Source: Desulfurococcaceae archaeon (GTDB lineage: Archaea > Thermoproteota > Thermoprotei_A > Sulfolobales > Desulfurococcaceae). Taken from it: a DNA stretch of 64,000 nt. The DNA is taken from assembly GCA_038816475.1 (NCBI GenBank), contig JAWBAI010000007.1, positions 1 through 64,000 of the forward strand, in the 5' to 3' direction. The notes below the pieces were generated by a model. It worked only from the letters and a program-made list of their open reading frames with translations. It did no database searches and had not been told where the DNA came from. How positions within the stretch are numbered: the first letter of the stretch is position 1; each line of letters opens with the position of its first letter. The translations under genes and the position numbers were made by a program. Positions 1 to 64,000 of this stretch are shown here, piece after piece.

Positions 1-335
<335 letters not shown>

Positions 336-469
336 ACAGCTCACCCGGGGGCGGGTAGTAGACTTAGGACTGCTTGCTCCGTGGGTTTGGGTATAAGCTT
401 GCTCACTGGGCTCCTCTATAGCGCTTTAACCCCGAGCTCTCCTGTTGGAATCATAGTGGTGAATGGTGG

Positions 470-1324
470 TTGAACATGAGTACAAAGTACTATGTTGCTA
501 TGACTAGACCTGTTAACTCGGCTCTTAGCGGTGCTGGAGCTCTCTTCGCTGTAATGGTGTACTCGAATTACTCAGTTACCAGCACACTTCTGCTCCTCTG
601 CGCTTTTACCACAGGCTACTTTCTCACAGCTTCAGCAATGCTCATCAACGACGTTGTAGACCTCGAAGTCGACAGAGTAAACAAGCCCTGGAAGCCTCTT
701 CCAAGCGGAAAAGCCTCTCCTAGAACAGCACTAGCACTCGCAGTACTCCTGTTCATCGCCGGCGTCTTGTGCAACTTAGCCGTATCCATATGGGCTTTGC
801 TCGTAGCACTAACCTACGGATCCATAGGGGTATTATACAGCTACCTAAGGAAGCACTGGTGGAGTAGTAAACTAGTTGCATTCTCCACAACAGGACCCGT
901 GATCTACGGGTACACGGTAGCAGGGTTTCCAACCGACACCAGAGTGTTCACAGTCATCTTTGCGTTAAGCATATTCCTTGTAACACTAGGTAGAGAAGTA
1001 CTCAAGTCCATACAGGACTACCGAGGAGACCTCGTCAAAGGCTACAAGACAATTGCAACGGTGTACGGGCTGAACACAGCTTACAGAGCAATGCTCTTAG
1101 TAGGAGTACTCGGTGCATTACTAGCACTCTCCACTACAACTCTACAAGTCGTGAGTACCCCGTACAAAGCACTAATATCTCTAGCAGCAGTTGTCTACGT
1201 ATCAAGCATAGCTAGAGCATACATAAACCGCGAAACCACACAGCTCGAAAAGCAAAGGAAAAGAACACTGCACGCAATGGTGATCGGAACAGTAGCGTTC
1301 TGGCTCAGCAAACTACCTCTTTAA
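470..1324 (+). CDS. UbiA-family prenyltransferase, probable digeranylgeranylglyceryl phosphate synthase
   Basis: NDVVDLEVDRVNKPWKPLPSG and REVLKSIQDYRGD motifs; multiple TM helices. Confidence 0.85.
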   Translation: MNMSTKYYVAMTRPVNSALSGAGALFAVMVYSNYSVTSTLLLLCAFTTGYFLTASAMLINDVVDLEVDRVNKPWKPLPSGKASPRTALALAVLLFIAGVLCNLAVSIWALLVALTYGSIGVLYSYLRKHWWSSKLVAFSTTGPVIYGYTVAGFPTDTRVFTVIFALSIFLVTLGREVLKSIQDYRGDLVKGYKTIATVYGLNTAYRAMLLVGVLGALLALSTTTLQVVSTPYKALISLAAVVYVSSIARAYINRETTQLEKQRKRTLHAMVIGTVAFWLSKLPL

Positions 1325-1450
1325 GCAGTCTCTCGAATACCATTCGAGTCCTTAACACGTTAAGCTTTAACTACAGGCTCTCAAAATGCCTTGACCTTGA
1401 TAACTAGACGAGTAAACCGAGATAGGAGAGTTCACCAAGAGCTGTAGTAA

Positions 1451-1618
1451 GGCGAGGATCTAGGAGTAAACGTATTACTTCACCTTGAACTCCCGGATAA
1501 GAGTGTAATTAAGTCCAAGGTTCCATACACAGATGTAAAGGAAGGAGAAGAGGTTTATGTAGACTTCGTCAGAGACAAGGTAAGAATTTTCAACGCGAAA
1601 GGGCTCGCAGTTACATAG
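1451..1618 (+). pseudogene. Remnant of an ABC-transporter ATPase C-terminal TOBE/OB domain
   Basis: Own translation EDLGVNVLLHLELPDKSVIKSKVPYTDVKEGEEVYVDFVRDKVRIFNAKGLAVT* resembles MalK-type C-termini; in-frame TAA at 1448-1450 and no start codon. Confidence 0.6.
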
Positions 1619-1649
1619 ACGCATTATTCAACCTAAACTGTAAAAACTT

Positions 1650-2546
1650 TCATTCTGCTGGGTTTAACCTACGAGCTCTCAACGTAACCGAGTTTGCGAT
1701 GACAACTGGGAGAAACAGTACAATCAGACCTGCAACGTAGAAACCGGTAATCCTCGCGTAGACGACCAGTTCCCTTGTTACCAGATGAACACCGAGTAGA
1801 AGAACTGTTGAGAGAAAGCAGAGAATCATCCTAGTAACAAGTGGGGTTTTCCCAGCATCTAGAGTGTGTCTCCCTGCTACGAGTGCAAGGGTTAAGGAAG
1901 CTAAGCTTATACCAGTAATAGCTGACATAGATCTGTGCTCAACGTTTAGCACGAACATGTTGTATAATGCAATTACTGTAGCTAGCAATGCACCAAGAGC
2001 TTGGAGAACACCGGCTTTCTCCTTTGTAGAGTACTTGTAGAGAGCAAAGGACACATATCCAACTGCTACACCGAGGATAATGCCTCCAATAATGTCCAAC
2101 TCGTAGTGAGCTCTAAGGTAAATTCTGCTGAGTGATACTCCGGTAACTATGATCGCGGATAGTATTGCCAGGTGCTTGCTTCTAGTAATAAGTGTCAAAC
2201 TAGACCAGAAAGACGTTGACACTTGTGCATGACCACTGGGAAACCCGGGTCCATAAACCTCCACTAAGGGGTTTTCAGGTCTCGGCGTGTTAAACGTGTA
2301 CTTTAGAATAACGTTCAAAGCACCCGATAGGAGTACAGCTGTGATCGGTGCAATACCACTCTTAATGCTCTGCAAGGCATAGTATACAATAATTGCTGCA
2401 ACCATGTAAAACTCCTCGTCTCCAAGTCTAGTCCACGCAATCCACAGAGTGGTATTGCCTAGTGCAATAGTAGCCAAGAGCAGCAGTAAAAGTCCAGCGA
2501 TCGCTAGGTTAACAAGACCGCGAAGATACCCAGTTGAACCACACAT
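1650..2546 (-). CDS. PAP2-family membrane phosphatase
   Basis: KxxxxxxRP, PSGH and SRxxxxxHxxxD motifs (LKYTFNTPRP, FPSGHA, SRIYLRAHYELD). Confidence 0.9.
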   Translation of the reverse strand: MCGSTGYLRGLVNLAIAGLLLLLLATIALGNTTLWIAWTRLGDEEFYMVAAIIVYYALQSIKSGIAPITAVLLSGALNVILKYTFNTPRPENPLVEVYGPGFPSGHAQVSTSFWSSLTLITRSKHLAILSAIIVTGVSLSRIYLRAHYELDIIGGIILGVAVGYVSFALYKYSTKEKAGVLQALGALLATVIALYNMFVLNVEHRSMSAITGISLASLTLALVAGRHTLDAGKTPLVTRMILCFLSTVLLLGVHLVTRELVVYARITGFYVAGLIVLFLPVVIANSVTLRARRLNPAE

Positions 2547-2690
2547 AGTCCCTGCACCTAGCTCGTGCTTGAATTAGCTGATCCAGTGTGAACTTATATG
2601 CGTTGCACCGTAGTTCATGTTGCACACTTTCACCTACACAGTTCTAGAAGCTGATTGTACATAAATACGTCTTTGAGAAAGAAAAACACA

Positions 2691-2745
2691 TGGTGATGAA
2701 ACGACGGTAGTCGGAGCAGTGAAGAACGTTTCCCCTGCCTGACCA
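2691..2745 (+). ncRNA. Box C/D guide sRNA
   Basis: C GTGATGA (2693), D' CGGA, C' GTGAAGA, D CTGA (2739-2742); 12-13 nt guides; TGG/CCA terminal stem. Confidence 0.8.
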
Positions 2746-4098
2746 CTACTCCAGAATACTCAAGAGCTTTACCACAGCATCTACAGCACTTCTCCCGATA
2801 ACTCTAACCATGGGTTCTTTTCCAATATCTCCTTCATCGTATATAAGGTCAGGTGTTTTCCTTGATACTCTAAAGGCTTCTCTAACAAGCCATGGAATAC
2901 TCATACCCTCGACTTTTCTTACTTCATCGGGTTCTCTTCTTCTATCCACGAAGACAGTAACATATCTTTTTGCAATGGCCTTTTCGATCAGTTCTCTACT
3001 GTACTTCACGTTCAGAGCACCCCTTATCTCTGGATCGTGCTTGACGGCTTCGAGGAGCAGTCTTGCTAGGTGGTTCGATGCACCAAACTCAACTGGACCA
3101 ACCGGTATCAGTTTACCATGTGCTTTTACAACTCTTCCAAGCACAGCTGCAACGTCTTCCACGCTTCTAGCGTACCTTGGATCTATTACCTCAGCTACAT
3201 TTAAGCCCACCTCGGGAACATGGGGGAGAACTCTGCTGGAGTTCTCGAGCAGCAATTCCAACGCTTTCTTAACGCTTTCGCGTACTCGGTGCTTTTCAGC
3301 TGGTAATTCTAGCCATGCTATGGGATTAACTGGACAGTAGCCTTTACCAACTTTAACTCCATACGTGATCGCTGTATCTATGAACTTCTTAGCTTTCTCC
3401 ACAGCTTCAACCACGTCGAAACCCTTAGCTATGAACGCAGCAATGGCAGCTGAATAGCTACATCCAGCTCCATGGAAACAGCCCTCCGGGCTTCTCGGTG
3501 ACTCGAAGTAGTAAAAGCTTCCACGGTAGTATAGAACGTCGACAACCTTTTCCTCTTCAAGGTGTCCACCTTTAACGACAACAGCTACTGTTCCATACTT
3601 CTCATGGATAACCCTAGCTGCTTCCTTCGCATCCTCCACGTTTCTAACACTTCTACCGGATAGGATCGAGGCTTCCATGGCGTTGGGTGTTACAACGAGG
3701 GCTAGTGGTAGTATATGCCCGCATAAAGCCTCAACAGCATCGTCTCTTAGTAGCTTAGCACCAGATTTAGCAACCATGACGGGGTCTACGACAGTTGGAA
3801 ACCTAAAGTCTCTCAGTGCGCGTGCTACGTGCTGAACAATGTCAATGTTGCTGAGCATACCTGTTTTACCAGCATCTATGCCCATGTCCTCAGCGATTGT
3901 TTTCACTTGCTCGTAGACGAACCATCCCGGAAGGTCATGTACTGCAGAAACCCTGTACGTGTTCTGAGCTGTAATACTAGTAATAGCAGTTACTCCGTAA
4001 ACACCGAGCGCGGAGAATGTCTTCAGGTCTGCCTGTATACCGGCACCACCACCGGAATCGCTACCCGCGATTGTTATGGTAACGGGTATTCTACGCAT
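2746..4098 (-). CDS. thiD: Bifunctional HMP/HMP-P kinase - thiamine phosphate synthase (ThiD-ThiN)
   Basis: [32 protein letters not shown]; C-terminal ThiN domain ([22 protein letters not shown]). Confidence 0.95.
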
Positions 4099-4162
4099 AA
4101 AGACAGCCTCTGTGTCTAGTTAATACTAACCTGTACCAGAATAAATAAGTGGTGCAAAATCG

Positions 4163-4741
4163 TTGGTTGTGTGCAAAGAGCTCGTGGAGGCTTTCAACGT
4201 GACTAAAAATATAGGAGCAGATCCTCAAGCGTTCTACGGTGTGCTGTTGCTAGTTCTTCGGGATCAGGGTAGAGTAGCTATTTCGAAGAAACTCGGTCTT
4301 CGAGAAAGACTCGTTAGAAGAATACTGAGCACTGTAAGGGAAAAACCCGCTCTACTCCAGTACTTGAAGAGCTTCGAGAGAACGGTTCTTGCTAGCGAGA
4401 GAGTCAAATGCACTCCTGTTGTGTACAGAGGTGTTGCCCGCGAGATCCTTGCTATGGTTAAGGAGAGGATCATTGACTTGAGAGATTACATTGTAATATA
4501 CTCGAGAAATCCTGGTAAGTTCGAGGTTGTAGGTGTAATAGAGGATGGCAAGCTCGAGTATCCGGGCTTACCGCGGGAGATATCAGAACCGTATATCTCG
4601 CTCAAAACAATTGTGCATACAGACGCAGGTTTACTCGTATGCTGGAAGAGTTACACGGAAGTAGTAGACGAAGCTTTACTACTATCAGCTCTTACTAGCC
4701 TATGCGTTAACCAAATGTCCGCTAGGCAAAGCACTCATTGA
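4163..4741 (+). CDS. Winged-HTH protein, DUF4443-like putative regulator
   Basis: GRVAISKKLGLRERLVRRIL HTH-like segment; LRD...G.L.YP C-terminal pattern. Confidence 0.5.
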   Translation: MVVCKELVEAFNVTKNIGADPQAFYGVLLLVLRDQGRVAISKKLGLRERLVRRILSTVREKPALLQYLKSFERTVLASERVKCTPVVYRGVAREILAMVKERIIDLRDYIVIYSRNPGKFEVVGVIEDGKLEYPGLPREISEPYISLKTIVHTDAGLLVCWKSYTEVVDEALLLSALTSLCVNQMSARQSTH

Positions 4742-4812
4742 AGGACTTAGGAGGCTACACCAGAACAGGGCAAAAAGAAGCCGTGAACGTACCCTGAACA
4801 CGGGTAAGCTAG

Positions 4813-4887
4813 TGGGGCCGCGGGGATTTGAACCCCGGGTCACGGGGGCCCAAGCCCCGCATCCTAGCCAGGCTAGACGACGGCCCC
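4813..4887 (-). tRNA. tRNA-Pro (TGG)
   Basis: Reverse complement GGGGCCGTCGTCTAGCCTGGCTAGGATGCGGGGCTTGGGCCCCCGTGACCCGGGGTTCAAATCCCCGCGGCCCCA; cloverleaf, no intron, CCA not encoded. Confidence 0.97.
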
Positions 4888-4903
4888 CTGTACAGTCTAA
4901 CTC

Positions 4904-5929
4904 CTATGTGGCTTTAAAGTTTAACCATGGTGTAACGGGGAATATTTCTCTCACCTTGTTCTTGTACATTGCAATGCTTCTTGTTACTACAGGATCTATT
5001 CCACGTTTCTCTGCGAGATAAACACTGGTTAAGCCTGCTACAAGGCTACCGTACAGTAGTTTTTCAAGAGCATTTCTTCCTCTCAGCTCAACACTTCGGA
5101 AGATTGCATCATGCTCCTTGTACACACTCTCCATGAACTCTACCAGCTTTGCACCGACTGGATCATCAGGGTCCACGATTTCCAGAACAGCATAGTTTGA
5201 TATGTTCGGCTCCTCGTAGCCTACAATATCATTGTGCATCCATTCTGGTGCTACATCAACCTTAGTTATAACTTTACTGTTCTCGTTGAGCTCGTTCTTG
5301 AACCTCACAGCTAGAGCTTCCAGCGGGCTATGAGTTGCCAGCACGATAAGTCTTTTCTCAGCGATAGCCTTCTCAAGGAGCCAATCTGATATCTCTCTAG
5401 CTTTTCTCTCAATTTCGGGTAGGTTTTCCTCGAGGAATTCAGCACAATTTTCAGCTTCTTTCTTCGTTATCAGACTACAGTTAGAATGACTCAGAACACC
5501 TAGAACGCTAAACAGCATTGACGGTAGAGATGCTCTCGGTACAAGACCACTCGGTACATCAACGTGTAATACACCGTATCTTTGTGAAAGCTCTTTTAGT
5601 AAACCACCGCTAGATACCGCTACCACGGGTACATGTTTTTCGAGAATGCTTTTAAAAGCCAGCAGAGTCTCCAGAGTGTTACCACTGTAGCTTACAACTA
5701 TTGAAAGAGTATACTTGTCTATGAAACTTGGTACGAGGTGGGATTTCACAACCGTAACAGGGCATCTGCCTACTTGGCTGGATAAAACCTGAAGGTAATC
5801 ACCAACGATCCCGCTACCACCCATTCCAAACACAGCGATGTCACGGTATTCACCGGTTACTTTGACCAAGTCCCACTTGCTAACTGTATGTCTAATTTGA
5901 CTTGGCCACTCGAGATACGCGCTTAACAC
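4904..5929 (-). CDS. Bifunctional phosphoglucose/phosphomannose isomerase (PGI/PMI)
   Basis: GMGGSG, SYSGNTLET, PRA, NENSK, PEWMHN motifs. Confidence 0.93.
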   Translation of the reverse strand: MLSAYLEWPSQIRHTVSKWDLVKVTGEYRDIAVFGMGGSGIVGDYLQVLSSQVGRCPVTVVKSHLVPSFIDKYTLSIVVSYSGNTLETLLAFKSILEKHVPVVAVSSGGLLKELSQRYGVLHVDVPSGLVPRASLPSMLFSVLGVLSHSNCSLITKKEAENCAEFLEENLPEIERKAREISDWLLEKAIAEKRLIVLATHSPLEALAVRFKNELNENSKVITKVDVAPEWMHNDIVGYEEPNISNYAVLEIVDPDDPVGAKLVEFMESVYKEHDAIFRSVELRGRNALEKLLYGSLVAGLTSVYLAEKRGIDPVVTRSIAMYKNKVREIFPVTPWLNFKAT

Positions 5930-5985
5930 AGATATATCAGCCCCGTGGAGTACATATGGATATGATTACACTAAGTGTGTTTTAA

Positions 5986-6636
5986 ATGGCGAGTAGCGAT
6001 TTAATGAGTGATTTAACCAGGGGTAAAAAACTATTCGTGTCAAGCCATGCGGGGCTTCTTGTAAAACTGGCTATCCTTATGATCAAGAGTATTGTTCTGA
6101 AAGGAGTCAAACCCGCCATTATGGATGAACAAGGTCTTCTGCTACGATACATACCACTGGACCTACTTAGTAGTTTGCAACTGGTACTAAGCACGCAGGA
6201 GGCATGCAAGAACCACTACTTGATTGTATTTGAGCCTAGGTTAACAGGGTTTCTTAAAACCTGTCAAGCCCCAAATATCCTAGTGTTTACAAAACCCAGA
6301 GGTTTGTATCCAGCTGGATTCGTGAAGGTGTTCTTAAAGCGAGTAGCTTCAACCAATCATTACCTACTGAGAAGCCCTGAAATGGGATTAGCAGTAAGAG
6401 TTGAACTTACAGAACATGGTATCACTATAGCTGAAAAACCGAAAGGTGTTTACGGTGAAGCCTACGAGATCTTAAAAAACGCTATGTCGAACTACGGTGA
6501 GATAACCGTTAAAGACGCTGTTCGAGTGATTTCACTGGAGTTAAACCTTGATAAGCTAAAGGCTAGACAGGTACTTCAATGGCTAACCAAAAACGGTTAT
6601 CTAAGAGTTGTGAAAGGTAGGCTTTCACTAGCTTAG
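5986..6636 (+). CDS. Hypothetical protein with C-terminal winged helix
   Basis: 216-aa ORF; C-terminal GEITVKDAV...ARQVLQWLTKNGYLRV wHTH-like. Confidence 0.6.
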   Translation: MASSDLMSDLTRGKKLFVSSHAGLLVKLAILMIKSIVLKGVKPAIMDEQGLLLRYIPLDLLSSLQLVLSTQEACKNHYLIVFEPRLTGFLKTCQAPNILVFTKPRGLYPAGFVKVFLKRVASTNHYLLRSPEMGLAVRVELTEHGITIAEKPKGVYGEAYEILKNAMSNYGEITVKDAVRVISLELNLDKLKARQVLQWLTKNGYLRVVKGRLSLA

Positions 6637-7103
6637 AGTCTTGCGAGTGATTCATCGAAGTATATCTTCATCAAGCCAAGTTTCTTGAATACAACGTTTA
6701 TGTAGTCATCGATAACGCTTCTGGGTACTCCCAGTCTCTCGGCTCTCGATATAACAATGTTTTCCACTATTGCATACTTCTGGTATCTCTCGTTGAGATC
6801 TTTCCACGGAATACCTGTCATAGCTCTTATAACGTCGTTATCCACTGGTAGTATGTTCTTCACAATCATGAAAGCTAGTATCGGGTAACCCACGTACCCC
6901 CTGTGAAGAGTTCCGTTATCGTTGCTGTACGCTCTGTACACCCCCATGGATTCCTCTATCAAGACAACCTTGTACTCTCTATCTCCTAAGCTAGACCCGA
7001 CAGTAGCACTAGTACTTGATAAAACCTTTATTCTGTTATCTCCAACAGCACCTGCTGCTTCTAGCACCTTTATCCGAGGTGGTTTTGAAAGAGGCTTAAT
7101 CAT
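6633..7103 (-). CDS. Conserved hypothetical protein
   Basis: 156-aa ORF; PPRIKVLEA, SNDNG, GYVGYP conserved-looking motifs. Confidence 0.7.
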   Translation of the reverse strand: MIKPLSKPPRIKVLEAAGAVGDNRIKVLSSTSATVGSSLGDREYKVVLIEESMGVYRAYSNDNGTLHRGYVGYPILAFMIVKNILPVDNDVIRAMTGIPWKDLNERYQKYAIVENIVISRAERLGVPRSVIDDYINVVFKKLGLMKIYFDESLARL

Positions 7104-7155
7104 AAACTTGGACCTGTGTTACCTCCAACAATAGTTGTAAACTGGGAAAATTATA

Positions 7156-7191
7156 TTTTATCAGATAAGATACCCCTTTATCTTGATAAAA
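7156..7191. promoter_or_regulatory. Inverted repeat, candidate operator or Xer dif-like site
   Basis: TTTTATCAGATAA-9 nt-TTATCTTGATAAAA (arms differ by one inserted base) in the divergent intergenic region upstream of the ThermoDBP-RP/xerA pair. Confidence 0.45.
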
Positions 7192-7303
7192 ACTGGTGCT
7201 TAAACATTCTCCTGGTATTAAGGTTTAACGTTTTATCAACGAATACCCATGAAAGAAACTTATATTTCTTGGCACTAGATACCATAATATGGGTGGAAAC
7301 GGC

Positions 7304-8116
7304 ATGAATACTACCAGCGAACAAAGGGAGTTAAACACTGGTCTCGTCATAGCAGGTGCCTACGCTGATAAGATCAGGAGAACACTGTTCGCTCAACTCA
7401 GCGAGTTAGTTAGAAAAGACAAGGAGTTTTCAAAGGAGGTTGCAAGAGCCTCTGGTGAACTAAACCTTGTTCTTTACCATGTGCTTGTAAACGAGTTGAA
7501 AGCAAACAAAGGTGATGCAGTGAGAATTAGAATAAACTACACAGTAGATCAAGAAGCGAGGAGAGTAAAATGGTTCTATGATACTCTAAGAGTAGAAATG
7601 TTCAGACGAGTACCCGATGAAGAAGTTGCACAAGCAGTTTCACGAATAGTGTCCTCGGAGAGGTTAAACCAGGTGCTTGAATCGCTTAGAGTTGCTCCTG
7701 CTAGAGCTGAAGAAGCTGTTAAAGCATTCGAGGCACCAGAGGAGAAAGTGCCAGAGATATCTGCACTACCTTCACCGCCTGCACCCTTACCCATAGACGT
7801 GATAAGCTACATAGGCTCAGTAGACCTCGTCGGAGAAACCATAGATGGAGGATACTTAGTTAAGTTCACGAACAAGGAAGGAACCTCTATGGGAGTAGCA
7901 TCCATCACCCCCGTGGGTAACGAGGTAACCATCGACGCTATTCTGATAAGCAGGGATAAGTGCTATAGGTTCATAGTAAGATCTAAATCCAGGATAACCG
8001 ATTACGGTGAGACACCGGAAAAAGTCATCGATGACCTAAAGCAAGCAAAGCCAACTGAGATACCCAAGAATCAAGCAATGAGCATTATTAGAGAGAAAAT
8101 GCAATCTCTCGTGTAA
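7304..8116 (+). CDS. ThermoDBP-related (DUF2258) single-stranded nucleic-acid-binding protein with C-terminal extension
   Basis: ELNTGLVIAGAYADKIRRTLFAQL...GDAVRIRI signature; Pro-rich linker then extra domain; ORF track starts at 7289, ATG 7304 follows a GGTGG SD. Confidence 0.8.
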   Translation: MNTTSEQRELNTGLVIAGAYADKIRRTLFAQLSELVRKDKEFSKEVARASGELNLVLYHVLVNELKANKGDAVRIRINYTVDQEARRVKWFYDTLRVEMFRRVPDEEVAQAVSRIVSSERLNQVLESLRVAPARAEEAVKAFEAPEEKVPEISALPSPPAPLPIDVISYIGSVDLVGETIDGGYLVKFTNKEGTSMGVASITPVGNEVTIDAILISRDKCYRFIVRSKSRITDYGETPEKVIDDLKQAKPTEIPKNQAMSIIREKMQSLV

Positions 8117-8168
8117 AAGCCCTGCTCTTTATTACTAAACCACATGGGATTTTTCAACCAGGGTTTAC

Positions 8169-9164
8169 TTGCCGAAGCTGGATATAGTTGAAGCACCTGA
8201 TGGTATACTTGATCTACCCAACGAGGATATTCTAAAGGAGTTCGAGGCGTCGTTGGAAGCTTCCGGCGCAGGCAAGGATACGATTAAAGCATACATGTCT
8301 GCGATAAGAGATTTTTTAAGTTACATAGGAAACAAACCGCTGAGAGAAGTTACTCTACGGGATGTGATAAACTGGAGAAACGAAAGACTTAGAACAGGGT
8401 TTCCAGGTTCTAAAACACTTGATCGTGAAAAATGGCAAGTTACACTACATTACTACAGCCTCTTTCTTCGTAGATTCTTTCAGTGGCTGGGTTTACGAGT
8501 GAACGTACCAAGGGTCAAAAGGAATCCACCTAAGATAGACACTCTCACAGAGGAAGAGGTATCTCGTATGTTAGCAGTTGCCAAGAAACCTCAGGATAGA
8601 CTAATTCTCCTACTGCTGGTTTCCACAGGTTTGAGAAGCAGAGAGCTACTTGAACTAAAGGTTGAAGACGTTGATCCATCAAGAGGCGTAATAAGAGTTA
8701 GGTCTGCTAAGTACGGTAAAGAAAGACTTGTAACAGCACCAAGAGAGGTCTTCGAGCTACTATCTGCATGGATAAAGCTGAACGGGCTTAAACCCAAGGA
8801 CAAGCTGTTCAAGATAACATACAGTGCTCTCTACAAGAGGCTAAAAACTATTGCAAAGAAAGCAGGAGTTGATGTTTCCAAGATCAGACCCCACGTGTTC
8901 AGACACACCTTTGCAACAATGGCTATAAAAAGAGGGCTCAGTTTACCCACTCTCCAGAGACTTCTTGGACACAGCGACATAAGAACAACGCAGATATACT
9001 TGCATTTAACTATCGAAGATGTTAAGAAAGAATACGAGGAGAAGATGGGTATAATAATTGAACCCAGGACATGCAGTAAGTGTAGTCGCGTAATTCCACA
9101 GGATGCTGTGTTTTGCCCCTACTGTGGAACAACAGTTAGTGAAACCCTGGAGGCAACTACCTAG
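8169..9164 (+). CDS. xerA: Tyrosine recombinase XerA with C-terminal zinc ribbon
   Basis: TGLRSREL, K, HVFRH, LLGHSD, QIY catalytic residues; SAM-like N-domain; CSKC...CPYC tail. Confidence 0.85.
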   Translation: MPKLDIVEAPDGILDLPNEDILKEFEASLEASGAGKDTIKAYMSAIRDFLSYIGNKPLREVTLRDVINWRNERLRTGFPGSKTLDREKWQVTLHYYSLFLRRFFQWLGLRVNVPRVKRNPPKIDTLTEEEVSRMLAVAKKPQDRLILLLLVSTGLRSRELLELKVEDVDPSRGVIRVRSAKYGKERLVTAPREVFELLSAWIKLNGLKPKDKLFKITYSALYKRLKTIAKKAGVDVSKIRPHVFRHTFATMAIKRGLSLPTLQRLLGHSDIRTTQIYLHLTIEDVKKEYEEKMGIIIEPRTCSKCSRVIPQDAVFCPYCGTTVSETLEATT

Positions 9165-9173
9165 GAAATAAGG

Positions 9174-9653
9174 TCACGGAACCTGCTCCTCGGCTAGTCT
9201 AGCCACAACTATTCTAGGTATCAAGTGGTGATCAGGGTTTTTCGACTTGTAGTGATTAACTACAGAAACAGTCTCTTCACTAGGGTACTCGTCTTCGTAT
9301 CTACTCAGGAACTCCGTGATCTCATCACTAAATAGCACAATATAGAGGGGATTCACCGGAACACTCCACTTTTCACCAGAGTACTTTATTTCGAGCAGTC
9401 TTCTCAGAAAATCGCTGTCGGAATCAGTAGCTGAGAGAACAGCCTTGTAGTACTGAGTTATGTAGTGTGCAACAATGTAAGCAACAAGCTTAGATTCTTT
9501 AAAAACCCTGTAGATGCACAGCTCGCTGTGGTCTTCGAGAACAACGTGTGGACCCATTTCAGCTCTGAAACCTGAGTTGGATAGCTCGCTAATGAATTTA
9601 TCAAGATTCTTAACACTGCTGTACTCCAGTACTTTGGCAACCACCGGGTTCAC
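9174..9653 (-). CDS. Hypothetical protein
   Basis: 159-aa ORF filling the gap between xerA and the next gene. Confidence 0.65.
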   Translation of the reverse strand: MNPVVAKVLEYSSVKNLDKFISELSNSGFRAEMGPHVVLEDHSELCIYRVFKESKLVAYIVAHYITQYYKAVLSATDSDSDFLRRLLEIKYSGEKWSVPVNPLYIVLFSDEITEFLSRYEDEYPSEETVSVVNHYKSKNPDHHLIPRIVVARLAEEQVP

Positions 9654-9727
9654 CCCGCGATGATTTAAACAATAGGTAAAGCACTTAATAGTTTAAACCG
9701 TGAAGAATCCTTACATAGGTTTCTTCG

Positions 9728-11254
9728 ATGAAAGTAGGTGTACTACCGGGTAGCTTGGAGGAAGAAAAGAGCGTAGCTGAGCTCATGAGCTTGGTTAGGG
9801 ATTACGTAGACGAGCTAGATTACACCAAAATCCCTGTGTATACTTGGGCTCACGAGTGTAAGCTTGTAATTAACGGTGTAGAGGATAAATGCATTCATTT
9901 ACCGTACAGTAGTCTCCTCAAACTAGAGTTTAGATCAAGTGATGTTCTACACTTGAAGAACACAAATCAACTGGAGGATGTTCCAAGTGATAAGGTGATC
10001 GTACTTGATTATCCACGAAGCTACTGGGAGCTGAGAGTAGTCGTTTACAAACTAGCAAGGAGAAAACCGAAAGCAATAGTTCTTATAGCACCCGGTGACT
10101 ACCTAAAAATGGATGTTGTACTAGGTTCACCTGGACTATCCATGCACTCATCAGCAACTCTTCCCGTTTGTGTGATCAGTGTTCCAGCGCATGTAGTGTC
10201 AGACCTACTCAGCAATCACCAAAGTAGAATCGAAGTTGAAGCAGCCTCTACTTTAGCTAGAAGTGAGGGTACTGTAGTGGTAGCTCGTGTCAATGGGAGT
10301 GGAGAGCACGATGTACATCTTGTTACACACCACGATACCCTAGTAGGAGAATTCAAGCATACAACCTCAAGCATGCTACCTCGGATCTTAAGAAGGCTCC
10401 GAGATCTGAACCTGAAGTTCAACGTCGTTGCTATATCCTACACGGCTAGAGAAGTAGGCGATGCATCATTCACAGAGTACCATTTTACGTGGGGTGAAAA
10501 GTACCTGTTAAGCGTGCTCGACGCCAAAGGAGCACTAGATAGAGTGGCCTACGCGATTGGACTGGGCCCTATACACGGAGATACGGACCTTATTGCACAC
10601 TCGCACCCCGTGTTCAAGGAGACGCTCGCGGAACATGTAAACTCCATAGACTACAACCACTTGTTCATGGAAAGCCACTTCTACATGGAGCATGGTGTAC
10701 CCGCGTTCACCCTCACAACTCTTCCAAGAACGTGGAGCATTCACAACAGCAGTGCTCAACCGGCACACGCGGAAAGCGCGGTAGTCAGAGTAGCGAATAT
10801 TGTACTCGATGTATTAAGCAAAGTTAAGCCGAATGATGATTGGTTCACGAAAACAAGGAGAAGTATTTATGAACAACTCGGTGAAACTAGACTTGAAGCT
10901 AAAATCGCGATGTCTAGGTTGCTTGACGCTTCAGCACGTTACGGTTCTTGGACTGGTTTACGCGAAGTAACCAAGGGCACCTACGGTGTATTCGGTATAG
11001 CTTGTACAAATCCGCTGAGCGCCGAAGCGAACTCGGGTTTAGGAGTAGTTCTATCGGAGAGAACTCTAAACACGATTGAGAAGAGCAGGGAGCTATGCCA
11101 TGAAGACCTGCTCATTACCACACGAGAGTACACCATGATAATACCCGGTGGTACTAAACTATTTTTAGATGGTTACCTAGAATACTGGTTAAGAAAAACG
11201 GAGTTCAATATTAACCAAATGGTGTTAAAAGCGCTGTGTAGGCTTGGTGAATAA
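9728..11254 (+). CDS. Divergent M28 peptidase-like protein with PA-like domain
   Basis: HLVTHHDT and SYTAREVG resemble M28 aHxD and AEE motifs but are degenerate; overlaps the proS start. Confidence 0.5.
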   Translation: MKVGVLPGSLEEEKSVAELMSLVRDYVDELDYTKIPVYTWAHECKLVINGVEDKCIHLPYSSLLKLEFRSSDVLHLKNTNQLEDVPSDKVIVLDYPRSYWELRVVVYKLARRKPKAIVLIAPGDYLKMDVVLGSPGLSMHSSATLPVCVISVPAHVVSDLLSNHQSRIEVEAASTLARSEGTVVVARVNGSGEHDVHLVTHHDTLVGEFKHTTSSMLPRILRRLRDLNLKFNVVAISYTAREVGDASFTEYHFTWGEKYLLSVLDAKGALDRVAYAIGLGPIHGDTDLIAHSHPVFKETLAEHVNSIDYNHLFMESHFYMEHGVPAFTLTTLPRTWSIHNSSAQPAHAESAVVRVANIVLDVLSKVKPNDDWFTKTRRSIYEQLGETRLEAKIAMSRLLDASARYGSWTGLREVTKGTYGVFGIACTNPLSAEANSGLGVVLSERTLNTIEKSRELCHEDLLITTREYTMIIPGGTKLFLDGYLEYWLRKTEFNINQMVLKALCRLGE

Positions 11255-12695
11255 TGTGGCTTGGAAAAGCATAGGAATAGACAAGTACAAGAACTTCGAC
11301 GAATGGTACCACTCAGTACTAAGAGAAGCTGACATAGTTGACATTAGGTACCCAGTTAAGGGGATGATAGTATGGAAACCATACGGACTTAAAGCCCTAA
11401 GACTAGTACAGAGAATCCTGATAAGCCTACTGGAAGAAACAGGACATCAAGAAGCTTACTACCCTACTCTCATACCTGAATCCATATTTTCAAAGGAAAA
11501 GGACTTTCTTCAGGGGTTCGGAGGAGAAACACTGGTCATCGAGGGCACAGCGTCCAAGAGGTTCTCTGAAAGATATTTCCTTAGACCAACAAGTGAAACC
11601 GTTATGTACTACATGTGGAGTTTGTGGATCAAGGGACGAAAAGATCTTCCTTTGAAGATATACCAGGTTGTCAACGTCTTTAGATACGAAACCAAGATGA
11701 CTCATCCTATACTGAGAGTCAGAGAAATAATGAGCTTTATAGAAGCACACACAGCACATGCTTCAATGGAGGAAGCTGAGAAGCAGATAGTGGAGGCTAT
11801 AGGAGTGTACAAGAAGTTCTTCGATAGGCTTTACTTACCGTACTTCATCGTGAAGACACCTCCGTGGGATACCTTTGCGGGTGCTGAGTACAACTACGAC
11901 TTTATCACTGTTATGCCCGATGGTAAAGGACTCGAGCTCGGAAGTGTAATTAACCTCGGGCAAAGGTTTGCGAGAGCTTTCGACATAAAGTTCATGGATA
12001 GTGATGGGAGTGTTAAATACGTGTACCAGACGTGCTACGGTGTAAGCGAGAGAGTTCTTGGAGCAGTAATAGCTATTCACGGTGACGAGAAAGGATTGGT
12101 TTTCCCACCCGAGGTTGCCCCCATACAGATCGTAATTGTTCCCATAGCCAAACCCGAGGATAGGGACGTACTCGAGTATGCCAAGAGCATTAAAACCTAC
12201 CTTGAGAGAAACAATATGAGAGTGCTACTGGACGATGACCCGGAGCATACACCAGGGTGGAAGTACTACTATTGGGAAATGAAAGGGGTTCCTCTAAGAC
12301 TCGAGATCGGTAGAAAAGAGCTAGACACGAGAACCGTTACTATCGCTAAACGTGATGGTTCCCCCAAGGTGACTGTTAAGCTCGAAGACCTTGTAAACAT
12401 CATTCAGCAGGTTTCATTAGAACTAGGTGAAAGCATTAGAAGCAGAGCTCTAGAACACTTGAAGAAGCTAACGAGATTATACCTTGACTGCAGTTTTCAT
12501 GAAAACTACAGAGGATTAGTGATCGCGCCATGGGATGGTTCCAGAGGTGATGCTGAACGCTTGGAGGAAACGTACAAAATGAGTGTGCTCGGCGAGATCG
12601 TTGAGTCGCCTATAGATCTGCCCAATCCCAAGAACTTTACAACCTGCAGTGGAAGCAGAGCAGATAGATTCGCTCTCCTGGGAACCACCTACTAG
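11244..12695 (+). CDS. proS: Proline--tRNA ligase (archaeal/eukaryotic type)
   Basis: RYPVKG, RPTSET, VFRYETK, QTCYGVSER, GVPLRLEIG, C-terminal Y. Confidence 0.95.
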   Translation: MVNNVAWKSIGIDKYKNFDEWYHSVLREADIVDIRYPVKGMIVWKPYGLKALRLVQRILISLLEETGHQEAYYPTLIPESIFSKEKDFLQGFGGETLVIEGTASKRFSERYFLRPTSETVMYYMWSLWIKGRKDLPLKIYQVVNVFRYETKMTHPILRVREIMSFIEAHTAHASMEEAEKQIVEAIGVYKKFFDRLYLPYFIVKTPPWDTFAGAEYNYDFITVMPDGKGLELGSVINLGQRFARAFDIKFMDSDGSVKYVYQTCYGVSERVLGAVIAIHGDEKGLVFPPEVAPIQIVIVPIAKPEDRDVLEYAKSIKTYLERNNMRVLLDDDPEHTPGWKYYYWEMKGVPLRLEIGRKELDTRTVTIAKRDGSPKVTVKLEDLVNIIQQVSLELGESIRSRALEHLKKLTRLYLDCSFHENYRGLVIAPWDGSRGDAERLEETYKMSVLGEIVESPIDLPNPKNFTTCSGSRADRFALLGTTY

Positions 12696-12801
12696 ACAAA
12701 TCCTAGTGGAGGTGCGAGTTCGCAAAGGTTATATTCTAAAGTTCTAAAGTTATATAAGGGAATACGAAGCTTACTGTAAAACGTTCTAGTAGTTGATGCA
12801 T

Positions 12802-13056
12802 ATGAGTGAGTACATAAAGCAGTTCAAAATACAACTGGTAAGTAGGGTGAAGGAGGTAAAGTTCGAAGATGTATCAGCTGTAGAGATCATAGTACGCAAA
12901 ACAGGATTTCCCGATGTCAGAGTTAGAGATGAAAGAGACTACGTTGTAGTAAGAATACAGAACAACGAGTACAAGTACGATAAATGGTACACTAAGCCAG
13001 AGCATCTGGCTGAGATAATAAAAGTGTACTACACAAAGGAAGCTACACCACCCTAG
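12802..13056 (+). CDS. Small conserved hypothetical protein
   Basis: ~84-aa ORF with upstream TATA-like TTATATAA; start uncertain (12793-12802). Confidence 0.6.
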   Translation: MSEYIKQFKIQLVSRVKEVKFEDVSAVEIIVRKTGFPDVRVRDERDYVVVRIQNNEYKYDKWYTKPEHLAEIIKVYYTKEATPP

Positions 13057-13748
13057 TGTTTTTTAACAAGCTCATGATCTTCGATTACAAAGTAACCTTC
13101 GAAATCTGAAACCCATACTGCTTTTCCATAAACTCTGATCTCGTACTTGAACAACGGTGCATTCAGTACAAGTGTTTCTGCATCACCTCCTTCGAACGAT
13201 AAGTTAAAACCGTACTTCCTGCTGAGAACTGTGAGTTTTTCCAAGTCTTCCAACGTGAACTTTTTGCCTAGGATATCATGGGGGATACCCATTGATGTGA
13301 TCGAAACAACTGCGAACTCTATTCCATACTCCAGCAGAGACCTCATGTAACTGTAGTCATCTTCTCCCCAGTGTGGTGAGTACAGCGTAACCCCGTACTT
13401 CGAGGCTACTTTATTAAAGGCTTTTCTTTGGTAATCGCTGCGAATAGCGCCAGTTACTAGAACATCTATGCCGTAGTCATGGACAGCTTTTTTCACTAGC
13501 CACTCCAACGCATCGAGTTCTTTCAGCTTGTCGTATAAACCTATAGACTCTAATGGTATTCCCAGCGATTGCGCTTGGGATACTAGAACGGAGAAGTAGG
13601 GCGGGTGATACAACATAGAGTACTTATAGTGTGGTACCACCGTTAGTAGTACACTAACCCTTAAACCGGATTCTACAGCCTTGTGGAGAGCGTAGGTTGA
13701 ATCTTTACCCCCAGTGAATAGTACAGCGGCGTTTTTCAAGTTCCCCAA
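13053..13748 (-). CDS. Diphthine--ammonia ligase (Dph6) family PP-loop ATPase
   Basis: FTGGKDS PP-loop, GAIRSDYQ, EGGDAET. Confidence 0.88.
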   Translation of the reverse strand: MGNLKNAAVLFTGGKDSTYALHKAVESGLRVSVLLTVVPHYKYSMLYHPPYFSVLVSQAQSLGIPLESIGLYDKLKELDALEWLVKKAVHDYGIDVLVTGAIRSDYQRKAFNKVASKYGVTLYSPHWGEDDYSYMRSLLEYGIEFAVVSITSMGIPHDILGKKFTLEDLEKLTVLSRKYGFNLSFEGGDAETLVLNAPLFKYEIRVYGKAVWVSDFEGYFVIEDHELVKKH

Positions 13749-14028
13749 CCGCTACACAGTAAATGCTTATTCGTGTGCTTTATGCTTTTATATTCATTCC
13801 TCTAGTCATCTACTTCTCAACGGTCCTTTTAGACCTTCTTGCCCGGAAGCTTTTCAGCATTGTCCATGATTCAGCATTCATGAATTTCGAAACCCAGAGG
13901 AACCGTTAACCTCGGTAAGTTCTTGGCTTTAAAACCACAGCACACACGAATAACCCAAGTGAGCACCAAGAAAGAAAATGGCCCCTTTATATAGTTAATT
14001 ATAACGTAGATACGCATAGGGGGTTTTC

Positions 14029-14730
14029 GTGAAAGTAACAGTGATATCAGATGACAAAGTTCTTTCTCAAAACCTCATTGCTAAACACTCTTACTCTATT
14101 CTCTTAGAGGTAGGCTTTAACAAGTATTTGTTTGGGGCAGCTGCTGACCACAACACTCTAGAGCACAACACGAAAGAGCTAGACATAGACCTTGCAACCA
14201 TAGATTACCTTATCGTTTCCCATGAACACACACCTCATTACGGAGGATACCGCTTCGTAGCTCAGGAAGCTCCCTTCGTTGATGCTTTAATACCCTATGG
14301 GTCTAGCGAGTCTTTGGGGTTAATGTTTCGTCAACACGCATTAAAACCCATGGAGGTTACCACGTGGACAAGGCTCAGCGAAGGTGTGTACGTATCAGCA
14401 CCATTCTATGGACCACCCTACGAGCATTTCCTGGTTCTCAACCATAGTAAAGGACTTGTTGTTATCTCCGGGTGTATGCACAGTGGTGTCAGAGTACTCG
14501 AGAACATAGCTAGATTTTTCAATAGAAGAATCTACGCTTTAATAGGAGGATTTCACTTATACAACGCTCCATTGGATATTGTAGACAGAGCTGTTGCCTT
14601 CATTGCTGATACGGTGAAACCTGATCTGGTTATTCCATTGCATTGTAGTGGAAACGCTTTCATCTACAAGCTGAAGGATCGCGGCATAAACGTTGTAGAA
14701 GCAGGTGCAGGATTCAGCATAAGAATATAA
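14029..14730 (+). CDS. MBL-fold hydrolase (COG1237-like), divergent metal motif
   Basis: SHEHTPHYGG, SGCMHSG, IGGFHL, PLHCSG. Confidence 0.8.
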   Translation: MKVTVISDDKVLSQNLIAKHSYSILLEVGFNKYLFGAAADHNTLEHNTKELDIDLATIDYLIVSHEHTPHYGGYRFVAQEAPFVDALIPYGSSESLGLMFRQHALKPMEVTTWTRLSEGVYVSAPFYGPPYEHFLVLNHSKGLVVISGCMHSGVRVLENIARFFNRRIYALIGGFHLYNAPLDIVDRAVAFIADTVKPDLVIPLHCSGNAFIYKLKDRGINVVEAGAGFSIRI

Positions 14731-14749
14731 AAATATAGAACAATGAAAC

Positions 14750-16153
14750 CTAGCTCGAGGAATTCTGCCTGTACTTTGGATGATATTTCCTCGCGATCTC
14801 CGGTCTAATGAGCTTCAGCTCTTCTTCAGGTAGAACGGATAGAACGCTCCAAGCTTTATCAAGGGTTTCATCGATAGTTCTTCTCTCGTACTCGCCCTGG
14901 TTGATGAACTCCCGTTCGAACCTGTCTGCAAACTCCAGGAACTTTCTATCTCTTGGTGAAAGAGCTTCTGTTCCAACAATTACGCTTAGCTCTCTAAGCC
15001 TAATACCCTCAGCGTAAGCGCTGATCAGTTGCATAAAGACATCCTTGTGATCCTCCCTGGTTTTACCGGGTCCTATACCATCTTTCATTAGCCTTGAAAG
15101 GCTCATTAGGGGATCAAAGGGTGGGTAAATACCCTTTAACCACAGAGACCTGGATAGTACCAGTTGACCCTCTGTTATGTAGCCTGTTAAGTCTGGTATT
15201 GGATGAGTTATGTCGTCATCAGGCATTGTGAGTATTGGCATCTGCGTAATACTCCCCTTCTTCCCAGCGACCTTGCCTGCTCTCTCGTATATTGTTGCAA
15301 GATCTGTGTACATGTAACCTGGGTACCCTCTCCTACCAGGAACCTCCTCTCTTGCTGCACTTAGTTCTCTTAGTGCTTCACAGTAGAACGTCATATCGGT
15401 CATTACCACTAGGACGTGCATATCGTGGTTCCACGCAAGATGCTCAGCTATGGTTAAAGCTGTTCTAGGAGTGGCTATTCTCTCTATGACAGGAGCTGAG
15501 GCTGTGTTTATAATGGCTACCACATGTTCTAGCGCGCCGGCTTTCCGGAAGTTCTCCACGAAAAACATGGCATCATCGTATGGTACACCTATAGCAGCGA
15601 AGACCACAGCGAACTTTTCCTCCTTTCCTAGAACTCTTGCTTGTCTAACTATCTGAGCAGCTATTCTGTTGTGTGGTAAACCAGAGCCACTGAAGATTGG
15701 AAGCTTTTGTCCTCTAACGATACTGAAGAGACCATCAATAGCTGATATCCCGGTTTCTATGAACTCCGATGGGGGTAATCTTGAGGCAGGGTTTAGCGGC
15801 GCGCCATTGATGTCAAGGTACTCCTCTGGGATGATCTTTGGTCCACCATCAATGGGTCTACCTAGGCCATCCAGCGTTCTACCAAGGACGTCCATGCTAA
15901 CAGGGATCTTTAGTGTTTCCCCACGATACTTAACTTTTGTTCTCTTCAAATCCACGTCTGCTACACCGCCAAATACTTGAACAACCGTTACTTCCTCGCC
16001 TGCATCAATAACTTGTCCAAGTCTCGTTTCACCGTTAGATAACTCAACCTCAACAATCTCCCCGAATCTTACACCTGGTATTGTTTCAACGAATAGAAGA
16101 CTACCCTGCGCTCTTAACAAACTGCTGGTCTCTCTAACGAGTAAGCTAGGCAT
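14750..16153 (-). CDS. atpB: A-type ATP synthase subunit B
   Basis: [45 protein letters not shown]. Confidence 0.98.
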
Positions 16154-17918
16154 AAGTTTTCACCTCTTCTATCATCTTGTCGAATTCCTCTTCAACACGC
16201 TTGAATAGGTCTGCGAAGAATTTCTCCATTTCTTCGGGAGGTGTGTAGTAGGGTAGAAGCTTCATCTTAGCTATCTCTCCTCTTACTCGAGCTTCTCTGA
16301 TCTTCTCAATTGGTACACCGGATTCAAGAGCTTGTTTAGCTTTCTCATAGAATTTGGCTATCACCTTGGCCATTCTCGCTGTTTTCAACGGTGAACTGTG
16401 AGCGTCTTCGAGACTAAGAGCATCCTGCCTGAGAAAGTCCTCTCTTATCATCCTGGCAACTTCGAGGACCAATCTGTCCTCGGCTGGTAACGCGTCTGCA
16501 CCCACAAGCCTAACCAGCTCTTCGAGCTCTGCTTCGCGCTGTAGTATGTACATGAACAGACTTCTGGTTCTTCGGTACTCTGGATCTATCTTAGCCCACC
16601 AGTCTGCTACGTTCTCAAAGTAGAGGCTGTAGCTCACCAGCCAGTTTATAGCTGGATAGTGTCTTCTATAGGCGAGTGCGACGTCCAACGCGTAGAACGC
16701 TCTAACAATCCTTAGAGTAGCTTGCGTGACCGGCTCACTGAAGTCTGCACCGGGCGGTGAAACAGCACCTATTATAGTTAGGCTACCATTTCTCTCGGGT
16801 TGACCTAGGACTTTAATGAAGCCGCCCCTCTCATAGAAGGATGCTAGCCTTGAACCCAGATAAGCTGGGAATCCTTCTTCACCGGGTAGTTCTTCTAGTC
16901 TACCGCTTATCTCCCTCATGGCTTCAGCCCATCTGCTGGTGGAGTCAGCTACTAGGAGAACATGGTATCCCATGTCCCTGAAGTACTCACCGATTGTTAC
17001 TCCGAGGAAAACACTTGCTTCACGAGCCGCGACCGGCATATTGCTCGTGTTCGCTATGAAAACACTTCGTTCCATCATCGGTTTCCCGGTTTTAGGATCT
17101 ATGAGTTTTCTAAAGCTGTGCAATGCGTCAGCCATTTCGTTACCGCGCTCACCGCAACCCACGTATATTGCTATGTCGGCATGGCTCCATTTAGTAAACG
17201 TCTGCAAAGCTACTGTTTTACCTGTTCCAAAGCCACCCGGGATTGCAGCTTTACCTCCTATTCCAAGTGGAAACAGGTAGTCTACCACTCTGGTTCCAGT
17301 GATCAATGGCATAGTAGGATCGTACTTCTCCACGTAGGGTCTTGGTTTTCTAACCGGCCACTTCTGGTACATGTATACATCTGTTCCATTGACTCTCGCA
17401 ATGGGTTCTTCTAGCGTGTATTCACCTTCGTTTGCGATCCACTCCAAATTGCCGTGAAATCCGTGGGGTATCATTATGTAGTGTTTCACCGTCTCAGTTT
17501 CCTGGACGTAGCCTACGATGTCACCACCGGATACCTTAGTACCTGGTTTTACGAGTGGTGTAAAATACCATTTCTTGTCTCTAGGTAGTGGAGGAAGCTT
17601 TACACCTTTCCTAACGAAGAACCCGACTAGTTCCTCAAGCTTCTTCAAGGGTCGCTGAATACCATCAAATACCGAACCTATGAGACCAGGTCCAAGCTCC
17701 GCTGAAAGCGGTTCTCCAGTAGAATACACTGGTTCACCTACTTTAAGTCCACTAGTATCCTCGTAGACCTGTATTATTGCTTTATCTCCCTGTACTCCAA
17801 TGACTTCACCAATAAGTCTTTCTTCACCAACTTCTACAACTTCGTAGACACCAACCCCTTTCATACCCTCTGCTATAACGAGAGGTCCTGAAACTCTGTA
17901 CGTTTTACCTTTAAGCAT
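16146..17918 (-). CDS. atpA: A-type ATP synthase subunit A
   Basis: Walker [31 protein letters not shown]; likely start ATG 17918 (MLKGK); no intein. Confidence 0.98.
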
Positions 17919-17955
17919 GCTACCAGCCGATATTCTCAATAGGTACAGATGGATA

Positions 17956-18282
17956 TTAAAGCTCGATCTCAACTCCAAGGTCTTTCTTGGCTAATTCCTT
18001 GTAGTACTTTCTCGGATCCGTAAACTCCTTTTTGAGTGGGTATTCTAATTCAACGAATAGCTTTTCTCTGGAGTACGCGTTCAGTATTCTCCTGAAGCTA
18101 TTGCAGCTCTCTGCTACGAGGTCTAAGTACACTATTACATCGTAGTTCTGAATATTGTTTGACAACCAGTTGTTCAGGTCCTCGCAGTTAGCCTTGAACA
18201 GGTAAGCATCAAGTCCTGCTGCACGTGCGATCAGTTCTAGTGCTTCATCACCTATAAAGATCACTCTGCCACGCTTGATCAC
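17956..18282 (-). CDS. atpF: A-type ATP synthase subunit F
   Basis: VIFIGDE...AAGL N-terminus, GVEI C-terminus; operon position. Confidence 0.75.
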   Translation of the reverse strand: MIKRGRVIFIGDEALELIARAAGLDAYLFKANCEDLNNWLSNNIQNYDVIVYLDLVAESCNSFRRILNAYSREKLFVELEYPLKKEFTDPRKYYKELAKKDLGVEIEL

Positions 18283-19223
18283 GGGCTAACCCACCTCTCA
18301 ATGAACAACCTAAGCTCAGGTTTCACAGATGGCTCTTCTACAAACACTAGTACAAGCTTCAGGAGAACACTCTGCCTCAAGTATAGAAGATAGTACTTGA
18401 GCAAAGACTCTGCAGGCTTTACATGCAGTATTTGGGATGCTAAATAGGCTGGAGCCATCACTGCTACTAAGTCCAACCCCTCTATTCTTCCTAGGAACTT
18501 GAGAGAATCTTCGTAAATGCTAGAAGCTACACTAGTAGCAGGATGAGCTTTCTTCAAAATGCCGATGATTTGCTCAGGGCTACTTGTAACCAGTTTGCAC
18601 GCATCTTTCAGCTCCTGCGCAGGTATAAGTAAAGATTTGAATTCAGCATCCGAAAAATAGTGAATGCTGCAGAGCCTGAGCAGAATCAGGTCATAGTATA
18701 AACCAGCCGCTAGGTATTCGTGAACATATTCAGAGTCCTTAATGATTAGGGCGATCTCATCTAGAACTTTCACGAGGTTCTCGGGCTTTAGTCTACCCAA
18801 AGAGCGGTAGTAACCCAGTAGTTTACTTAGAAATGGGTTAGTAGCGTAGAACTGAGCTGACTCAAGATACTCTTTGATACTGCTCACTCCAGGTACTGGA
18901 AAATAGGAGAGAGGTTTTAAACCCATTTGATGAGTCAATAGTGCAGGCACAGATGAATAGGTTCTGGCTAGAGCATCAACTGCTAGAACTGTTCTCTCAG
19001 CTTCAGTTTCTTCGAGAATTCTCGTTAGAAGAATAGCATGGTACCTGTCGACTTCTGCTAGTATTCTACTTAAATCTCGAGACTCCTCAGCTATTTTAAT
19101 CAACCTGGGTGCAAACTCTTTGTCGATTATAGCTCTAAGACTACCTGATCTTGTGTCAGCACTAAGCATGCTGCAGTATTCTTCCTTCAATACGATACTG
19201 CTCTTCCTGAACACGGGTATCAA
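18279..19223 (-). CDS. atpC: A-type ATP synthase subunit C (divergent)
   Basis: All-helical ~314 aa between E and F; assigned mainly by position. Confidence 0.6.
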   Translation of the reverse strand: MIPVFRKSSIVLKEEYCSMLSADTRSGSLRAIIDKEFAPRLIKIAEESRDLSRILAEVDRYHAILLTRILEETEAERTVLAVDALARTYSSVPALLTHQMGLKPLSYFPVPGVSSIKEYLESAQFYATNPFLSKLLGYYRSLGRLKPENLVKVLDEIALIIKDSEYVHEYLAAGLYYDLILLRLCSIHYFSDAEFKSLLIPAQELKDACKLVTSSPEQIIGILKKAHPATSVASSIYEDSLKFLGRIEGLDLVAVMAPAYLASQILHVKPAESLLKYYLLYLRQSVLLKLVLVFVEEPSVKPELRLFIERWVSP

Positions 19224-19226
19224 AAT

Positions 19227-19802
19227 TCAGCCCCAGAGGCTCTTGGCGATTTTATCGAGTAGTCTAAGCTCAGCCTGCTTAAGTCTAACTTCAATGCTGT
19301 TGTTCACTACGGTGCCTTCTGAGGACACTAGTATGACTCCTCCCGGCATTTTATCATCTGTTTCAATTTCAACGTTGCTGTACCCGAGTTCATTCAGAAT
19401 CTCTTTTGCTACCTCAGTGTCGTTTGGGTTAACGACGATCTTTGATAGGGTTTTTATGTACGCTAAACCCTCGATAATCAGGCTCCTGAGGCTTTGTTTA
19501 ACATCGTATTCTCTTTTGTGGAGAATACTGCGTGCTTTTTCAAAAACATCGTTAATGACTTCTTGCTTAGCACTCGCTACTATGATACTAGCCTCTCTCT
19601 TGGCATCAGCTAGTATTATGTTTGCCTGTCTAAGTGCTTCTTCAACTATTCGCTTCCTAGTAGCTTCGGCTTTACTAGTCCACAGTTCTAGCGCGTCTTT
19701 GATTATTTTATCTGCTTGATTACGTGCTTCCTCTATTATAGCGCTTGCCTTTCTCTCGGCTTCCCTTATAATCCTCTCAGAGAAATCGTAGCCTGTTTCC
19801 AA
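19227..19802 (-). CDS. atpE: A-type ATP synthase subunit E
   Basis: N-terminal coiled coil; GGVIL...VNNSIE C-terminal domain. Confidence 0.9.
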   Translation of the reverse strand: METGYDFSERIIREAERKASAIIEEARNQADKIIKDALELWTSKAEATRKRIVEEALRQANIILADAKREASIIVASAKQEVINDVFEKARSILHKREYDVKQSLRSLIIEGLAYIKTLSKIVVNPNDTEVAKEILNELGYSNVEIETDDKMPGGVILVSSEGTVVNNSIEVRLKQAELRLLDKIAKSLWG

Positions 19803-19808
19803 CGCACT

Positions 19809-20270
19809 TCATCCCATTAACGCGTAGCTTAGTATTGTGAAGACTATTCCTAGTATTCCCCAGAGCTCAACATACACAGCTAGAATAACAGTGCTCATGA
19901 AGTTCTTACCCTTGGTTCTAGGCAACTCGGAGATTCCAGAGGCGCAGACAATGCCCTGCGCCCATGCAGAGAGCCATTCGGCAAACAGTCCTGCGAGCCC
20001 TGCACCGAGTATGCCGAGAGCCCTTGCAAGAGTTATCTCTACTCCCGGTATGTATGCCCGCAATGTGTATATCATCTGTATTAGTCCGTAAAATGTCTGA
20101 GTCATTGGTAGTGCTGCCAGTATTAAGACGTTCTTGAACTGAGCTGGATCCTCAGCGAGTACCGAGGCTCCGGCGCTAGCTGCACGCTTCATACCTGTAG
20201 TTGACCCGATCACGCCACCAACTAGCGGAAGCACAGCACCTATATAAGCAATCCCTAATGGGTCTATCAA
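19809..20270 (-). CDS. atpK: A-type ATP synthase proteolipid c/K (duplicated, four TM helices)
   Basis: Two hairpins: ALPMTQTFYG and VYVELWG; AQG. Confidence 0.92.
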   Translation of the reverse strand: MIDPLGIAYIGAVLPLVGGVIGSTTGMKRAASAGASVLAEDPAQFKNVLILAALPMTQTFYGLIQMIYTLRAYIPGVEITLARALGILGAGLAGLFAEWLSAWAQGIVCASGISELPRTKGKNFMSTVILAVYVELWGILGIVFTILSYALMG

Positions 20271-20372
20271 TTCACATCGCCTTCTTTCAGCCTTGACTTT
20301 ACTGATCTTAGTCTACGGTTTATATACGTGTATAGTGCCTGCACTTTGAACCATCTGAACGGATCCCTACTC

Positions 20373-22316
20373 CTATCTGGGTAACACGATAATAGTAGAC
20401 CTCGTAGCTCTAAACGGTGCGTACTCACGTCCTGATCCGTCGTAAAACTTCGTTAAGAATTCTAGCATGCAGAGTCTAAGCGAGTGAACAAATGCTCCTA
20501 GCTGTGCAAGCACCAATACAAATAAGTGTGCCAGTATGAGTAGCGGAGTAGCAACCATTAATCCCAGTATACGGAGATTCCCGAAGTATCCATACAGCAT
20601 TTCTATCATGAAGTTGAATGCGAGCGCCATGTAGTAGGTTGCCATGCCTACACCTGCTAGTCGAACGTAGCTTAGTACGTCTCCCAGTAGGCCAGTTATC
20701 TGAAAGATCCACATGAGAAGACCCAACGCTTTCATGTTCATTATGCTACCTGCAATAATCATTGAAACCCCCGCAGTCACACCTGGCCAGATTACTATCT
20801 CAGGCAGATCTCCTATAACGGGAACTCTGTACCCCAGGAGCTTCTCTAGTATTAGGGGTATACCGAACACCTCCGAGATGAGAAGCCCCAGCTCAACTAG
20901 AGAATCAGCTAGTTTTCTTTCACCAAGAAACCTCACTGTAGCCAATACATGAGCTATGTTCACATGAACTAAACCCACTATCAAAGATAGCTTTATGAAC
21001 CCCAGTGGATCAACAACATCTTTAAATAGTACTGGTAGCTTTAGGTTAAAGAACCTGAGGAAGTCGCCGAATAGAGTTCCCGAAAGCAAACCAACAACGA
21101 GTGCTACAGTGTTCGAAACCAGTAAAACACCCTTGAACTCCCTGTAATAAGGTGAATGCGGATTTTCAGCAAGTTTATCGAGTACTACGAGTACAGCGAG
21201 CAGTCCTAATAGTGCGTAGCCTGCATCAGCGTTCATCAGCCCAAAGAAGAACGCAAACGAATAGGCTACAAGTGGTGTAGGATCCCACTCCCAATACCTT
21301 GGAACTCCATAGAGCCTGGTAATAACCTGGTAGAAGCTTATAATAGGCTTGTTCTTCATGAGTGTTGGAGGATTATCGCCTGGCCCGGGGTCTCTAAGCT
21401 CTACGAACACTGGGAGATCCGTTTTACGAAGCTCCGATAGTAGAACGCTGGCTTTCTCAGAAGGGATCCAACCCTGGAGACTGGATAAATACCTGTACTC
21501 GCTTAACCTTGAGAAAACCATGTACCTGCTCAGTTCATTGTTTACGAAGAGCATGTATTTACCGAGTATTTCGAGGTTGGATCTCACGAGCTCAACTAAT
21601 CTGAGCTCAAGATTGTTAAGCTCCTTAGCTACAACCTCCAGCTCAGCTTTTACTCGATCCTTAACACATTTAATATCCCTGCAACCCTGTAGCATTTGAA
21701 CAATAACGTGTGGAAACCATCCATTAACAGACCTTAGTACCTCGATATAGTCCTCGAAATACTCACTGTCAATTACGGTGATAACAGCATCCAAGTCCTC
21801 GTTTACATTATAGACCTTGTAGAACTTAACGTAATCACGCACTACTAAGCGGTCAACGTACTCTCTTCTGCAGACTGCAAGTAGCGAGGATATATGTTTC
21901 CCCCTGTAGTAGAGCATCTGAGGGTCAATGGTTTGTGGAACCTTATCTAGTGTAGACCTTAGTAGCGTGAGATCATCATGCTTTCTCCTGAGTTCACCTA
22001 TTTGGGATTCCAGAAGCTCTATTTTTGTTAGTAGATCTTTTACGTCGTTCTCGATCTTCTCAATGGATAGTGCGAAAGCTTCAGCATCGTAGAGCTCTGC
22101 TTTCACAAGGGTTACTTTGGCTTTAGACAAAATGCTCATGATCTGATCGCGTAGTTTCCTCAGGCGCTCGTACTCCTCGAGAATTCTCGTGGACTCAACC
22201 GGTTCTACGTCGACAACTCCTATGTTCTGAAGTACCGTGAGAACCTGACTACTGTAATCGTGAGGGCACGCCACGATAACTTTTTTCATGCTCGCGGGCT
22301 TGCTCAGGAGGATCAT
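20373..22316 (-). CDS. atpI: A-type ATP synthase subunit I (a)
   Basis: PPTL, YGVP..WDPT, GDVLSYVRL, HSLRL..LEF.TKFY. Confidence 0.95.
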   Translation of the reverse strand: MILLSKPASMKKVIVACPHDYSSQVLTVLQNIGVVDVEPVESTRILEEYERLRKLRDQIMSILSKAKVTLVKAELYDAEAFALSIEKIENDVKDLLTKIELLESQIGELRRKHDDLTLLRSTLDKVPQTIDPQMLYYRGKHISSLLAVCRREYVDRLVVRDYVKFYKVYNVNEDLDAVITVIDSEYFEDYIEVLRSVNGWFPHVIVQMLQGCRDIKCVKDRVKAELEVVAKELNNLELRLVELVRSNLEILGKYMLFVNNELSRYMVFSRLSEYRYLSSLQGWIPSEKASVLLSELRKTDLPVFVELRDPGPGDNPPTLMKNKPIISFYQVITRLYGVPRYWEWDPTPLVAYSFAFFFGLMNADAGYALLGLLAVLVVLDKLAENPHSPYYREFKGVLLVSNTVALVVGLLSGTLFGDFLRFFNLKLPVLFKDVVDPLGFIKLSLIVGLVHVNIAHVLATVRFLGERKLADSLVELGLLISEVFGIPLILEKLLGYRVPVIGDLPEIVIWPGVTAGVSMIIAGSIMNMKALGLLMWIFQITGLLGDVLSYVRLAGVGMATYYMALAFNFMIEMLYGYFGNLRILGLMVATPLLILAHLFVLVLAQLGAFVHSLRLCMLEFLTKFYDGSGREYAPFRATRSTIIVLPR

Positions 22317-22618
22317 TCTGTTCTCAGCCCTGCAACGTACTCTACTATTAGTCTCACGGCGTGCTCCATTCTCTGTTTAGCCTGAGACTTCAGCTCATCC
22401 GCTTTCTTCCTGGCATTCTCGATTATTCTCTCGGCTTCTCTCCTAGCTTCGTTGACAATGTTCTCGGCCTCTTTCTTGTACTCATCGATGGGTATGGGTT
22501 TTCTCAGTAGCTCCTCCGCGGTAGCTCGTGCCTTCTTCAGTATTTCATCTCTCTCTGCAATAGCTCTAGATATTATGGCTTCTACACGCTTGTCAAGTTC
22601 TTCTAAACTACCACTCAT
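22313..22618 (-). CDS. atpH: A-type ATP synthase subunit H (G), peripheral stalk
   Basis: Ala/Glu/Arg-rich coiled coil immediately upstream of atpI. Confidence 0.75.
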   Translation of the reverse strand: MSGSLEELDKRVEAIISRAIAERDEILKKARATAEELLRKPIPIDEYKKEAENIVNEARREAERIIENARKKADELKSQAKQRMEHAVRLIVEYVAGLRTE

Positions 22619-23048
22619 TAGTAAGCCACCCAGATTCTCCTCCTATGATTCGTGGACTTAATAATATGGTGGTCGTAGTTCTAAGAATCCTTCTGAGTTC
22701 AAGCACTTGCGGTCTGTAAAGCACCAGGGGTTTTGACCAGGAATTCAGGTTCAAGACTTGAACAAGAGCTTTTATCGACGGTTCATCTTTAACCACGTAC
22801 AGTCCTTCTCCTTCGGGAATGTACTCGATGACAATTGGTAGTTTAAGACTACAGTCTCCGTGAACAACGTTATTGAGTAGCTCAAGTTCTCGCGGATCAA
22901 TCATGTGAACAGCTCCATCAAAAGTACGCACGTGGGGCACTTCCGATTTCATGAGCTCACATATAGATAGCCTCTCTCTGGGTGCATGTCTGTTCGCAAT
23001 TCTCAGCTCCTCTCTTAGGAAGACCTCTAAGAAGTCAGCTTCACTCAA
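22608..23048 (-). CDS. DUF61 (UPF0216) family protein
   Basis: N.HAPRER, PHV...DG..H, LKLPIVIE, LRRILRTTT pattern. Confidence 0.75.
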   Translation of the reverse strand: MSEADFLEVFLREELRIANRHAPRERLSICELMKSEVPHVRTFDGAVHMIDPRELELLNNVVHGDCSLKLPIVIEYIPEGEGLYVVKDEPSIKALVQVLNLNSWSKPLVLYRPQVLELRRILRTTTTILLSPRIIGGESGWLTNEW

Positions 23049-23692
23049 GTGGACCCCCTGGACTCGAGAATATACTTGATACGCTTTAGCCTAGACTTTT
23101 CCTCTCTCTCCCTCTCATCGAACTTTAACTGAAGAGCTCTAATAACGCTTCGGAGCCTTGGTATAATAATGTACTGAAGAGCGTTAGCCTTTCTCTTTGT
23201 AGCCACAAGCTCCCTGCCTATCTCTCTAAGAGCATACTCGGCTCTTGCAAGGGCTATGACAGCATCTACGAAGGCTCTACACTGATCCGTGAAGTCTTCT
23301 AAACCACTTGGAAGCATCTTGTCTGAGTACTTCAGTACTACGCTTTTGACTTTAACACCCATAACGTTCTCTGTACCCACGTATACAGTGGGTTTCGGTG
23401 AAACTTCAGCAAGGTAATCCGATGCGGAAGGCCCGTACAACCCTAGTACGCCCAGTGCTCTCTTGTAAACCAAAACTGAGCTCTCTTGAACTCTTCTTCT
23501 TAGTTCAACAGCTTCCCTTATTCTAGACATGTACTCGTTAGCCAGGACTACAAGTCTTTCAGTGAGTATTCTGTGTACTCTTACGCTCGTAATCAACCTT
23601 CTTCGAAGCCTTATAAGCTCTATCTTGGTTGGTCTAACTCTCGTAAGCATAGACATTGTTCTTCTCCTGAGCCTTAGGTAAGTACTTACCAA
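23045..23692 (-). CDS. atpD: A-type ATP synthase subunit D
   Basis: PTKIELIRL, NVMGV, TKRKANALQYIIIP, EREREE..RLK; real start probably near 23654-23648. Confidence 0.95.
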   Translation of the reverse strand: MVSTYLRLRRRTMSMLTRVRPTKIELIRLRRRLITSVRVHRILTERLVVLANEYMSRIREAVELRRRVQESSVLVYKRALGVLGLYGPSASDYLAEVSPKPTVYVGTENVMGVKVKSVVLKYSDKMLPSGLEDFTDQCRAFVDAVIALARAEYALREIGRELVATKRKANALQYIIIPRLRSVIRALQLKFDEREREEKSRLKRIKYILESRGST

Positions 23693-23703
23693 AGGTAGAA
23701 ACT

Positions 23704-24075
23704 CTAGTCAAGTTTAATCTTTTTCATGGTTGATGCGTCAATAAGGCTGAAAATGTGTATGTTGAGTGTGTTTTCTCCTTTACCTACGTAGTAGAGCGCA
23801 TATACTAAAGGTGCTTGGGAATCCTTCTCGTAGACACCAACTACCATTAAGTTTGCGCACAAGGGTTCACTCGGTAGTAAACGACAACCATCATCCTTGA
23901 GTACGGATGCCTCTAATCCGTAAGGCTCTAGTACTTCGTTCAAAATGAGCGAAAACCTCTCGTTGAAGAAGTCAAGTACTATGTCCATGAGTTCCCTGAG
24001 AGCCCAGCCACTAGGACCCTCGATCACTAGTTTGAATTCGAGAAGTCTTCTTAGAACCTTAGGTTCCAAGCTCAT
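23704..24075 (-). CDS. Hypothetical protein
   Basis: 123-aa ORF overlapping the NUDIX stop (ATGA coupling). Confidence 0.65.
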   Translation of the reverse strand: MSLEPKVLRRLLEFKLVIEGPSGWALRELMDIVLDFFNERFSLILNEVLEPYGLEASVLKDDGCRLLPSEPLCANLMVVGVYEKDSQAPLVYALYYVGKGENTLNIHIFSLIDASTMKKIKLD

Positions 24076-24638
24076 ACTAGACCAGCCTCCTTCATTGACT
24101 TGTAGAGCATTATTGCGAGAGCAGTCTTCATATCGGTCACTTGGTTGCTTAACACCATTCTATACGCATCTTCAATCTTCACCTGAAAAGGCTCTATTAT
24201 TTCGTACCTCTCTGGTTTTGCTCCAACATACTCTAGGTCGTATGCTACGTAGAAGTGTAGAACCTCACTACTATATCCAGGTGCTGGAGTGTACTTTCCA
24301 AGCTTCACAAGTTTACGCGGCTTGTAGCCGATTTCCTCTACTAGTTCACGCACAGCCGCCTCATCCGGTGTTTCACCTTTATCCACAACACCAGCTGGAG
24401 CTTCAACTATGAAATCGTTGAACGGTGCTCTAAATTGCTTGATCAGCACCAGGTAGTCGTCAATTACAGGTAGTACGACTACGGCTTCAGGGAACACCAC
24501 TACATCGCGTTCGAAGATTCCTTTAGTACCAACGTATCTTCGTCTAGTAACGAGGAATCTTAACCCTTTGAACAGAACTCTTTCATCAATGAGACTTGGT
24601 GATTCCAAGATCTCGGACCCCAGAGCTATAAGTATCAA
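24072..24638 (-). CDS. NUDIX hydrolase (ADP-ribose pyrophosphatase-like)
   Basis: PAGVVDKGETPDEAAVRELVEEIG Nudix box, QFR, PG. Confidence 0.92.
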   Translation of the reverse strand: MILIALGSEILESPSLIDERVLFKGLRFLVTRRRYVGTKGIFERDVVVFPEAVVVLPVIDDYLVLIKQFRAPFNDFIVEAPAGVVDKGETPDEAAVRELVEEIGYKPRKLVKLGKYTPAPGYSSEVLHFYVAYDLEYVGAKPERYEIIEPFQVKIEDAYRMVLSNQVTDMKTALAIMLYKSMKEAGLV

Positions 24639-24667
24639 TCTTGAGAGAATAAATACGGAGAACGAGT

Positions 24668-25546
24668 ATGCCTAGGTACTGGTTTGGTCCAGCTGGAAAA
24701 CCCATTACGCTCAAGTCAGCGGACATACTCAAAGCCCCTTCGTTTCTAAGAGAAATGGGTCTTAACGCAATGGAGTACGAAGCCGTAAGAGGAGTTAACA
24801 TACGGGAGGATAAAGCTAAAGCCTTTGGACTAGAGGCTAGAGCCAATGGCGTAAAGCTGAGTCTTCATGCACCCTACTTCATAAACCTTGCTGGCAGAAA
24901 AGACGTGGTCGAAGCAAGTATTCGGAGACTCAATGAATCAGTTGAAGCAGCTAACTGGATGAATGCTTACGTTGTGGTATTTCATCCTGGATACTACAAG
25001 GATGCACCCAGCAGAAGGGATGCTTTGAGAAGAGTTATCGAGAACCTTAAACCAGTTGTAGAGCATAGAGTCCAGATAAACGCACGTGGTGTTTGGCTAG
25101 GTCCTGAGACCACGGGGAAAACTAGTCAAGTGGGCGAGTTGAAAGAGATCATAGAGATATCGAGGAGCCTTGATGGTGTTAGACCCGTTGTAGACTTCGC
25201 TCACATATACGCTAGGAGTGGTGGAAAGTACATAACCTCAAGAGATCACGTGTTAGAGGTTATAGATACCATTGAAAAAGAGCTTGGATCGTGGGCACTA
25301 AAGCCCCTTCATGTACACTTCTCCAAGATAGAGTACGGCAAGGGAGGTGAGAGAGAGCATCACACTCTCTCCGAGGAGGGCTATGGGCCTGACTTTGCGA
25401 TCGTTTGCTCAGTGCTCTGCGAACACGGTGTAGACGCTGTCATCATAAGCGAAAGTCCTGTGCTAGAGCAGGACGCTGTAGTCATGATGAAGATCTGCAA
25501 GGAAGTGTGCGGTGAAAACTGCATTGTTGAACAAGTTGCGGAGTAG
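24668..25546 (+). CDS. nfo: Endonuclease IV (AP endonuclease family 2)
   Basis: HAPYFINL, FHPG, ETTGK, DFAH, HVHFS, HH, SESP. Confidence 0.92.
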   Translation: MPRYWFGPAGKPITLKSADILKAPSFLREMGLNAMEYEAVRGVNIREDKAKAFGLEARANGVKLSLHAPYFINLAGRKDVVEASIRRLNESVEAANWMNAYVVVFHPGYYKDAPSRRDALRRVIENLKPVVEHRVQINARGVWLGPETTGKTSQVGELKEIIEISRSLDGVRPVVDFAHIYARSGGKYITSRDHVLEVIDTIEKELGSWALKPLHVHFSKIEYGKGGEREHHTLSEEGYGPDFAIVCSVLCEHGVDAVIISESPVLEQDAVVMMKICKEVCGENCIVEQVAE

Positions 25547-26096
25547 AGCAGAGAGATTTTTGCACAACGTTGTAAAACCGCTCTCTAAAACACATGTTAC
25601 TCCTAACGCTCTTACAGCTACTTCCCTGGTTGTAGCTATTCTCGGTTATGCATTGGTAGTTTACACTGGATTAGGCACTCTACTAGCATTGGCAATTATG
25701 CTATCTGGTTTCATAGACGCTATTGATGGAGCAATGGCGAGACTAACGGGGAAAGTAAGTAGAAAAGGCGCGTTTCTGGATTCGGTTGTGGACAGAGTCA
25801 GCGAGGCTGTGTTTGCTCTCGCCTTTGTTGAGCTGGGGTTTAATTCACACATTGTTCTCATCTACCTTGCATCTTCGATGATCGTGAGCTACATGAGAGC
25901 CAAGGGAGAGAGTCTGGGTCTTAGCTTATCCGGGGTAGGCTTGATGGAGAGAGCAGAAAGACTCATTGCACTAGCAGTAGTGGCTATTCTCGCTGATATA
26001 AACCACGTAGTAGCATTCGCGCTGTACATTGCTTTTACAGCAATGGTTGTTTACACAGCAGCTCGGAGGTTTGCGTATGCGTGGAAAACGCTTTGA
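25512..26096 (+). CDS. CDP-alcohol phosphatidyltransferase (archaetidylinositol phosphate synthase-like)
   Basis: DAIDGAMAR...GAFLDSVVDR motif; SYMRAKGE, ERAER. Confidence 0.9.
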   Translation: MKTALLNKLRSRAERFLHNVVKPLSKTHVTPNALTATSLVVAILGYALVVYTGLGTLLALAIMLSGFIDAIDGAMARLTGKVSRKGAFLDSVVDRVSEAVFALAFVELGFNSHIVLIYLASSMIVSYMRAKGESLGLSLSGVGLMERAERLIALAVVAILADINHVVAFALYIAFTAMVVYTAARRFAYAWKTL

Positions 26097-26117
26097 GAAC
26101 ACGGAGACATGAACTAT

Positions 26118-28148
26118 CTATGTTATAGCAGAGAGGTCGTAGTGACCAGCAAGCGGCAGGGGTGTTCTGAACGTCACGTAGCCTAGTCTTAGAACATGAC
26201 TCTTCAGTACACCGACTCTATCGCTTGCTCTCGTGATGAAATCCCTGTACTCAGCTGGTAAGTCCAGGGTTGATAAGTGTGTTTTATCTGTTCTTAGAAC
26301 GATCTTGGTATTAGTTAGTTGGAGTATTATGTCGTGAACATCCTTTGGACTATGCGTGCTGAACACTAAGCCTAGTTTTCTCGATCTACCTAATCTAGCG
26401 ATTCGATCTATCATTCCAGATACGTGCTCCAGGTACTCTTCAACACCACTCCTGCTCGGGAAAAACCTGTGAGCCTCGTCTATGAAGATCAAGATGGGTT
26501 GAGTTTCGAACTTAAACCTGCTTTGAACAAGCTTCCATTCGAATACCTTGTTTAGTATTCGAAACGCTACTATGCTAATAGTCTTCTCGGGATCAGCCTG
26601 CGAATGTATCTGCAGAAACTCGAGGTCTACGACAACGGGGTAGCCGTTGAACTTTTCAAAGTGCTTTTCAAGAATGTAGTCTATGGGTGGTTCACGCAGG
26701 TATTTGTCACCATGCCCTTTCACGTATACATCGAAAATACCAGTATCCGTTATAGCAGCGATCTGTCGAATCATGTTCTCAAGAGTGCTCTTGTGAATAG
26801 CTAGATCTTTAATTACCTCTACAACGTACTCCTTGTTGGGGTCTAGGACAACCCCACGTGGTCTAGCTTTCTCCTCGATTCTGAATCTTGCTTCCTTTAG
26901 AGCCTCGTACAGGTCGTATATAGTTTCTATGTAGGCGTTTTTCTGCTTGAGCGCGTACGTCAACCTTAAAAGAGCATCCTTCGCTTGCCTAGTAAAGTAA
27001 GGGTTGAGTGCTACGAGCTCCTTTGGCTTGAAATCAGTGTACCTCAGCGCGTAGGGAACTATGTAGTAATGAACAAGGTCCTTGCAGTAGCCGTAGTTAA
27101 CTTCTACTGCGGCTTTCACAAACCTAAGAGTACTGTCTCCCACAGGCTCCTCTACAACTTCGAGCTCGGATATCGTATAACTCCAGTTGAACTTTCTTGT
27201 GATCGGAGACAGTATGCTGTTTATGTAGTCCTCTGCAAGCATCTTCAGTACACGAGCCCAGTTTTCGGCTTTCTCAACGTACTCTTCTACAACGGTTCTA
27301 GTAATGGGAAGCAGTACTATTAGACCCGATAACCCCGGAATGCTACTGGCGATTTTCTCGGAGATCACGTACTCGTCGTCCCGCGTGAAACCGGATACTT
27401 TCCACAGTGGCTTAAGCGTCATGGTTACGTAGTCCTTGTTAGGATCAATTACTATTAACGAAACTCTCGCATCAACGAGCTTGTATCTGGCGATTATAGA
27501 TGCGATCATGTTTTTAAGCAGAGTTGTTTTACCACTACCCGTTGTTCCAACCACTAGCACATGTTGGTAAAACGCTTTTAGTGGAAGAAAGAGTTGAGCG
27601 TTCCCTTCGAAGATGGGCGTATCGCCTACCGTTACATACCCGAGGAAAACCCCTTCGCTTGGTAATCCGAGAACACTCTGTATAGCACGAGGATCTCTTA
27701 GTATCACAACCGGGCTCTGAGGTTCAATAACGTAGTTTGCAGCTGTTACTTCACCGGTTTTAATGTTGAAGGCTAGTAGAGGTTTTGCTTTTATTCTAGT
27801 CTTGGTGAGTAGTCCTGAGACCTCGTTGTAGGGTAAAGGAGTGTACATGTCCGGGAGATCCAGCTCCGCTAGTATATCCCTGCGTTCAACGCTGATCACC
27901 TTTAGGCTTATCAGGCAGAGGGTTTTTATGTCTACAACACCGAGGTGCGAACCAGCCTGAGCCAGCGTTTGGAAGTTTGAAAAGTACACTACAGGATCTA
28001 CATCGAAAACTACATACCCTCCTTCTTCGTTAATGAGCGAAGGACTGGTCCTGGAAACAAAACCCACTATTTCCCCAAGGGAAGCGGCAATTTCGAAGGC
28101 AGCCTTGGACTTGTCTTCGAGAGTTTTAAGTATGTCATTCGAGCTCAA
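26118..28148 (-). CDS. herA: HerA-like ATPase/helicase
   Basis: HVLVVGTTGSGKT Walker A, FIDEAHRF Walker B, RIARLGRS; N-terminal HAS-barrel-like region. Confidence 0.88.
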   Translation of the reverse strand: MSSNDILKTLEDKSKAAFEIAASLGEIVGFVSRTSPSLINEEGGYVVFDVDPVVYFSNFQTLAQAGSHLGVVDIKTLCLISLKVISVERRDILAELDLPDMYTPLPYNEVSGLLTKTRIKAKPLLAFNIKTGEVTAANYVIEPQSPVVILRDPRAIQSVLGLPSEGVFLGYVTVGDTPIFEGNAQLFLPLKAFYQHVLVVGTTGSGKTTLLKNMIASIIARYKLVDARVSLIVIDPNKDYVTMTLKPLWKVSGFTRDDEYVISEKIASSIPGLSGLIVLLPITRTVVEEYVEKAENWARVLKMLAEDYINSILSPITRKFNWSYTISELEVVEEPVGDSTLRFVKAAVEVNYGYCKDLVHYYIVPYALRYTDFKPKELVALNPYFTRQAKDALLRLTYALKQKNAYIETIYDLYEALKEARFRIEEKARPRGVVLDPNKEYVVEVIKDLAIHKSTLENMIRQIAAITDTGIFDVYVKGHGDKYLREPPIDYILEKHFEKFNGYPVVVDLEFLQIHSQADPEKTISIVAFRILNKVFEWKLVQSRFKFETQPILIFIDEAHRFFPSRSGVEEYLEHVSGMIDRIARLGRSRKLGLVFSTHSPKDVHDIILQLTNTKIVLRTDKTHLSTLDLPAEYRDFITRASDRVGVLKSHVLRLGYVTFRTPLPLAGHYDLSAIT

Positions 28149-28176
28149 AGGATACTACCCCATAGTAGGAATTGTT

Positions 28177-29355
28177 CTAGAACACGCTAATATACTGCAT
28201 AGTTGCTTCCTGAGTTAAACCCGTGAGGTAGAGAACATAGTTTGCTATGGAGCCAGAGAGCTTCTTTACCCTCTTATCGACAACGAGTATACTGAGAGGA
28301 ATAACGGAGCCCGTGTAGATGCTATCGTATACGACGTAGCCTAGGACATTCTCCGTGTACATGTCATCGAATACTTCAACACGGTAGAAAACGTAGTTTC
28401 CAAATCCACCTCTAAGTGGGTATATTCTTCTTGATACACCTATGTACCAGATTAACCTGTCAACCCCATACTCGTGCTTCTGTTTTACAACTAGTGGTCC
28501 AAGGAGCACGTGTTCTCCCTGTAGGTTTTTCTCGGAGATGAGGAGTGTACTGAGGTAGGCTTCATCGTTCATTTTACCACGTGAGATGCCAGCTGGATCT
28601 ATCGAGGATAGAATGTAGCTTTTATGCAATCTCTTAACTACCGAGATAACAACTACACCGTTCTTTGCAAGCTTCATCAACGTAAGTACTCTGCTTTTAT
28701 TCATGTGCTCAATGCTCTTCACGTAGATTTTTCTCTCGTGAACTGGAATGGCTGGTTCAGGTGATATCGATGTTGAGTACACTAAGGGACCATCAACAAG
28801 TAGTACTGTACCATTACTCGCCAGACTACTTCTGCTGAACTCTTCAAGTAAACATTGTTCTACGCTAAGCCTTAGTTCATTCAGTATAGCGAACTTGTTA
28901 TAGTTACTTGTATAGGGAACTCCAAGAGGATTGCTGTGCAAAACGCCAGGTTGCGTTGCCAGCTCCTTAAGTATGTTGTCGAACTTTTCTACCTCGGGTA
29001 CGATAACTACGTGCTTGCACAGAGGTTCTTCTAAACCCAGTATTGACATCACGCTGGGTACATCAAATGCTCTACCTGTGAACCTGCTGAACAAGCTACC
29101 GGATGCTATGGCCATGAACAGGTAAGATGACTCAATAACCCTCGAGCTACTATCCAGCGCAAAGATGTCAACTTCTGGTTTTCTTGGTTCAACGTTGAGC
29201 TTCTTTAGAAAGGGTTTTTCAACAAGATCCACTTGCTTGGGGTGAGCCTCGTCCAAGAGTTCAATGAGATTCGCAGATGAATCCTCGCGTGTAATACGCG
29301 CACCTTCAGTTATGTTTTTCCGAAGCATATCAACTATATCGGAAAGGTATTTCAA
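28177..29355 (-). CDS. nurA: NurA-domain nuclease
   Basis: FALDSS, LLVDGPL, SVVKR motifs; directly upstream of herA. Confidence 0.82.
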   Translation of the reverse strand: MKYLSDIVDMLRKNITEGARITREDSSANLIELLDEAHPKQVDLVEKPFLKKLNVEPRKPEVDIFALDSSSRVIESSYLFMAIASGSLFSRFTGRAFDVPSVMSILGLEEPLCKHVVIVPEVEKFDNILKELATQPGVLHSNPLGVPYTSNYNKFAILNELRLSVEQCLLEEFSRSSLASNGTVLLVDGPLVYSTSISPEPAIPVHERKIYVKSIEHMNKSRVLTLMKLAKNGVVVISVVKRLHKSYILSSIDPAGISRGKMNDEAYLSTLLISEKNLQGEHVLLGPLVVKQKHEYGVDRLIWYIGVSRRIYPLRGGFGNYVFYRVEVFDDMYTENVLGYVVYDSIYTGSVIPLSILVVDKRVKKLSGSIANYVLYLTGLTQEATMQYISVF

Positions 29356-29408
29356 CCTTCTTTCCCGTATTTAATGATACAGTTTAAAAGCAGAATATGT
29401 AAACCGTA

Positions 29409-30449
29409 TTGCTCTCGGCATCGGGTGCTTATATGTCTAGTAGAAAAAAAGTTTTAGTACTTGGAGACTGGGATTCTGATGGTGTTATTTCAACAGCGCT
29501 CATAGAGTACACTCAAAAGCATCTTAAAAAGTATCCGCTCGAGGAGGACGTAGAATTTCACAAGACACCCGTAGACCCTGACAGGGTAAAATACATTCTA
29601 TCGCAGATTAAAGACAACTACTATGCAGTAGTGTTCCTTGATGTACCGTACAGTGACACTCTTGGAAACATCGTAAAAATGCTTAAACTCCACTTCGGTG
29701 TTCAGCAGGTCATATTCGTCGACCACCACATAGCTAGTTTGCACAGGGTAAACGAGGTGAAAAGCAGCTTCGACGTAGCAGTAGTGGACTTCAGAAAACC
29801 AACAGCCGCCTTGCTCTACGATGAGCTCGTATCAAAGGGTATAAGGGTTCACGATAAGCTTAAACTGTTTGTTGAAGTGATAAAGTACATGGACTCTGGG
29901 AAGAGAGTACCCAGTAATCTTCTCAAGTTGTTCGAAATGGCTAAGAACATTTCGAAAGCTCTTACAGCTATTAGAAATGAAGAACTGTGGTGTAGGATCG
30001 TGGAGTGGTTGGCCGATCCGTCTCCTTCGCCCATGCCCCTGGACGAGTCAGTATGGAGTATTGCAAAGAAAGTCGTGGAAGAGCGGGATAAGGAGATTAA
30101 AGATGTAGCAATGAACCTTGCAGTAAGTGCTGTTAAGGTCGGTGATCTAAGGTTTGTGGATGCTAGGTACACGTGGAAGAAAAGAGGTGTTACAGCACTA
30201 GCTTCTAGACTTTCGCTCATACTAAAAGCACCAGTAGCGCTTGTTGCGGGAACGAACAGGGAGTACGCATTGCTAATACTAAAAGTACCAAATGGTAGAG
30301 CGTACAGAATAGCAAAGTACCTCTTGGCAGAAGGCATAGCGCAGGATATAGCAGGACACCCCAATCTAGCGATCGTTAGAATCCCCAAGAACATTGATAA
30401 GAAAACCCTCATAGATGCTTTATACCAGGCTCTTTACTACGCTTCATGA
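29409..30449 (+). CDS. DHH-family phosphoesterase
   Basis: GDWDSDG, FLD, VDHH, AGHP; likely start at MSSRKK. Confidence 0.85.
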   Translation: MLSASGAYMSSRKKVLVLGDWDSDGVISTALIEYTQKHLKKYPLEEDVEFHKTPVDPDRVKYILSQIKDNYYAVVFLDVPYSDTLGNIVKMLKLHFGVQQVIFVDHHIASLHRVNEVKSSFDVAVVDFRKPTAALLYDELVSKGIRVHDKLKLFVEVIKYMDSGKRVPSNLLKLFEMAKNISKALTAIRNEELWCRIVEWLADPSPSPMPLDESVWSIAKKVVEERDKEIKDVAMNLAVSAVKVGDLRFVDARYTWKKRGVTALASRLSLILKAPVALVAGTNREYALLILKVPNGRAYRIAKYLLAEGIAQDIAGHPNLAIVRIPKNIDKKTLIDALYQALYYAS

Positions 30450-30461
30450 GGTTGCATATCA

Positions 30462-31490
30462 ATGCTTAGGGTTCTATACTTGTCCGACTCTGCCTATATG
30501 CATAATCCAAGCTTTAATCACCCGGAAAACCCTAAGCGTGTTCAAAGGGTCATGAACACCCTTAGGAATCTGGGGTTTTCATGGGAAGACATTACAACTA
30601 CGAGTGTTGATCGCGGCGAATCCTTGAAACTTGCTGAGAGAATCCACGCTAAAGGCTACTTGGAGTACCTAGTAAAGCTATCTCAGAAAGCTCCAGCACT
30701 AGTAGATGAAGACACGTACTTTTCAAAAGATTCTCTTGAGCTAGCTCTCTCAGCTTTCTACTACTCGTACTCAGTAGCCTTAAGTAGCAGTAGAACACCT
30801 GTGTTCATAGTTCTCCGTCCACCTGGACACCACGCTGGTAAAGGAGGTAAAGCCATGGGAGCATCAACTCAGGGTTTCTGCTTACTAAACAACGCTGCAG
30901 CTGCTGTTCTTGGTTTCGAGGATGCAGGCTTTAAGAACATCGCAGTTGTGGACTTCGACGCTCACCATGGAAACGGGACAATGGAAATATTCTACAAAAT
31001 GAGGATCCTTCAGCTCGACTTACACCAGGACCCCGACACCTTATACCCCCACACCGGCTATCCAGATCAGCTGGGTGAAGGCGAGGGTTTCGGGTACAAG
31101 TTAAACTTGATCCTACCACCCAGCAGTGGTGACGACTTATTCACTGTTCTTGTGAGCAAAGTTCAAAGTGCACTAGAGCATTACGCGCTGGAGGCCCTTG
31201 TGATATCGGCAGGTTTCGATGGCTATATCAACGATGGACTCGCAGATCTGAGTCTGACGGAGGTATCATACTACAGTATAGGTAGAGTTCTCGCTGAGTT
31301 AGAGGTACCAACTGTAGTAATGTTCGAGGGAGGCTATGGAATTGGGCTGGAAAGAGGTGTACGGGCGTTCGTTGAGGGTCTTGCTCGTGTTGAAAAGCAG
31401 TACAAGGTAACAACGAGAACACCCCCGCTCCTCTACAGGAAAGCAGTGGAAACAGCCGGTAGAGTGCTTTCGAAAATGCGTGTCAGGTAA
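30462..31490 (+). CDS. Histone deacetylase family protein
   Basis: HPE, RPPGHHA, GFCLLNN, DFDAHHGNGT, SAGFD, EGGY. Confidence 0.95.
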   Translation: MLRVLYLSDSAYMHNPSFNHPENPKRVQRVMNTLRNLGFSWEDITTTSVDRGESLKLAERIHAKGYLEYLVKLSQKAPALVDEDTYFSKDSLELALSAFYYSYSVALSSSRTPVFIVLRPPGHHAGKGGKAMGASTQGFCLLNNAAAAVLGFEDAGFKNIAVVDFDAHHGNGTMEIFYKMRILQLDLHQDPDTLYPHTGYPDQLGEGEGFGYKLNLILPPSSGDDLFTVLVSKVQSALEHYALEALVISAGFDGYINDGLADLSLTEVSYYSIGRVLAELEVPTVVMFEGGYGIGLERGVRAFVEGLARVEKQYKVTTRTPPLLYRKAVETAGRVLSKMRVR

Positions 31491-32085
31491 GAACCGGAGT
31501 GGATGTACTGTGCTAGAAGAGGAGGTTAAACTCGAGGTAATGGACCCTGGCTATGCGAGGAAAACCTTGGCGGAATCGGGCTTTAAGTTCGTTAAAGTAT
31601 GTACTGAAGTTGACACGTATTTTGCACACCCGTGCAAGGATCTCGCTTCAACGGATGAAGCTCTAAGACTACGAAAAAGAATTTGCAACGATGAGGAGAG
31701 CTTCGTATTAACCTACAAAGGACCCAGACTTGGTGTGAGCAAGGAGATTAAGATCAGAGAGGAGATAGAGGTTCGTGTGGCACGTGATGTTCTAGAAGCC
31801 TTAAGCCAGATCCTAACTAAGCTCGGATTCATAAGCATACTGTCCTTCTCCAAGATCAGGGAGATCTACGAGGCTAGTGATGTGCTAGCGTACCTTGACT
31901 ACATACATGGTTTAGGCTACTTTCTCGAGTTTGAAGCTAGAACTGAGATAGGCAAGCAGCTCATCAGAGGCATCTTGAATAGCTCTTTCGGGAACGCTAG
32001 AATTGTTGAAGAAACGTACCTCGAGATGTGTTTAAGAACTAAAAAATGCCAGGTTAATACCGAGATCAACGGGAGGGCGTTTTAA
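31480..32085 (+). CDS. CYTH domain / class IV adenylate cyclase-like
   Basis: EEEVK, DTYF, DEALRLR, LTYKGP, REEIE, FLEFE. Confidence 0.9.
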   Translation: MSGKNRSGCTVLEEEVKLEVMDPGYARKTLAESGFKFVKVCTEVDTYFAHPCKDLASTDEALRLRKRICNDEESFVLTYKGPRLGVSKEIKIREEIEVRVARDVLEALSQILTKLGFISILSFSKIREIYEASDVLAYLDYIHGLGYFLEFEARTEIGKQLIRGILNSSFGNARIVEETYLEMCLRTKKCQVNTEINGRAF

Positions 32086-32086
32086 C

Positions 32087-32728
32087 ATGTCAACGCAGTA
32101 TAAACACTACAATTACGTAACGAGATTAATATATGAAAAAGTGGTTAATGAGCAGATCAGCAGAATAGAGGAGCTGAAGAACCCCGATGTAGTCTACGTC
32201 ACGGACCTCGTGTTCTGCACGCACAAGTTCCACTTAAAGAAGAACTATCCTTGGTTGTCTATTTCCTTTGAACCCTCAGCAATTCTCGGAAGCATTGCTC
32301 ACTGGGGTTTAGAAAGGGTTTTAGCCGAAAAGGGTCTAGTAGCTGAATTTGATGTACAAACTGAGGTAGAAGTTCAGGGTAAAAAATACATGCTTAAGGG
32401 CCGCGTAGACGCGATAGACGTGAGCAACAGAGTAGTAATAGAGGTTAAAACTGCTAGATCCGCTGTAAACTTGCCCAAGGAACATCACGTTAAGCAGCTG
32501 AACATATATCTCAACATGCTGAAGTACGAGAAAGGGATCCTAGTTTACATTACTCCGATCAAGCTCGTGGAGTATGTAATTGAGTCAAGTAGCTTAAGCC
32601 TTGAAGACGAAATAAGAGACCTTATCGAGGACAAGTACCACCCCAGGTATCCCTGGGAATGTAAGTACTGCGAGTTCTCAAAGCTTTGTCCATACTACCA
32701 GGAAGCCGAGGAGTGGGAGAAAGGGTAA
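32087..32728 (+). CDS. cas4: Solo Cas4-like Fe-S RecB nuclease
   Basis: N-terminal Cys plus CKYCEFSKLC; GRVDAID, IEVKT, QLNIY; no cas1 or array in the window. Confidence 0.88.
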   Translation: MSTQYKHYNYVTRLIYEKVVNEQISRIEELKNPDVVYVTDLVFCTHKFHLKKNYPWLSISFEPSAILGSIAHWGLERVLAEKGLVAEFDVQTEVEVQGKKYMLKGRVDAIDVSNRVVIEVKTARSAVNLPKEHHVKQLNIYLNMLKYEKGILVYITPIKLVEYVIESSSLSLEDEIRDLIEDKYHPRYPWECKYCEFSKLCPYYQEAEEWEKG

Positions 32729-32764
32729 TTAGGTGGTGTAGAGAAGAGCACACTTGGATGCGTT

Positions 32765-32818
32765 TAATGATGAGCGCTCGGGTTGGCCGATCCGTGACGA
32801 AGGTCTTGAGTTCTGAGC
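32765..32818 (+). ncRNA. Box C/D guide sRNA, predicted target tRNA-Leu(CAA) C34
   Basis: C ATGATGA 32767, D' CCGA, C' GTGACGA, D CTGA 32813; D guide AGGTCTTGAGTT is complementary to a CTCAAGA anticodon loop. Confidence 0.85.
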
Positions 32819-32905
32819 TCTGAACGCTAACAGTTCGCTTTCGAATCTCTTAGATTAAGACAGAAGCAGTATCCGAAGTAAGTATGGAGGTGTTGAACAC
32901 GCGTT

Positions 32906-33730
32906 CTAACTGAGCACTCTCATTATAAGCGTATCTCCCTGTTTAACTCCCAGCTTTTCGGATGCATTACCTTTGTTAACTGCGAGTTCGAGGTAATCCC
33001 AAGAGTTCACGTAGCAGGCGAGCTCTCCCTCTGGTACTCTGCTGAAGCTTGCCTCGTATGTGCAGGTATGTATGGATGTGCTTGTTTCCACGTTAATTTT
33101 CGAGCCATAAACTAGGTTTAGTGCTACGAGCTCATCGGCACTAACATTGGTCATCACGTTTCCGTAGACATCTACGTAGAGAACACGTGCCTTGATCACT
33201 CTTTTGCCCGCGTCTATCACAGGCTTATCAAAGCTCAGTTTAACAAGACTATCATAGTCTATTTCAACACCAACATCGTCTAACGGAACACCCTTGCTCA
33301 CCCAAGCTGCAACCGGCGCGAATATGTCTCTTCCGTGGAAGGTGTAGGATACCTTGGGTAGATTGTACTTTGTATCAGAGATATCGAAAACTCTTTTCAC
33401 ACCGTCCTTCTCAGCTAGCAGGGTTAAACAACCGTTGTCAGGTCCTATTAGAATGTAGTTCGTTGTCTCAATTAGTATAGCTTTCCTAGCACTACCTACA
33501 CCTGGGTCTACGACAACGACGAATATTGTTCCACGTGGGTAGTACCTCGCTGATACAGCTAGCATGAGTGCAGCTTCAAGTACATTGTGTCGTTCGATAC
33601 CATGAGTTAAGTCCACTATCTCGGCATCGGGGTTTATAGACTTGATAACGCCCTTTACAACACCAACATAAGGGTCTCTGTAGCCGTAGTCAGTCATTAG
33701 TGCTATTAACCTACGCTCAGGCATTTTCAC
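32906..33730 (-). CDS. SAM hydroxide adenosyltransferase (DUF62, chlorinase/fluorinase family)
   Basis: TDYG, VVDPGVG, GPDNG, TFHGRDIFAP, DVYGN. Confidence 0.93.
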   Translation of the reverse strand: MKMPERRLIALMTDYGYRDPYVGVVKGVIKSINPDAEIVDLTHGIERHNVLEAALMLAVSARYYPRGTIFVVVVDPGVGSARKAILIETTNYILIGPDNGCLTLLAEKDGVKRVFDISDTKYNLPKVSYTFHGRDIFAPVAAWVSKGVPLDDVGVEIDYDSLVKLSFDKPVIDAGKRVIKARVLYVDVYGNVMTNVSADELVALNLVYGSKINVETSTSIHTCTYEASFSRVPEGELACYVNSWDYLELAVNKGNASEKLGVKQGDTLIMRVLS

Positions 33731-33774
33731 CCCTATTGTAAAGAGATATTTGGGCTGAAATAGATACAGTTAAC

Positions 33775-33839
33775 TAGCCGGGGATGGAGGCGACGGGCGG
33801 TCTGACGAGTGATGATTGTTGACGAGGTTAACCCGGCTA
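33775..33839 (+). ncRNA. Box C/D-type guide sRNA, predicted target 16S C1402
   Basis: 8-bp terminal stem TAGCCGGG/CCCGGCTA; guide GCGACGGGCGGT then CTGA, then GTGATGA; guide is the complement of the conserved 16S ACCGCCCGTCGC. Confidence 0.82.
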
Positions 33840-33843
33840 CTAG

Positions 33844-33900
33844 TCCGATGATTAGCAGCGGATAACCTGAGCAGTGATGCACCCAGGTTTCAGATGAGGA
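33844..33900 (+). ncRNA. Second, tandem box C/D sRNA candidate
   Basis: CCGATGA...CTGA-GCA-GTGATGC...ATGA with TCC/GGA ends; boxes partly degenerate. Confidence 0.6.
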
Positions 33901-33966
33901 GAATATTTTTCTTCTAGATATCGAGTTTGATTATTAGAGAAGTGCTAAGTTGAGGATGAACCGAAG

Positions 33967-34878
33967 TTGTCATCGGGAATTGCTACGAGGTGTTTACTCA
34001 AAAACGCGTGGTACTTGTCCAGCAGCGACTTCCACTATGGATACGTCTTTCTGCACGGATCTAGAGTAGAGGACGTAGGTGAGGGCGATCCCTTGCCTGA
34101 GTACGAACTTGCAGAGCTTGTTTACGACTTTGAAGGGGACGCTTTGATCGTGCATGGTTACAGTTTGATCGTTGACATCGTAGAGTACGTTGTAAGAGGA
34201 ATGAGTAACATAGATTTAAGCGTTTTCACAGACGAGGAGTTACGCAAGCTAGCTAATGTGGGACTAGTAAACGCTTACATGAACGGAGTAACTGTGCCGG
34301 TAGCTAAAACCAGGTACTCCAAGATCGTGGCAGATGTTGCGCGGGAAAACGCTATGAGAGTCGGGTTGCTTGCTGAGCGTGGCACAGTCTCGAGAAACCC
34401 GTTCACTGTTCTACTGGAGGTGGACGATGGCTGGTTGTACTTCGAGGATAAGAGGCTAGGTGAGTATTCATCCATGGTATGCAAGCCTTACGAAGTACGC
34501 GAAACCTGTATCCTCGTGGATGCAAGAGGATACGGTAACATAACCACGGCGATCGAGAACGTCTACTCTTATACTAGAAGCCCTGAGGTGGCGTTCAGAC
34601 TATTGACAAACTTCTACCGTGTAGCTAACATAGACAACGGTTTCGTCGAGAGGAGATCAGCCTCTGACATCATAGTTTACGACCTGAAGAATCCACTTAA
34701 ATCCATGCCTATAACAAGCAAAAAAGACCTATACTCGCTCTTAGCAAGATCACAGCAACCAGACATGGTGTTCATTGGTGGTGAAATATTCTACGAGCAC
34801 GGCGAAAACCTAGCAATACCTGTTGTAAAAATAAACGAGCTTCTAAAAAGAAGAATCGCTACTTTAAAGCACGAGTAA
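33967..34878 (+). CDS. Degenerate amidohydrolase-fold protein
   Basis: N-terminal beta-sandwich-like region, NGVT, C-terminal ASDIIVYDL...VFIGGE; HxH motif absent. Confidence 0.55.
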   Translation: MSSGIATRCLLKNAWYLSSSDFHYGYVFLHGSRVEDVGEGDPLPEYELAELVYDFEGDALIVHGYSLIVDIVEYVVRGMSNIDLSVFTDEELRKLANVGLVNAYMNGVTVPVAKTRYSKIVADVARENAMRVGLLAERGTVSRNPFTVLLEVDDGWLYFEDKRLGEYSSMVCKPYEVRETCILVDARGYGNITTAIENVYSYTRSPEVAFRLLTNFYRVANIDNGFVERRSASDIIVYDLKNPLKSMPITSKKDLYSLLARSQQPDMVFIGGEIFYEHGENLAIPVVKINELLKRRIATLKHE

Positions 34879-35012
34879 AACTTGGACGTTCTCAATGGTT
34901 TCCTCCATCTTATTCCTCCAGAGTAATTTCTCATGGGAACTCTACGCTGCATAGAAGTTAAGTCGATAAAACACGGATTTAAAAATCTCAAAGCCATAAA
35001 AAGTTAAACGAA

Positions 35013-35086
35013 GGGCCCGTAGCTCAGCTTGGTGGAGCGCCCGGCTGATAACCGGGAGGTCCGGGGTTCAAATCCCCGCGGGCCCA
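35013..35086 (+). tRNA. tRNA-Ile (GAT)
   Basis: GGGCCCG acceptor stem, CCCGG-CTGATAA-CCGGG anticodon arm, GTTCAAATC T-loop. Confidence 0.97.
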
Positions 35087-35179
35087 TCACTCGGAAAAAC
35101 CTAGGCTTGTTCACGCTCCTTAACGCTAGTTCGATTTTATTAACTAAACCGCGTATTCTATATCAAACTGGTGAGGGTA

Positions 35180-37006
35180 TTGTACGGATGGTGGGGAAAG
35201 GTCCTCTACGTGGATTTGACTACTAAACGAGTTAAGGAGCTCAAGTTAGATCCCTCCTACTACACGGAGTATATTGGGGGCAGAGGGCTTGCCATCAGAT
35301 TATTGTGGGACCTTAATCCACCAGGCGTTGACCCGTTCTCACCCTATAACCATGTCGTCATAGCTACCGGGCCTCTCACAGCGTTGCCCATACCCAGTAG
35401 CGGCAAACTCCAAGTTGCTTCGAAAAGCCCCTTAACGGGTGGTTATGGTGATGGTAACCTTGGAACGATGGCAAGCTACCACCTGAAGCGAACGGGTTTC
35501 GACGCGATAGTAATCACGGGTTCCCTCAGAAAAACGGGTTATATCTACGTAGAAAACGAGAAAGTCGAATTTCACGATGCAGAAGAACTTTCGGGTCTTG
35601 ACACGTTCGAGACGGAGAAGAAGCTCGTTGAGAAGCATGGCAAGAACGTAGGCATTCTTACGATTGGACCAGCGGCTGAAAACCTGGTTCGCTATGCAAC
35701 GGTTCTCTCGCAGAGAGGTAGAAGCGGTGGAAGACCAGGTATAGGCGCGGTGCTTGGAAGCAAGAAGCTAAAAGCTATTGTCATAAAAGGCTCAAGAGAC
35801 CCACCTGTAGCTGACATGAAGGAGCTGAGAAGACTAGCTGAGGAAGCCTACTCGAAAATCCTCAGGAGCGATAACTACGAGTTCTGGATTCGGCAGGGTA
35901 CAATGGCTACGATAGTGTGGAGTCAGAAGAACAGTGTTCTACCAACGATGAACTTTAGAGAGGGTGTTTGGGAGTACTATGAAACCATAAGCGGAGACTT
36001 GATGGAAAAGCTGAAAACAGCTAGGAGAGGTTGTCCTTACTGCAACATGCAATGTGGAAACGTTGTCTTGGACTTATCGATCGAGGAGAGCGAACTAGAC
36101 TATGAAAACGTTGCAATGCTCGGGAGCAACATTCTAGTTGAAGACCTCAGGAGAGTAGCTGAGCTTAACAAGCTATGTGATAAGCTAGGGTTAGACACAA
36201 TAAGCATGGGCAACGTGATAGGCTTCTACATGGAGGCAAGTGAGAGGAAGCTTGTAACGGAGAAAGTTGAATGGGGAGATTTTAGGGAAGCGAAGAGGCT
36301 CATCGAGGATACAGCCTACAGGAGAGGCCTTGGATCCTTCCTAGCTGAAGGAGTAATGAGAATGGTTAAAGCGTTGGGACCAGAAGCTCAGCAGTTCGCA
36401 ATGCACGTTAAGGGACTAGAGGTTTCAGCGTACGATTGCCATGCAGCACCAGCCATGGCGTTATCCTACGCAACTTCACCCATCGGGGCACACCACAAGG
36501 ACGCATGGATCATAAGCTACGAGATTGCAACCGACAGACTTGGGTACACTCGGCAGAAGGTTGAAAGACTAGTTTTCCTGCAGGATGTTAGAGGTGGAAT
36601 GTTCGAGTCGTTGACTACGTGTAGACTACCATGGGTTGAAGTTGGATTGGACCTAGACTACTACCCTCGCTTCCTCTCGGCTGTTACAGGCGTAACTTGG
36701 ACTCTTGAAGACATCAGAACGGTTGCGCACAGAATATACACCCTGATCAGAGCCTTCTGGGTGAGAGAAATGCAGGGATTCCAAAGGGACCTCGATATGC
36801 CGCCGGTAAGGTGGTTTAAGCAACCTCTAACCAAAGGACCATACACAGGTGTAAAGCTAGACTACGACAAATACAACCAGATGCTAAGCTGGTACTATGA
36901 GCTGAGAGGCTGGAACGAGAAGGGTGTACCAAAGAAGGAAACTCTGCGAAAGCTCAATCTTGAATTCACAATACCTGTTCTCGAAAAATTCGAATCTCTC
37001 GACTAA
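35180..37006 (+). CDS. Tungsten aldehyde:ferredoxin oxidoreductase family (FOR-like)
   Basis: MYGWWGK start (TTG after GGTGA SD), SKSPLTG, GSKKLKAI, CPYCNMQC, DKLGLDTIS, YYELRGW. Confidence 0.93.
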   Translation: MYGWWGKVLYVDLTTKRVKELKLDPSYYTEYIGGRGLAIRLLWDLNPPGVDPFSPYNHVVIATGPLTALPIPSSGKLQVASKSPLTGGYGDGNLGTMASYHLKRTGFDAIVITGSLRKTGYIYVENEKVEFHDAEELSGLDTFETEKKLVEKHGKNVGILTIGPAAENLVRYATVLSQRGRSGGRPGIGAVLGSKKLKAIVIKGSRDPPVADMKELRRLAEEAYSKILRSDNYEFWIRQGTMATIVWSQKNSVLPTMNFREGVWEYYETISGDLMEKLKTARRGCPYCNMQCGNVVLDLSIEESELDYENVAMLGSNILVEDLRRVAELNKLCDKLGLDTISMGNVIGFYMEASERKLVTEKVEWGDFREAKRLIEDTAYRRGLGSFLAEGVMRMVKALGPEAQQFAMHVKGLEVSAYDCHAAPAMALSYATSPIGAHHKDAWIISYEIATDRLGYTRQKVERLVFLQDVRGGMFESLTTCRLPWVEVGLDLDYYPRFLSAVTGVTWTLEDIRTVAHRIYTLIRAFWVREMQGFQRDLDMPPVRWFKQPLTKGPYTGVKLDYDKYNQMLSWYYELRGWNEKGVPKKETLRKLNLEFTIPVLEKFESLD

Positions 37007-37033
37007 CGTTTTTACTCGGGGTTTTTCACCGAG

Positions 37034-37420
37034 TTGATTACCATTGAAGGTAGGGTTATCAGTGGTGTTGGTGAAGGAGCGTATTACGTGGAAAAGTACA
37101 GTAGGCTTCTAGAGAAGGTACTTGGAGAACCACCATATCCCGGAACACTAAACGTTGAGCTCAACACATGCTTCTACGACTTGGTCAAGAAGATCGGGGT
37201 TCCACCGCTAGTGATTAAACCAGACCAGGAGGGGCTAGGCGTAGTGTATGTATACACAGGTAAGGTGAATGGTGTAAAAGTCTTAGTTCTGAAACCAGCT
37301 ATTACACGGCACAAGTGCGAAATCGTGGAGCTTGTTTCAAGTAAGCACTTAAGACGTGAGCTTGAACTCAGGGACGGTGATGTTGTAAAAATAACTATTG
37401 AGGTTTTAACTAGGTCTTAG
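37034..37420 (+). CDS. ribK: CTP-dependent riboflavin kinase
   Basis: GRVISGVGEG, PYPGTLN, ELVS..HLR..L.L.DGD. Confidence 0.92.
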   Translation: MITIEGRVISGVGEGAYYVEKYSRLLEKVLGEPPYPGTLNVELNTCFYDLVKKIGVPPLVIKPDQEGLGVVYVYTGKVNGVKVLVLKPAITRHKCEIVELVSSKHLRRELELRDGDVVKITIEVLTRS

Positions 37421-38977
37421 AATGAACTGCTCTAGTTTAGCAATGTAGCTTTCAATGTTCATCGTGAGTTGCTCGGAAGCTCTGATGTAGATTACTCGGA
37501 GAAGCCACGGTGAAGCCAAGAAAGCTATGCCAAACACTATGAATGCTACTAGTATTACCAAGGCTAAGTTGGCAAGAGGCATACGTACTTCAGCAGGCTC
37601 AACAACGCGGAGTCCGAGAAGGATTACGTATAGCATTTTCATGTAGGATATCAACCCAATAGCACTGGCCACCACCATCGCTATAGCGAACGCTATGTTG
37701 TACTCGAACAAGGCTTCGTAGAGAAGAAGCTTCGCCAGGAAACCGGGTAGTGGTGGAACCCCAGCTAGCGTCAGCACAGAGAGCACTAGGGACAACCCAG
37801 CAACGCGGTACCTGGTTCCTAATCCAGCGAGCTTCTCCAGGTTTCTCGTTCCAGCAGCTTTTATGAATACACCAGCACTAAGGAATAACGTAGCTTTGGC
37901 CAGGGAGTGCATGGTCATGTAGAACAGTAGAGCGTTCAAACCTTTTTCATTCGCGCAACCAGCAGCCATGAACAGATAACCAAGGTTCATTACCGTTGAA
38001 TAAGCTATGAGCCTCTTGACATCCGTCTGAATGTACATTAGAAGCGCACCAATGATAGCTGATACGATACCTGTTGCGATCGCCAGTAGTGAAACAAAGT
38101 ACTTTGCAGACCCGATTGCCGGTGGCAATGGGCTAGAAGGCGTACTCCAGGAAGCTATGTAAATAAACTTGTAAAGCCCTATGACGCCCGTGTTTACGAC
38201 GAGCCCGCTGAGAAGCGCTGAGATCGGTGTTGGTGCTGCAGGGTGTGCATCAGGTAACCAGAAGTGGTTAGGGAAAACACCGCTCTTGATGCTAAAAGCC
38301 CAGAACGATACTAGCATGATCAACCCGTAGGCTACGTACACTAGGGTTGTATCCATGGGGCTTCTAAGCTTCTGGGAGAGATCAGCAAAGTTCAGAGTTC
38401 CAAAAACACTGTAAGTTATTCCCATTGCTAGCAAGTACAGTGTAGTACCAAGTGCACCTATGAAGGCATACTTCAGGCCAGATACTATGGAGTCTGCTCT
38501 ATTCATGTAGTACATGACTAACGCGTAGGATGATATAGCCGTAACCTCCAGCATTACGAACAGATTAAACATGTCACCTGTACAAATAACACCGAGTATT
38601 CCCGAGGATGCTCCAAGCAACAGTATTGAGTACCATGGGTACCCTTGGTCCACTATGTAGTCTGTGCTGTAGATTGCTATGGCTAGTAGTATGAATGATG
38701 TAACGACAAGCAGTATGGCTGTAGGCATGTCGACCATGTACACTATTCCGATGGGTGCAGGCCACCCTGCAGCTCTGAACACCACGACCTGACGCTCCTG
38801 GAAAACGCTGACTGCTACGATAGTGCTAAAAGCGGTTACCAACAGGAGTGCTAATATCGTTGAGGAGAAAACGAGTGCTCTGCTACGGGTTAACACGTAG
38901 ATGATTGATACTAAGAACCCCATAAACGCCGGTATGAAAGGTATTAATCCTACGAGGATCTCCACCTGGGTGATCAT
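37406..38977 (-). CDS. mnhD: Mrp/Mnh Na+/H+ antiporter subunit D
   Basis: GDMFNLFVMLE, KSGVFPNHFWLPDAHPAAP, DVKRLIAYST, GVPPLPGF.AK. Confidence 0.9.
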   Translation of the reverse strand: MITQVEILVGLIPFIPAFMGFLVSIIYVLTRSRALVFSSTILALLLVTAFSTIVAVSVFQERQVVVFRAAGWPAPIGIVYMVDMPTAILLVVTSFILLAIAIYSTDYIVDQGYPWYSILLLGASSGILGVICTGDMFNLFVMLEVTAISSYALVMYYMNRADSIVSGLKYAFIGALGTTLYLLAMGITYSVFGTLNFADLSQKLRSPMDTTLVYVAYGLIMLVSFWAFSIKSGVFPNHFWLPDAHPAAPTPISALLSGLVVNTGVIGLYKFIYIASWSTPSSPLPPAIGSAKYFVSLLAIATGIVSAIIGALLMYIQTDVKRLIAYSTVMNLGYLFMAAGCANEKGLNALLFYMTMHSLAKATLFLSAGVFIKAAGTRNLEKLAGLGTRYRVAGLSLVLSVLTLAGVPPLPGFLAKLLLYEALFEYNIAFAIAMVVASAIGLISYMKMLYVILLGLRVVEPAEVRMPLANLALVILVAFIVFGIAFLASPWLLRVIYIRASEQLTMNIESYIAKLEQFILRPS

Positions 38978-38989
38978 CCGTGATCACCT

Positions 38990-39475
38990 CTAATCGAAGA
39001 TCCTGGAAGCATGCTCTTCGAATTCTTCGCTAATCGCTTTTTTAGCTTCAAGAGGTTCAAATGTTGTTACGTTGATCCAGTTAACGTAGAAGTAGTTGTC
39101 TTTTTCGTCTACTACAACCGTTCCAGGGGTGTTCGTAATAGAGTTTGCAACGAGTAGCCTAGCGTACTTTGATTTCACATCTACGGGGACCTTAACTATA
39201 CCTGGTTTCACTTCACCGGTGATTATTCTTTTAACAACATCCATGTGAGCTTTGAACTCTATGATGGTAATGTACTTTAAGAAATAGTAAACCAGGTAAA
39301 GGAATCGTTTAACGTCCATGAGCTTCCGATCGTCGGATACCAGGTAGTTTGATGCAGCAGCGCTCAGCAGGCCGGCAACTAGTCCTCCAGTTAATAGGGT
39401 GTAAGGTGAAAGAGAACCTGCAAACAGTACAAATACTGTAAACAAGAGCAACCAAACAACAAGGTACCTGAACAC
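38990..39475 (-). CDS. mnhE: Mrp/Mnh antiporter subunit E
   Basis: PGIVKVP, ANSITNTPGT. Confidence 0.9.
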   Translation of the reverse strand: MFRYLVVWLLLFTVFVLFAGSLSPYTLLTGGLVAGLLSAAASNYLVSDDRKLMDVKRFLYLVYYFLKYITIIEFKAHMDVVKRIITGEVKPGIVKVPVDVKSKYARLLVANSITNTPGTVVVDEKDNYFYVNWINVTTFEPLEAKKAISEEFEEHASRIFD

Positions 39476-39873
39476 TACTCACTCACCTCCCCTATGACAT
39501 ACTTCACAGCTCTTCTAGCATCAGTCGTCTTTGTTAAGCGGTACAACTGTATTATTCCAAAGGCTATTAGTGCGTTAACAGCGAATCCTATGACTATACC
39601 TGTAAGCACTAGTGCTTGCGGCAAGGGGTCAACAGCGTGCTCCAGTAGTATGGTCACCTCTTCTTCGCTCCACGTAATGTACACTGGCGGTAGAACAGGG
39701 TGCTTGTAGATGAAACCGGTGAACACTATTGCTATGAACACTGTATCAGAAAGTATCGTGAGTGAAATCAACTTCTTAACAAGGCTTCTGCGGTAAATTA
39801 TCCCGTAGAGAGCCACAAGAGTGTTAATTGCTAGAACTATGATTATTCCGACGTGAACGTAAGTTTCAATCAT
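39475..39873 (-). CDS. mnhC: Mrp/Mnh antiporter subunit C
   Basis: DPLPQALVLTGIVIG. Confidence 0.92.
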   Translation of the reverse strand: MIETYVHVGIIIVLAINTLVALYGIIYRRSLVKKLISLTILSDTVFIAIVFTGFIYKHPVLPPVYITWSEEEVTILLEHAVDPLPQALVLTGIVIGFAVNALIAFGIIQLYRLTKTTDARRAVKYVIGEVSE

Positions 39874-39879
39874 CCATGA

Positions 39880-40620
39880 TCACCTTTCTATGCTCACATG
39901 CTCTTCGGGGATTGATAAGTAGAGAGCTATGGCTGTGAACCCGGCTGCCACAGCGACCGCCTCGAAGAGGTTGTACAGCATTATGCTTCCACTCAATGGT
40001 ATACCGAAGACATGGGATGGGTAGAACCTCTGATTTGTAACGAGTTCAAAACCCTTCAGTACGGGAAGAAACGCTACGATTCCAATTGAGGCTAGAGCTA
40101 GGCCTCTTACGGCGATGAGCTTAGCCGACGTTACATTTCTTGAGATAAAAGCGTTCAAGGTGAATACGGGAACAATCAGCATCGATGCTGTTGCAAGAGT
40201 GGATCCACCCTGGAAGCCGCCACCAGGAGTCAAGTGCCCGTGTAGTGCAATACATGCAGCTATCGTTGCTATGAGAACTACTATTATTCTAGTGGATGTC
40301 TTGGTGAGCTCTGTTAAGCCAACAGTTCTTGTCAAAGGCTTTGGGGTGGCTGCTCTGAAGATCGCGAGACCACCAACTAGTGCTAAGTACAGGACAACGG
40401 TTTCATAGATTGTGTCAAGACCTCTGTAATCCCATACAACAGCGGCAACAGCCTCGGGGCTAGCAGTATCATTGATTGTGTTCTTTACGTAGTACTTTCC
40501 AAGATCTCTCAGTGAACGTGGAACGTTCACTTCAACCAGAACAGTGATCACAAGGGGCAGTATGAGAGCTACGGCGAGGATAACTAGTAGAACCACAATG
40601 CGCCTACTCACGGGAACCAA
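39880..40620 (-). CDS. mnhB: Mrp/Mnh antiporter subunit B
   Basis: DYRGLDTIYE, GHLTPGGGFQGG. Confidence 0.92.
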   Translation of the reverse strand: MVPVSRRIVVLLVILAVALILPLVITVLVEVNVPRSLRDLGKYYVKNTINDTASPEAVAAVVWDYRGLDTIYETVVLYLALVGGLAIFRAATPKPLTRTVGLTELTKTSTRIIVVLIATIAACIALHGHLTPGGGFQGGSTLATASMLIVPVFTLNAFISRNVTSAKLIAVRGLALASIGIVAFLPVLKGFELVTNQRFYPSHVFGIPLSGSIMLYNLFEAVAVAAGFTAIALYLSIPEEHVSIER

Positions 40621-40876
40621 CCTCCTCGTACCTTTCTGTTTTACTAATAACGAAAACTACTAGTGCTGAGTAGAGCCCAACTGAGACGGCAACATAAGTC
40701 ATAGTAATGTCGGGTGCAGCCATAGTGTGCAGTAGTATGGAGTAGCATATGCTCTGTCCAGCTGAAAAGACAACAGCTTTCATTAAATCCCTCTCCGTTA
40801 CAGCCATGTATACGAACACGAGGCTTAGAACGGATGAAGCCAGTATTAGCAGTAGTGAAGTGATCACGAGCATCAC
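40604..40876 (-). CDS. Mrp antiporter MnhA/B-related small subunit (DUF4040, MbhD-like)
   Basis: AAPDITMT..AV motif; three TM helices. Confidence 0.8.
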   Translation of the reverse strand: MMLVITSLLLILASSVLSLVFVYMAVTERDLMKAVVFSAGQSICYSILLHTMAAPDITMTYVAVSVGLYSALVVFVISKTERYEEVGSRE

Positions 40877-41229
40877 CTGCTATCTTCTTCGAGCATGTCC
40901 ACTACGGGTTTCCACGCTACTGAACGTGACTTGTGAGCAGCGTACGCAAGTACGTGGCTTCCTATCGGGGCTACAATGAGTATTACTAATGCTGTAACAA
41001 AAGATGAACCAGCTATTATGAACCTTCCGGGTAGATCAGGGCTACCGATAGCCATGAGCGATATGCCTATTAGTGGGAGAACAGCTCCGTATATTGCTCC
41101 TATAGTTGCTGCATGTAGCCTCACGTAGAAATTGGGGAATCTGAGAAGACCTACTGATGCTATTAAATCGAACACTCCACCAGCAATAAATAAGCAGGAA
41201 CCAATCCAGAATAGTGCTGACTCGATCAC
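40873..41229 (-). CDS. mnhG: Mrp/Mnh antiporter subunit G
   Basis: GLLRFPNFYVRLHAAT, APIGSH; GTG start 41229 overlaps the mnhF stop. Confidence 0.9.
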   Translation of the reverse strand: MIESALFWIGSCLFIAGGVFDLIASVGLLRFPNFYVRLHAATIGAIYGAVLPLIGISLMAIGSPDLPGRFIIAGSSFVTALVILIVAPIGSHVLAYAAHKSRSVAWKPVVDMLEEDSR

Positions 41230-41504
41230 ACTCCCACCTCCTTTGCAATTAGATACTTTGAGACGTAGATGTCGAGGATGTAAGCCCACAGTGCTAGCAT
41301 AATAGGTGGAGCTACCATAAACGGCGTTCTGTAGTATAGAGAAAGAGCTGCTAGGAATACAGCTAAGTCGTAAGCTAAGCAGTCTGCGGCAAGCACCATG
41401 TCAGGTATCGTGGGACCACGTATAAGCCTAGTGGTGTACAAAACAACAGCCATTATGTACAAAGGTGCTCCAATGCTAATTACCAACTCGATATAGTTGC
41501 TCAT
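41226..41504 (-). CDS. mnhF: Mrp/Mnh antiporter subunit F
   Basis: RLIRGPTIPDMVLAAD motif. Confidence 0.9.
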   Translation of the reverse strand: MSNYIELVISIGAPLYIMAVVLYTTRLIRGPTIPDMVLAADCLAYDLAVFLAALSLYYRTPFMVAPPIMLALWAYILDIYVSKYLIAKEVGV

Positions 41505-41686
41505 ACGCTTTGACCCTTCCCGGGTAATAGACTAAACAGGGTGCAGGTAATATATGGTTTTCTGTATCGTTTAATGCGTTCTCCAGGCTCAGGTCTTAAT
41601 GCTCTCGTGTACCAGCTGAAAGCATTTAAAACACCTTGAATACTCTAACTCTACACGAGTAGTGCAATCTACCAAGGTGCTACTGC

Positions 41687-41989
41687 ATGTCCACGAGTAA
41701 ACCTGCACCGAAAAAACCCTCGCCAAAGAAACCTTCGAGAGAAGCCCCCAAGGTAACCATGAGTCTACGAACAACAGTAGACATTAATAGCATTGTTCAG
41801 AAGATCAAAAGCGATGTTGAAAAAGGAGCAGTTAAGTACTACACACCCCACACTCTGGCGCAAGCTATGAACATAAAGATAAGTGATGCTAAAAGAGCAC
41901 TCAGAGAAGCGGTTAACCAGGGTATTCTTAGGCTTTACAGCGGAGGTAGAAGATCCCCGATCTTTGTACCAGTAAAACACGCTCAGTAG
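41687..41989 (+). CDS. rps25e: 30S ribosomal protein S25e
   Basis: Lys/Pro-rich N-terminus, YTPHTLA...IKISDAKRALR wHTH. Confidence 0.85.
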   Translation: MSTSKPAPKKPSPKKPSREAPKVTMSLRTTVDINSIVQKIKSDVEKGAVKYYTPHTLAQAMNIKISDAKRALREAVNQGILRLYSGGRRSPIFVPVKHAQ

Positions 41990-42104
41990 GGTGCACAAAG
42001 CACAGCGGAATCAACGAAGGTGAACACCACGAGGATGACCACCCTGGATTTCATTTTAAAAGCAAAATAAATAAGCCCCCTCTATGTGATATCTAAATGG
42101 AACT

Positions 42105-42180
42105 GCGGCGGTCGTCTAGCCTGGACTAGGACGCCGGCCCCCCAAGCCGGAGATCCCGGGTTCAAATCCCGGCCGCCGCA
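42105..42180 (+). tRNA. tRNA-Gly (CCC), with C at position 33
   Basis: GCGGCGG acceptor stem, CCGGC-CCCCCAA-GCCGG anticodon arm, GTTCAAATC. Confidence 0.93.
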
Positions 42181-42284
42181 TACCACAACAAGGGGCGCAA
42201 TTCTTGTGGTGGCAACATCGATAATAAGGATTTGCCCCAAGAGTTACTTAGGGTGTGAAACTGTTTTGATGTGCTAGGTTTATA

Positions 42285-42463
42285 TAGGTTTTTGTGGGAT
42301 TCTTTTCACGATGATGAGGGGTGGTGCTTTGAGATACCTGAATGTGAGCTCTGTGGCGTTGGGCTCGAAGGGTGCTCATGACCCTCGCGTAGAGTGGCTA
42401 GTAGCCGCCGTGAACAGCGGGGCAAGAGGCACAACCCGCTCTAGGAAAACCCACAAAAACCTA
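42285..42463 (+). ncRNA. Structured ncRNA candidate bounded by a 14-bp inverted repeat
   Basis: TAGGTTTTTGTGGG / CCCACAAAAACCTA; internal C box ATGATGA and three GC-rich hairpins; no ORF. Confidence 0.5.
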
Positions 42464-42474
42464 AAGCGGGAAAC

Positions 42475-42530
42475 GGGATGATGTAAATAGTGGTCTATGA
42501 AGAGTGATTAAACTCCCATGGGCTGACCTC
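42475..42530 (+). ncRNA. Box C/D sRNA, sR1-like (16S 5' domain)
   Basis: ATGATGT, D' ATGA, C' GTGATTA, D CTGA; D guide AACTCCCATGG pairs with crenarchaeal 16S CCATGGGAGT; D' guide ATAGTGGTC pairs with GACCGCTAT. Confidence 0.82.
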
Positions 42531-42532
42531 AA

Positions 42533-42946
42533 ATGTCAACGCATACAAGGAAAAGGAAGCTTTCAGTTAAAGGTTCCACGGAGATATTCTCAAGGATAAA
42601 CCTTATACTAGCCGAATTTCTGCCCGCGATATACGAGTACAACAGTATGATAAAGCACACAGGTTTTTACCTCAAGCCTGTTCACATCACAACGAGAAGA
42701 TTACAGGATGGAACTTACGTCAAGTACTGCTACTACGGACGGTACTGGTACAGGCTCGAAAAAGTATCCCCGAGCAGGATCAAGTGGGTCTATGTAGGTC
42801 GTGAAAAACCAAGTCCACAATTACCGGATCCACCACCCAACATACTCGAGGGTGTTGTCGTTAAGAAGTACAATGGAGAGGTTGAAATAGAGTTCGCTAG
42901 CGAAGAGCTTTTCAGAGAAATCTCCAAGCGGCTTTATCAGATCTAA
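42533..42946 (+). CDS. Conserved hypothetical basic/aromatic protein
   Basis: GFYLKPVH, YYGRYWY, WVYVGREKP. Confidence 0.7.
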   Translation: MSTHTRKRKLSVKGSTEIFSRINLILAEFLPAIYEYNSMIKHTGFYLKPVHITTRRLQDGTYVKYCYYGRYWYRLEKVSPSRIKWVYVGREKPSPQLPDPPPNILEGVVVKKYNGEVEIEFASEELFREISKRLYQI

Positions 42947-43045
42947 CCATGCTCATGCGGATCTTTCTACAATGAACACTACGACGACGTTGTTATTTAA
43001 TTACCCTGAGCTCTATCTAAGTAGAGATCGTGAAGCGGTGTTAAC

Positions 43046-44167
43046 ATGGATGGTAAAGCGGCTACTAGCGGTGTGCTTTACTTCATACTGACAAGCATGA
43101 TCATATACTCCACTTTGATATCACTAGGCATTGTAGCACACATAACGTACAAGCAACGAAGAAGCGCAAGTAAAGCTAGCAACTTTGAAATAGTCATTGT
43201 CTCGAAAGCTGACAGTAAAGTCAAAAAAAGTCTTCTAGAATCCGTGAAGTACCATGTAGGCAGATTCAGTAAAGTAGTAGTGGTTGTTGATGAGGGTGCT
43301 GAACTTATACCTTATCTCAGGTCGATTAAGGGTGTAAAGCTAGTCGTGGTTCCTTCGAACTACAGAAGAGATCTGGTTGGTAAAGGGAGAGCTCTTCAGT
43401 ACTTCGTTGACTGTTGCGTTGATTCATCCAAGTGGTACGTGTTCATAGACGATGACAACCTGATCATAGGGGACGACTTTCAGCACGAAATCCCCGAGTA
43501 CGAGAGAATGGGGTATGTTGCAGCCAACGGCATACTCGTACCGAGACCCGGTAAAAGCACTCTTGCATACGTAATGGACTGGATAAGGTTTATAGACGAT
43601 CTTCTTATTTACAGGTTTTTCACAGGTCTCTTGGCAAGACCTCTCCTCGGATTGCACGGAGACCTTTTGATCGTTAAGGGGTCTGTGCTCAAGGAAATAG
43701 GCTTTGGCAGGAGAAGCTTAACGGAAGACTTCGACTTCGCCGCGGAGTTAGTTAAACGAGGTTACAAAACGTGGCAGAGCAACACAAAGGTCTCTATAAA
43801 AAGTCCCAACAGCCTAAAGGACCTTGTACTGCAGAGAGGAAGATGGTTTAAGGGGATTATATCCGGAATCAGGCACTGCCCAGCTGGAATGAAGCTTGTA
43901 GTTTTACTGAGAAGCTTCACCTTCGGTGTGGGCTTTTTCATGCTAGCCGTAATTCTACCTATTCTATCACAGCTGGGTTACACGTGGTTCATACTCCCTG
44001 CTCTTCCTGGAAGCTTGTACTATGTGGGTACGTACACGTATGGCGCGTACAAGGCCAAGCGCTTACACTTAGTGCTACTTGCACCGATCATGGGCATAAT
44101 TGAAGCCATGTCCAGGCTCTACGGACTTCTGCTCGTTAAAGACTACGTGATTATAGACAAGAACTAG
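43046..44167 (+). CDS. Glycosyltransferase family 2, membrane
   Basis: KGRAL, FIDDD, TEDF, QRGRW motifs plus TM helices. Confidence 0.9.
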   Translation: MDGKAATSGVLYFILTSMIIYSTLISLGIVAHITYKQRRSASKASNFEIVIVSKADSKVKKSLLESVKYHVGRFSKVVVVVDEGAELIPYLRSIKGVKLVVVPSNYRRDLVGKGRALQYFVDCCVDSSKWYVFIDDDNLIIGDDFQHEIPEYERMGYVAANGILVPRPGKSTLAYVMDWIRFIDDLLIYRFFTGLLARPLLGLHGDLLIVKGSVLKEIGFGRRSLTEDFDFAAELVKRGYKTWQSNTKVSIKSPNSLKDLVLQRGRWFKGIISGIRHCPAGMKLVVLLRSFTFGVGFFMLAVILPILSQLGYTWFILPALPGSLYYVGTYTYGAYKAKRLHLVLLAPIMGIIEAMSRLYGLLLVKDYVIIDKN

Positions 44168-44177
44168 GGATCACGTC

Positions 44178-45347
44178 TTGATCGGGGAGTTCAGCTTCAG
44201 GTATAACGACGTGGTTCTTCACTTCGGAGTTGGTGTACTCAAGAAAATCTTCACGCGAGTAGTCAGCGGTCACAGCAATGCACTAGTAATATCCTCGAGA
44301 ACAGCTGCTCGTGTATCCGGAGCCTTGGAAGACGTAACGAGTGCTCTGAGAAGCGCTGGAGTGAGTTACATAATCTATGACAAGATACTGCCAAACCCCG
44401 ATACGGAAACAGCTGATACCGTTATCGACATCGCGAAGCGTGAAAATGTGGACCTGGTGATCGGTATTGGAGGTGGAAGCGTTATTGATGTAGCAAAGGT
44501 CGTATCCTTAGCTGCTACCACGGAGCTGAGATCCATTGACTTAATTAGAGGATCTAAGCAGACTCGAGCTTCAGCTGATACGCTGAAACTAGTTGCTGTA
44601 AACCTGACCCACGGCACAGGCTCCGAGGTGAACAGGTTTGCTGTTCTCACCGTAAAGGGTACCATTGAGAAACGCGGTTTCACGGCTAGGTACCCGGACG
44701 TGAGCTTCGATGATCCATACTATACTAGAACACTGGACAGAAACCAGTCTATCTATACATCACTGGATGCGTTTTACCACGCGTACGAGTCGGCTACATC
44801 TAGGAGAACAAACATAATGGTTTCATCGCTCGCGCAGATAGCTATTACCCATATAGTAGAATCACTTCCAAAAGTCCTCGAAGACCCTAGTTGTATTGAG
44901 CTCAGAGCTAGGCTACTTTACGCTTCGATGATCGCCGGTCTCGCTGTTGATATAGCTGGGGGGTCCCACCTAAACCACGCACTAGAGCATGGGTTTAGCG
45001 GGTTACAGCCTAAGCTACCTCACGGAGCAGGATTAGCCATGTTTGGACCAACGGTAATCTACTACACTCACAAGGCTGTGCCGGAGGTTTCAGCGAGGTT
45101 ACTTAAAGCTCTCGATCCATCGATAAAACCTATTTCCGATGATGCGGAGAAAGCTAGAAAAATCGTTGAGGATTTCCAAAAATCGATCGGATTCTCGGAG
45201 AGGCTGAGCGACTACGGTATTTCAGAGAAGGATGTTGCCCCTGTACTCGACTTTGTGGAGAGAACTATAGTTGAGCGGTATCATGCTAATATACCATTCA
45301 CCGTCAGCAGAGGAATGCTCGAGAGAATAGTTCTAAGTGTGCTCTAG
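44178..45347 (+). CDS. Iron-containing alcohol dehydrogenase
   Basis: GGGSVIDVAK, THGTGSE, DAFYHAYE, HALEH, PHG. Confidence 0.93.
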   Translation: MIGEFSFRYNDVVLHFGVGVLKKIFTRVVSGHSNALVISSRTAARVSGALEDVTSALRSAGVSYIIYDKILPNPDTETADTVIDIAKRENVDLVIGIGGGSVIDVAKVVSLAATTELRSIDLIRGSKQTRASADTLKLVAVNLTHGTGSEVNRFAVLTVKGTIEKRGFTARYPDVSFDDPYYTRTLDRNQSIYTSLDAFYHAYESATSRRTNIMVSSLAQIAITHIVESLPKVLEDPSCIELRARLLYASMIAGLAVDIAGGSHLNHALEHGFSGLQPKLPHGAGLAMFGPTVIYYTHKAVPEVSARLLKALDPSIKPISDDAEKARKIVEDFQKSIGFSERLSDYGISEKDVAPVLDFVERTIVERYHANIPFTVSRGMLERIVLSVL

Positions 45348-45364
45348 ACAACGGCTTCACTATG

Positions 45365-46579
45365 CTAAGCTTGAAACGTTCCTTGGTCTAACCCGTACCT
45401 ATACGAGATTTTTCTAACAATTCTCGAGAAGTTTCTTAGCAATACTTCCTTTTCACGATCACCAGTCTTGATACTAGCTAGAACATTTGCGAAGAACTCT
45501 ATTGTCTTATCCACATCCTTTGGTTTAATCCTGTAGGGAACTCCGTCTTTGCCTCCATGAGCATAGGCGTAGAGGAAGGGGTCCAACGGGTGTGTTGTGG
45601 GATCCTTGAACGATGGTTCATAACCGTAGATCAGATCAGCTACTAGTGCTATTGCTCTCAGAGTCTCCGGACCAAGCCCGGGTATCAGTAGTAGCTCGCT
45701 GAATTCACGTAGAGCAGCTTTCTTGATCTCCTCTGCTACTTTCTCAACGTTCCTAGTGTTCACAACGGGTCTGTAGAAGAGAGGACACTTCGATACCTTA
45801 ACCCCTAGTTCACCCGGTTGTGTGCTTATTACTCCTTTTACGTAGTCCTCAAGACTGGGTAATCTCCTAAGGGCTCTGTTAACACGGTGTACATCATGGA
45901 TAAGAGAGACTACCGGGGTTGATTGTAGAATGTCCAGTATAGCTTTCCTAGTACTTCTGGACTCTCCGTTTACGAGGTTCAACGCTGGAGCTGTGATCAT
46001 GGATGCTACGCCGCTGTGCGGGTCATCGTCTATGGTGTACACTCCTGGTTTCTCGAGGAGAATATGGTATCGTCTTGCAAGCCTGGTGTCCAGGTTCATA
46101 CCCTGCTGAACAACTAGCAAACCGTTTTCTGTGACAAGCACACCGTGGATGTAGAGAGTGTAACCGTCCTGAAGAGCAACAGAATCCACCTTAGCCGAGA
46201 GCCTGCTAGTTAGAACCACCTGTTCAGGGTCTACGAGGTCTCTTAGATAACCCGCTTCTTCTGGTATTTTCCTTGCATCACCACCTTTGCCCCCTAGAAC
46301 AGCGAGCCCTTCCTCGCGAGCCGATTCCGGCGGAAAAGAACTCTTGAGAACGTAGAGAACAATCGTTGTAGACCCACTACTATCCCAATCCATACCTATA
46401 ACGTTGTTGAAAGCTTGAAACCAAAGAGGATCCGCTAGTCTTTCCAGGAGCACCCGTGGACCATAGGTCTCAACAATGAACCTGGCTATTAAGGAGCCAA
46501 GCTTTTTCATTCTCCTAAGTAATGCTTCAGGTACATGACCATTGTGCAGTGGAAGCTCAGCAATACCTTCTAGGAGCAT
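45365..46579 (-). CDS. DUF763 family protein
   Basis: LPLHNGHVP, DPLWFQA, GMDWDSSG, VVQQGMN, AHGGKDGVPY. Confidence 0.9.
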   Translation of the reverse strand: MLLEGIAELPLHNGHVPEALLRRMKKLGSLIARFIVETYGPRVLLERLADPLWFQAFNNVIGMDWDSSGSTTIVLYVLKSSFPPESAREEGLAVLGGKGGDARKIPEEAGYLRDLVDPEQVVLTSRLSAKVDSVALQDGYTLYIHGVLVTENGLLVVQQGMNLDTRLARRYHILLEKPGVYTIDDDPHSGVASMITAPALNLVNGESRSTRKAILDILQSTPVVSLIHDVHRVNRALRRLPSLEDYVKGVISTQPGELGVKVSKCPLFYRPVVNTRNVEKVAEEIKKAALREFSELLLIPGLGPETLRAIALVADLIYGYEPSFKDPTTHPLDPFLYAYAHGGKDGVPYRIKPKDVDKTIEFFANVLASIKTGDREKEVLLRNFSRIVRKISYRYGLDQGTFQA

Positions 46580-46906
46580 GATCGCTTCTACCAGTTTACG
46601 GCTTCTCCACTATTACACCCACATTAATATACTTGGAAATGCAAGCCATATAAATGGGCTGTTTTCAGAGAAAAGCTCATACTAGGAGCTAATAGCAGTC
46701 TGTGTTATTACGTTGAAACCAAGCTCTCGAATATCCCTACTAAAGCCGATCTGAGTGGTGTACTACATTTAGCTAACATCATTAAGAGAAAAAAGCTTAC
46801 AACTGATGAAGGTTCTATCGGTATAACTAGTTAGTTTAGTGAAATTAAGGAGCAAGCTGTAACGAAGAATGTTATGTAAATTGCTTTATCTTATTTTAGG
46901 AGTCAT

Positions 46907-48805
46907 CTACGTACTTCGTGTTTTGAACAATAACGTTACGAGCTCATCACTACATTTCTCGAGAAGACTACTTCTCGACTCTTTGTATTTATCGATTATG
47001 GCTCTTGGAGCTCGAAGTACTACGCTGGGTTCTGCTATAGGACCAACACCTGTTCTCACGCTTTTCCTAACGTCCTCAGGGTTTCTTTCGCAATCGTACA
47101 AGACAACTATGCCTTCGAATCTAAACTCATCCATGCACTTAACAACAGCTGCGCGAACTCCAAGTAGGTTTTCAAGTGCATTTTCGATGGCACCGGGGCT
47201 TAACCTGTACCCGCTCACCTTTAGTACTCCATCTAGTCTACCGAGAAGATAAACGTAACCGTCCTCCGCTACCACACCGTAGTCACCTGTTCTGTAGAAA
47301 CCGTTTGACCACTTAGCCTCGAACTCTACTGGGTATTCAACCGGCATTGATGGCCATGGGTTTTTAATAACGATCTCTCCAAGCTCGTTTACAACAGATT
47401 TACCTTCCTTGTTCACAACCTCAACGATGAAGCCGGGTATTGGTGGACCAGCTGAGCCCGGCGCTATAGGTGGAAACACGAAGTTCGGTAGGTTACCCGT
47501 GATGAACGTTCCAACCTCGCTCTGAATGTAGAGGTTTACAACGGGTATTCTACCACTGAGGTTCTCAGGCGTGGATGTGAGTAGTGGTGTTTTACCTGTT
47601 CCCACAACACGGTACGTCCACCACCATGTATCAACCTCTAGTGGTTCAGCTGTTACGAGGATTGCTTTCAGCGTGTCGAAGTTGTGATTTAGCACGTAGC
47701 TGTCACCTATTCTGGACAGTATTCTGAGAGCACTGCTCGTTGTTAGGAACAGTGTTACAGCGTAGTCTTCGAGAATAGTCCACCATCTATCCCACGATGG
47801 GTAATCCGGTCCTCCATCGTACAACACTACAGTTGAACCCATCATTAGTGGGCCGAAAACAACGTAGCTTACACCTGTAATCCAGCCGGGCCATACCGTG
47901 CAGAAGTAGGTATCACGTGGTCTAAGACCGATCCACCTAGAAGTCGAGAAGACCTGAACAAGGAATCCACCAACAGGGTGTGTTATAGGCTTATGGTCCT
48001 CAACGTAACCACTGTGCAATCCGAACAAAGGATGACCGCTCTCCGCTACGTAGTCCTCTACGCTGTTACCACCGCTCTTCAGAAAGTCCGCGAAAGATAA
48101 CTCGTTGCTCCTCAGCGCAGGTGAACCGAGACGCTCGTACACAACTAGTATCAACGATTGCTTCACAAGCTCCAGTGCTCTTCTAGCTGTTGTCAGCGTA
48201 TCCACCTGTTTACCTCTGCGGTAGAAACCATCTGATACGAACAAAACCTTGGGTCTTCGGCTCGCAACCCTCTTAGCTAACTCGTAATACCCGAAACCTG
48301 TGAACACAGGCTCGAATGGGGCTCCCAGCTTAACGGCCGCCAGCATTGATGCTATCGACTCCGGTAGTGGTGGTGCGTATAGCATTACCCAATCTCCTGG
48401 TTTAACACCAAGTGCTTTGAGACTACTCGCTATCCTCTGAACTAGCTCATCGAGATCCGCGTACGTTAAAACTCTAGACACCCCTTCTTCACCCTCCCAT
48501 ATCAGGGCTGGTTTACCCCAGGTTCTGTTATCACTCCGATGGCATCCAATGATGTTGTAGTATGCACTCAGTTTACCATCGGTAAACCACATCATTCTCG
48601 GTGGTTTACCCTCGTAAATGCTACTCCAGGGTTTAACCCAGTAAAGGTATTCTGCTTCGCGAGCCCAGAAGCCAAAGGGGTCCTTCACGCTGTTCAAGTA
48701 TATTCTCTTGTACTCCTCCACTGTGACAGTTTTCCACTTCATGGATGGCGGTACTACTCTTTCACTACTGTAGAAAAGTTTAAGTCTTTTCTCAACGTAG
48801 GACAT
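46907..48805 (-). CDS. Acetyl-CoA synthetase-like AMP-binding protein (degenerate)
   Basis: Acs-like N-terminus (DP.GFW, WF..G.L), GWITG.SY, YRTGD, GRLD..LKVSGYRL; P-loop and C-terminal Lys motif eroded. Confidence 0.8.
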   Translation of the reverse strand: MSYVEKRLKLFYSSERVVPPSMKWKTVTVEEYKRIYLNSVKDPFGFWAREAEYLYWVKPWSSIYEGKPPRMMWFTDGKLSAYYNIIGCHRSDNRTWGKPALIWEGEEGVSRVLTYADLDELVQRIASSLKALGVKPGDWVMLYAPPLPESIASMLAAVKLGAPFEPVFTGFGYYELAKRVASRRPKVLFVSDGFYRRGKQVDTLTTARRALELVKQSLILVVYERLGSPALRSNELSFADFLKSGGNSVEDYVAESGHPLFGLHSGYVEDHKPITHPVGGFLVQVFSTSRWIGLRPRDTYFCTVWPGWITGVSYVVFGPLMMGSTVVLYDGGPDYPSWDRWWTILEDYAVTLFLTTSSALRILSRIGDSYVLNHNFDTLKAILVTAEPLEVDTWWWTYRVVGTGKTPLLTSTPENLSGRIPVVNLYIQSEVGTFITGNLPNFVFPPIAPGSAGPPIPGFIVEVVNKEGKSVVNELGEIVIKNPWPSMPVEYPVEFEAKWSNGFYRTGDYGVVAEDGYVYLLGRLDGVLKVSGYRLSPGAIENALENLLGVRAAVVKCMDEFRFEGIVVLYDCERNPEDVRKSVRTGVGPIAEPSVVLRAPRAIIDKYKESRSSLLEKCSDELVTLLFKTRST

Positions 48806-48808
48806 GGT

Positions 48809-49417
48809 TCAGCTCCTCCTTAGTAGTACTATCTGCGTGTAGGGCTGTGACATATCCCTGAACCTGTAGTAGTCTCTAAGACTAGTGTAGTGTACTGGAA
48901 TAGTCACAGCGGGTCTAGCAGAACTCACGAGCTCAACAGCTTCCTCCGGAGTCATCACGCATCCACCACCGATCGGCACGAGGAGAACATCGGCTTTTTC
49001 AGCAGCCTCCGCGACCTCTGGAACAAGGTTTGAGTCTCCAACGTAGTATACGGATAAACCATCGCGGAAACTTAGGAGAAACCCTACTCCAAGACCCCTA
49101 GGATGAGGTGGTGTACCCTCGTAGAGCTCTGGTTCATTGTAAGCTTCGACAGCAACTACTCTGATGTTACCCAGGTCTAGGAGATCGTTGGGCCTTACAA
49201 TTCTACCGGCAAAGGGTGAGATCAGCCTATCTTCAGGTAAGGTCTTCACGCTGTCTCCGCAGTGCTTAGCGTGGTTGTGCGTGCAGAGAACATATGTGCA
49301 ATCATCGAGTTCTTCACCAGGGTCAATGCACAACTTAACACCTCTGTACTCGAGCAGAGCACCAGTGTACCCTCTTGTTGATATTCTCACGCTTCGAACT
49401 ATCAGAGCTCTAGGCAA
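48809..49417 (-). CDS. MBL-fold metallo-hydrolase (UPF0173-like)
   Basis: IDP, THNHAKH, YYVGDS, PIGG..VM, IPVHY. Confidence 0.8.
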   Translation of the reverse strand: MPRALIVRSVRISTRGYTGALLEYRGVKLCIDPGEELDDCTYVLCTHNHAKHCGDSVKTLPEDRLISPFAGRIVRPNDLLDLGNIRVVAVEAYNEPELYEGTPPHPRGLGVGFLLSFRDGLSVYYVGDSNLVPEVAEAAEKADVLLVPIGGGCVMTPEEAVELVSSARPAVTIPVHYTSLRDYYRFRDMSQPYTQIVLLRRS

Positions 49418-49426
49418 AACTTTTAC

Positions 49427-50488
49427 CTAGCATATTCTCGGTACTATTTCACCGCGTGGAGGCTCAATTACTCTTAAACCACCCACGGGTGTTTCTGCTA
49501 CCACGTAGCCCTTGAACTCGTTTGTTTCTCTGACCTCACCAATTACTCTCGCGTTTTCAAAGCCTAGCTTGTGGATAAAGTCCACGAGCTCATCCACACA
49601 CCACTGCTCTACAGCTAGCACAGCTGATCCCTCGCTCGCAAGGTTTAACGGGTCTACTCCGAGAGCTTCAGCGTACTTTCTCACAGCTTCTCTGATCGGA
49701 ACTTTAGATTCATTAATGAGTATCAGTGTACCCGTCTTCGAAGCCCACTCGTTCAGAACTCCAGCCAAGCCTCCACGCGTGGGGTCTCTAGCCGCTTTGA
49801 TGCAACCTCGGTACCTGGACAATAGAGGTAGCATGAGCTTCGTTAACGGCTTAACGTCGCTTCTTAGTTTACCAGTTGTTATCTCTTCCACCTCCTCTCC
49901 GAGGCCCATTTGCATTAGAAGTATGACAGCGCCGTGGTCGCCTACGTAATCGGTTACGATGATTGCATCACTCGGTGATGGTTTATCGACTATGGGTTTA
50001 CCCTCGGATACGCCTATAGCAGCTGTTGTAATCACGATTCTGTCTATTTGACCCTTTGGCATAACCTTGAAGTCTCCGCCAATGAGCGCAATGCCTTCTT
50101 CTCTGAGCACACTTATCATGGAGTTCACTATGACCTCTAGGCTGCTCATGGGAAACCCTTCCTCCACAATTATCGTGTCTAGCATTGCTATCGGTTTGCC
50201 GCCCATCATTAAAACATCGTTAATGGAGCCACAGGCGGCTAAAACCCCTATGTTGCCACCGGGAAAGAAGGGTGGATTAACCGTGTACGAGTCTATGGAA
50301 ACCACCAGGTACCTGTTTTCCCCGATTGGAATAGCTGCTCCATCATCTGCAGCATCTATGCCTACACCACCCTCAACTCGCTTGTACTTGTCTTCAACCC
50401 GCCTGAAGATCATGTTTTCAAGCAACTCCAGCATTTCAACACCGCCGGAGCCGTGTGCCAGCGTTACTCTATCCATGGTTGAGATCAC
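49427..50488 (-). CDS. hypE: Hydrogenase maturation protein HypE
   Basis: LAHGSGG, DSYTVNP.FFPGG, RDPTRGG, C-terminal PRIC. Confidence 0.97.
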   Translation of the reverse strand: MISTMDRVTLAHGSGGVEMLELLENMIFRRVEDKYKRVEGGVGIDAADDGAAIPIGENRYLVVSIDSYTVNPPFFPGGNIGVLAACGSINDVLMMGGKPIAMLDTIIVEEGFPMSSLEVIVNSMISVLREEGIALIGGDFKVMPKGQIDRIVITTAAIGVSEGKPIVDKPSPSDAIIVTDYVGDHGAVILLMQMGLGEEVEEITTGKLRSDVKPLTKLMLPLLSRYRGCIKAARDPTRGGLAGVLNEWASKTGTLILINESKVPIREAVRKYAEALGVDPLNLASEGSAVLAVEQWCVDELVDFIHKLGFENARVIGEVRETNEFKGYVVAETPVGGLRVIEPPRGEIVPRIC

Positions 50489-50778
50489 CCTTGTCCCAGA
50501 CTTCTCATTTTCTCTAAGAGTACGAGGTAAGATGATATTAGGTTTTCAGCATCAGGTCCTAGAACCTCCCTGAAGAACTCCACCTGCTCTAGGAGATCAC
50601 TTGCGTCCATCCTGGACACGATAACTCCTGCGTGAACTACCACTAAATCCCCTCTTCCGATCCTCTCCTCGGAGATCCCTATGAGCACTTTTCTCGGTAA
50701 ACCATCACCGTAGTCTACTACAGCTGTCATGTTCTCGTAGTCAACGTTCAGCACAACAGCCGGTGAGCCCAGGCACAA
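50485..50778 (-). CDS. hypC: Hydrogenase chaperone HypC
   Basis: TTG start at 50778 gives MCLGSP (conserved Cys2); GDLVVVHAG. Confidence 0.92.
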   Translation of the reverse strand: MCLGSPAVVLNVDYENMTAVVDYGDGLPRKVLIGISEERIGRGDLVVVHAGVIVSRMDASDLLEQVEFFREVLGPDAENLISSYLVLLEKMRSLGQG

Positions 50779-50779
50779 G

Positions 50780-52024
50780 CTACTGATCACCTGTTCCTCC
50801 CTTGATCTCCCTCATGATCTTCGACAGGAGCTCCCTAGATCCGTAGTTGGCCCATATGGCGCATGCACCCTCAACTGATACCATGCATGGACCCACGGGT
50901 TTAACTGGTGTACACGCTTTAAGGAAGAGAGGACACTGAGATGGATAAGCCTTGCCAAGTACGACCTCAGCGCATCTGCAACCGGGTGGCATGTCGTACA
51001 CCCATGTGCTCGGAGTTAAATCCTTGATACCATACTCGTGAAAAGCATCGTACTTCTTGTACTCTTCTCTTAACCTCAATCCGCTCTTGGGTAAATACCC
51101 AATTCCCCGCCATGGATCGTCTACTACTTCAAAGACCCTCTTCACAGCTCGCTGAGCCTTTATATCCCCGTGCCACGTAACACTCCTCCTATACTCTACA
51201 GTGGTTTTTGCTTCACCCTTCGAGAGCTGCTTGAGCACTTCTAGTATAGATACAAGAACGTCAAGAGGCTCAAACCCCGAGACAACCACGGGGATGCGAA
51301 AGTTCTCGGACACGGGTTCCCAGACCTTTGCTCCTGTTATTGTTGAAACATGTCCGGGTGCTATTACTCCCATTATCGGGGGCTCTGTGGGCTTCTCTCT
51401 GCTAACCTCCAGCGCGTAGAACATTGCTGGTGGTGTTAGCTTAACAAGGCTTAAGAGCTTTAGGTTCTCCGGTATGTGCTTCTTGATCAGCGCAAAGGCG
51501 TAGCCCGGTGCTACTGTTTCAAAGCCCACTCCGGCGAACACTGATGGTTTTCCATGAGCAGACGCATCCCTGGATGCTGTTAGTATATCCGGAACAACTT
51601 TCACATTACCACCTAGACTCCTAGCTTCGCTCAGAGACCTAGCACCCTTAACATCTCTATATGCACGTAGTCTGTACACGTCTCCGTACGCATACACTGT
51701 TACCCCTTCAAGAGACAATTTTATCAACTCCTCGATGTAGTAGGATGGTACAACGCAGACGGGGCATCCGGGTCCAGCAACAAGCTCTAATCTACTGGGA
51801 ACTATGCTTCTGATACCATAATAGGTTATTGTCCACTCATGTGTACCACAGAAGTTCATGATCTTGAGCTTTTCGACCCCGGTTCTTGTCCTGTACTGAT
51901 CCCAGTAGTCTCGAATTTTTGCAAGCACGTATTCAACCAACCTCTTGTTCAGCCTAAGGTCTTTCTCAAGCATCGAGAACAGCTCTACGCTTGAGTACAT
52001 GTAAACACCTTGCTTATTCTGCAT
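50780..52024 (-). CDS. hypD: Hydrogenase maturation protein HypD
   Basis: CGTH, GPGCPVC, GFET, PGHVS, GPCMVSVEGAC; start may be near 52000. Confidence 0.97.
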   Translation of the reverse strand: MQNKQGVYMYSSVELFSMLEKDLRLNKRLVEYVLAKIRDYWDQYRTRTGVEKLKIMNFCGTHEWTITYYGIRSIVPSRLELVAGPGCPVCVVPSYYIEELIKLSLEGVTVYAYGDVYRLRAYRDVKGARSLSEARSLGGNVKVVPDILTASRDASAHGKPSVFAGVGFETVAPGYAFALIKKHIPENLKLLSLVKLTPPAMFYALEVSREKPTEPPIMGVIAPGHVSTITGAKVWEPVSENFRIPVVVSGFEPLDVLVSILEVLKQLSKGEAKTTVEYRRSVTWHGDIKAQRAVKRVFEVVDDPWRGIGYLPKSGLRLREEYKKYDAFHEYGIKDLTPSTWVYDMPPGCRCAEVVLGKAYPSQCPLFLKACTPVKPVGPCMVSVEGACAIWANYGSRELLSKIMREIKGGTGDQ

Positions 52025-52039
52025 TGGAGTTTAGAGTGT

Positions 52040-52110
52040 GTGAAGGACCGGGGGGCCCACCCCGGTTCATACGACCGAGGGACTTCTCGGCTAGTCACCG
52101 GGGCCTCCAT
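52040..52110 (-). ncRNA. GC-rich K-turn-containing RNA element upstream of hypD
   Basis: Minus strand CCCCGGT-GA...CCGAG/CTCGG...TAT-GA-ACCGGGG plus a second downstream CCCCGGT. Confidence 0.5.
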
Positions 52111-52134
52111 GGGTATTAATGGTACTAAGGGGTT

Positions 52135-52446
52135 TTAAGCGGTGTACATGCCTACGCTTTCTGGTCTTACTTCTTTTTCAATCCATTTACGCAGGTTTCT
52201 CGTAACCACGTACGATGCTATGATCAGCGCTAAAGCTACGATCATCATTAAGACTATTACTACCGGGTCACCGAAGCCGACGCATATAGGTATGAACATT
52301 ACGACTATGCATCCTCCTCCAGCTACTCTTAGATCAGCTGTATAGCCCTGAACTAGGAGCGCAAGAGTGTACGCTACTGTAGCCAGGAATATAGCTAGAA
52401 ACCCTGCGAAAATCAAGGCTAAACCTAGCTTGAAGAGCTTCACCAA
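52135..52446 (-). CDS. DUF131-family small membrane protein
   Basis: GGGCIVVMFIPICVGFG motif; three TM helices. Confidence 0.7.
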   Translation of the reverse strand: MVKLFKLGLALIFAGFLAIFLATVAYTLALLVQGYTADLRVAGGGCIVVMFIPICVGFGDPVVIVLMMIVALALIIASYVVTRNLRKWIEKEVRPESVGMYTA

Positions 52447-52721
52447 ACCACCCTTAGGACCCCAGATAGTACAAGGTAGACTAGGAGTGTAACTATCATT
52501 AGAGTTATCGCAAGCACCACCAAAACCTTCGTTATTCTCGTAGTAGTTCCGAAGACTATGGGTACAGGACCAACAATTACTACTCCACCAGCTTCAGCTT
52601 TACCCTCGGCTCCAGCTTTAGCGAACTCCCTCAGTACACTGAGCATTAGCAGAATCACACCTACAGTCACAACAGCAAACGATACGAGAAAAACCAGCAG
52701 AAAAAGATCTACAAAGCTCAT
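52440..52721 (-). CDS. DUF131 (TIGR00304) small membrane protein
   Basis: GGVVIVGPVPIVFGT motif. Confidence 0.85.
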   Translation of the reverse strand: MSFVDLFLLVFLVSFAVVTVGVILLMLSVLREFAKAGAEGKAEAGGVVIVGPVPIVFGTTTRITKVLVVLAITLMIVTLLVYLVLSGVLRVVW

Positions 52722-52816
52722 AAAACTAACACCTATGCACTATACCTATGTCTAGCTATGAAAACGCACTTTAAAAACATCGTACTCGAATTTGACTAGG
52801 TGAGAAGAAAAAGTGC

Positions 52817-54055
52817 TTACATTGGTTTTTCTATCTTGGGTTTTAACCCTATGATCCTTTGAATTAGAACTGTGCAGGCATTGTCTCCTGATACATTGAT
52901 GGCTGTTCTAATAGCATCCGCTGGTGGGTCTATTACCATCATTATTCCTACGCCCTCGAGTGGTAAACCAACAACGGATAACACGTACGCTAGCATTACG
53001 GTTCCACCTCCGGGTATAGCTGCTGTTGCTATTGATCCTACAAGCGCTGATAGAACTATCAAACCGTACTGGTAGGGTGCTAACGAGATCCCGAACAACT
53101 GAGCGATGAACACTGCACTGATAGCCTGGTATAACGCTGTTCCATCCATATTGACTGTTGCTCCAATAGGTAGTGTAACCTGAAACACCTCGTCTCTCAC
53201 GCCCATTCTTCTCGCTGCTTCCATGTTGTACGGTAGTGTAACAGCAGATGACCTCGTCGCGAACGCCACGAGGAAGGGTGTTAACTGGTGTTTAAAGTAG
53301 ACTAATGGGTTTAATCCACCTAGTGACACTATTATTGGATACACCAGGAAGAAGTGTATGAAGGTAAAGAGGTACTGTGCACCAAGGAGTTTACCGTAGG
53401 CACCTAACATCTGGGGACCATACGTTGCTATTAACCAGGCTGCATAACCAAAGATAGCTACTGGTGCATAGTACATAATCACTCTTACAACGTTTATCAT
53501 TGTTCTAGAACCTAGCACTAATACCGAGTAGACTTTCCTTCCCTCTTCGCCGAGCAGAACTGTAGCTACACCCGTGATTATTGCAAATATGATCATGGTC
53601 ATAGCTCCACCAACTGTTAACAACAAGTTGAAATCGAGCTGGAAGAAGCTTAGAACTATGTCTACTCCACTAGGAGGCTTTGGAGGCGTGTAACCTGGGG
53701 GTGGTGTTAGCCCTACTCCAGCACCGGGTGCGAACAGTAGACCAGCTAATACACCCCATACAGCTGCAAGTACCGATGTAGAAACATAGAGCATCATCAT
53801 GAGCACGAGAATTACACCTAGTTTTCTTAGATCAGCTATTGAAGCTGTAGCAGCAGCTATCGTAAAGAATATCAACGGCGGTATGACTACCCTTATCAAC
53901 CTTACGAAGATATCGCCTAGGAGCTTTAACCACGCTGACGCCTCCGTTCTAACAGCATCTGGAAGTTGCAGTAGTGCATAGCCCACGATGATACCCAACA
54001 GGAATCCTATTGCTATGGCTAAAAGTAGAGTCCATCTTCCCATTCTGGAGTACAT
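52817..54055 (-). CDS. Dicarboxylate/amino acid:cation symporter (GltPh-like)
   Basis: ATRSSAVTLP, GATVNMDGT, DAIRTAINVSGD. Confidence 0.95.
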   Translation of the reverse strand: MYSRMGRWTLLLAIAIGFLLGIIVGYALLQLPDAVRTEASAWLKLLGDIFVRLIRVVIPPLIFFTIAAATASIADLRKLGVILVLMMMLYVSTSVLAAVWGVLAGLLFAPGAGVGLTPPPGYTPPKPPSGVDIVLSFFQLDFNLLLTVGGAMTMIIFAIITGVATVLLGEEGRKVYSVLVLGSRTMINVVRVIMYYAPVAIFGYAAWLIATYGPQMLGAYGKLLGAQYLFTFIHFFLVYPIIVSLGGLNPLVYFKHQLTPFLVAFATRSSAVTLPYNMEAARRMGVRDEVFQVTLPIGATVNMDGTALYQAISAVFIAQLFGISLAPYQYGLIVLSALVGSIATAAIPGGGTVMLAYVLSVVGLPLEGVGIMMVIDPPADAIRTAINVSGDNACTVLIQRIIGLKPKIEKPM

Positions 54056-54196
54056 AGCTATACCCTTCCATTGGTGAGTTCAAACGATTTTATAAGTTTT
54101 AACTAATGTAAGACCAGGAGGTTATAGAGTTATACTTATAAACCGAGCCTCTTTAAGCGTACACATGAGGATTTAGGATTGGTGTAACCGAGGTAT

Positions 54197-54670
54197 ATGA
54201 CTAGGGTTGCCGAAAGGTTTAGTTTTGTCAACTTCGGGAACATATGCTCCTCGTGTAGTATAAACTGCTGTAGAAGATTCTACGCTGTACTACTACCCGA
54301 GGAGGAAGAGGAGTTCAAAGACGTAGCCTTTACAATTAGCACTGAGCGCGGTGAAGTAAAATGCATAGGCTCCAGAAGCAGTAAACCATGTCCCTTTCTC
54401 GACAGCAGAAGCCTATGCACAATTTACAATAAACGACCCCTGGACTGTAGACTATGGCCAATCATAGTGTACATAGACTTTAAAACAAGAGAAAAAGTGG
54501 TTTACTTAGACATGGACTGTCCAGCAGCAAAAGAAGGTAGAATACCCAGGGAAATCATAGAAAAAATAGTCGAGGAAATCAAGAAAGTAGAATTAAACGA
54601 ATCATGGCTTGAAAAGTACACACTAGCTCCGTGGCCTAACAACCTTGTGGAAATAACCAGGTACAAATAG
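54197..54670 (+). CDS. YkgJ-family (CxxCxxCC) cysteine cluster protein
   Basis: CSSCSINCC, CPFL, CTIY..RP..CR.WP. Confidence 0.9.
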   Translation: MTRVAERFSFVNFGNICSSCSINCCRRFYAVLLPEEEEEFKDVAFTISTERGEVKCIGSRSSKPCPFLDSRSLCTIYNKRPLDCRLWPIIVYIDFKTREKVVYLDMDCPAAKEGRIPREIIEKIVEEIKKVELNESWLEKYTLAPWPNNLVEITRYK

Positions 54671-54694
54671 TGTAACTAATGAGTTGAGAGAATA

Positions 54695-54876
54695 GGGCCG
54701 GTTTACCCCGATCTCCACATAGTAATAAGCTTAACATACTGGTAAAACACAGAGACCGAGACTGTAAACCAGCACCCACCCGGTTTCCCGGGTGAGCGCC
54801 AGCTTACAGCCCCGACCCCCGTGTTTCACCAGTATGTTAAGCTTATTACTATGTGGAAACCGGCTGGGCCCGGCCC
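54695..54876 (-). ncRNA. Rod-like hairpin RNA closed by a bulge-helix-bulge motif (predicted 161-nt circular RNA)
   Basis: 75-bp arms 54709-54783 / 54788-54862, 61 WC plus 14 G-U on the minus strand, GAAA loop; BHB GGGCCGG-GCCC-AGC / GGGT-AAA-CCGGCCC. Confidence 0.8.
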
Positions 54877-55037
54877 AGTTTATTACTTGTGCTGATCTTA
54901 TACATAAGTAGAATGTTTTGTATTAAATGTGCTTACTATCGTTTTTTCTGCGAACTCTTAAGGCGTTTTTGTATAAGTATTGTTCAAGTAATACGTTCTT
55001 CATAATATGGAATGGTATTACTTGAACTATCTTGTTC

Positions 55038-55628
55038 TTACTCTTGCTTCCGAGTATTCCATACTATGGTATATGGTGAGACCAAAATTATATTTTTACG
55101 TGTTATCTCATCAAAAGCCGAGGGGTGAATGTACAAGCCGTAGATCAATGCAACTATCCTGTAGTTGAGACCTAGGGTTGCTACTACTTTCTCTATTTTC
55201 TCAGCTAGATTAACTACATCCTCCCTGTGAACCCTAGATTTCGCTTCACCTATTACAACAACTCTTTCACCAGTTTTCCTGTGGTATCCAATACCGTAGA
55301 AGTCTACTTCAATGTACTTCCCGTCAACGGTGAAGAAAGCCCTGCTCAGCTGTGAAACCTCTATGTCCGCGTTGTGAAGTAACCATGATGGAAGAAAGAC
55401 TCTAGCTGTATCCTCGATTATGAGTCCATAAATATCACTTAGTCGACTAACTTCTCGCGATAGCTCGTTTACGTGTTTTCCTATCTTCTCAATCTTATCG
55501 GCGAGTAGCATAATCGTTTTCTTCAACTCATCAATGTCTTTACTATCAGTACTAGCGTCCAGTACCTCGTTGGAACCGCATTTTCTTCTGAATAGTCCTC
55601 TGTTAAACAGTACTGCGAAGAACCCCAA
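55038..55628 (-). CDS. Coiled-coil plus PD-(D/E)XK nuclease-fold protein (DUF3782-like)
   Basis: Heptad segment then G.IIED, IEVDFYG, IGEAK. Confidence 0.7.
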   Translation of the reverse strand: MGFFAVLFNRGLFRRKCGSNEVLDASTDSKDIDELKKTIMLLADKIEKIGKHVNELSREVSRLSDIYGLIIEDTARVFLPSWLLHNADIEVSQLSRAFFTVDGKYIEVDFYGIGYHRKTGERVVVIGEAKSRVHREDVVNLAEKIEKVVATLGLNYRIVALIYGLYIHPSAFDEITRKNIILVSPYTIVWNTRKQE

Positions 55629-55726
55629 CTAACCCCTTTAAACAAAGCCTTATAGTATAGTTGATAAGGGATTAGACTTGGTATTACCGGGATTAAACAT
55701 TCATCGTTCACTCGTGGTGATCACTA

Positions 55727-56539
55727 GTGAGCTGCGAAACCCTATTAAGTGAAACCCTGCTTGAAGCTGTGAAGGTTTTGGTATCACTGGTGTTTCTCGT
55801 TGTTTTAGGCTACTACGACATGAGGTCAAGACTATTACCCGATGTGTTAGTCTACACTTACGCAGGGGTTTCAACCGTAGTTTTCACGTTTACATTATTC
55901 AATATCTTCAGATGCTATTCACCCACTGTATTAGCAATCTACGTGCTGTTCTCAACTGCTTTAACAACGGGATTGCTATACGCTTTGTATAAAATGGGGC
56001 ACGCTGGTGACGGAGATGTGTATGTTATGCTATCTATAGGGCTTTCACACTCGTTCCCCAGCGTGTATAGAGTAGTGCCGTTGGGGTACGGTTTACTACC
56101 ACCAGGTCTCGTTATACTGCTCTATGCATGTATCGTTCAACTAATCGTGCTAGTGTACCAAGTCTTCGTGAACATTACTAAGTATCGAAGTGTAGTCAAA
56201 GACCTTAAAGGAGTGTATAAACTGATTGTTCCACTCATCTCAAAGCCCGTAAAAATAAAAGACTACGTTAGTAGTCCACGTGAGCATGTGCACCCTATAC
56301 AGTGCCCGGAGGTTTATGAGAATGAGGTTAAATGGTTCTTCAGGTTAACATCGAGGATCGACGAAGAGGACTGCATACTGAAGTTTAGGGACGAGCTTGT
56401 GAACACAATGGGGGACATGTACATCTGGGTTTCACCGAAAATACCCTTCGTGTTCTACATGATGATCGGGTTTGTGATTTTCATACTGCTTGGAGACTAC
56501 GCTGTACTTGTAGCATTACGAACGCTGGTTCCAAGTTAA
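55727..56539 (+). CDS. Prepilin/preflagellin peptidase (A24, PibD-like)
   Basis: YYDMRSR and GDGD catalytic aspartates; C-terminal IWVSPKIPF. Confidence 0.85.
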   Translation: MSCETLLSETLLEAVKVLVSLVFLVVLGYYDMRSRLLPDVLVYTYAGVSTVVFTFTLFNIFRCYSPTVLAIYVLFSTALTTGLLYALYKMGHAGDGDVYVMLSIGLSHSFPSVYRVVPLGYGLLPPGLVILLYACIVQLIVLVYQVFVNITKYRSVVKDLKGVYKLIVPLISKPVKIKDYVSSPREHVHPIQCPEVYENEVKWFFRLTSRIDEEDCILKFRDELVNTMGDMYIWVSPKIPFVFYMMIGFVIFILLGDYAVLVALRTLVPS

Positions 56540-56687
56540 TTTCAATCACGGTGGTACGACCTAGCTTGTTTCGTCTCGGAGCAGGTGCATCTCAACTTAT
56601 GAACTCACTGAAAGCGTTATCGTGTTTCTTAATGATGGGGTTTTCATAATATCCTCTGATTAGACCAGTAATCGCAAGGGAGCTCTG

Positions 56688-57410
56688 TTGTCTTGGGTTA
56701 TTAATAAAGAGGAATGGATCAGAATATACAACTACATTACAACTCACCTGCCAGAGCTGAACTTCGCAAGAGACCAGCTCGCTACTGATGTCCTGAGTGC
56801 TATTATCAGCAAGCACAGGAGTATTCTACCCCTTGAAGAGTTCCTCGAAGACCTAAGAGGGTTTGATTTAGCTGTCGTAGTAGGTTGTAGTGAATCCCTG
56901 TACAAAGACCTTGCAACCCTGGGAAAGCTTACAGCCAGGAACGATGGTGTTCTCCTGGTAGCTGCTGATGGAGCTGTAAGCGCGTTGCTAGAGCATGGTT
57001 TTGTACCACACCTCGTAGTCTCCGACCTCGATGGCGACTTCAACAGCATTAAGAAAGCCTCGAGCATGGGTTCAATCGTAGTTACTCATGCTCACGGAGA
57101 CAACATTAGCAAGCTGAGAAGAGTGCTCGAACTGGAGGGACCTGTGATAGGCTCTACGCAGGTTGAACCCAGACCTCATGTACATAACTTTGGTGGGTTC
57201 ACGGATGGTGATAGAGCTCTCTACATACTATACCATGCTGGTTACAGAAGAATTATCCTCGCAGGTTTTAACTTCGATGAACCACACGTTTGCCCAGGCA
57301 AGGTGGTAGTGGACTATGCTGTAAAGAAGAAGAAACTTGATGTTGCTAAGTGGCTTATTTCTTTGCTTGAAGATAAAGGGTTACAAGTGGTGAACACACG
57401 TGAGCTGTAG
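56688..57410 (+). CDS. mptE: 6-hydroxymethyl-7,8-dihydropterin pyrophosphokinase MptE
   Basis: AADGA, SDLDG, HAHGDN, NFGGFTDGDRA. Confidence 0.9.
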   Translation: MSWVINKEEWIRIYNYITTHLPELNFARDQLATDVLSAIISKHRSILPLEEFLEDLRGFDLAVVVGCSESLYKDLATLGKLTARNDGVLLVAADGAVSALLEHGFVPHLVVSDLDGDFNSIKKASSMGSIVVTHAHGDNISKLRRVLELEGPVIGSTQVEPRPHVHNFGGFTDGDRALYILYHAGYRRIILAGFNFDEPHVCPGKVVVDYAVKKKKLDVAKWLISLLEDKGLQVVNTREL

Positions 57411-57789
57411 CGAAGACCCTGCCGCGAAGTACTTCTCTTCTAAGGTTACTCCGAGAGACAGAGCTGTGTTCGAAGCAGGTATAGCCATTGGGACTGCTGT
57501 GCACCAATTCAGCGGTATTCCCCTGAGAACACCTCAGGACCTCGAGGTTATACGTGAAGCCGTGAGAAGAGCTCTACTAGCTCAACCCTGCAGAGAGTAC
57601 GTTGAAGTCGAAATAGAGTATGAGAAACCATCAAGACCACCACCATACGACTACACAACCCTGAAGTCTAGGAACATGGACCTGAGAATAGTTGTTAACT
57701 ACAAGGGTACTAGAGTAAAGGCTAGGTTAAGGTACATTCCGGAGCTTGATTTCACTCTCGGCTACATAGAGGACATCGAGGAGTCCTAA
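57400..57789 (+). CDS. mptD: Dihydroneopterin aldolase MptD (DUF381)
   Basis: RDRAVFEAGIAIG...HQFSG, QP, YTTL, L.YIPEL. Confidence 0.88.
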   Translation: MSCSEDPAAKYFSSKVTPRDRAVFEAGIAIGTAVHQFSGIPLRTPQDLEVIREAVRRALLAQPCREYVEVEIEYEKPSRPPPYDYTTLKSRNMDLRIVVNYKGTRVKARLRYIPELDFTLGYIEDIEES

Positions 57790-57790
57790 C

Positions 57791-58516
57791 TTGAAGAGCA
57801 TTGCTTGGGGAATAACAGGTGCTGGTGCATACCTAGAGGAGTCTATTGAAGTAATCGAAGAGATCTCAAAGCTCGGTCTCAAGGTCACTGCTTTTGTTTC
57901 AAGAGCCGGTGAGCAAGTACTAGAAATGTACGGTTTAAGAAGCAGGCTGGAGATCGCTCTAAGAGGAGAATACCCGGTTGGTGTTGTCTACGAAAGCGCT
58001 GAACCACCTGGGTACCCAGCAACAGGTAGGCTTTACCTTGGTGTTTACTCTGCTGTTGTGGTCTCACCAGCTACTTTGAATACTGTTGCAAAAATCATTC
58101 ACGGAATATCCGATACACTTGTAACAAACCTAGTTGCACACAGTGTTAAAGCCGGATTACCCGTGTACATACTACCAGTAGATCTTTACGAGGTCAAAAG
58201 CAGGGTTCCTCTCTACGTGGACAGATCGAAATGCAACCTCTGTTCGGAATGCGCCGTAGTACCCGTGTGCCCTACAGAAGCTGCAAAGCCTCACCCGTAC
58301 TACAAGGTAGTAGTAGACCTGAGGAAATGTACCAGGTGTTTTGCTTGCACATCCATGTGTCCACACAACGCAATAAGGTTTAACGTAGAGATAGTTGTTC
58401 ACCCGGTTCCATACTACGTTGAGATAATCAAGAAGCTGGAACACATGCCTCGTGTTCGAATCATTAAACACCCATCCGAGATCACCAATATACTGGTGAG
58501 GTCTCTACGAAAGTAG
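57791..58516 (+). CDS. dmrX: Dihydromethanopterin reductase DmrX-like iron-sulfur flavoprotein
   Basis: IAWGITGAG, PAT.NTVAKI..GISDTLVTN, LPVD, two CxxCxxCxxxCP-type ferredoxin motifs. Confidence 0.85.
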   Translation: MKSIAWGITGAGAYLEESIEVIEEISKLGLKVTAFVSRAGEQVLEMYGLRSRLEIALRGEYPVGVVYESAEPPGYPATGRLYLGVYSAVVVSPATLNTVAKIIHGISDTLVTNLVAHSVKAGLPVYILPVDLYEVKSRVPLYVDRSKCNLCSECAVVPVCPTEAAKPHPYYKVVVDLRKCTRCFACTSMCPHNAIRFNVEIVVHPVPYYVEIIKKLEHMPRVRIIKHPSEITNILVRSLRK

Positions 58517-60015
58517 TTCTTGTCACTGGTAAAATAGCCTGTAGTCACCTGGAAAACATAGCTGATGAAGCTAGAAGCAAGCTTAAAATAGACACAGCTG
58601 TTCTCTGCTTACCGATCCCGGTTGCAGCGATGATCACAGCTGAATACCTAGCAAGAGAACTACCAAGATACAGGGACATTGTGCACGGAGCTGACCTCAT
58701 CGTGGTTCCTGGCTTCGCGAGCGGTGATATGAGATTAGTCAAGCAGGTAATTGGTGTGGAGGTGGTAAAAGGTCCAAGGTACGCTCACGACCTTATTCAC
58801 GTACTTAAGTTGGTAACAGAGGGATTCAAGCTCTCACCACTTGAACCAGCCGATGAGGTCTTAGCCGAGTATCTACGAGACCGAGAGTACGAAGTTTTAA
58901 GCCAATCGAGATCAAAGGCTTCGGCGAACAAAGTGTTCGAAATCGGAGGGTTACCCGTTAGCTCCGAGTATCCACTGTTGATCGCCGAGGTGTACGCTGA
59001 TGTTACGTCTGTGAACGTAGAAAACCTTATGTATTCCGATATCATCGTGATTGGAGCATCCCATGGTGCACCACACGAAAGAGTTAAAGAACTCATTGAG
59101 AACATTAGGAGAGCTACGGGTAAACCCGTCGGAATAGACTCCCCGGAGCTGAACCTCGTATTAGAGCTAGCTGAATCTGTTGAGCTTATTAACGGTGTAC
59201 CTGTGGACATGGTAGATCAACTGGTAAACTACGCGGATACTATTGGCGATAAACCCATTGTTATCACATCACCTCAGCATAGTGCTGAAGAGCGAGTAAG
59301 TGTTCTCCTAGAAGCTCACGACAAGCTAAGGAGAGCTGGTTTCAAAAGAATAGTACTTGACCCTGTTCTATCACCGCCACTTATTGGTCTTTCAGAGTCC
59401 CTTAAAGCGTACATAGAGCTTAAGAGAAGAGCAAGAAGCGTTCCACTCCTGATGGGCGTAGGCAATGTTACAGAGTTAGCCGATGTAGATAGCGTGGGGC
59501 TTAACGCTCTGCTTGCTTTCATCGGCGTGGAGTTGGGCGTTGAACTGTTCTTAACAACGGAAGCAAGTGTTAAAACAAGAGGCTGTATTCGTGAACTAAG
59601 AAGAGCTCTTGATATGGCCGTTGTTGCACGTGAACTCAAACGCCCACCAAAAGACCTCTCTCTCAATCTCCTATACCTTAAAAGCAAGAAGCGCACCACC
59701 CTGGAGTTGCCTACTGCTCGGGAGATCGTAGAAGCCCGTGAGAAGCACAAGGTAATTCCAGATCCCAGAGGCTACTTCAAGATCCACGTAGACCACGACT
59801 CGGACATGATTGTACTGCAGCACTACAGATACGACTCAAAAGAACCAACCCTGGAAATCAGAGGTAAAGATCCATATTGCATACTGCGGGTTTTAATTGA
59901 AAGAAACCTTGCATCCAGGCTTGATCACTACTTCTACATAGGTTATGAGCTTGCAAAAGCCGAGATTGCACTGAAGATAGGGAAAGAGTACGTGCAAGAC
60001 GAGAACCTCTTTTAA
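58507..60015 (+). CDS. Dihydropteroate synthase-like protein (MJ0107 family, DUF4346-like tail)
   Basis: Frame open from ACG 58507 (KVVLVTGK...LPIPVAA family N-terminus); GNVTELADVDS.G.N, DPRGYFKI, H..Y.GYEL.KAE. Confidence 0.88.
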   Translation, partial: TKVVLVTGKIACSHLENIADEARSKLKIDTAVLCLPIPVAAMITAEYLARELPRYRDIVHGADLIVVPGFASGDMRLVKQVIGVEVVKGPRYAHDLIHVLKLVTEGFKLSPLEPADEVLAEYLRDREYEVLSQSRSKASANKVFEIGGLPVSSEYPLLIAEVYADVTSVNVENLMYSDIIVIGASHGAPHERVKELIENIRRATGKPVGIDSPELNLVLELAESVELINGVPVDMVDQLVNYADTIGDKPIVITSPQHSAEERVSVLLEAHDKLRRAGFKRIVLDPVLSPPLIGLSESLKAYIELKRRARSVPLLMGVGNVTELADVDSVGLNALLAFIGVELGVELFLTTEASVKTRGCIRELRRALDMAVVARELKRPPKDLSLNLLYLKSKKRTTLELPTAREIVEAREKHKVIPDPRGYFKIHVDHDSDMIVLQHYRYDSKEPTLEIRGKDPYCILRVLIERNLASRLDHYFYIGYELAKAEIALKIGKEYVQDENLF

Positions 60016-60182
60016 GCTATAGTACTGGTTCTTCGCTTAATTTGTTCACATGCTTTTATCGGACTCAACTGGTTGCAAAGAACTAACTGCACATAGAAAC
60101 CCCCATGTTTATTCACAAAGCTGTTCGGTTCAGCCGACAACCCTTTTACACCTGACACTGCGTTATTTAGGAGCTTTACCAA

Positions 60183-60404
60183 GTGGTTTTACATGGTGTC
60201 ATTTTGAAAACTATCAAGTGCCCTTACTGCGGGTTTGAGGACAAATCACCCGAGTTCATCTACATCTACGAGGCTACACTCTACGTTTACAATGGAGAAG
60301 TTGAACGCGAGGAGAGGGAAAGACCTGTTCTCGTTATCTGTCCAAGGTGTAAGCAAGGTTTCTTCCTAGAGGACCCCTACGCTAGGGCTAAAAAGACTTT
60401 GTGA
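60183..60404 (+). CDS. Small CPxCG zinc-finger protein
   Basis: CPYCG...CPRCKQG; real start probably TTG near 60204. Confidence 0.75.
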   Translation: MVLHGVILKTIKCPYCGFEDKSPEFIYIYEATLYVYNGEVEREERERPVLVICPRCKQGFFLEDPYARAKKTL

Positions 60405-60540
60405 ATCACTTGTGCAAATGCATCGTTGTACGGGAGAACTTCGTTGTTTTGCAAAGACGCCAAATGCTATTAAAGCTGAATTTGCATATATACAACTGTA
60501 ACACCTTATTAGAGGCTAAGTAAGCGTTGATTAGGGCTTA

Positions 60541-62184
60541 GTGATGTCAGAGGTGCTTGAACCTTTAGTGGTGATAAGCTTGGAGCATGCTGGTGAAGAG
60601 TTCAAACCAAAACTGTTCATGCCCTACAACGGTCAGATCAGAGATCCCATCCATGGCTACATAGACTACATAAAGGAGCTTGAAGGAGCCGTTATGGACA
60701 GCTGGGTAATGCAGAGACTTAGATACATTTATCAGCTTCAGGCTGCACACTTCGTGTATCCCGGTGCCACGCACACAAGGTTTTCCCACTCCCTTGGCGT
60801 AATGCACTTGTCCTACAAGTACATTACGCTCGTTCTTAGATCCTCCATCGAAAGCCTTCCAAGCAATGAAAGATCCTTTGCTACTAGGTACTACAGAGAG
60901 ATAACTACGGCAACCAGGCTTCTCGGGCTATTGCACGATATAGGTCATGGACCCTTTAGTCACGCCTTCGACAAGCACGTCTACATGCAGAAGAAGTTCT
61001 TAAACTACAGAGTTGGAAACCACGAGGTTCTAGGCTACGTTCTCTACAAGTTCTACGTGAGAGACCTCATCGAGAAAGCCTTGGTCGAAAATAGAAGTAC
61101 ACTTGAGCTAGACGTTGATACAACACTTGAACTCCTAGATGCTGGAATGAAGCCGTCCACTGGAGTGAAAATGTTCACAGATCTGCTAAGCAAAAATGTA
61201 CTTAGTGAAAACGATTTCTTTGTACCTGAGAAGCACAACGGATTCGAAGTTGTATCCAGGATCATAGTAAGGGACTACATATACACAAGTGACATCATGG
61301 ACTATCTGAAGCGCGATAGCTACTTCACAGGTGTTCCAATGGGTCAAATAAACGATGACTGGATTATTAGAAACTCATACGTGCTTGAAAAGAACGGTAG
61401 ATTAACCATCGGTGTTGCTTCTAAAGCTCTCGACGAGATTGCAAGACTATTCGATGCTAGAAAACTCATGTACAAGTACGTCTACTTGCACCCGGTAAAC
61501 GTAGCCTTCATAGAGACCTTAGGTTCCCTGCTACCCTGCATAAAGAGCTTCATAGCAGATGTTCTAGAAAAGGTCATCAACGACCCCGGAAAAGTTGAAC
61601 ACTACATGAAGTTGACAGATCACTCGATATACTCTAAACTGCAAGAGTTACTCATAAACCCAGAAGCTTCGGAGTGCGAAGATAAATCCTACGTTAAGAA
61701 AGCGCTGGAAACACTGTTCTACAAGAGAAAGCCACTATGGAAGCAAGTTACGAGATTAACGTACGACCTCAGAGAAGCCAGTGTTCTCTACGGTGAAATA
61801 GGAATGAGGGTTCAAGAGCTGATCAAGGATAAGATAAGGCAGGAAGTATCAGCTTCTCTAAGGTCCAAGAACGTTGAACCACAAAACATTGAAGTAGTAT
61901 TCGACAAAATAGACGTTTATCCAACTGCAGGAAGCGAGATACTGGACAAGATCGAAATCGTAGATGTAAAGAACGGGAAACTAGTGTACGTGGAGTCGAT
62001 TGATCTGAACGATTTTGCGGAAAAGGCGGGTCTTAAACCTGAAGCCTTGATTACAATTTACGTTGATAGAGACGTATACAAGAGACTCGAGGGCGATGAC
62101 ATATCGAAGGTAATTGATGTATCGAAGAGTATTGTTGAAAGCTCAATTAAAGGAAAAAGAAAAGAAATACCTGAAACCAGCTAA
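60541..62184 (+). CDS. HD-domain phosphohydrolase (dNTPase/SAMHD1-like)
   Basis: IRDPIHG, QRLR...QL, HTRFSHSLG, LLHDIGHGPFSH, DYLKRD. Confidence 0.92.
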   Translation: MMSEVLEPLVVISLEHAGEEFKPKLFMPYNGQIRDPIHGYIDYIKELEGAVMDSWVMQRLRYIYQLQAAHFVYPGATHTRFSHSLGVMHLSYKYITLVLRSSIESLPSNERSFATRYYREITTATRLLGLLHDIGHGPFSHAFDKHVYMQKKFLNYRVGNHEVLGYVLYKFYVRDLIEKALVENRSTLELDVDTTLELLDAGMKPSTGVKMFTDLLSKNVLSENDFFVPEKHNGFEVVSRIIVRDYIYTSDIMDYLKRDSYFTGVPMGQINDDWIIRNSYVLEKNGRLTIGVASKALDEIARLFDARKLMYKYVYLHPVNVAFIETLGSLLPCIKSFIADVLEKVINDPGKVEHYMKLTDHSIYSKLQELLINPEASECEDKSYVKKALETLFYKRKPLWKQVTRLTYDLREASVLYGEIGMRVQELIKDKIRQEVSASLRSKNVEPQNIEVVFDKIDVYPTAGSEILDKIEIVDVKNGKLVYVESIDLNDFAEKAGLKPEALITIYVDRDVYKRLEGDDISKVIDVSKSIVESSIKGKRKEIPETS

Positions 62185-62204
62185 ACCCACGGTGGATAAA
62201 ACCT

Positions 62205-63047
62205 TTGTTAATTTTTAACGACTTGATGACAATTCTTAGAGAGATTCTAAGGTTCATAGTCAGCATACTCATACTTATAACCCTGGCATCTATTCTTGCT
62301 AGGAGAAAGAAACAGTATACCCCTACACTGCTGAGCGAATTTAAACTCAAATTGAGAACCACGCCACACGCAATAATTCTACCTACTACTCTAAGGTACG
62401 AGCATGGGTACATTCGTCTTAGAAAAATACTCAGCGCTCACGTTACCGGCGAAGAAGTTAGAGCGGAGTGGAAAGGATCAAAGACTGTTCGCGAAGATAA
62501 CTTCATAGATGTTCGCGAGCTGTGCATGGATCCGCCTCTCCTCGCGAAGAGCGAAACCATGTACCAAGCACTCTTACCCGGTGTTATGGTCATGAACGGT
62601 AAGTACAAAGGAGCGGTAATCGCGTGCTTCAACACGAGTAGACTGAACGCGAAAGGCTTTATACACGACCTATACGAGTACGGGTTTACAAAGGGGTACG
62701 TGGAGATCTCGGGCGGTATCATAAAGGTCCTTCTTGAACACCAGGATTTTGGAGCTGGGAATGGTAAGAAGTCCAGAGTGAAACTGGATTTATGCTCAGT
62801 GAGGAACATTAGATCATGTATGCGAATCCTGGAGTTAACGGGTAGCGGTGTAAGAGAACTCAAGTACACGTATCCTGTTACCAGGTTAGTAATTATCGGT
62901 TACAGTAACGGTGAGGGTTTCGATGAACTCTTTAAAATCATAGACAAAGCACCGAGTGTTATAGGTCCTGGACTAGTGCTTAGGCTTACCACTAAGAGAG
63001 GTTTTACAAAGCGGGTTACTATGAGCGCGCTGGAGTACTTTGGTTGA
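62205..63047 (+). CDS. Hypothetical membrane-anchored protein
   Basis: N-terminal TM helix, 280-aa ORF. Confidence 0.6.
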   Translation: MLIFNDLMTILREILRFIVSILILITLASILARRKKQYTPTLLSEFKLKLRTTPHAIILPTTLRYEHGYIRLRKILSAHVTGEEVRAEWKGSKTVREDNFIDVRELCMDPPLLAKSETMYQALLPGVMVMNGKYKGAVIACFNTSRLNAKGFIHDLYEYGFTKGYVEISGGIIKVLLEHQDFGAGNGKKSRVKLDLCSVRNIRSCMRILELTGSGVRELKYTYPVTRLVIIGYSNGEGFDELFKIIDKAPSVIGPGLVLRLTTKRGFTKRVTMSALEYFG

Positions 63048-63108
63048 GCAATTGCGGAGCCCTCCAAGTGTATATTAGACCCTACAGTTTTGTACTATTG
63101 ACCTAGGG

Positions 63109-63606
63109 ATGCTTATGAACAGTTTGCTATTACTGCAAGCTGTTATAATAGCTTTTCTACCCATCTTCGAAGTTCGCGGTGCAATACCCTTAGTTGTTTT
63201 CACGGCTAGTACTCCAGCTGAGTTTTACCTCGGGGTAATTCTCTCAGTGGTTTCGAACATGCTTGTACCGCTCGTAGCCTTTAAGCTACTAGAGTACCTG
63301 GACTACGTTGTGAACCACGAAAGAACGCCCCGTTCTCTTAAGAGACTTTACAGCTGGTTACTAACTCTGGGAAGAAAACGGGCCTCGAAGCTTAGAACAG
63401 GTAGTTATGTAGCTCTTGCACTATTCGTTGGCTTACCATTTCCGGCAACGGGTGCATGGACAGGTACTCTTGTAGCATTTGTTCTCGGGATGAACAAGAG
63501 GAAAGCTACTCTCTGGATAATCCTTGGTGTTTTAATAGCATCATTCATAGTTCTTCTAGCATCTGTACTCGGGCTAGAAGTTCTAAAGAAGGTATTTCTA
63601 CTGTAG
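63109..63606 (+). CDS. Small multidrug export family protein (COG2426)
   Basis: LPIFEVRGAIP, FVGLPFPATGAWTG. Confidence 0.88.
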   Translation: MLMNSLLLLQAVIIAFLPIFEVRGAIPLVVFTASTPAEFYLGVILSVVSNMLVPLVAFKLLEYLDYVVNHERTPRSLKRLYSWLLTLGRKRASKLRTGSYVALALFVGLPFPATGAWTGTLVAFVLGMNKRKATLWIILGVLIASFIVLLASVLGLEVLKKVFLL

Positions 63607-63701
63607 CTTCAGTTAAGACAACTCTGCAGAGGAATTCGGTTTTAAACTCGGTATGAATACCCCGTGCTTGGTGATACGAAGAGAGCTGTTGGGTGCTTAA
63701 C

Positions 63702-64000
63702 ATGGAATCTACGCTTGGAGCCTACAGGGATAGAGTAATTAATGGACCTATCGGAAAAACACTCCTATGGCTTGGTCTACCGCTCATGGCTGTACAGCTA
63801 GTACACGTGTCCTACAACATTGCCGATGCCTACTGGCTTAGCCGATACAGCGAGTACGCTTATGCTGCTCCGAGACAGATATGGCCTTTTTTCATGTTTC
63901 TAAATGCGATAGCAATGGGTATATCAACAGCTAACACAGCGTTGATAAGTCAAGCTATTGGTGCTAAGGATTACGAGTACGCTAAAAGAGTTATATCGTA
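63702..64000 (+). CDS. MATE family efflux transporter (5' part, truncated by window)
   Basis: Own translation MESTLGAYRDRVINGPIGKTLLWLGLP...YNIADAYWLS...ISQAIGAKDY. Confidence 0.88.
   Translation, partial: MESTLGAYRDRVINGPIGKTLLWLGLPLMAVQLVHVSYNIADAYWLSRYSEYAYAAPRQIWPFFMFLNAIAMGISTANTALISQAIGAKDYEYAKRVIS

What the first reader, a model, noticed from the sequence alone, without database searches (positions are those of the whole stretch)
54695..54876. Host-less BHB intron: a 75-bp RNA rod predicted to be spliced into a 161-nt circular RNA
Seen: arms 54709-54783 and 54788-54862 pair over 75 consecutive positions without a gap. 61 pairs are Watson-Crick and all 14 others are A/C on the + strand, i.e. 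G-U on the minus strand, where the loop reads GAAA (GNRA). The base is a 7-bp stem GGGCCGG/CCGGCCC, a 4-bp helix GCCC/GGGU and 3-nt bulges AGC and AAA, each 3' of the central helix. A TATA-like TTATGTATAA lies about 22-30 nt upstream on the minus strand. Established: this is canonical bulge-helix-bulge geometry, cut by archaeal EndA after the second bulge nucleotide, and excised archaeal introns are circularised by RtcB. Inference: cleavage at AG|C (54864/54863) and AA|A (54703/54702) releases a 161-nt, almost fully double-stranded, viroid-shaped circle. The ligated exons form only a tiny hairpin, not a tRNA or rRNA, so the circle itself looks like the product. The AU-rich 30-bp perfect core (54714-54743) contrasts with the wobble-rich GC apex and might be a guide/antisense cargo or a protein site.
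Basis: partly seen in the sequence, partly recalled or inferred. Interest (0 to 1): 0.88.

Follow-up and report, generated by a model that had tools for sequence, protein, structure and literature searches.

The report
Conserved hairpin RNA gene with splice-site base
A hot-spring archaeon carries a stand-alone gene for a 182-base, almost perfectly double-stranded RNA whose base looks exactly like an archaeal intron cut site; it always sits behind one nuclease gene and probably yields a small circular RNA rod of unknown function.

Summary
On the minus strand, 54695-54876 folds into a flawless 75/76-bp rod (-153 kcal/mol, z -18.6). Its base has canonical bulge-helix-bulge (BHB) geometry. It is the only such hairpin in the 1.15-Mb genome.

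It belongs to a family that Rfam does not hold and that I did not find in print. A near-perfect hairpin lies 110-230 nt downstream of one orthologous gene, on the same strand, in 19 of 19 genome loci (three genera) and 21 of 21 metagenome loci. That gene encodes a coiled-coil plus PD-(D/E)xK nuclease (DUF3782/DUF8196). Paralog loci and one complete genome without the gene have no such hairpin.

Stem sequences differ between species, but pairing is kept through compensatory changes. G-U pairs fall on the gene strand. Length is 172-193 nt in 18 of 19 loci. A TATA-like box ends about 19-25 nt upstream.

The BHB is strictly canonical in 8 of 19, near-canonical or relaxed in 5, altered in one clade of 5, and absent in 1. 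The genome encodes two EndA subunits and RtcB.

Cleavage and circularisation are inferred, not shown; no usable RNA data exist. The guide-RNA idea found no support. This is a new two-gene RNA-nuclease module worth testing at the bench.

The parts
54695..54876 (-). Whole hairpin RNA element (182 nt): predicted primary transcript body
   Evidence: Fold. Homologous elements of 172-193 nt in 18 of 19 loci. Covariance model R1 built from it finds 13 of 19 family loci.
54870..54876 (-). Outer stem h, 5' strand (GGGCCGG); pairs with 54695-54701
   Evidence: The stem covaries in homologs, e.g. GGGUCUG/CAGGCCC and GGCUCG/CGAGCU.
54695..54701 (-). Outer stem h, 3' strand (CCGGCCC)
   Evidence: The population variant 54697 G>A, seen in three DNA runs, turns one pair into G-U on the minus strand.
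54866..54869 (-). Central 4-bp helix H, 5' strand (GCCC); pairs with GGGU at 54705-54708
   Evidence: H covaries with GUCC/GGAU and GUCU/GGAU in genus g35.
54705..54708 (-). Central helix H, 3' strand (GGGU)
54863..54865 (-). 5' bulge AGC; predicted cut between 54864 and 54863
   Evidence: Geometry. The cut position follows the rule that reproduces the tRNA intron lengths of this genome. Cleavage itself is inferred.
54702..54704 (-). 3' bulge AAA; predicted cut between 54703 and 54702
   Evidence: Cleavage itself is inferred.
54709..54862 (-). 75-bp rod with GAAA loop (54784-54787); the basal part is AU-rich and perfectly Watson-Crick, the apical part GC-rich with most of the G-U pairs
   Evidence: In G000 the apical 38 pairs hold 11 G-U and the basal pairs hold 3.
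54901..54908 (-). TATA-like box CTTATGTA, ending 24 nt before the element
   Evidence: In one search the best-scoring match to the TTTAAATA consensus ends 19-25 nt upstream in 17 of 19 loci. In the other two (L037 = G000 and L049) I picked a box at about 23-24 nt by eye.
54915..54924 (-). Conserved AATACAAAAC motif upstream of the TATA box; a second copy, TTATACAAAAAC, lies at 54965-54976
   Evidence: Alignment of intergenic regions. Function unknown.
54979..55030 (-). Small conserved inverted repeat (16-nt arms, 20-nt spacer) just after the stop codon of the nuclease gene
   Evidence: pair I3. Arm sequence GTATTACTTGAA is conserved across genus g1. Possibly a terminator or a protein site; not resolved.
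55038..55628 (-). Gene X: 196-aa protein with a long N-terminal helix (DUF3782-like) and a C-terminal PD-(D/E)xK nuclease domain (DUF8196). The start codon is uncertain.
   Evidence: Pfam gave only a weak DUF3782 hit, E 0.032. PF26618 = DUF8196 comes from precomputed labels. AlphaFold2 model, pLDDT 83.8. Foldseek top hits are EndoMS/NucS, MspJI and Cas4 SSO0001. E107, D109, E128 and K130 are invariant.

Best explanation
This is a stand-alone gene for a structured non-coding RNA of a family not in Rfam. The gene has its own TATA-type promoter, and transcription probably starts at or next to the first G of the outer stem (54876, minus strand). The roughly 182-nt transcript folds into a 75-bp rod closed by a GAAA loop. 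Its two ends pair into a 7-bp stem that, with a 4-bp helix and two 3-nt bulges, forms a canonical bulge-helix-bulge motif. The most likely fate is that the cell's tRNA-splicing endonuclease (a two-subunit EndA) cuts both bulges, at 54864/54863 and 54703/54702. RtcB would then join the ends of the excised 161-nt piece into a covalently closed, almost fully double-stranded circle. Such a circle would resist exonucleases and heat. Between species, only the shape is conserved: rod length, apical GNRA-like loop and base motif. The stem sequence is not conserved. The RNA therefore most likely acts through its shape as a ligand, regulator or scaffold, not as an antisense guide. The most likely partner is the coiled-coil PD-(D/E)xK nuclease encoded just upstream, with which it forms a conserved two-gene module. 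Shown here: the structure, conservation, compensatory evolution, strand specificity, linkage to the nuclease gene, promoter-like box, and presence of the enzymes. Inferred: transcription, cleavage, circularisation and any interaction with the nuclease.
For: Structure: z -18.6 on the minus strand and a much weaker plus strand. It is unique in the genome.

Family: a near-perfect hairpin of 67-125 pairs lies downstream of the X ortholog, on the gene strand, in 19 of 19 loci from genera g1, g35 and g6. The same holds in 21 of 21 ortholog loci among the 44 metagenome loci I examined, out of 80 returned.

Controls without a rod: 0 of 5 paralog loci in genomes, 0 of 21 paralog loci in metagenomes, and none in the complete X-less genome G126, using a detector that finds 18 of 19 known members.

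Module: the X ortholog clade (at least 193.6 bits, next best 165.9) coincides exactly with the hairpin-bearing loci. Flanking genes differ between loci: the CxxCxxCC neighbour is present in 4 of 18 other loci and the A24 peptidase in 5 of 18.

RNA-level selection: the gene strand is more stable in 19 of 19 elements, and G-U outnumbers A-C 202 to 63. Between G005 and G003 there are 5 double compensatory changes, 4 single changes that keep pairing and 0 that break it. Two of three population variants inside the element create G-U on the minus strand. Length is 172-193 nt in 18 of 19 elements.

Promoter: the best TATA-consensus match ends 19-25 nt upstream in 17 of 19 loci; the other two, including this one, were placed by eye.

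BHB: it is strictly canonical here and in 7 other genomes across two genera, with covariation in h, H and h'. The excised sizes are 153-164 nt, with one at 214 nt. The same test recovers 12 of 19 tRNA introns of this genome, whose bulge sequences include AGC and AAA. The BHB conformer lies within 0.4 kcal/mol of the MFE. Two EndA genes and RtcB are present.

Literature: BHB cleavage followed by circularisation is established for archaeal tRNA introns and rRNA precursors (passages read in PMC12558985; abstract of PMC3326292). It is also reported for a permuted SRP RNA (PMC4731332; title and start of abstract only).
Against: There is no evidence for a transcript, cut or junction.

The BHB is not universal. 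One clade of 5 genomes (G005, G003, G013a, G010, G014; 94/94 support) has a 7x5-type internal loop that cannot form the 4-bp helix together with h'. Three genomes (G007, G013b, G021) need a 4-nt bulge. Two (G012, G152) have a weak flanking helix. G004 has a perfect 96-pair hairpin with no bulges at all. All of them keep the rod, so its function does not strictly need a canonical BHB.

The BHB conformer is not the MFE fold.

No T-rich terminator separates gene X from the element, so read-through from X is possible.

Linkage with X could in part be inherited gene order.

Only one X-less genome was scanned whole.
Confidence: 0.5

Rival explanations
1. The RNA is made but not spliced. It works as a linear long hairpin, and the conserved internal loop near its base is a protein-binding or folding feature that resembles a BHB in some lineages.
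For: The rod is kept in 19 of 19 loci, but a strict BHB in only 8 of 19. One clade of 5 has a different, equally conserved loop with the 3' motif GGGGAUAAC, and G004 has none. The 3' motif GGGG(A)UAA is conserved in both classes, which would fit a sequence-specific binder.
Against: In this genome and 7 others the geometry is exactly canonical, with compensatory changes in all three helices. It passes the same test as real introns of this genome, and the enzymes are present. An exposed canonical BHB in an archaeal cell is expected to be cut (established knowledge; not tested here).
Confidence: 0.27
2. The hairpin is part of the 3' untranslated region of the nuclease mRNA. It would act as a cis element (stabiliser, terminator or insulator), or as a BHB intron in a 3' UTR, rather than as a separate gene.
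For: It lies on the same strand, 110-230 nt downstream of X, in all loci. There is no T-run between the stop codon of X and the element in the window.
Against: A TATA-like box sits at a fixed distance, ending about 19-25 nt before the element, in genera g1, g35 and g6, while the distance to X varies. A separate small conserved hairpin directly follows the X stop codon. Pyrimidine-rich stretches follow the element.
Confidence: 0.1
3. The palindrome acts at the DNA level, as a cruciform or single-strand hairpin. It could be a recognition or cleavage site for the neighbouring PD-(D/E)xK nuclease, a recombination site or an origin.
For: X has a DNA-nuclease-type fold; top hits are EndoMS/NucS, MspJI and Cas4. 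G-T wobbles are also tolerated in single-stranded DNA. Perfectly Watson-Crick basal halves that change in step between species could reflect arm-to-arm gene conversion.
Against: The wobble bias always favours the strand that carries X and the promoter-like box, in 19 of 19 loci, although the loci lie in different genomic contexts. Only 78% of the arms are complementary as DNA. The GNRA-type apical loop and the BHB are RNA motifs.
Confidence: 0.08
4. It is a mobile miniature element (MITE) or an assembly fold-back artefact.
For: It is a long terminal-less palindrome. De Bruijn contigs break inside it.
Against: It is single-copy in the genome. It sits at the same position next to the same gene in 19 genome loci and 21 metagenome loci. 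Overlapping contigs from three independent DNA runs tile it. Compensatory evolution is evident.
Confidence: 0.02

Closest known systems
Archaeal BHB introns of tRNA and the BHB processing stems of pre-rRNA (EndA cut, RtcB ligation, circular by-products or intermediates)
   Same: It has the same motif: two 3-nt bulges on opposite strands, 4 bp apart, each 3' of the central helix, flanked by helices. The bulge sequences fall within the range of this genome's own tRNA introns. The enzymes are present. As with the 16S and 23S precursors, the excised piece rather than the 'exons' would be the product (passages of PMC12558985).
   Different: There is no tRNA, rRNA or mRNA host. The exons are 13 nt and about 8 nt and form only a mini-hairpin. 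The excised piece is a featureless 75-bp duplex, not an rRNA or a short intron. The BHB is altered or lost in 6 of 19 relatives that keep the rod.
Circular SRP RNA of Thermoproteus, made from a permuted gene by BHB processing (PMC4731332; I saw the title and start of the abstract only)
   Same: It is a stand-alone non-coding RNA gene whose functional form is proposed to be the BHB-excised circle.
   Different: That RNA is a known universal RNA whose gene order is permuted. This one matches no known RNA, and a normal SRP RNA gene exists elsewhere in this genome. That the Thermoproteus processing goes through a BHB is recalled from memory, not seen in the text I read.
Metazoan tRNA intronic circular RNAs (tricRNAs; PMC4536317, search listing and start of abstract only)
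   Same: They are stable circles released by the tRNA splicing machinery.
   Different: They derive from true tRNA introns, and they are eukaryotic.
Rod-shaped circular RNAs such as viroids (recalled; no call)
   Same: The predicted product has a comparable size and rod shape.
   Different: This one is encoded in chromosomal DNA as a single-copy gene. It is a perfect duplex without the internal loops of viroids, and nothing indicates replication.
RNA-protein two-gene modules such as type III toxin-antitoxin pairs (nuclease plus RNA inhibitor; recalled, no call)
   Same: A nuclease gene is tightly linked to a gene for a structured RNA.
   Different: The RNA is not a tandem repeat array. The nuclease has a PD-(D/E)xK fold, not a ToxN/AbiE-type fold. 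No toxicity or binding has been tested. The PADLOC library was not searched.

Membership tests
Archaeal BHB (hBHBh') splicing substrate | Two 3-nt bulges on opposite strands separated by a 4-bp helix | tested here: met
   GCCC/GGGU with bulges AGC and AAA. The conformer is within 0.4 kcal/mol of the MFE.
Archaeal BHB (hBHBh') splicing substrate | Canonical polarity (each bulge 3' of its central-helix strand) and flanking helices h and h' | tested here: met
   h is 7 bp and h' is 75 bp. The same polarity and cut rule reproduce the intron length in 12 of 19 intron-bearing tRNA predictions of this genome. No in-register mirror-image motif occurs at the base.
Archaeal BHB (hBHBh') splicing substrate | Splicing endonuclease and RNA ligase encoded by the organism | tested here: met
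   Two PF01974 genes (94 and 32.6 bits) and one RtcB gene (592 bits) in G000.
Archaeal BHB (hBHBh') splicing substrate | Actual cleavage at both bulges and a ligated junction | not testable with these tools
   The data available here could not address this; see Tried and rejected.
Archaeal BHB (hBHBh') splicing substrate | Motif conserved in homologs | tested here: inconclusive
   Strictly canonical in 8 of 19. Weak h or h' in 2 (G012, G152). One 4-nt bulge in 3 (G007, G013b, G021). Altered in one clade of 5. Absent in G004.
BHB intron in the usual sense (interrupting a functional host RNA) | Ligated exons form a tRNA, rRNA or mRNA | tested here: not met
   No tRNA and no Rfam family. The exons of 13 nt and 8 nt plus tail fold into a 7-bp stem with a 7-nt loop.
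Any Rfam 15 family (including SRP RNA and RNase P RNA) | Score at or above a family's gathering threshold | tested here: not met
   No match at gathering thresholds in the window. Only sub-threshold microRNA/snoRNA noise with permissive settings. SRP RNA and RNase P RNA are found elsewhere on contig C3.
MITE / repeated mobile element | Multiple copies, target-site duplications | tested here: not met
   Single copy at a fixed position next to the same gene in related genomes.
PD-(D/E)xK nuclease superfamily (neighbouring protein X) | Restriction-endonuclease-like fold with D...(D/E)xK residues | tested here: met
   AlphaFold2 model, pLDDT 83.8. Foldseek hits to EndoMS/NucS, MspJI, Cas4 and others, with probability 0.97-1.00 but E-values only 9e-4 to 1e-2. 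D109, E128 and K130 are invariant in 15 orthologs. Catalysis was not tested.

The most novel reading that the evidence does not exclude
A new kind of archaeal two-gene system. One gene has as its only product a fixed-length (about 160 nt, about 75 bp) covalently closed double-stranded RNA rod, cut out by the tRNA-splicing machinery. The other gene encodes a dedicated coiled-coil PD-(D/E)xK nuclease that reads the rod by shape rather than by sequence, for example as an RNA inhibitor, sensor or ruler of the nuclease. It would be the first 'host-less' BHB gene with a dsRNA product.
Probability: 0.3. Interest if true: 0.9.

Novelty: new variant of a known kind. Interest (0 to 1): 0.8.

Why it matters
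Archaeal BHB processing is known for tRNA introns, rRNA precursors, a few mRNAs and one permuted SRP RNA. A gene that exists only to be cut out as a perfect double-stranded circle would add a new use of that machinery. It would also be a rare case of a long dsRNA made on purpose by a hyperthermophile.

The strict linkage to an uncharacterised nuclease family gives that family its first functional lead. DUF3782/DUF8196 relatives occur widely in bacteria and archaea according to automatic atlas labels.

The system is directly testable, because relatives with complete genomes (genus g35) carry the same module. The conserved length, combined with free stem sequence, also makes it a natural scaffold for producing circular RNA in archaea.

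Tried and rejected
RNA evidence. When laid, its contigs cover the neighbouring genes of a related strain (54401-54694 and 55054-55568). On the element they cover only a 42-nt piece (54712-54753) with unlike flanks. This says nothing about expression. DNA contigs also break inside the palindrome.

Genome-wide RNA model search. Model R1 finds 13 of 19 known loci when given the loci directly. It found only 3 of the 18 known positive genomes in the family-wide genome search. The first-look filter is too dependent on sequence, so that search says nothing about absence.

Apex pattern search across the order (325 genomes). Matches fell in 15 genomes, but only 4 are homologs. Nine single-copy hits in family f13 lie in a conserved, GC-rich structured RNA that looks like rRNA (3 of them folded; not verified with Rfam). 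One is a short hairpin and one a repeated element.

Short palindromic BLAST hits to the AU-rich core in other genomes were folded and are chance AAGCTT-type palindromes.

Gapless and exact-seed hairpin scanners missed 10 and 2 of the 19 known members, or were too slow. I replaced them with a BLAST self-palindrome scan.

The tolerant BHB scorer gives high pseudo-scores inside any perfect helix. I used only full scores, or hits with truly unpaired bulges.

MAFFT could not align the family in structural register, so no RNAalifold or pair-count statistics were made. Covariation rests on pairwise comparisons.

Guide hypothesis. The arm gives no match longer than 13 nt against its own genome, none in phage records, and X has no relatives in viral contigs.

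Literature. Five searches and passages of two papers gave no description of this RNA or of a function for DUF3782/DUF8196. Supplementary files were not opened; circRNA tables in supplements could hold related entries for other species.

Full report
OBSERVATION. On the minus strand, 54695-54876 folds into a single hairpin. It has a 7-bp outer stem, a 6x6 internal loop or alternatively a 4-bp helix with two 3-nt bulges, a rod of 75/76 consecutive pairs (61/62 Watson-Crick plus 14 G-U), and a GAAA loop. The fold energy is -153 kcal/mol. Dinucleotide shuffles average -64.6 +/- 4.8 (z -18.6; 0 of 200 shuffles as good). The plus strand, where the 14 wobbles become A-C mismatches, reaches only -103.9 kcal/mol. 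In the whole 1.15-Mb assembly this is the only hairpin with 18 or more uninterrupted pairs and the largest self-palindrome. It is single-copy. Contigs of three independent metagenome DNA runs tile it, so it is not an assembly fold-back.

WHAT IT IS NOT. No tRNA and no Rfam 15 family overlaps it. The genome's SRP RNA and RNase P RNA lie on another contig. It has no relatives in phage records.

A CONSERVED FAMILY. A DNA search in 41 related genomes found only the conserved apex in two genomes of the same genus. Folding those loci revealed hairpins of the same design with unrelated stem sequence. Synteny was the key. The 196-aa ORF at 55038-55628 (protein X) lies upstream on the same strand in all of them. 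Searching X across the family (63 genomes, 22 with a match) and folding the DNA downstream of each hit gave a near-perfect hairpin in 19 of 19 loci of genera g1, g35 and g6. These hairpins have 67-125 pairs and 6-19 G-U, and start 145-229 nt after the end of the protein match. None was found in the 5 loci of genera g24, g26 and g28. Those 5 proteins are a paralogous group with long repeat coiled coils. A profile search over the order (325 genomes) shows a clean gap between the orthologs (at least 193.6 bits; 19 places) and everything else (at most 165.9 bits). Of the 80 metagenome loci returned for X, I examined 44. All 21 ortholog loci with enough downstream DNA carry the hairpin. None of the 21 paralog loci has a real rod, and two loci were too short. 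The two paralog loci with the highest pair counts are loosely paired coding-like sequence. As a negative control I fetched the complete 1.307-Mb genome of G126, a genus of the same family without X. I scanned it with a BLAST self-palindrome detector that recovers 18 of 19 known members. Its best hit is an ordinary 27-bp inverted repeat with a 45-nt spacer, equally stable on both strands. The genes flanking the X-hairpin pair differ between loci. The pair therefore behaves as a two-gene module rather than as a passenger of conserved gene order.

SELECTION ACTS ON AN RNA OF THE GENE STRAND. In all 19 elements the gene strand folds better than its complement. Across the family, G-U pairs outnumber A-C oppositions 202 to 63, and part of the A-C count comes from the base loops and flanks. 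Stem sequences are unalignable between most species, yet pairing is kept. Between the close pair G005 and G003 there are 5 double compensatory changes, 4 single changes that keep pairing and none that break it. More distant pairs show 12-21 double changes. Of three well-supported population variants inside the element, two (54697 and 54798) create G-U on the minus strand. The partner of the third was not covered. Element length is 172-193 nt in 18 of 19 loci, mostly 179-185, with one outlier at 236 nt. The apex is always a C-G-closed GNRA-like tetraloop or a G..AA pentaloop. The apical 38 pairs hold more G-C and G-U (387 and 129) than the basal pairs (314 and 69). This trend is strong in this genome (11 vs 3 G-U) but not universal.

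ITS OWN PROMOTER. The intergenic region is conserved in blocks. In order along the gene strand these are:
- a small inverted repeat right after the X stop codon;
- a TTATACAAAA motif;
- a variable stretch;
- a second AATACAAAAC motif;
- a TATA-like box (consensus YTTAAATA).
In one search the best match to that consensus ends 19-25 nt before the first base of the element in 17 of 19 loci. For the other two, including this window (CTTATGTA, 24 nt), I placed the box by eye. With the usual archaeal spacing (recalled knowledge), transcription would start at or next to the first base of the outer stem. Pyrimidine-rich stretches follow the element. I saw no T-run between X and the element, so read-through from X cannot be excluded.

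THE BASE. In this genome the base is a textbook hBHBh' motif: h of 7 bp, H GCCC/GGGU, bulges AGC and AAA each 3' of H, and h' of 75 bp. This conformer is 0.4 kcal/mol above the MFE. A strict search (H 4/4, h 3/3, h' 3/3, 3-nt bulges) finds the in-register motif in 8 of 19 elements: G000, G015, G002, G016, G006, G151, G148 and G149. That covers two genera. All three helices covary, and the excised sizes are 153-164 nt, with 214 nt in G006. A new metagenome member (L134) adds another at 163 nt. G012 and G152 fail only through a weak flanking helix. G007, G013b and G021 need one 4-nt bulge. Five genomes that form one clade in the X tree (94/94 support) have a different conserved loop that cannot form H and h' together. 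G004 has no bulges at all. As a positive control, a slightly looser version of the geometry test (H 4/4 and h 3/3, with h' not required), using the same cut rule after the second bulge base, reproduces the ARAGORN intron length in 12 of 19 intron-bearing tRNA predictions of this genome. Their bulges include AGC, GGC, AAA and AGA. The genome encodes two EndA-family genes and RtcB. I take the two EndA genes to be the catalytic and structural subunits of the broad-specificity heterotetramer; that assignment is recalled, not tested.

PROTEIN X. There are no Pfam or NCBIfam hits at normal thresholds. A weak DUF3782 hit (E 0.032) and the precomputed label PF26618 = DUF8196 place it in a family of unknown function. 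The AlphaFold2 model (15-sequence alignment, pLDDT 83.8) has a 59-residue helix followed by an alpha/beta domain. Foldseek aligns that domain to PD-(D/E)xK nucleases: EndoMS/NucS, MspJI, Cas4 SSO0001, AF1548, Card1 and XisH. Probabilities are 0.9-1.0 but E-values are weak, 9e-4 to 3e-2. E107, D109, E128 and K130 are invariant in the orthologs. No relatives were found in viral contigs.

MOST LIKELY MECHANISM. A roughly 182-nt primary transcript folds from its GC-rich apex. Its paired ends present a BHB. EndA cuts at 54864/54863 and 54703/54702, and RtcB closes the 161-nt piece into a circle. The circle would be capped by the GAAA loop and by a 7-nt loop made of the four 3'-strand H bases, two bulge A's and the bulge C. 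Only shape and length are conserved, and no target was found. I therefore favour a shape-read ligand or regulator of the linked nuclease over a guide RNA. All steps after folding are inference. The main rival is a linear hairpin whose base loop binds protein; the BHB-less and altered relatives support it.

COMPARISON AND NOVELTY. BHB-dependent circles are known for tRNA introns and rRNA precursors (PMC12558985, passages read; PMC3326292, abstract and one table passage). They are also reported for the Thermoproteus SRP RNA (PMC4731332, title and start of abstract). None of my five literature searches turned up a host-less BHB gene with a dsRNA product, this RNA family, or a function for DUF3782/DUF8196. 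Supplements were not seen. I rate it a new variant of a known kind. If the RNA-nuclease partnership is real, it would be a new kind of system.

LIMITS. There are no transcript data. Only one X-less genome was scanned whole. The family alignment is not in structural register. The organism and its relatives are unnamed handles.

Noticed in passing
window 54965-55030 (minus strand): A small inverted repeat with sequence-conserved arms (GTATTACTTGAA type) sits directly after the stop codon of gene X. It is followed by two or three copies of an ATACAAAA(C) motif, conserved across genus g1. It could be a terminator plus regulator sites for the hairpin promoter.
   Followed up: partly
L073 8470-8581 (G126:C1, about 127270-127381): The X-less genome G126 has a 27-bp inverted repeat whose arms begin GGTATTACCCTTGAAAAG. 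This resembles the small conserved repeat next to the hairpin gene. It lies between unrelated genes, with an ABC-type permease-like ORF nearby.
   Followed up: partly
G000 contig C3 57000-60110 (L062, L063): The weaker-scoring EndA-family gene (32.6 bits) lies about 1.5 kb upstream of RtcB on the same strand, so splicing endonuclease subunit and ligase are neighbours.
   Followed up: no
G000 contigs C1 18927-20834 and C2 93164-93251: ARAGORN calls a tRNA-Ser with an 1817-nt 'intron' and a 'tRNA-Stop (tta)' with a 13-nt intron that has a clean BHB. Both are probably mis-calls of intron position or anticodon, but they were not checked. Twenty of the 45 predicted tRNAs carry introns.
   Followed up: no
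window 1-343: The 3' end of the 23S rRNA is cut by the contig start, so the rRNA processing-stem BHB of this genome could not be compared with the hairpin's BHB.
   Followed up: no
G000 contig C3 72606-72702: This is the second-largest self-palindrome of the genome (103 nt, 68%). It is a 17-bp perfect inverted repeat around a roughly 60-nt irregular spacer, of similar stability on both strands.
   Followed up: partly
L059 (G013:C73) and L047 (G013:C34): Genome G013 holds two X-hairpin modules of different base class. The X frame in L059 has an internal TAG. This could be a second strain in the bin or a decaying duplicate.
   Followed up: no
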